This document shows positions 1 to 32,000 of a DNA stretch of 32,000 nt, piece after piece. Each line of letters begins with the position of its first letter. The stretch's first letter is position 1. The position numbers and the translations under genes are program-made. Origin of the DNA: Candidatus Saccharimonadota bacterium (GTDB taxonomy: Bacteria > Bacteroidota > Bacteroidia > Cytophagales > Amoebophilaceae); assembly GCF_964030745.1 (NCBI RefSeq), contig NZ_OZ034918.1, positions 660,001 to 692,000 on the forward strand, read 5' to 3'. A model generated the notes under the pieces. That model saw only the letters and a list, made by a program, of their open reading frames with translations. It was not told where the DNA came from and searched no databases.

Positions 1-431
1 TGTTTTAAAGTTTTCGTACAAAGTTGGAAAAACGAGTTTCCTGCCATAGCCGTGAACGGGTATGCCCTCGGAAAAAAGTTGTGGCCCCACTCCTTGTAAA
101 TGGCTAACCCACTATCAGCCCTGCCTCTCCTTCGATAAAAAAATGGCGCTCTAGTAAAGGACTAACAGCTGAGCGATATGTTTTTCAGTGGATTAGAAAA
201 TCGTCTGTTTGAAGCCCGCTTGCGGGCTGAGTTCACGATTTTCCCGCTGAAAAACATATCGATTCAACTATTTACTATCGGGCCATACTTTTTATCGAAG
301 GAGACGCGGGGCGGGTACTTGGTCAGCTATTTGCTTTTTCAGAAAAACGTAATCACAGTGATGAATGGATACTCGTGAAAAGCTAGAAAAAACGTATTTT
401 CTGCCACAGTGGTGAATAGATACTATGGTAT
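1..431. repeat. Intergenic repeat island 1: mosaic of repeat modules, including a ~180-bp compound palindrome at 126-306
   Basis: 126-180 (tctccttcgataaaaaaatggcgctctagtaaa...cagctgagcgatatg) and 255-306 (catatcgattcaactatttact...tttatcgaaggagac) are inverted copies of one module (module B). The 74 bp between them is itself palindromic: tttttcagtgg/ccgctgaaaaa, gaaaatcgt/acgattttc, agcccgc/gcgggct. MITE-end-like motifs (..gtgaa.(a/g)g(a/g)tac) occur at 42-61, 357-375 and 403-421. The same modules recur at 4788-5316, 6999-7053 and 15005-15058. Confidence 0.75.
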
Positions 432-1073
432 CTATATCACACCACTTTTTTGGATAAAGTCAACAGCAATGGCTAAACCCTGGTTGTCTATCGAATGAGC
501 AAGGTTCTTGAGTTTATGCCCACTACATGGTACCTTTTGCTCAGCTAAATAAGCTATCGCATGGTCTACAGCACCTACCGCAACTACAGTATCTAACATG
601 CCATGAATCAAACAAATAGGTGTAGTCGTATTGATGGGTTGCGGAGGGGCTATCAATAGCCCAGAAAATCCTATAGTAGATAAGAAAGGCTCCGTCTGTA
701 TAAGTGTTAAATAGATAGCCAGCATAGCCCCCTGTGAGAAGCCAATCAGAATAGTATCTTTATTGGTAAGATTGAGCCCCATTTGTTTTTGTTTAATGAT
801 CTCTGTAACCGATGCTACATTACTGCCCAATAACCTTTTCATCACATAGGGCGTTCGATCTTGCAGGCTAAACCATTGCCGCCCATGAGCAGCCATATCA
901 TATGGCTCTACCCCATGTGGCGCCATAAAATGGCAGTCCGGTAAATCATCTTGGATATATGGAACCAATTTGATTAAATCATGCCCATTAGAGCCGACAC
1001 CATGTAATAATACTACTAACTTTTTTGCGGGTAGCATTTTACTATGTACCTCAGGATGTATTAAATTGCTCAT
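432..1073 (-). CDS. Alpha/beta hydrolase of the phospholipase/carboxylesterase family
   Basis: The ORF runs 432..1121. It has the nucleophile elbow GFSQGA, the N-terminal [11 protein letters not shown] and later HGMLDTVV and AHSID, giving a Ser-Asp-His layout typical of Abhydrolase_2 esterases. I moved the start to Met17 (MSNLIHPEV) because the maximal ORF overlaps the divergent nth gene. 1121 is the maximal start. Confidence 0.75.
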
Positions 1074-1127
1074 TATTGATCTGCTATTATTGTAAACTTG
1101 TCCACAACTCGTGCTCATCAATATATC

Positions 1128-1766
1128 ATGGAAAAACCAATAGTTGATAAAATTTTTGAGATTTTAAGCAATAAAAATCAAAACCCTACCACAGAACTGG
1201 TCTATACCAATGCATTTACCTTATTAGTAGCGGTAATATTATCTGCACAAGCCACTGATATATCGGTAAATATAGCAACCAAACCTTTGTTTGAGCAGTG
1301 TGATACACCCGAAAAAATGGTATGCCTTGGAGAAGAAGGGTTGAAAAAATATATAAAATCCATTGGATTGTTTAACCACAAAGCTAAAAATATCATCTCC
1401 TTATGTAAGCGATTGATCACCCATTATGACGGCCATATACCCAACAACTTTGAATCACTTTTACAACTACCAGGCGTAGGTAGAAAAACAGCCAATGTAA
1501 TCCTCAACACCTTATTTAACGAGCCAACCATTGCGGTAGACACCCATGTATTTAGAGTAGCCAAAAGAATTGGCCTAGCAAAAGGCACAACGCCCCAAAA
1601 AGTAGAGAGTGAACTATTAGAGATTATAGATCAAAAGTGGCGCAGGCACGCCCATCATTGGCTTATCCTACATGGTAGATATATTTGCAAAGCAAGAAAA
1701 CCTAACTGCAGCATTTGTCCCATTCAAACACATTGCGCCTACTATCAAGAAAATTTCAAAGAGTAG
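1128..1766 (+). CDS. nth: Endonuclease III (DNA glycosylase/AP lyase)
   Basis: It has the helix-hairpin-helix motif [20 protein letters not shown], and the C-terminal 4Fe-4S ligand pattern C-x6-C-x2-C-x5-C ([17 protein letters not shown]). The ATG at 1128 (MEKPIV...) is preferred over the TTG at 1098 used by the ORF track. Confidence 0.9.
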
Positions 1767-1867
1767 GTGCCAGATGAAGCATCATATTTATAATCTCCTG
1801 CTTCAATGAAGGATATTTTTTTATTAAAGGTTTAACCTCATTGTTAAAGCTGAAAGAAAATATAATA

Positions 1868-2086
1868 CTATAGCCCATTGAGTTCTTTTACAAAATCTTG
1901 TTCAGAGATCATGTTCAATTTGCCTTGTCGAAACAATTTAACCTCTTCTAATGCATTTTTAAACTTTGTTAAAGTAGCCCTTTTAGCACCTTCATGATCC
2001 TCTACTTTGACAAAGTCAAGCGTTTTTATGAATTCTATAAAAGGTTGATATTTATTGTCCTTAATAGATAAAGTTATGTATTTCAT
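1868..2086 (-). CDS. Small hypothetical protein (72 aa)
   Basis: A clean 72-codon ORF co-directional with and downstream of lepA. Its charged/helical composition (MKYITLSIKDNKYQPFIEFIKTLDFVKVED...) looks like the small antitoxin-like proteins common in Bacteroidota. I cannot assign a family. Confidence 0.45.
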   Translation of the reverse strand: MKYITLSIKDNKYQPFIEFIKTLDFVKVEDHEGAKRATLTKFKNALEEVKLFRQGKLNMISEQDFVKELNGL

Positions 2087-2219
2087 AATCAGATCATTTT
2101 ATAAAATACTTTAGTATTTTGGGTCGATTAACTCAATAGCCAATACTAACTTTAGTATACCAGCAATAGTAAGTGTAAAAGTATATGAATAAAGTGTATG
2201 AAACAATTTCCGTAGCTCA

Positions 2220-4019
2220 TCAATCATCCAACTTTAACACCGCCATAAAAGCCTCCTGTGGCACTTCTACTGAACCTACTTGCCGCATCCGCTTTTTACC
2301 CTTTTTTTGTTTTTCTAAAAGTTTTCTCTTGCGTGAAATATCACCACCATAACATTTGGCAATCACATTTTTTCGCAATGACTTTACCGTTTCTCTGGCA
2401 ATGACCTTTGTGCCAATAGCTGCTTGAATGCTTACCTCAAACATATGCCTAGGAATGATTTCTTTAAGCTTTTTACATAAGACCTTTCCCCGTTCATAGG
2501 CATTTGATCTATGTACAATAGCCGAAAGAGCGTCTACTTTTTCGTTGTGTAATAGAATATCTAGTTTTACCAGATCGGCATTGGCAAACCTAGATAGTTC
2601 ATAATCTAAGGAGGCGTAACCACGCGAAATGGTTTTGAGTTTATCAAAAAAGTCAAAAACCACTTCTGCTAAAGGCAACTCAAAAGTAAGTTCTACACGG
2701 TCAGCTGTTAAGTAGACCTGGTTTTTAAAGACCCCCCTTCTATCCATACAAAGCTTCATAATACCACCCACAAATTCTGATTTTGTAATAATTTGTGCTT
2801 TGATCAAAGGCTCCTCAATGCGCTCAATGGCATTAGGAGCAGGCATATCCGCAGGTGCTTGCACATCTATCCGTTGACCTTTTGGGTCTATTACATGAAA
2901 TTGTACCGACGGAACAGTAGTGATAATGGTGATATTAAACTCTTTTTCCAGGCGCTCCTGTATAATCTCCATATGGAGCATGCCTAAGAAACCACATCGA
3001 AAGCCAAAACCCAAAGCAGCAGAGGTTTCTGGTTCCCAAATTAATGAAGCATCATTTAATTTTAACTTTTCCATAGCATCTCGTAGCGACTCATACTCAG
3101 TAGTATCTACCGGATAGATGCCGGCAAAAACCATAGGCTTCACCTCTTCAAAGCCCTTTATCATTGCCCCTGTCGGTTTTCCAGCCCTATCTATATGGGT
3201 AATCGTATCCCCTACTTTTATTTCACTTGCATTTTTAATCCCAGCAATCATATAGCCCACATGACCCGCTTCTAAAAAAGGTTTGGGGATTTGTTGCAAT
3301 TTTAAAATACCAATCTCTTCTACCCTATAATCTAGCCCTGTGCTAATGCATTGAATCTGATCTCCAGGCTTAATCGTTCCATTAAAAATGCGAAAATAGA
3401 CCTCCACACCACGAAAAGTATTATACAACGAATCAAAAATCATCGCTTGCAGTGGCGCCTGACTATCCCCTGTAGGGGCAGGTATACGGGTCACTATAGC
3501 CTCGAGCAGGAGATCAATCCCAATACCCTGTTTGGCGCTCGCAGCAATAATCCCATCTCGATCACAGCCTATCAGCTCCACGATTTGATCCTTTACTTCT
3601 TCTGGTCTTGCCCCTGGCAAATCAATCTTGTTCAATACAGGGATAATGGTAAGGTTTTGCTCTAAGGCCAAATATAGATTGGAGATGGTTTGTGCTTCTA
3701 CCCCCTGTGCGGCGTCAACAACCAACAGGGCTCCCTCACATGCAGCAATAGAGCGAGAAACCTCATAGGTAAAGTCTACGTGGCCAGGGGTATCAATTAA
3801 GTTGAGTAGATAGGGAGCGCCATCGTAGGTATAGCCCATTTGGATCGCATGGCTTTTGATTGTGATCCCACGTTCACGTTCCAAATCCATGTTATCAAGC
3901 ACTTGATTTTTTTGATCACGTATGCCCACCGTTTTTGTTGTTTCTAATAAACGATCTGCTAAGGTGCTTTTGCCATGATCAATGTGTGCAATGATGCAAA
4001 AATTTCGAATATTTTTCAT
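2220..4019 (-). CDS. lepA: Translation elongation factor 4 (LepA)
   Basis: 599 aa. It has the GTPase motifs AHIDHGKST (G1), DTPGHVDF (G3) and NKID (G4), and the LepA-type C-terminal region ending ...[18 protein letters not shown]. Confidence 0.97.
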
Positions 4020-4059
4020 TAAACTTAATTAAGTATCTATATATTAAATTATAATTCGC

Positions 4060-4109
4060 ATACATCTAGTATGTTGTGGTGCCCGATTACGTTGCTCCTA
4101 AAAATTGCG
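4060..4109. repeat. Conserved 50-nt element upstream of lepA; a paralog lies at 20933-20982 upstream of hisS
   Basis: Hand alignment of atacatctagtatgttgtggtgcccgattacgttgctcctaaaaattgcg against atacatctagtatgctgcggtgctcggctgcgcttctcctaaaaattgct gives 41/50 identical positions. The orientation relative to the downstream minus-strand gene is the same in both. Confidence 0.6.
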
Positions 4110-4184
4110 TACTATAATAAATAGGCTTGGAAAGCCGTCTGTTATTTACCAATGGTACAAGGTACGGAATTTAAAAAATAGTAT

Positions 4185-4192
4185 TATCTTTG
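4185..4192 (+). promoter_or_regulatory. Candidate Bacteroidota -7 promoter box (TAnnTTTG) for rplS
   Basis: TATCTTTG lies 33 nt upstream of the rplS ATG. No clear -33 TTTG partner was found. Confidence 0.3.
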
Positions 4193-4224
4193 CATTAACT
4201 TTTGTGTAATTTTCTAATCCAGTT

Positions 4225-4581
4225 ATGAATAATTTAATAAAATATGTTGAGGCGGTGTGCAACCCTCAACCAGCCCGCTCATTTCCCTCTTTCAAGGCTG
4301 GAGACACCATCAATGTGCATGTTAAAATACAAGAAGGGAACAAAGTGCGTATTCAACAATTTCAAGGAGCAGTTATTCAACGTAGGCACCCCAATACCAA
4401 TGGAGAAACCTTTACGGTACGCAAAGTATCCAAAGGGGTTGGTGTAGAGCGTATTTTTCCTTTACTTTGTCCTAATATTGAAAAAATAGAAGTAAACCGA
4501 AAGGGTGCTGTGCGAAGGGCCAGAATTTTTTATCTAAGGGGTAAGCAAGGTAAGGCTGCACGTATTAAGGAGCTTAGATAA
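4225..4581 (+). CDS. rplS: 50S ribosomal protein L19
   Basis: 118 aa with typical L19 sequence: [29 protein letters not shown]...FTVRK...[16 protein letters not shown]. Confidence 0.95.
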
Positions 4582-4621
4582 GCCATTTATATTCCATTTT
4601 TTTTCTTACATTTCTTGAGTT

Positions 4622-4694
4622 GCCTCCTTAGCTCAACTGGCAGAGCAACTGATTTGTAATCAGTAGGTTGCTGGTTCGATTCCGGCAGGGGGCA
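4622..4694 (+). tRNA. tRNA-Thr (anticodon UGU)
   Basis: Hand-folded cloverleaf: acceptor GCCTCCT/AGGGGGC, D arm GCTC..GAGC, anticodon arm ACTGA-TTTGTAA-TCAGT (anticodon TGT), T arm GCTGG-TTCGATT-CCGGC, discriminator A. 73 nt, no encoded CCA. Confidence 0.9.
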
Positions 4695-5316
4695 CTTGTG
4701 CTGCTTAAAATTTTCCATTTTTTACCGAGGGCTTGAATTTTTGTCCACTTTGTTTATTAACAAATAAGTGGACAAAAATTCATTTTTCAGCTATTTACTT
4801 ATCGGGCCAGACTGTTTATCGAAGGAGATAATGGGCCGAGCCACAGGTGTGAATAGATACGTATATTTGTTCAATGCATCTAATCCAACGTGTGATACTT
4901 TAACAGAAGTGAGACATTTTTCTTTTCCATTTTAGGCAGGTTAGGCTATGGAAAAATAGGCTCGTGTACTATCCCAGCACATTATCTTATGCCCGTTAAT
5001 CTTACGAGTTTTATTGTCCATCATCCCACATAATCTACTATAATTTTATATTTTTATAAATCACTTTTTGTAGCGTTTCTGTTGAAACTTCACACATAAT
5101 TGGCTATTTGGCGCATTATTTATTTCCCGTTTTAACCATTTAAAAAAAATTGTATTGGGCAAACTGTCTAACCACTCTTTTGTATCCTTGTCTGGAGTAC
5201 TATGGAGACTAGTATCATTAATAGGACGATTAAGGTCATGGGTATGTAAAATGATGAGTTATGTTTATCTCCTTCGATAAAAAGTCTGGTCCGATAGTAA
5301 ATAGCTGAATCGATAT
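4695..5316. repeat. Intergenic repeat island 2 next to tRNA-Thr: truncated MITE relative, a perfect 15-bp-stem hairpin, and inverted module-B copies flanking 435 bp
   Basis: 4700-4860 matches the hairpin-to-TIR part of the 249-bp MITE in reverse orientation (ttttaccgagggcttgaattttt..., ending ccacaggtgtgaatagatac at 4860). The hairpin is aatttttgtccactt (4736-4750) paired with aagtggacaaaaatt (4766-4780). Module B at 4788-4830 and its reverse complement at 5266-5306 are near-identical inverted copies. Confidence 0.7.
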
Positions 5317-6620
5317 GAGGCCGTTGTGATAGGTTGAAGGTATAATTTTGATTAATCTTCCAGGGTTATTTCCTTGCCATATTTGATGTTATAGTGGTAT
5401 AAAACTATTTATTTACTGATTTTTTAGTCATTTTCAATCTATTTTGGACACACCATTCCCCTAGATACCTCTTAATATGATGTTTGGGGACCTATATAAG
5501 TTATAGGCTATTGCCTCCATAACATGTTGCGTATGGGTTTTAGCAAGGCCTATATATCTGGCTCCTGAGCTACGGAACCAACTTTTAATACTTCCAAATA
5601 CCCGTTCTACTTTATAGCGCGTTTTAGATACTAATTTATTAAACCGTTTAGCAGTGGGTGATAAAGGATTGTTTCTAGCCCCTTTTTTCTGAATAGCTGA
5701 TTTTAACTTCTTTTTCTTTAGTAAATTTTCGTTGGGCGACCCGCTATAGCCTTTATCTGCATAGAGTCTGCTGCCTGATTTTAGCCTTACTTTATCCAAT
5801 AATACCTGTAAATGCCCACTATCATGACTAGATGCTTTTGTGGTACCTACGGCTAGCACCAACCCCTCTTTGCTTTCCACAAGAACATGCCGCTTATAGC
5901 CATAGTAGAGATGATGGCCTTTTTTTATCCAACTTGCTTCTGGATCTACTCCTTTTTGATAACTTTCAGCTGTGGTTATGGTTCCATCTTCATGCAGATC
6001 GTAGCTTTTTTTACCTTTAGGGCGTCTAGGGGTAGGGGTAATAGAAGCATCTACAGCTGCTGAACCGTTTTGAACCAATACACCATGATCAGATAGCTGA
6101 TTATTAATGATATGCAATAACTTTTCTAAAGCATTCTTCTCTGTAAGGGTAGTTCTAAATCTACTTAGTACACTATGATCTGGAACAGAACTATCCATCG
6201 AAATACCACAAAATCTGCTAAAAGTGATACGATCATTCACTTCTTCTTCGACTGCATAGTCGCTCAAGCCATACCACGTCTGTAGCAATAGCATTTTGAA
6301 TAGAAGCAGAGGACTATAGGCCGGTTTGCCTGATAAACGTAAACCTTTAGGATAATGTAATCGGAGTGCTTTTTCTACTACTGACCAATTAACTAGCTTG
6401 TTGATTTGATCAAAGAAAGTGTGTTTGCACTTACGCTTATTGGCGGAAATATCTGAAAAACTTAATTGCTTAGTTTGCTTGAGCGACATACACAATATTA
6501 TTAAAAGTTTTAAGCATCAATACCTAAAAAAATCAATAGAATTTAACCTTTTTTTACCTTCTTCTAAAAAATAAAAAGATACTTTTTATGGCAAATCGTA
6601 AAGGTCTATTGCAACGGCCT
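5317..6620 (-). mobile_element. Intact IS5-family insertion sequence (~1.3 kb)
   Basis: The terminal inverted repeats are AGGCCGTTGTGATAGG (5317-) and the reverse complement of tctattgcaacggcct (-6620), matching at 13/16. The flanking direct repeat is cgatatg (5310-5316 and 6621-6627); the TSD length is ambiguous at 5-7 bp because the terminal g/c can extend the TIR. A single full-length transposase ORF lies inside. Confidence 0.85.
5461..6495 (-). CDS. IS5-family DDE transposase (InsH-like N-terminal domain plus DDE_Tnp_1)
   Basis: 344 aa. It has the N-terminal LLFKMLLLQTWYGLSDYAVEEEVNDRITFSRFCGI (DUF772/InsH-like), the DDE-region motif YADKGYSG, and the C-terminal RYKVERVFGSIKSWF typical of IS5 transposases. 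There is no frameshift or internal stop. Confidence 0.9.
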   Translation of the reverse strand: MCMSLKQTKQLSFSDISANKRKCKHTFFDQINKLVNWSVVEKALRLHYPKGLRLSGKPAYSPLLLFKMLLLQTWYGLSDYAVEEEVNDRITFSRFCGISMDSSVPDHSVLSRFRTTLTEKNALEKLLHIINNQLSDHGVLVQNGSAAVDASITPTPRRPKGKKSYDLHEDGTITTAESYQKGVDPEASWIKKGHHLYYGYKRHVLVESKEGLVLAVGTTKASSHDSGHLQVLLDKVRLKSGSRLYADKGYSGSPNENLLKKKKLKSAIQKKGARNNPLSPTAKRFNKLVSKTRYKVERVFGSIKSWFRSSGARYIGLAKTHTQHVMEAIAYNLYRSPNIILRGI

Positions 6621-6681
6621 CGATATGTTAATATCGAATTTTCGTCCACTTCTTTATCAAGAAAAAAGTGGACGAAAACTC

Positions 6682-6930
6682 GTATCTATTCACGTCACTG
6701 GTTAATAATGAATTGTATTCCACTTTTTTCTTGATAAAAAAGTGGACAAAAAATCAAGCCCTCGGCAAAAAGTTCCGGAAGCCACCCCTTACAGATGGAA
6801 AAACAGAAGTCGCCCGCTGCGCGGGCTTCAAAGGAATCTGTTTTTCCCAATCATCTGCAAGGGGTGGCTTCTATTTCGAAACTTTTTACAGGGGCATTTT
6901 ATCACTATGGCCATAGTGTTGAACAGATAC
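6682..6930 (+). mobile_element. 249-bp MITE-like non-autonomous element, copy R1
   Basis: The ends are GTATCTATTCAC... and ...GTTGAACAGATAC, imperfect terminal inverted repeats with core GTATCT(A/G)TTCA. A perfect 8-bp direct repeat GAAAACTC flanks it at 6674-6681 and 6931-6938. No credible ORF is present. It is 246/249 identical, by hand alignment, to the inverted copy at 15079-15327. Confidence 0.8.
6778..6871. repeat. 94-nt interrupted palindrome inside MITE copy R1
   Basis: Paired segments are gaagccacccctt/aaggggtggcttc (13 bp), cagatg/catctg, aaaaacaga/tctgttttt, and the apical gcccgc-tgc-gcgggc. About 34 bp are paired in total. The same structure is found at 15138-15231 and 15415-15508. 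Confidence 0.8.
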
Positions 6931-7079
6931 GAAAACTCAAGCCCTGGGCAAAAAGTTGGGGCATTTTACTACTATGACTATAGCGTTGAACGCATACCCA
7001 TATCGTTCAGCTGTTAGTGTTTTACTAGAGGGCCATTTTTTATCGAAGGAGACGCGGGGGCTGGTATTTGGTTAGCTAT

Positions 7080-7991
7080 TTACTTTTTTGCCTCTGTTTC
7101 CGGTTTTTTATTCTGAGTTGGTGTAGGTGGATGTTGTATTAAGCTTATTTCATTTCGCAATTTACCAGCATATTTGTTGCCTATCTCCTTTTTATGCTGT
7201 AGCGTTCCTATTTCCTTATCAATTTCCTTGAAATCAGTTTCTTGTAAGCTCTCTTTTACAATACCTAGGATATATTTAAACATTTTAAGGTTAGCATTAG
7301 ACCCGAAAAGTCCTGGCTCTGGTAGATAGGCAGATGCAAATACAGAATGGTCTTTTTTATCTTTTTGAAAGAGGCTTTGACGAGCCGCATCCTTGTTTTG
7401 ATCTTGAGTCTTGGTTGGATCTTGAGTCAATAGTTTATTCCATATTAGGCTAAATGCTTGTTCTCTATTGCAAATAGCAGCCATATGTAGCGGGCTTCTT
7501 TTTTCGTTATCTACACTAGTAACGTCAATGTGTGTACTTGATACTAAGGCGCTAACTATTAGAATATCTCCCATTTCTATAGATTTGGTAAGAGGTGTTT
7601 TACCGCTTGATTCGTCAGGTAAATTTTGAAAATTCTCATTTTTATGTTTTATATTTCTCTCTGTATCATTAACCAAACGTTGTAAAACAATTTTCACCTT
7701 TTCTAAAATTCCGGAAAGTACTGTAGCGTATAGCAAGGAACGCGGTTTATGCTTGTCTTTGCTTGGAACTAATAGGCTAATATCTGTCGTATTATCTACT
7801 ATTACCTGGAAATTCTGTGGACTTGGTTGCATTGCCATGAAATCTGACGTCTGCATATCCAATAGCCTAGCAGCCCCTCCTCTACAAGTATATGCGTGCA
7901 AAACAGCTAATAAAGATAAAATAGTCGTTCCTTGTACCAAAAAGGAATGCCGCTTGGTATGCCTCTTTAATTTTCTTATTTCCTTAAACAT
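7080..7991 (-). CDS. Ankyrin-repeat protein with N-terminal signal/anchor; short paralog of the 518-aa protein
   Basis: 303 aa. After a basic start comes the hydrophobic segment TTILSLLAVLHAYTC-RGGAA. ANK-like units include GKTPLTKSIEMGDILIVSALV and EKRSPLHMAAICNREQAFSLIWNKLL. The C-terminal module LKMFKYILGIVKESLQETDFKEIDKEI...NKYAGKLRNEI plus a Pro/Lys tail is shared with ORF 9929..11485. Confidence 0.75.
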   Translation of the reverse strand: MFKEIRKLKRHTKRHSFLVQGTTILSLLAVLHAYTCRGGAARLLDMQTSDFMAMQPSPQNFQVIVDNTTDISLLVPSKDKHKPRSLLYATVLSGILEKVKIVLQRLVNDTERNIKHKNENFQNLPDESSGKTPLTKSIEMGDILIVSALVSSTHIDVTSVDNEKRSPLHMAAICNREQAFSLIWNKLLTQDPTKTQDQNKDAARQSLFQKDKKDHSVFASAYLPEPGLFGSNANLKMFKYILGIVKESLQETDFKEIDKEIGTLQHKKEIGNKYAGKLRNEISLIQHPPTPTQNKKPETEAKK

Positions 7992-8209
7992 CGTGATATG
8001 CTCTGTGTAGAATGGTCTGTGTAGATTGTGATTTTTTACTATAAACTAACTATGATTTTTTGTCTGTTATGCTTAGAACAACTATTTGTAATACTATTAA
8101 ATAATATTCAAAAAAACAAATTTTGAGCTTAAAATCAAAGCAGGTGTTTTATATGCTCCTTAAATCCATCAAGCTGATTTTCTCGTCCGCTTGTAAGCTG
8201 CTTGATGAA

Positions 8210-8620
8210 TTAATTTTTATCACCAGATGGGTGCGGAGGATACAATTGTATCATACGAGAATCGCTGTTTTTAGTTTTTCTAGATGTAGAGGAAAAGCAA
8301 TCAGGAATACAATGTTTCGCATAAAGTAATTTCTCTAAAAAAGAGGAATCAACTTTTTCAGAAACGCTATTAATAAACTTTACTGCTCTTAATAAAATAT
8401 ATTTTTCTCTTTCATTTACAATTAAATAAGCTCTTTCTTCTATATAATTTTTGTTCAGCTTTTCAGGATTTATCATGTACCATTTTTGCTCTTGTTCTAT
8501 TTCAGATAATTGTTGATAACCTTCTGCTGGTAAATCAAAGAAATCTGATTCTACTATTTCTTGTTCAGCATACTGATAAAGTATTTGTATGCCCCTACCT
8601 GTTTCTATAAAATCAAACAT
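8210..8620 (-). CDS. Hypothetical protein (136 aa), possibly 3'-degraded
   Basis: The ORF lies 100 nt downstream of, and co-directional with, the Rpn-like gene. The acidic N-terminal two thirds look protein-like (MFDFIETGRGIQILYQYAEQEIVESDFFDLPAEGYQQL...). The last ~35 residues (CFSSTSRKTKNSDSRMIQLYPPHPSGDKN) look like read-through. No family was recognised. Confidence 0.4.
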   Translation of the reverse strand: MFDFIETGRGIQILYQYAEQEIVESDFFDLPAEGYQQLSEIEQEQKWYMINPEKLNKNYIEERAYLIVNEREKYILLRAVKFINSVSEKVDSSFLEKLLYAKHCIPDCFSSTSRKTKNSDSRMIQLYPPHPSGDKN

Positions 8621-8719
8621 ACTGATTGTTTTAATTTATTAATTTGATCTTTAGCTAATTTAGTATATCTAAATAATTTTTTTCAATGGATCTCTTTCGC
8701 AACCTAATCCCAAAACGCT

Positions 8720-9619
8720 CTATGCAAAATATTCGATTTGAGATCGAGACAAACCAGTAAGTGCAGCTATGTCATCTATAGGGTAACCCTTTAGCAGCAT
8801 AGCCTTAGCTATAGCAAGGGCTTTATCCCTTTCTCCCTCTAGCTTTCCTTCTAGTTTGCCCTCTAGTTTGCCCTCTAGCTTACCTTCATTTCTGGCTTTC
8901 TCTAGTGTATTTGCTTCTATTCTCCACCATTTCAAGTGGTCTTCATAAGCCATTCTTTCCTCATCGGTAAAGTTCATGGTCTCTAAAACATGCAATGCCT
9001 TTTTTAGGCTGTCGTTATTCAAGGGTTCAGGTAAGTTATCTTTGTTGAGGAGGTCGTTTCGGGTAAGAAAAGCAGTCCAAATGTCTAGTGCGTTTTTTAT
9101 CTTTGTCAATAATGTTTTTAGATCTTCATTAGGATCGTTACTGAATTTAATCAGCTCTATGGTATGCAATTCTAGGTCTGTAAAGTAGGGTAGGCCGCTC
9201 TCTTGTTCTGTGATATGAAATATATTGTGATATTTGTTACTATGCGGTATAGAAGTAAAATTAAGAATATGAATGCCTATTGCTTTGTGTAAACTGGAAT
9301 AGGTCTGAGAAGCTTTTAGTTGCTCTGTATATAACTTGGCCCAGTAATATAATGCGCGTTTGTCGTAATCTGCTTCATCAGAGATTTGGATCTCTATATT
9401 AAACCTTTTTCCTGTTTCACCTACTGCTTTTATATCTAATATAGATAGCTTATCACTTCTAAAATTTTTTGGGTTATAGGGGTTCAATAGAGTAAGATCT
9501 ACCACTTGATCTTCTGGTAAAACAGTAGCATTTATTAAGGAAATCAGTAGATCCTTATTTTCTTCTACACCAAAGATTTTTTTGAACGCTAAATCTATTT
9601 TAGGGGTAATTTTTTCCAT
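8720..9619 (-). CDS. Rpn-family (YhgA-like, TIGR01784-type) PD-(D/E)XK recombination-promoting nuclease / putative transposase
   Basis: 299 aa. The N-terminus is the family-typical MEKITPKIDLAFKKIFGVEENKDLLISLINA. The nuclease core is LSILD(62)IKA...FNIE(76)IQ(78)IS...YDKRALYYWAKLY. The C-terminus has a helix-turn-helix-like motif, AIAKAMLLKGYPIDDIAALTGLSRSQIE. Confidence 0.85.
   Translation of the reverse strand: MEKITPKIDLAFKKIFGVEENKDLLISLINATVLPEDQVVDLTLLNPYNPKNFRSDKLSILDIKAVGETGKRFNIEIQISDEADYDKRALYYWAKLYTEQLKASQTYSSLHKAIGIHILNFTSIPHSNKYHNIFHITEQESGLPYFTDLELHTIELIKFSNDPNEDLKTLLTKIKNALDIWTAFLTRNDLLNKDNLPEPLNNDSLKKALHVLETMNFTDEERMAYEDHLKWWRIEANTLEKARNEGKLEGKLEGKLEGKLEGERDKALAIAKAMLLKGYPIDDIAALTGLSRSQIEYFA
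8834..8884 (-). repeat. In-frame 12-nt tandem repeat encoding G(KLEG)x4 in the Rpn-like gene
   Basis: The plus strand reads ccctctagcttt ccttctagtttg ccctctagtttg ccctctagctta cc. The translation is NEGKLEGKLEGKLEGKLEGERD, located between the nuclease body and the C-terminal HTH-like module. Confidence 0.9.
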
Positions 9620-9928
9620 AGCTTATTCCATTCTTTTCGACGTAATGCCAAATGCATGGGCGTGGCCCGCAATGCAAGATAGATATTTTTTTTCAGCATT
9701 TGATTGGATGCGCTATTTTATTTAGCCATACCTTTTGATAAAGCAAGAAGTAGCATATATAAAGTTGACCTTATGGAATCTACGGTCAATGTTAAAGAGC
9801 AGCACTATAACCTACTAGAAGCCTAAAATAGGCAAGGAGAAAGCTGAAAGCGCAGATAACGGGATTACACAGAGGTAAACTTGCTACCTGTACTTTCAGC
9901 TTAATTATTAAGGACTTTTTTCTGCTAC

Positions 9929-11485
9929 TTAACCAGCTTGGGCTTTTTGTAACTGGGTAGAGTGCTCAGTTGACTCAGCTTCCTTTTGATCAGGAAGGGG
10001 TCTTGACGGTACTGATGGTACTGATGATGTTGACTTTATTATGTTGCGCAATTTAGTAGCGTATTGCGTACTAATTCCGCCTTTTATCCTAGGTGTAACT
10101 TCTCGTTCCTTAATTTTGTTTAAAATAACTTTCTCGATATCCTGCCACTCCTTTTGTGGTAGGATACTCTTTATAACTTCTATAGCGTCCTTAAACATTT
10201 TAATATTAGTGCCAGTAATAGCGGGTTCTGTACTAAGTTTGGATAAGTAGATATACTCCCACATAGATTTCTTACCTGCAGTTGGTGACCCAAAAAGTTC
10301 CTTTAGCTTGCCCTGTACGTTATCTTTATCTTCCTTAGCTAGTACGCTTAGACGGTCCAATATTGCTTTAAATGCCTCTTCCTTATTGTGAGAAACAATT
10401 GTATGTACTAACTTTTGGTCTATTTTTTCTAGAGGTAATTCCTTGATCAATTTGGGTACATTTGACTGGTCATATAGGATGCCTATATCTATGGCAGATC
10501 TGCCTTTATTATCCTTTATCCATAGCTTCTCTTTTTGGTTATGCTGCAAAGCTAGCTCAATTAATTTACCTTGTATGTATCCTTGTTTATACTTCATAGC
10601 TGAATGCAATGCTGTTTTCCCATCTTTATTTTGTGCAAATAAAAATTCTAGCGATTTGTCCTTAAAACTCTCATGAGTAGGACTTTGAGAATCCAAAACT
10701 TTTTCAATGCATTGAATTAATTTTTCTTGTACAGCTTTTTGTTTGTGTCTTACCGCTAAATGCAGAGCTGTGTCCTCATTGGTTTTATTTTTTGTAGATA
10801 ATAGCCCATACTCCTGCTTATTAAATAACCGATTAATAAATTCAAGTGCTATATTCTCCCACTTATTTTCAATGGCCAAATGTAAGACTGTATTACCTGA
10901 AATTGGATCTATAACCGTGATATTAATCTCATCAACAGCTATTGTACTTAACAATTTGGTAACCATTTTGAGTTGCTTATGTGCAAGCGCTGATAAAATC
11001 GAGGTAGGGTTTTTTCCTTGTGGCGTCCCTGCTTTATTAATATGAATGCCTTCTTGGGTAATTAAAAGGTCAAATCCGAATTCATAACCTTTCTCTATAG
11101 ATATTCCAATGGGTGTTTTTTGACTTTTTGGGTCAATTGCGTTGAGTGCTTTTTTAAAATTTCCCTTAAAATTTGTATCTTGTTTATTATCGTTATAGAA
11201 CTTTAAAAACATTAACAATTTCGTATCCTCCTTGTTCTCTACCAGAACGTAGAGTAGGCTCCGCCCAGTTTTATCCTTAAAAATAGCGGTACTCCCCTTT
11301 TCGAACTTTTCTTTTAGCTTGTCAGGGAAAGTTTCAATTGGCGTCATTGCCACATAATACGCTGCTCCGCGTTGGTTCCACCCGCGGCAGCCCTCCGCGC
11401 CTTGCAAAACAACCGATAACGACAACACCGCAATCCCTTTTGCCAATAGACTCGATCGTTTACCATTTACATTAAAGTATTTCAT
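9929..11485 (-). CDS. Ankyrin-repeat protein with N-terminal signal/anchor; long paralog
   Basis: 518 aa. The hydrophobic N-terminus is GIAVLSLSVVLQGAEGC-RGWNQRGAA. At least four clear ANK units are present: GNTVLHLAIENKWENIALEFINRL, NEDTALHLAVRHKQKAVQEKLIQ, DGKTALHSAMKYKQGYIQGKLIE and KGRSAIDIGILYDQSNVPKLIKEL. The C-terminal module IKMFKDAIEVIKSILPQKEWQDIEKVI...TQYATKLRNII plus a Pro/Ser tail is shared with ORF 7080..7991. Confidence 0.85.
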   Translation of the reverse strand: MKYFNVNGKRSSLLAKGIAVLSLSVVLQGAEGCRGWNQRGAAYYVAMTPIETFPDKLKEKFEKGSTAIFKDKTGRSLLYVLVENKEDTKLLMFLKFYNDNKQDTNFKGNFKKALNAIDPKSQKTPIGISIEKGYEFGFDLLITQEGIHINKAGTPQGKNPTSILSALAHKQLKMVTKLLSTIAVDEINITVIDPISGNTVLHLAIENKWENIALEFINRLFNKQEYGLLSTKNKTNEDTALHLAVRHKQKAVQEKLIQCIEKVLDSQSPTHESFKDKSLEFLFAQNKDGKTALHSAMKYKQGYIQGKLIELALQHNQKEKLWIKDNKGRSAIDIGILYDQSNVPKLIKELPLEKIDQKLVHTIVSHNKEEAFKAILDRLSVLAKEDKDNVQGKLKELFGSPTAGKKSMWEYIYLSKLSTEPAITGTNIKMFKDAIEVIKSILPQKEWQDIEKVILNKIKEREVTPRIKGGISTQYATKLRNIIKSTSSVPSVPSRPLPDQKEAESTEHSTQLQKAQAG

Positions 11486-11715
11486 ATAAATTTCTTTGAT
11501 TGATTTTTTAATAGATCATTGGTTTCCTCGTTTTTTTTAAACGGAGGGAGGCCTTCATTACATTATAAGCAATCCATGCTAAAAAAGCTAAATTGTGTTG
11601 AATGTTTTTACATCTTATGGTAGATTTCGTAAGAGGTCTGTTGCCAATTTGGTTTTAGTGTCTTTGCATCTGGACCAAATTCCTTACTTTTAAGTCCCTA
11701 AAGTACAATATTTAT

Positions 11716-14325
11716 ATGGCTATGTCAAAACCAGTTGAACCTACGCCATTGATGCGGCAGTATTTGGCTATTAAGGAAAAATATCCTGGAGCATTGCTGC
11801 TGTTTCGTGTGGGTGATTTTTACGAAACTTTTTTGGAAGATGCGGTTACCACCAGTAAGGTGCTGGATATTGCGCTTACCAAGCGGGCGAATGGATCGGC
11901 TGCTAGTGTGGAACTGGCTGGTTTCCCCCACCATTCTTTGGATTTGTATCTGCCTAAATTGGTGAAAGCGGGCTACCGTGTGGCGATTTGTGATCAATTG
12001 GAAGATCCTAAGCAGGCTAAGGGTATTGTACAAAGGGGGGTTACGGAATTGGTCACTCCTGGCCTCTCTTTTCATGAAGCGGTTTTGGATAAAAGGGCTA
12101 ATAATTACTTGGCATCTATTTTTTTTGATAAAACATTGCTGGGTATGGCTTTTTTGGATCTTTCTACGGGGGAGTTCTTTGTAGCCCAAGGGGCCGCTGA
12201 TTATATGCAGAAGGTGTTGCACCATTTGGGGCCGGTTGAAGTGGTTTTTAGCAAAAAACAGCAAACTGCATGGAATGACTTTGCGCAGGGTGTGGCGCAT
12301 ACTTATGCCCTAGATGAGTGGGTGTTTCAGTTTGACTATGCCTATGGCTTGCTGAATAGCCATTTTGGAACCCATTCGCTAAAGGGGTTTGGCATCGCAG
12401 ACTACACTGCGGCTATTGTAGCAGCAGGTGTGGTTTTACACTACTTATCTGAAACAGAACATAAAGCCATTCAACACATTCGTTCCATTGCCCGCCTAGA
12501 GGAGCATCACTATATCTGGCTGGACCAATTTACCGTTAAAGCCTTGGAACTGCTGGTTCCCCAGCAGGTAGGAGGCACCCCGCTGATTGAGATATTGGAT
12601 AGAACGGTTACCCCCATGGGAGCACGGCTACTTAAAAAATGGTTACTGTTTCCACTTAAAAAAGTTAAACCGATTCAAGAACGACTCAATATAGTGGAAT
12701 ACCTTGTGCAGGATACCCCATTGGCTACATTATTGGTCGGCTATTTGCAACAAATAGGTGACTTAGAACGACTGATTGCTAAGGTGGCTTCCAGCAGGGT
12801 AAATCCACGGGAGATGGTCGCCTTAAAAAGGGCATTGGAACAGGTGCAAGCTGTCCAAACAGCGTTGCAAGCGGTTAAGTGTCCTTTGTTGCAAAAATTG
12901 CATGCACAACTCCATGGATGTGCCGCTTTGGTGGAGCGTATTCGTCATACCCTTCAGGATGATCCCCCGATATCCTTCCACCAGGGAGGACTCATTCGTC
13001 CGCATGTAGATGAGCAGTTGGATGGATTCCATAAGATCATTTACGAAGGCAAAGATTATTTGGTCCAGCTCCAACAACAGGAGAGCAAGCGGACCAATAT
13101 TCCATCCTTAAAGGTCTCTTACAACCGTGTGTTTGGCTATTACCTCGAGGTACCCAATGCCCATAAAAACAAAGTACCTGCAGATTGGATGCGCAAACAA
13201 ACCCTAGCTGGTGCAGAACGGTACATCACGCAAGCATTAAAACAATATGAAGAGCAGATCCTCCATGCAGGTGAAGCGGCACAGTTGCTGGAGCAACAAC
13301 TCTATCAAGCGTTGGTAGCCGAAGCGGTAGAATTTATTCCACAGATTCAGGAAAATGCAAAGTATGTTGCACAACTAGATTGTTACCTTTCCTTTGCCAA
13401 ACAGGCCGCTGAACATCAGTATAGCAAGCCTATGATAGATGACGGTACGCTGCTGAATCTCAAAGGAAGCCGCCATCCTGTTATTGAGCAGCGATTGCCC
13501 ATAGACAAAACCTATATGCCTAATGATATTTGTTTAGATCCGTCCGCACAACAAATCATTGTGATTACAGGGCCTAATATGGCTGGTAAATCAGCCCTAT
13601 TGCGTCAGGTTGCGCTTACAGTATTAATGGCACAAATGGGTTCTTTTGTGCCCGCTGCCTCGGCCCATATTGGTGTGGTAGATAAAATATTTACACGAGT
13701 AGGTGCATCGGATAACTTGGCCCAAGGGGAATCTACTTTTATGATGGAGATGACTGAAACAGCCAGTATTATGCACAACCTTAGTGACCGTAGCCTCGTA
13801 TTGATGGATGAGATCGGACGAGGTACCAGTACCTATGATGGCATTTCTATTGCCTGGGCATTGGTAGAATATTTACACAATCATCCCCAATATAGAGCTA
13901 AAACACTTTTTGCTACCCACTACCATGAGCTAAATGAACTAGCAAAAGAGCTCCCTAGGGTTAAAAACTTTAATGTAGCGGTGCAAGAAATAGACCGAAA
14001 GATTCTATTTCTACATAAATTGGTGGCTGGAGGGAGTGAGCATAGCTTTGGCATTCATGTGGCCCAAATGGCTGGTATGCCCGCTATAATTGTGGAAAGG
14101 GCTAGAGCCGTATTGGCCCATCTATCGCAAGTGGGGGGCAAAATGCATGCAAAGGTAGAACCATTACCTACAGCGGAATACCAGCTTAAACTTTTTGCTC
14201 CAAGTGAAGCGGGAAGTAACCTTATAGCGCTCTTAGAGGCTATTGATATCGATACCCTTGCTCCAGTAGAAGCTTTAGTAAAGTTAAATGACCTTAAAAA
14301 TATGGTTAAAAGTTTTAAAGATTAG
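11716..14325 (+). CDS. mutS: DNA mismatch repair protein MutS
   Basis: 869 aa. It has the N-terminal TPLMRQYLAIKEKYPGALLLFRVGDFYETF mismatch-binding motif, Walker A GPNMAGKS, Walker B/N3 LVLMDEIGRGTSTYDG, and FATHYHEL. Confidence 0.97.
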   Translation: MAMSKPVEPTPLMRQYLAIKEKYPGALLLFRVGDFYETFLEDAVTTSKVLDIALTKRANGSAASVELAGFPHHSLDLYLPKLVKAGYRVAICDQLEDPKQAKGIVQRGVTELVTPGLSFHEAVLDKRANNYLASIFFDKTLLGMAFLDLSTGEFFVAQGAADYMQKVLHHLGPVEVVFSKKQQTAWNDFAQGVAHTYALDEWVFQFDYAYGLLNSHFGTHSLKGFGIADYTAAIVAAGVVLHYLSETEHKAIQHIRSIARLEEHHYIWLDQFTVKALELLVPQQVGGTPLIEILDRTVTPMGARLLKKWLLFPLKKVKPIQERLNIVEYLVQDTPLATLLVGYLQQIGDLERLIAKVASSRVNPREMVALKRALEQVQAVQTALQAVKCPLLQKLHAQLHGCAALVERIRHTLQDDPPISFHQGGLIRPHVDEQLDGFHKIIYEGKDYLVQLQQQESKRTNIPSLKVSYNRVFGYYLEVPNAHKNKVPADWMRKQTLAGAERYITQALKQYEEQILHAGEAAQLLEQQLYQALVAEAVEFIPQIQENAKYVAQLDCYLSFAKQAAEHQYSKPMIDDGTLLNLKGSRHPVIEQRLPIDKTYMPNDICLDPSAQQIIVITGPNMAGKSALLRQVALTVLMAQMGSFVPAASAHIGVVDKIFTRVGASDNLAQGESTFMMEMTETASIMHNLSDRSLVLMDEIGRGTSTYDGISIAWALVEYLHNHPQYRAKTLFATHYHELNELAKELPRVKNFNVAVQEIDRKILFLHKLVAGGSEHSFGIHVAQMAGMPAIIVERARAVLAHLSQVGGKMHAKVEPLPTAEYQLKLFAPSEAGSNLIALLEAIDIDTLAPVEALVKLNDLKNMVKSFKD

Positions 14326-14396
14326 CTATAAAAGTGAATGGTAATTTTGAAAAAAAAGAATCTTTAAGTAAATTGGGCTTATTGTGTAGCTTATAA

Positions 14397-14469
<73 letters not shown>

Positions 14470-14501
14470 CGTTTGGTCTGTTCGGGTAGCCTAAATGCCT
14501 T

Positions 14502-14584
14502 GCCAGGATGGTGGAATTGGTATACACGCAAGACTTAAAATCTTGTGGCCTTAGGCCATGCGGGTTCGATCCCCGCTCCTGGTA
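14502..14584 (+). tRNA. tRNA-Leu (anticodon UAA), class II with long variable arm
   Basis: Hand fold: acceptor GCCAGGA/TCCTGGT (G1-U72 wobble), anticodon arm CAAGA-CTTAAAA-TCTTG, variable arm TGGCCTTAGGCCA, T arm GCGGG-TTCGATC-CCCGC. 83 nt. Confidence 0.85.
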
Positions 14585-14611
14585 CTCATCAAATTTTTTC
14601 TGGTTGTACCG

Positions 14612-14893
14612 ATGGGCGTTTGCGCTATTTCCTTTTTAGATGTTGTGGCATGCATAGGCTCATCTACAGCAGTACTTTCCCTGCTTCCACAGATTATACA
14701 GTCCTATAGAACCAAATCTGTTCATGATGTTTCCATGTTGATGCTCTTGAACCTAACGGTTTCCTCGATTAGCTGGACCCTTTATGGCGCAATGACTGCT
14801 GATCGGCCATTGCTGCTTACCAACCTGTTGCTCACCTTGGGATCTTTGATTATGGTGGGGCTTAAATGGAAATATAACTCAATTGAGCATTAG
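14612..14893 (+). CDS. SemiSWEET / PQ-loop family small transporter (3 TM, 93 aa)
   Basis: It has the PQ motif in SLLPQIIQSYRTKS and three hydrophobic helices: ISFLDVVACIGSSTAVLSLL, MLMLLNLTVSSISWTLYGA and LLLTNLLLTLGSLIMVGL. The ORF-track start at 14558 lies inside the tRNA-Leu T arm, so the second ATG at 14612 is used. Confidence 0.7.
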   Translation: MGVCAISFLDVVACIGSSTAVLSLLPQIIQSYRTKSVHDVSMLMLLNLTVSSISWTLYGAMTADRPLLLTNLLLTLGSLIMVGLKWKYNSIEH

Positions 14894-15078
14894 TCGCCCG
14901 ATGCGCGGGCTTCAAAGGAAAATTTACTTTTCTGCCGTATTCATTCATCACTATGGCTACGTTTTTCTGAAAAAAGAAATGGCTGACCAATTATCAGCTC
15001 CTTATCTCCTTCGATAAAAAATGGCGCTCTAGTAAAACACGAACAGCTGAGCGATATGTTTTTTAGCGGATTAGAAAA

Positions 15079-15327
15079 GTATCTGTTCAACACTATGGCC
15101 ATAGTGATAAAATGCCCCTGTAAAAAGTTTCGAAATAGAAGCCACCCCTTGCAGATGATTGGGAAAAACAGATTCCTTTGAAGCCCGCGCAGCGGGCGAC
15201 TTCTGTTTTTCCATCTGTAAGGGATGGGTTCCGGAACTTTTTGCCGAGGGCTTGATTTTTTGCCCACTTTTTTATCAAGAAAAAAGTGGAATACAATTCA
15301 TTATTAACCAGTGACGTGAATAGATAC
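15079..15327 (-). mobile_element. 249-bp MITE-like element, copy 1 (inverted relative to R1)
   Basis: Its reverse complement differs from 6682-6930 at only 3 positions. One is in the hairpin flank and two are in the left palindrome arm. Its flanks (ttagaaaa / aaaaaatt) do not form a clean TSD. Confidence 0.75.
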
Positions 15328-15355
15328 AAAAAATTGGTGTGCAGTAAAAAAAATG

Positions 15356-15604
15356 GTATGCGTTCAACGCTATGGCCATAGTAGTAAAATGCCCCTGTAA
15401 AAAGTTTCGAAATAGAACCCATCCCTTGCAGATGATTAGGAAAAACAGATTCCTTTGAAGCCCGCGTAGCGGGCGACTTCTGTTTTTCCATCTGTAAGGG
15501 ATGGGTTCCGGAACTTTTTGCCGAGGGCTTGATTTTTTGCCCACTTTTTTATCAAGAAAAAAGTGGAATAAAATTCATTATTAACCAGTGACGTGAATAG
15601 ATAC
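15356..15604 (-). mobile_element. 249-bp MITE-like element, copy 2
   Basis: Same length and architecture as the other copies. A perfect 8-bp direct repeat AAAAAATG flanks it at 15348-15355 and 15605-15612. Both palindrome arms carry the alternative variant (gaacccatccctt / aagggatgggttc) and pair perfectly. Confidence 0.8.
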
Positions 15605-15611
15605 AAAAAAT

Positions 15612-15641
15612 GAACCGATCTGTTGAAAAACAGATCGGTTC
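15612..15641 (-). terminator. Rho-independent terminator of the ATP/ADP translocase gene
   Basis: A perfect 13-bp stem, gaaccgatctgtt / aacagatcggttc, with a 4-nt loop lies 86 nt downstream of the minus-strand stop at 15727. On the minus strand it is followed by attttttg. Confidence 0.7.
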
Positions 15642-15726
15642 AAGGCTAAAATTTTACTAAAGTGTAAAATGGTAAAATACCACTAACACCTTAATTTTGA
15701 GGGAGTATCAAATTATGGCTATCTGT

Positions 15727-23219: not shown

Positions 23220-24860
23220 CTACCTTTTTAACAACCTCCTGAGTACCTTACCTATAGGTGATTTGGGTAAACTGTTACAAAACTCCACATATTTAGGTAC
23301 TTTATAGCGGGCCATTTTTGCTTTACAATAGGCTATAATTTCTTCAGCAGTAAGTGTGGCATCCTTCTTTACAATAAAGACCTTAATGGCTTCTTTTAGA
23401 CTGACATCAGTTATGCCAATAGCGCCTACTTCTAACACTTTGGGGTGACCGATTAGGGTTTGTTCGATTTCATTTGGATAGACGTTAAAACCAGAAATAT
23501 TGATCATATCCTTTTTTCGGTCTACAATAGATACAAATCCATTTGCATCCATGGTGGCAATATCGCCTGTTTTAAACCATCCGTTCACAAAGGCACCAGC
23601 TGTTTCTATTGGTTTTTGCCAATAGGCTTGGGTGAGCTGGGGCCCTTTGATCAATAGTTCACCAGCTGTTCCATAGGGAAGCTCTTTACCGGTTTCATCC
23701 GCTACGATTACAAAAGTACTAGGCAGTGGCATATGGTGGATGCCATTGATCATATCGGTGGAGATACCAGGCGAACATTCGGTTAACCCATATGCTTCTA
23801 TAAGCTTGCTTCCGGTTAGTTTTTCCCACTGGTTTTTAACTTTTTCTAGTGTTTTCATGCCCCCTGCTATGGTGAGTTTTAAAGCAGTAAGTTTGAGTTT
23901 TTGGAATTTTTTATGGGTCAATAGCTTTTCAAATAAGGTATTGATGCCTATGAGACAGGTAGGCTTGGTTTTCTGTAATGCTTTTATAAACCGTGGAATA
24001 TCTCTAGGATTTGTAATCAATGAACATTTTGCGCCTAACTTGGCCATGGCAAATAGGCTGCCTAATCCGAAAATATGATAAAGTGGTAGTGGAATGATGG
24101 TCCGTTCTTCTTTTTCCTTTAATAAGAGACGCATCACAGGCTCTAATTGCTGAAAATTAGCGGTAAGGTTTCCATGTGATAGCATCGCCCCTTTGGATAC
24201 ACCTGTTGTGCCACCTGTATATTGTAAAAAAGCAATATCAGAAGATTGTAAAGCAACAGGATGCAAAATAGCCCTTTTCCCTTTTGCTAAGACTTCTTTA
24301 AACGAGATGGCCTGTGGTAGGTTGTAGGGAGGAACCAGTTTTTTAATGTGCTTAATGGCAAAGTTGAGTAACTTCCCTTTTATGGAGCCAAGCAGGTCAC
24401 CTACTTTGGTAACAATAACGGTTTGAATGGATGTATCTGGCAAAATTTCAGCCAGTTTATGGGCAAAATTTTCTAATATAACGATTGCGTGCACCCCTGC
24501 ATCTTTGAGCTGGTAGGCCATTTCAGAAGGGGTATACTGTGGATTCATATTCACTACGACTAGTCCAGCACGTAGCATACCCAATACCGCAATCGGATAT
24601 TGCAATAGGTTCGGCAGCTGAATAGCTACATGTGATCCTACTGATAAATTGGTATATTGCTGAATATAAGCTGCAAAAGATTTAGACAACTTATCTACTG
24701 TACTGAAACTCAGTACTTTACCCATGTTTTCATACATCGGTAAGTCTTGATATTGCTCAAAGACTTCCTCCATAAAATGGACCAATGAGTTGTATTTAGA
24801 CGCATCAATGGTATGTGGGATGGAAGCGGGATAATGCTGAATCCAAGGTCTTCGGCTCAT
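23220..24860 (-). CDS. fadD: Long-chain fatty acid--CoA ligase (AMP-binding enzyme family)
   Basis: 546 aa. It has the AMP-binding motif YTGGTTGVSKGA, YGLTE, GELLIKGPQLTQAYW, FKTGDIA, DRKKDMI, and a terminal PKSPIGKVLRR. Confidence 0.85.
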   Translation of the reverse strand: MSRRPWIQHYPASIPHTIDASKYNSLVHFMEEVFEQYQDLPMYENMGKVLSFSTVDKLSKSFAAYIQQYTNLSVGSHVAIQLPNLLQYPIAVLGMLRAGLVVVNMNPQYTPSEMAYQLKDAGVHAIVILENFAHKLAEILPDTSIQTVIVTKVGDLLGSIKGKLLNFAIKHIKKLVPPYNLPQAISFKEVLAKGKRAILHPVALQSSDIAFLQYTGGTTGVSKGAMLSHGNLTANFQQLEPVMRLLLKEKEERTIIPLPLYHIFGLGSLFAMAKLGAKCSLITNPRDIPRFIKALQKTKPTCLIGINTLFEKLLTHKKFQKLKLTALKLTIAGGMKTLEKVKNQWEKLTGSKLIEAYGLTECSPGISTDMINGIHHMPLPSTFVIVADETGKELPYGTAGELLIKGPQLTQAYWQKPIETAGAFVNGWFKTGDIATMDANGFVSIVDRKKDMINISGFNVYPNEIEQTLIGHPKVLEVGAIGITDVSLKEAIKVFIVKKDATLTAEEIIAYCKAKMARYKVPKYVEFCNSLPKSPIGKVLRRLLKR

Positions 24861-25016
24861 AGTATGTAAAACTACTTTAATGTTTTTTCAAACTCCACTG
24901 CAATATAGTATAATTTTATAATTTTTATGAGGTCTGGTCTCGATGGGCTGCTCATTTTTATTACAATTTTATTTTTTAGATTTGAAAGATTTGTAGAGAC
25001 CATCTTTTTTAAGTCC

Positions 25017-25466
25017 ATGTCAGGTAAGAGAACCACACCCCAGCTTTGCATTAAGAATAGACAAGCCCATTTTTCCTATACCTTGTTAGATAGGTATACG
25101 GCTGGAATTATTTTGCAAGGAACAGAAATAAAGTCCATTCGAATGGGCAAAGCATCGCTTCAGGAGGCTTATTGTTATTTTAATCAAGGAGCGCTTTGGA
25201 TAAAGGGGATGCATATTGCTGCCTATATTCATGGTACTATCTACAATCATGAGGAAAAACGTGAACGTCAGTTGTTGTTGAAAGGAAAAGAATTACAGAA
25301 ATTACTTAAAAGCCAGTCAAAAGGGTTGACCATTATTCCTATAGAATTGTTTATTAGTCCACGTGGGTTTGCTAAACTAGTCATTGCTTTGGCGCGTGGT
25401 AAAAAACTATACGATAAGCGTCAGACTATTAAAGAGAGGGATTTGGAGCGATCTGGGCAGATATGA
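25017..25466 (+). CDS. smpB: SsrA-binding protein SmpB
   Basis: [42 protein letters not shown]... is typical SmpB. Its length is 149 aa when started at the ATG at 25017. The ORF-track start at 24927 adds an implausible hydrophobic extension. Confidence 0.9.
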
Positions 25467-25537
25467 TCCACAAGATTATATGCCATGGCTGTAAGGAAGT
25501 TTTGCAGAAGGTCTAATATATTAATCTTGAAATTGAA

Positions 25538-26116
25538 ATGATGTATCACCATGTAAGTACCCATTTAGTAGCCTTCTTTTTACTCAACTTCATTGTACGA
25601 GTGGAGGCAAATGCTGCTGTTTCATTTAGTTTGAAAAAAATAAAAAAGGGAACTTATGAAGAAAACCTTGCTGCATATAGGGTTGGGTTTTGCAAACGGC
25701 CTAAAGCGCCACAAAAAGCGCCATCTGTTCCATTGATATGTCCACTGGACCAAGTTACCCACTTGGCAAAACGTTTAGCAGCGCGTAAGGCAGCTTATGA
25801 ACATATGAACCAGATAAAGGGTCATACCATACAGCTCTATATGGGCAGCAGCAGAACCGCAGCATTAAAAGCACAAGATTTGGCCAGTAGTTTTACCTAT
25901 CCTTCTAAACTCTACTATAGGCAACCCCATTATACGGTACAACTTGGTTTTTTTGCAGATCGACTAGAAGCCTATTTTGTCTACTTGACTTTAATAAAAC
26001 AGATACCTGGTGCTATGATTCGTCCTTGTATGCGTACTAGGAAGGATTATGTAGCAGCTACCCTGCAGTCTCATGGACCGGTGTTGTCTGAGCCTATGAC
26101 TGGTGGCCTGTCTTAA
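25538..26116 (+). CDS. SPOR-domain (peptidoglycan-binding) protein with signal peptide
   Basis: The N-terminal hydrophobic segment is LVAFFLLNFIVRVEANA. The C-terminal ~75 aa (GHTIQLYMGSSRTAALKAQDLAS...YTVQLGFFADRLEAYFVYLTLIKQIPGAMI) fits the SPOR fold pattern. Confidence 0.6.
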   Translation: MMYHHVSTHLVAFFLLNFIVRVEANAAVSFSLKKIKKGTYEENLAAYRVGFCKRPKAPQKAPSVPLICPLDQVTHLAKRLAARKAAYEHMNQIKGHTIQLYMGSSRTAALKAQDLASSFTYPSKLYYRQPHYTVQLGFFADRLEAYFVYLTLIKQIPGAMIRPCMRTRKDYVAATLQSHGPVLSEPMTGGLS

Positions 26117-26167
26117 TGGTAAGCAGGGTGATGCTTGAAATCTTGTGCGCTATTCAATATTTTTGAT

Positions 26168-26175
26168 TAATTTTG
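26168..26175 (+). promoter_or_regulatory. Candidate Bacteroidota -7 box (TAATTTTG) upstream of the GldJ-like gene
   Basis: It matches TAnnTTTG and lies 97 nt upstream of the ATG at 26272. Confidence 0.3.
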
Positions 26176-26239
26176 TCTACTGTGCAGCCATCATTTTCTA
26201 GTGGTTTGGGCTGCCTTTGTGTTTTTGAATAAATTGAAA

Positions 26240-26261
26240 CTTTGTGCGTATGTGCACAAAG
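26240..26261 (+). promoter_or_regulatory. Perfect 8-bp-stem palindrome immediately upstream of the GldJ-like start codon
   Basis: ctttgtgc-gtatgt-gcacaaag ends 10 nt before the ATG. It could be an operator or a translation-masking hairpin. Confidence 0.35.
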
Positions 26262-26271
26262 CGATTAAATT

Positions 26272-27507
26272 ATGGCTATGCGTTTTGGTATTGCTCGGTT
26301 GAGCTATTTTTTTGCATTATTTGCTTTGGTATGGATTACAGCTTATGGTAAACGTCATCCTACTAGCGCCCGCCCAAGTAAAAAAAGTTTGACCACAGGG
26401 CGTCTTTTTAATCAACCAGATACCCTTGCCGTGGTCCCCGTTAAGGGTGAGTCGCCTATTCCAGGTATGATCTATGTAGAAGGGGGCTATATGATCATGG
26501 GCAATTTAAGCGAAGATAAGCTTGGTACTGGAGGGTGTTGCGCCAAGCCGGTTACGGTAACTTCTTTTTATATGGACCAAACGCCTATTACCAATTTGGA
26601 TTATAGAGAGTATTTGGATGATTTGCGAAAGAGTGGTTTGATGGAAGCATATAATGCTGCTATGCCCAATCAGAAGGTTTTTGTAGAGGATTTTAGCTAT
26701 AATGACCCTTTAACAGATCAAGATAGTTACTTCAATATGCCTGACTTTATGTATTACCCTGTTGTGGGTGTAAGTTGGGAGCAAGCTACAGCATATTGCA
26801 AGTGGCGCACTAAAAAGATACAGGAGCTCATTAAGCAGAAAGGCAAAGGCAAAGGCAAAGCAGGTTCAGCTGGCCAGACTGATACCGGTTATGTCAGTGA
26901 TGAAGATCAGAAAAAGCCTGTAGATCAAGACAATAGTGAGCCAATCGTACAGGGGCTTCCTGTAGTGCGTTTGGCTACCGAAGCAGAATGGGAATATGCT
27001 GCGCGTGGCATAGTGGGGACAGTGAGTATAGACTATTTGCAACGCCATCAGCGCACTTATCCTTGGGATGGCTCTTCGCCAAGGGGAAAAAATGGTCAAT
27101 TTTTAGCTAATTTTAAAAGAGGCAGAGGTAATTATAAAGGTGTAACTGGCGCCTCTGACCATGCGGCACCTACTTCTTATGTATATGCTTATCCTCCAAA
27201 TGATCTGGGCCTTTATGATATGGTGGGCAATGTTTGTTGTTGGGTAAGTGATACTTATAGACCACTTTCCTTGCAAGATACCAGTGATTTAAATCCTATT
27301 AGGCGGGATGGACGGTTGGACCCTGCTAGCAGCTACAATGCTACCGATAAAGTCTCCCTTATCAATGATGATGCTAGAGTATATAAGGGGTGCTCTTGGG
27401 CTGATTCTGCCTATTTTTTACAAATAGGTACCCGACGCTATTTGAATAAAGATGCTGCTTCAGCTAGAATTGGATTTCGATGTGTAGTGTCTAGCTTGGG
27501 GCGATAA
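26272..27507 (+). CDS. FGE-sulfatase (SUMF1) domain protein, GldJ/GldK-like (gliding/T9SS-associated family)
   Basis: 411 aa. It has PGMIYVEGGYMIMGN, FYMDQTPITNLDYREYL, YYPVVGVSWEQATAYCKWRT, RLATEAEWEYAARG, LYDMVGNVCCWVSD and IGFRCV. The domain is split by a low-complexity insert, KGKGKGKAGSAGQTDTGYVSDEDQKKP. It has an N-terminal hydrophobic anchor but no lipobox Cys. Confidence 0.65.
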   Translation: MAMRFGIARLSYFFALFALVWITAYGKRHPTSARPSKKSLTTGRLFNQPDTLAVVPVKGESPIPGMIYVEGGYMIMGNLSEDKLGTGGCCAKPVTVTSFYMDQTPITNLDYREYLDDLRKSGLMEAYNAAMPNQKVFVEDFSYNDPLTDQDSYFNMPDFMYYPVVGVSWEQATAYCKWRTKKIQELIKQKGKGKGKAGSAGQTDTGYVSDEDQKKPVDQDNSEPIVQGLPVVRLATEAEWEYAARGIVGTVSIDYLQRHQRTYPWDGSSPRGKNGQFLANFKRGRGNYKGVTGASDHAAPTSYVYAYPPNDLGLYDMVGNVCCWVSDTYRPLSLQDTSDLNPIRRDGRLDPASSYNATDKVSLINDDARVYKGCSWADSAYFLQIGTRRYLNKDAASARIGFRCVVSSLGR

Positions 27508-27530
27508 TAAACTGCTTGTGCAACTCGTTG

Positions 27531-28223
27531 TTATGCCTCTACTACAGCTATGGTTGCAACGCTTACTTTTGCTATACCTGCTGTTAAAAGTGCATCGGTG
27601 CAGGCTGTTAATGTAGCTCCTGTAGTCAGAATATCATCTACAAGCAGAAGATGTTTGTCTGCTAGTAAAGCGGGTTGTATTACTTTAAAAGCGCCTGCTA
27701 GATTGGCCATGCGTTCTATTTTATTTTTAGTGGTTTGCGATGGCGTATAGCGGATCCGTTCTACACATTTTGTATGCAAGGGGAGGTTCAATGCAGCAGA
27801 AAGTCCCTTTGCAAAAAAATCACTTTGATTGTAACCCCGTTCTTTGAATCTCTTCGGGTGTAAAGGAATGGCTACAATTCCATCAATGGTTTCCATAATT
27901 GGTGCCTGATGGAGGATATTGCCATAGTGCCATCCTAGCATCTCTCCAATTTTGGGTTGGTTTTTATACTTCATCGCAAAAAGCACCCGTTCGAGGTGGC
28001 TCTGCTTTCTTAACTTGTACAGGGCAAATCCATAGGTTATGGTTGTTTTACCTAGAAAATGGTTGGTGATGGCATTATCTACCAATGTATGCGCATTTGT
28101 TTCTGGAAATGAACTAAAACAAATGGTGCAAATCAATGTTTCTCCTTGTACAAGCTTGTGGTTGCACCCTACGCATATGGGAGGGAAAAGCAAATCCAAT
28201 AGTCCGGTTATAAATCGTTTCAT
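27531..28223 (-). CDS. comF: ComF-family protein (phosphoribosyltransferase domain)
   Basis: It has the N-terminal zinc-ribbon Cys pairs CVGC...CTIC and the PRTase motif LLLVDDILTTGATL. Confidence 0.85.
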   Translation of the reverse strand: MKRFITGLLDLLFPPICVGCNHKLVQGETLICTICFSSFPETNAHTLVDNAITNHFLGKTTITYGFALYKLRKQSHLERVLFAMKYKNQPKIGEMLGWHYGNILHQAPIMETIDGIVAIPLHPKRFKERGYNQSDFFAKGLSAALNLPLHTKCVERIRYTPSQTTKNKIERMANLAGAFKVIQPALLADKHLLLVDDILTTGATLTACTDALLTAGIAKVSVATIAVVEA

Positions 28224-28342
28224 GGTATATGCAGGATCACTTTACATGGCTTGATAACATCGTTTTTGTATTTTTGTAATTTCGGTAGTCTTATTCATTT
28301 AACCAATGGTGTTAATTTAAGAAAAAACGCTATATTTTTTTT

Positions 28343-29605
28343 ATGCTCGATAGAACCATTCCACCACAGTTTCAGGAGATTGAACCCATCCGTTTTCCAT
28401 GGCCAAAGCGGCATATGTTGGGCAATGACATTCCGCTGTATGTCCTTGATATGGGTAGTCAACCCATTATAGAGTTAGAGTTGATTTTTAAATCGGGTAG
28501 TTGCCATGAGTTGCATCCAGGTGCAGCTTATTTTACCGCTGCTATGCTACTTGAAGGTACTGCAACCAAAACCTCTCAAGATATTGCCCATATGATCGAC
28601 TATTATGGTGCAACCATTGGTACACGTGTACAAAAAGACTTTTGCATCATCTCTCTTTCTACACTTGTTAAGCACCTTAATCCCTTGCTAGATTTATTGG
28701 TCGAGCTACTATTAACCGCTAGTTTTCCTGAAAAATCACTCCAATTGCTAAAAAATGTAAAAACGCAAGCCATTCAGATGGCCGATAAAAAAAACCATCA
28801 GGTAGCCTATAAGCGGTTTTGTACAGCACTTTTTACAGCAGCACATCCGTATGGAAGGCATTTAACCGTGCAAGAGATTGCAGCCATTCAACGAAGCGAT
28901 TTACAACACCATTATGAACAATTGTTGTTTACTGGCTGTGCTGCTTTTGTAAGTGGACAAGTGACTCCAGCTGCCTTACAATCCATTCAACAAGCCCTAG
29001 AACAGTTAACTGTAACAAAAGTTGTACAACCAGATCAAATCCCATCTGGCAATCTTCCTGAAAAAATAGATATAGCCGATGGGCAACACTTGCAATCTGC
29101 TATTGTAATTGGTAAAAAGTTATTGCTTAAAAAGGAAGCAGATTTTTTACCTATGGTGGTAGTCAATACGCTTTTAGGGGGATATTTCGGTTCTCGGTTG
29201 ATGCGGAATATTCGAGAAGATAAAGGCTACACCTATGGCATCCATTCCAATATGGTTGCTTTATTACAAGCTGGTTATCTGTCTATTACTACAGAAGTAG
29301 CCCAAGAAGTGACACAGGCAACCATCCAAGAAATCTATAAGGAAATAGCAATATTGCAACATGAACTTGTTGCAGAGGACGCTTTACAGAATGTTAAAAA
29401 TTACCTCCTAGGCCATTTTTTAACCACAATCAATGATCCCTTTTCCATCATGCAAAAGTTTCAGGCAGCCTACTTGCATGGTTTGGATCAAAGTTATTAT
29501 ACTGCATTTTACCATCAGGTTCGTGACATAACTCCTCTAGAAGTTAGAAACTTAGCACAAAAATACTTATCTTTAGATTCCTTTACAGAAGTAGTTGTGC
29601 GTTGA
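28343..29605 (+). CDS. M16 (pitrilysin/insulinase) family homolog, predicted non-catalytic
   Basis: 420 aa. The position of the HxxEH zinc motif (..G.AHFLEHM.FKGT) reads GAAYFTAAMLLEGT, so H, E and H are all replaced. The C-terminal half carries the M16 second-domain pattern, GGYFGSRLMRNIREDKGYTYGI. Confidence 0.8.
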   Translation: MLDRTIPPQFQEIEPIRFPWPKRHMLGNDIPLYVLDMGSQPIIELELIFKSGSCHELHPGAAYFTAAMLLEGTATKTSQDIAHMIDYYGATIGTRVQKDFCIISLSTLVKHLNPLLDLLVELLLTASFPEKSLQLLKNVKTQAIQMADKKNHQVAYKRFCTALFTAAHPYGRHLTVQEIAAIQRSDLQHHYEQLLFTGCAAFVSGQVTPAALQSIQQALEQLTVTKVVQPDQIPSGNLPEKIDIADGQHLQSAIVIGKKLLLKKEADFLPMVVVNTLLGGYFGSRLMRNIREDKGYTYGIHSNMVALLQAGYLSITTEVAQEVTQATIQEIYKEIAILQHELVAEDALQNVKNYLLGHFLTTINDPFSIMQKFQAAYLHGLDQSYYTAFYHQVRDITPLEVRNLAQKYLSLDSFTEVVVR

Positions 29606-29661
29606 TGCACCTGACTGTATAAGATGAGGCGTTGCCCTATAGCGCTTCCTTTCCTCTTTAA

Positions 29662-29693
29662 TTTGCATTTGATGCAATAAGAGGGTATATTTG
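29662..29693 (+). promoter_or_regulatory. Candidate Bacteroidota promoter (-33 TTTG, 20-nt spacer, -7 TATATTTG) for rplM-rpsI-rpsB-tsf
   Basis: TTTG lies at 29662-29665 and TATATTTG at 29686-29693, about 70 nt upstream of the rplM GTG start. Confidence 0.4.
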
Positions 29694-29762
29694 AAGCCTT
29701 TAGTTTTTTTGTATACGGTCCTCAAAATTTTTTTGTTGGTTCAACTTTTTCTTTAAAAAAGC

Positions 29763-30212
29763 GTGGATTCTATTAGTTATAAAACAAAATATGCTAACAA
29801 GCAGAGCGTTAACAAGCAATGGGTTGTTGTTGATGCTTCATTTCAGCCATTGGGTAGGTTTGCTAGCCAGCTTGCTTACCTCATTCGTGGAAAGCATAAG
29901 CCTGATTTTACGCCTCATGTGGATGGGGGAGACCATGTTATTGTCTTGAATGCGGATAAAATAGCTTTATCGGGTAATAAATCGGTTAAAAAAACCTATA
30001 CCACTTATTCCGGTTATCCTGGGGGGTTAAAGCGTGCTACGCTTCAGGAAGTTCAAGCTATTAGTCCTAGGCGTGTAATAGAGCGTGCTGTAAAAGGTAT
30101 GTTGCCTAAAAATAGATTGGGAAGAAGGTTGTTTCACAATCTACATGTTTGTCAGGGGGATATTCATCCATATGCAGCTCAAAAGCCAACCCCAATAACC
30201 CTAAAATACTAA
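29763..30212 (+). CDS. rplM: 50S ribosomal protein L13 (GTG start)
   Basis: (M)DSISYKTKYANK...WVVVDAS.QPLGRFASQLAYLIRGKHKPDFTPHVDGGDHVIVLNADKI matches the Bacteroidota-type L13 N-terminus MDxxSYKT. Confidence 0.95.
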   Translation: MDSISYKTKYANKQSVNKQWVVVDASFQPLGRFASQLAYLIRGKHKPDFTPHVDGGDHVIVLNADKIALSGNKSVKKTYTTYSGYPGGLKRATLQEVQAISPRRVIERAVKGMLPKNRLGRRLFHNLHVCQGDIHPYAAQKPTPITLKY

Positions 30213-30222
30213 TTATTAACCC

Positions 30223-30612
30223 ATGGAAACAGTCAATGCAGTAGGGCGAAGAAAGACCGCCGTGGCTAGGGTCTATCTTGTACAAGGGACAGGAGATATT
30301 CTCATTAATCATAAGCCGCTTTTAGATTATTTTCCAGTAGAAGAAATTAGCTTAATTGTCAAGCAACCTTTGGAAAAATTGGATAAGGCAGGCCAGTATA
30401 ATTTAAAGATTAATGTTGTTGGTGGAGGGTTACGTGGGCAGGCGGAAGCCATTCGTTTGGGTATTGCCAGGGCGCTTTGTAAACTGGATTTAGAAAACAA
30501 TAGGCCGATACTCAAGAAAGAAGGGTTTTTAACCAGGGATGCTAGAATAGTGGAACGTAAGAAGTATGGTCGTAAAAAGTCGAGAAAGAAATTCCAGTTT
30601 ACAAAGCGTTAG
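30223..30612 (+). CDS. rpsI: 30S ribosomal protein S9
   Basis: It has AVGRRKTAVARVYL, GGGLRGQAEAIRLGIARAL, the C-terminal RDARIVERKKYGRKKSRKKFQFTKR. Confidence 0.95.
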   Translation: METVNAVGRRKTAVARVYLVQGTGDILINHKPLLDYFPVEEISLIVKQPLEKLDKAGQYNLKINVVGGGLRGQAEAIRLGIARALCKLDLENNRPILKKEGFLTRDARIVERKKYGRKKSRKKFQFTKR

Positions 30613-30653
30613 GCCTATTCTCATATAATAGTTATTATTTGTTATTACCCATA

Positions 30654-31553
30654 ATGATAAAGTTAGAATTCAAAGCACTACTTGATGCGGGTGTCCATTT
30701 TGGCCATCTGACTAGGAAATGGAATCCTAAGATGGCTCCTTTTATTTTTATGAAGCAGAATGGTATACATATCATTGACCTAAACAAAACGATTACCTGT
30801 ATGCAAGAAGCTGCTTTGCAGCTTAATGCAATGGCACAAGCTGGGAAAAAGATTTTGTTTGTCGCTACTAAGAAGCAAGTTAAAGCTTCTGTAGAGCAGG
30901 CAGCGCAGGATTTGGGTATGCCCTATGTTACAGAACGATGGCTCGGTGGTACACTGACTAATTTTGTAAATACGCGCAAGCTATTAAAACGCATGCTTTC
31001 CATAGAAAAAAACATGCATATGGCTGCTTATAAAAATTTAGCAAAAAAAGAAAGGTTGGTCATTGCGCGGGAGCAGGAAAAGCTCAGTAGAATACTGCAG
31101 GGACTGGCCAATGTTACAAGGCTTCCATCTGCACTGTTTGTCATTGATATCAAGGAAGAGCATATTGCTGTTGAGGAAGCGCGCAAATTGGGTATTCCTG
31201 TTTTTGCCTTGGTAGATACCAATACAAATCCAGATTTGGTTGATTTTCCTATTCCTGGTAATGATGATGCCTTCCGTTCTGTTGATATTGTAGTCCGTTA
31301 TCTTGCTACTGCCATTAAGGAAGGGGTAGCGGCCTATAGAAAAGAGAAGGCAGAAACAGCTCCTAAAAAAGAAGAAGAGGCTGCTGCTCCTTCAGCTACT
31401 AAAGTAGTAGCTAAAAGAGGCATAAAAGTGGTACAGGGCGTGGTAGTGAAGAAATCCGCTCCTGCTAAAGCTAAAGTGGCTACGCCTGTAGATAAGGGTA
31501 AAGTGGCTGCAGCTGCTGCGCCGCTTAAGGAGCAGACAGAAAAGGAAAAATAA
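30654..31553 (+). CDS. rpsB: 30S ribosomal protein S2 with an Ala/Lys-rich C-terminal extension
   Basis: MIKLEFKALLDAGVHFGHLTRKWNPKMAPFIFMKQNGIHIIDL is a typical S2 start. The ATG at 30654 is preferred to the TTG at 30639. The last ~65 aa are AKP-rich (APKKEEEAAAPSATKVVAKRG...KVAAAAAPLKEQTEKEK). Confidence 0.93.
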   Translation: MIKLEFKALLDAGVHFGHLTRKWNPKMAPFIFMKQNGIHIIDLNKTITCMQEAALQLNAMAQAGKKILFVATKKQVKASVEQAAQDLGMPYVTERWLGGTLTNFVNTRKLLKRMLSIEKNMHMAAYKNLAKKERLVIAREQEKLSRILQGLANVTRLPSALFVIDIKEEHIAVEEARKLGIPVFALVDTNTNPDLVDFPIPGNDDAFRSVDIVVRYLATAIKEGVAAYRKEKAETAPKKEEEAAAPSATKVVAKRGIKVVQGVVVKKSAPAKAKVATPVDKGKVAAAAAPLKEQTEKEK

Positions 31554-31581
31554 TATTGGGACATTTCTCTAACATTAATAT

Positions 31582-32000: not shown

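Follow-up and report, generated by a model that had tools for sequence, protein, structure and literature searches.

A 249-bp repeat with 8-bp target duplications is very probably a MITE of a superfamily spread through arthropod-associated Cardinium

A non-coding unit of 249 bp occurs three times in a 32-kb window (the whole stretch of DNA analysed, 32,000 nucleotides), and one of its copies, R1, lies inside a related sequence. This arrangement raises the question of whether the unit is a mobile element, how far it has spread, and which enzyme might move it. The MutS protein of the window shares 83% identity with its counterpart in Cardinium sp. TP (host Tyrophagus putrescentiae), 81% with C. 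hertigii cEina3, 73% with the Tipula unca Cardinium and 62-64% with Amoebophilaceae. Other genes encode a TLC ATP/ADP translocase, ankyrin and RING-finger proteins, a DUF3127 protein, an Rpn-type PD-(D/E)XK protein and an IS5 transposase, a gene set that indicates an obligately intracellular member of the Bacteroidota. Based on the MutS identities and the gene content, the source of the window is a Cardinium (Amoebophilaceae) endosymbiont.

Direct reading, a repeat finder and alignment all recover the three units, each exactly 249 bp long and 95-99% identical to the others, at the positions given in an earlier note on this DNA. Together with at least five fragments, they make up the window's content of this repeat family. 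The full copies and two of the fragments are:

6682-6930, plus strand: R1, full-length copy of the presumed MITE, 99% identical to copy 1 and 95% to copy 2
15079-15327, minus strand: copy 1, full-length 249-bp copy without a target duplication (repeat finder, alignment)
15356-15604, minus strand: copy 2, full-length 249-bp copy with one degenerate terminus (GTATGCGTTCA), 95-96% identical to R1 and copy 1
18084-18165, plus strand: family fragment covering the side-hairpin region, between the AhpC and DUF3127 genes (blastn; nhmmer E 1e-10; also in Logan contig L001)
14892-14955, plus strand: fragment with the apex hairpin motif GCGCGGGCTTCAAAGGA and the terminus-like GTATTCATTCA (blastn 96.6% over 29 nt; nhmmer E 2e-4)

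The units share the ends GTATCT(A/G)TTCA and TGAA(C/T)AGATAC, which had been described as inverted repeats of each other. This description holds for R1, whose termini GTATCTATTCA and TGAACAGATAC pair at 10 of 11 positions, but less well for copy 2, whose end at 15356 has two mismatches to the terminal motif. With at most one mismatch, the terminal 11-mer occurs nine times in the window against 1.07 expected, a count that none of 100 shuffles reaches. Between the 11-12-nt terminal inverted repeats (GTATCTRTTCAc), the interior is almost wholly one long imperfect palindrome with a side hairpin. No frame is open from end to end and no Pfam domain is found, leaving the element without coding capacity; its longest ORF matches only hypothetical ORFs called over other copies. 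Alignment shows that similarity between R1 and copies 1 and 2 ends exactly at the termini, with unrelated flanks beyond. The reported near-identity of R1 and copy 1 was also confirmed, as the two differ at three sites, and since copy 1 has the base of copy 2 at all three, it is apparently the nearest of the copies to the source sequence. A short-read contig from another sample stops 22 nt into copy 2, as expected of a multi-copy repeat.

The most direct sign of transposition lies just outside the ends. Perfect 8-bp repeats had been noted at two of the three units, and both can be read directly from the sequence:

6674-6681, unstranded: left 8-bp target-site duplication of R1 (GAAAACTC), identical to 6931-6938
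6931-6938, unstranded: right 8-bp target-site duplication of R1 (GAAAACTC), 8/8
15348-15355, unstranded: 8-bp target-site duplication of copy 2 (AAAAAATG), 8/8 with 15605-15612
15605-15612, unstranded: second duplication of copy 2 (AAAAAATG), comprising the T-tract and the last two stem bases of a terminator-like hairpin downstream of the TLC gene

Copy 1 is bounded by TTAGAAAA and AAAAAATT, which match at 3/8 positions and form no duplication. For a broader comparison, terminus-like motifs were paired at 40-320 bp spacing in the window and in Cardinium loci, and the 8 bases outside each end were compared. These bases match at 6-8 of 8 positions in 10 of roughly 20 elements, while none of 28 shifted controls reaches 6/8; mean flank identity is 4.0/8, compared with 1.6/8 in controls shifted outward by 8 bp. 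The calculated chance of a match of at least 6/8 is about 1% per element at the present base composition. Four elements match at 8/8 (R1, copy 2, and one each in L088 and L090), three at 7/8 and three at 6/8. Those outside the window are:

8/8: copy on the D. farinae Cardinium plasmid, L088 17607-17868, CAAACTGA
8/8: 218-bp element in cOegib, L090 19302-19519, ATATGTGT
7/8: cTPut L083 3006-3127, TTTTAGCT / TTTTACCT
7/8: cTPut L083 11852-11954, TAAAAATG / AAAAAATG
7/8: cSfur L086 19757-20012, TATGTCCG / TATCTCCG
6/8: cTPut L002 6066-6306, L002 9485-9744 and L083 3382-3606

Because flank matches stand far above the shifted controls, the fixed 8-bp duplication is a property of the family. Like copy 1, several copies in other genomes have no recognisable duplication. 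Several of the duplicated targets are A/T-rich, and variants of AAAAAATG recur among them.

Six further Cardinium lineages have relatives bounded by these termini, all at unrelated loci: those of the hosts Sogatella, Tyrophagus, Bemisia, Oedothorax and Brevipalpus, and one represented by a plasmid from Dermatophagoides. Several search routes led to them. Loci fetched around MutS contained related copies in Cardinium sp. TP, and a spurious ORF running through the element, used as a protein query, retrieved "hypothetical proteins" lying over copies in cSfur, cTPut and cByotN1. A profile of those spurious ORFs then found further copies in cBtQ1, cOegib and cByotB1, and blastn of plasmids located one more, on the 33.8-kb plasmid carried by the Cardinium of Dermatophagoides farinae. 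The strain names of the two Brevipalpus assemblies follow a 2025 Cardinium review. The loci with relatives are:

cSfur: L082, L086
cTPut: L002, L083
cByotN1: L087
cByotB1: L092
cBtQ1: L091
cOegib: L090
D. farinae Cardinium plasmid: L088

These relatives are full-length or nearly so and 74-83% identical to R1 (blastn; measured in cSfur, cTPut and cByotN1), and blastn, alignment and an nhmmer profile agree that similarity among them begins and ends at the same terminal motif. In cSfur, cTPut and cByotN1, each locus of 8-20 kb contains three to nine nhmmer hits, whose flanks all differ; extrapolated from samples of 16-40 kb, copy number would be on the order of 100 per genome in cSfur and cTPut. 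Consistent termini are found beyond the window in all six other lineages, and many of the copies have flanking duplications that are perfect or near-perfect over 8 bp, as the earlier note's MITE reading required. Nor is the unit embedded in one larger repeated segment, since its flanks differ at every locus in the related genomes.

The same ends bound elements of 59, 62, 92, 103, 122, 218, 225 and 241-262 bp, and even the short derivatives of 59-122 bp carry the ends of the full-length elements. The 249-bp element belongs to a superfamily with modular interiors. In four samples of sequence nhmmer gave no family member: a 17-kb stretch of cEina3, 22.6 kb from the Cardinium of Tipula, 49 kb from Amoebophilus-like genomes and 50 kb of the cEper1 plasmid pCher. 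A gapped family-wide pattern had no matches in metagenome and viral contig collections. Between tRNA-Gly and tRNA-Leu, cTPut has a 241-bp copy (L002 6066-6306) where the window has an empty 31-bp spacer, a comparison between species too diverged to align the empty site cleanly; three cTPut assemblies compared with one another revealed no occupied/empty polymorphism. Exact look-ups of the neighbouring Ank and semiSWEET proteins, aimed at a strain with the empty site, returned no record.

The 249-bp unit is thus very probably a non-autonomous DNA transposon (MITE) within a superfamily that has spread through arthropod-associated Cardinium. A putative transposase encoded elsewhere in the genome would bind both ends, excise or copy the element, and insert it at a staggered 8-bp cut, whose repair would leave the 8-bp duplication. 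Such mobilisation in trans would be the work of a DDE-type enzyme. The 99% identical copies and the perfect duplications indicate that the family has recently been active in this strain. R1 would have come recently from a source resembling copy 1 and entered an older related element, which was also hit by IS5; copy 1 would have lost its duplication, probably through an adjacent deletion.

The older element around R1 can be partly rebuilt. When R1 and one GAAAACTC are removed, 6628-6681 joins 6939-6998 to give a sequence collinear with two stretches of R1, at about 19-93 and about 210-249 (blastn/alignment). The proposal that R1 inserted into an older relative is upheld in this respect. The parts involved are:

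5268-5317, plus strand: left part of the older host ('B module'), cut off by IS5; joins 6628 once IS5 and one CGATATG are removed
5318-6620, minus strand: IS5-family insertion sequence splitting the older host; ORF 5461-6495, Pfam DDE_Tnp_1 and DUF772
6628-6681, plus strand: middle part of the older host, side hairpin GTCCACTTCTTTATCAAGAAAAAAGTGGAC with flanks; collinear with R1 about 19-74, 78-85% identical
6939-6998, plus strand: right part of the older host, with degenerate terminus ...GTTGAACGCATAC; matches R1 65-93 and about 210-249, and the copy 2 end at 95%
4700-4860, minus strand: composite relative whose terminus at 4850-4860 reads GTATCTATTCA; it also contains the side hairpin and a B module (nhmmer E 6e-13 over 4685-4791)

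The IS5 is flanked by CGATATG at 5311-5317 and 6621-6627. A repeat finder places the B module (TCTCCTTCGATAAAAA...CGATATG) at 138-180, 255-304, 4800-4831, 5268-5317, 6999-7052 and 15005-15058, and its end is a degenerate version of the MITE terminus. With R1, IS5 and one duplication of each removed, the reconstructed host consists of the B module, the side hairpin, AAGCCCTGGGCAAAAAGTT and the right end ...GTTGAACGCATAC. About 135 nt of this reconstruction can be aligned with the composite element at 4700-4860, with which 6628-6681 is also collinear. In this host, however, the central hairpin of some 115 bp is missing and the 5' module differs from that of R1, so the host represents another subfamily and not an older copy of the R1 element. 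As reconstructed, the host of R1 would be a member of the related composite sister subfamily that has been split twice, by IS5 and by R1.

Copy 2 has a different setting. Downstream of the TLC gene, on the minus strand, a terminator-like hairpin of 14 pairs (15642-15611) is followed by TTTTTT and then by the end of copy 2. On the TLC strand, the duplication of copy 2 reads CATTTTTT, the last two stem bases plus the T-tract. Copy 2 would accordingly have entered the T-tract of this hairpin, and because the duplication spans both stem bases and T-tract, the terminator-like hairpin and its T-tract would have been regenerated on insertion. The apex hairpin of the MITE with its T-rich tail itself scores as terminator-like. 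A few cases hint, weakly, at a preference for T-tracts such as those that follow terminators.

Folding analysis describes R1 as a long hairpin with a side hairpin, at -97 kcal/mol on the plus strand (z -8.7) and -115 kcal/mol on the opposite strand (z -13.6). RNAalifold applied to 14 copies from six lineages predicts 46 pairs, with 95% of cells paired compared with 46-57% in controls whose partners were slid by 1-3 columns, and both-sided changes affect 11 pairs versus 2-6 in these controls. When both strands are folded, the strand opposite R1(+) folds better in 11 of the 14 copies; this two-strand folding replaced a count of G-T versus A-C pairs (46 vs 11), which is biased by the strand used for prediction. 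The both-sided changes group into few lineage-level events, and for that reason they are read as evidence for maintenance of the palindrome and are not taken to prove selection at the RNA level; palindrome-templated repair could account for them instead of selection. With Rfam 15, only three tRNAs in the window pass the gathering score and the element is unmatched. Both-sided change is clearest at the apex, where the window, cBtQ1 and cByot carry GCCCGC...GCGGGC, versus GCCCCC...GGGGGC in cSfur and cTPut. The 24-nt apex motif of the window had no matches in genome and metagenome contig collections.

Such a stable fold invites the alternative that the unit is a structured RNA element or regulatory hairpin, for instance a transcript-stabilising or transcript-terminating 3' element, kept by RNA-level selection and with mobility secondary or extinct. 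The z-scores of both strands, a fold retained across lineages with both-sided pair changes, the recurrent strand bias, the terminator-like apex with its T-rich tail, and the position of copies in intergenic DNA beside gene ends would all fit this explanation. Yet perfect 8-bp duplications and terminal inverted repeats are marks of DNA transposition, not of RNA genes, and copies lie in both orientations to their neighbours, even between divergent genes (L083 10012-10267). A permissive Rfam scan of the element returned only miRNA-hairpin matches far below threshold. This alternative is accordingly considered improbable.

The dominance of hairpins is also what a REP/BIME-like palindrome would show if it were moved by a RAYT or an IS200/IS605-type HUH transposase that reads hairpins and not ends. 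Family members do cluster head-to-tail in shared intergenic regions in a BIME-like manner (window 1-430; cTPut L002 6835-7075), and IS200-group elements are present in the sister genus Amoebophilus (PMC3196728). HUH transposases, however, make no target-site duplications, whereas here a fixed 8-bp duplication recurs in several genomes; the elements measure 60-260 bp and have true terminal inverted repeats, and neither the window nor the fetched loci contain a RAYT or IS200 gene, which leaves this mechanism very improbable. Segmental or tandem duplication with gene conversion might instead have produced the copies in the window, as copies 1 and 2 are only 28 bp apart, their shared repeat extends beyond the element by 7 nt (AAAAAAT), copy 1 is without a duplication, and just three sites separate it from R1. 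It is equally remote and largely refuted, since similarity of R1 to the other copies stops at the termini, R1 and copy 2 each carry a perfect duplication of a different target, and copies elsewhere sit at unrelated loci with duplications of their own. Transposition of a MITE remains by far the better account of the repeat.

The source of the transposase was sought in the window and in about 300 kb of Cardinium loci and plasmids, where no autonomous element with the MITE ends was found. Transposase-like genes in the window are limited to the IS5-family gene and the Rpn-type PD-(D/E)XK gene (8720-9619). The former has unrelated ends and the latter lacks matching ones, with no inverted repeats around it related to those of the MITE, which bears out the earlier view that the mobilising transposase is not encoded here. 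The following insertion sequence ends were compared:

Window IS5: AGGCCGTTG..., no match to MITE ends
ISCca4/IS982 and MITECca01: ACCTAAGTTCGGGATT / ACGTGAATTCGGGATT, no match to MITE ends
ISCca2-like IS6 on pCher: GGYTCTGTCGCATCTGTA, no match to MITE ends
IS256 in cOegib (L090): TTAAGTGTRTAAAT, no match to MITE ends

Elements of the IS1, IS66, IS256, ISL3, IS1595 and ISAs1 groups also make 8-bp duplications, and IS66 ends begin with GTAA, nearest to the GTAT of the MITE, which makes this group a possible lead. IS256 is excluded as parent by the ends read in cOegib L090. Tn3-family elements make 5-bp duplications, a size that excludes the Tn3 transposase on the D. farinae plasmid as mobiliser. 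Two 328-aa ORFs that adjoin copies (L082, L087) were considered as a shared transposase; they are mutually unrelated and match no family. IS6/IS26 resembles the MITE in its 8-bp duplication, its terminal repeats of about 12-14 nt containing TCTGT, and its abundance in Cardinium, where ISCca2 of this family measures 834 bp and makes an 8-bp duplication (PMC6807381). The IS6/IS26 consensus GGTTCTGTTGCAAA, however, has G1, G2 and G7 in all but one member, whereas the MITE has T2, A/G7 and C10, and only about half of the first 12 positions agree between the ISCca2-like pCher end and the MITE. The ends of the pCher copies (GGYTCTGTCGCATC) and the family consensus rule out IS6/ISCca2 as parent.

Rpn-type PD-(D/E)XK genes, like the one at 8720-9619, have multiplied on Cardinium chromosomes and plasmids. 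It is conceivable, but improbable, that the mobiliser is an unrecognised enzyme outside the catalogued Cardinium insertion sequences, such as these Rpn-type 'putative transposases'. If this were true, the MITEs would provide the first defined DNA substrate, with ends and an 8-bp duplication, for an enigmatic protein family. In a milder variant, likewise improbable, the conserved, strand-biased hairpin would have been co-opted as an RNA-level regulatory module.

Small non-coding elements of 100-250 bp whose whole length forms a hairpin are known from other bacteria, including the Correia elements (CREE/NEMIS) of Neisseria, the enterobacterial ERIC/IRU and the pneumococcal RUP. They lie between genes, vary in size and may influence how transcripts terminate or how stable they are. 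Correia and RUP insertions duplicate TA, and their ends are different. The family described here has an 8-bp duplication and shares no sequence similarity with Correia, ERIC or RUP elements (no Rfam match). The Rickettsia palindromic elements (RPE) are likewise palindromic selfish repeats that proliferated in a reduced obligate intracellular genome, but they are known for inserting in frame into protein-coding genes, and neither terminal repeats nor target duplications are clear in them. Unlike RPEs, to which they have no sequence relation, the elements here are intergenic with clear repeats and duplications.

Cardinium itself has a counterpart. MITECca01 and MITECca02 of cOegib are IS982-derived, present in 169 copies and reported absent from other strains (Halter et al. 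2022, PMC9769881), and MITECca01 has been reported as the first MITE of a maternally transmitted endosymbiont (PMC9769881). Like the 249-bp family, they are found in Cardinium, are of similar length (about 240 bp), code for nothing, have terminal inverted repeats, lie between genes in many copies and have inserted into other mobile elements. Their ends, however, are unrelated: MITECca01, derived from ISCca4/IS982, carries ACGTGAATTCGGGATT as its terminal repeat (then AGMTTGTW), compared with GTATCTRTTCAC here, and the MITECca01 end has no match in the window at up to two mismatches. The published ends exclude the 249-bp repeat from being MITECca01. MITECca01 is reported as specific to cOegib and has an identified parent; for the 249-bp family no parent was found, and its members are present in seven or more Cardinium lineages, cOegib among them.

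In the searchable literature, MITECca01/02 of cOegib are the only MITEs described for Cardinium, and a search with the terminal 11-mer returned unrelated primers only. The cSfur paper limited its repeat analysis to sequences of at least 500 bp, the 2025 Cardinium review does not mention MITEs, and in the cTPut paper "MITE" denotes transposase fragments. Since these Cardinium papers do not cover it, the 249-bp MITE family is regarded as undescribed in the searchable literature, while the kind of element is familiar and the known workings of MITEs stay unchanged.

The family extends Cardinium MITEs beyond the lineage-specific, IS982-derived MITECca01 and indicates that an older MITE family exists across arthropod-associated Cardinium (group A in the literature). 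It also has practical consequences for these repeat-rich genomes, which are hard to assemble and annotate. The family breaks short-read contigs, and several deposited genomes list its copies as "hypothetical proteins" (P0001, P0003-P0005, P0007-P0009), an annotation that could be cleaned up with a defined consensus. Recent activity is indicated by perfect duplications in three genomes, in one case on a plasmid, and occupied and empty sites are possible strain markers.

Several further repeats in the window resemble the 249-bp MITE at their ends. In the second palindromic repeat type, two B modules (repeated segments that end in a degenerate MITE terminus) face each other in inverted orientation, and its outer ends, ATATCGATTCA and GTATTCATTCA, are similar to the MITE terminus. 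These repeats and the genes that concern us here lie as follows.

98-332: second palindromic repeat type, two inverted B modules around the apex hairpin GCCCGCTTGCGGGC
14927-15078: half copy of the same type
1-63, 333-372 and 373-423: third subfamily, represented by clustered fragments of its right end, ...CTGCCAYAG..GTGAAYRGRTAY
432-1121, minus strand: Abhydrolase_2 gene
5318-6620: IS5-family element with its transposase gene at 5461-6495, minus strand
8720-9619, minus strand: Rpn-type PD-(D/E)XK 'putative transposase' gene (PDDEXK_2, E 6e-59)

MITE copy 1 adjoins the half copy precisely where the apex would be expected, an arrangement that may account for its missing target duplication, for example through an adjacent deletion. 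Next to the third-subfamily fragments, 419-432 holds the junction GATAC-TATG-GTATC, where the terminus-like sequence GTATCTATATCAC and the Abhydrolase_2 gene (at its 3' end) overlap.

On both sides of the IS5-family element stands the 7-bp sequence CGATATG as a perfect direct repeat (5311-6627 with the repeats included). The usual target duplication of IS5-group elements is 4 bp; either the true ends lie 1-2 bases further out (GAGGCC...), or this duplication is of atypical length. Around the Rpn-type gene, no terminal repeats are recognisable; annotated paralogues are carried by pCher and by the D. farinae plasmid, the two Cardinium plasmids that were examined. Eukaryote-like candidate effector genes also occur in the window, at 7080-7991, 9929-11485 and 21210-21926, encoding two ankyrin-repeat proteins and one RING-finger (zf-RING_2) protein.

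Alignment of 14 family copies from six lineages revealed a strand asymmetry: in 11 of them, the strand complementary to R1(+) gives the more stable fold, by 10-20 kcal/mol. On the basis of these modelled folds, the hairpin could be relevant as RNA or as single-stranded DNA of one strand, or the asymmetry could be a plain effect of base composition.

Beyond the window, related elements occur on a plasmid and in other Cardinium genomes.

L088 (D. farinae Cardinium plasmid CP101109) 17607-17868: 262-bp family member, perfect duplication CAAACTGA
L090 (cOegib, OW441264) 19302-19519: 218-bp element with MITE-family ends and a different interior, perfect 8-bp duplication ATATGTGT
L090 10061-10263: second family copy in cOegib, annotated as hypothetical protein CAOEGIBSW744_0442

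The plasmid copy, immediately downstream of an HD-domain gene, offers a possible path of between-strain spread. The same plasmid encodes an 878-aa Tn3-family transposase ORF (27306-29942), which the PLSDB gene table lacks. Mini-elements with MITE-family ends, 59-122 bp long, are packed head-to-tail in cTPut (L002 6835-7075; L083 3006-3606 and 4246-4304). Those of L002 lie downstream of a tRNA-Leu gene, in the presumed counterpart of the window's semiSWEET-TLC intergenic region, which is the site of copies 1 and 2; some intergenic regions may be recurrent landing sites.

The cOegib genome that holds the 218-bp element was manually curated, and the available text of its genome paper names MITECca01 and MITECca02 as the only MITEs (PMC9769881). 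In cOegib, an IS256-family transposase gene is split by an element (L090 17494-17735) whose ends, ACGTGAGTTCGGGATT ... AATCCCGAACTCACGT, are those published for MITECca01; this agrees with the reported inactivation of other mobile elements by MITECca01.

Finally, a Logan contig from the public short-read run SRR15069915 encodes a TLC protein identical to that of the window, and the same organism was therefore present in that sample. The contig ends at window position 15583, 22 nt within copy 2; the MITE repeat therefore breaks that assembly.
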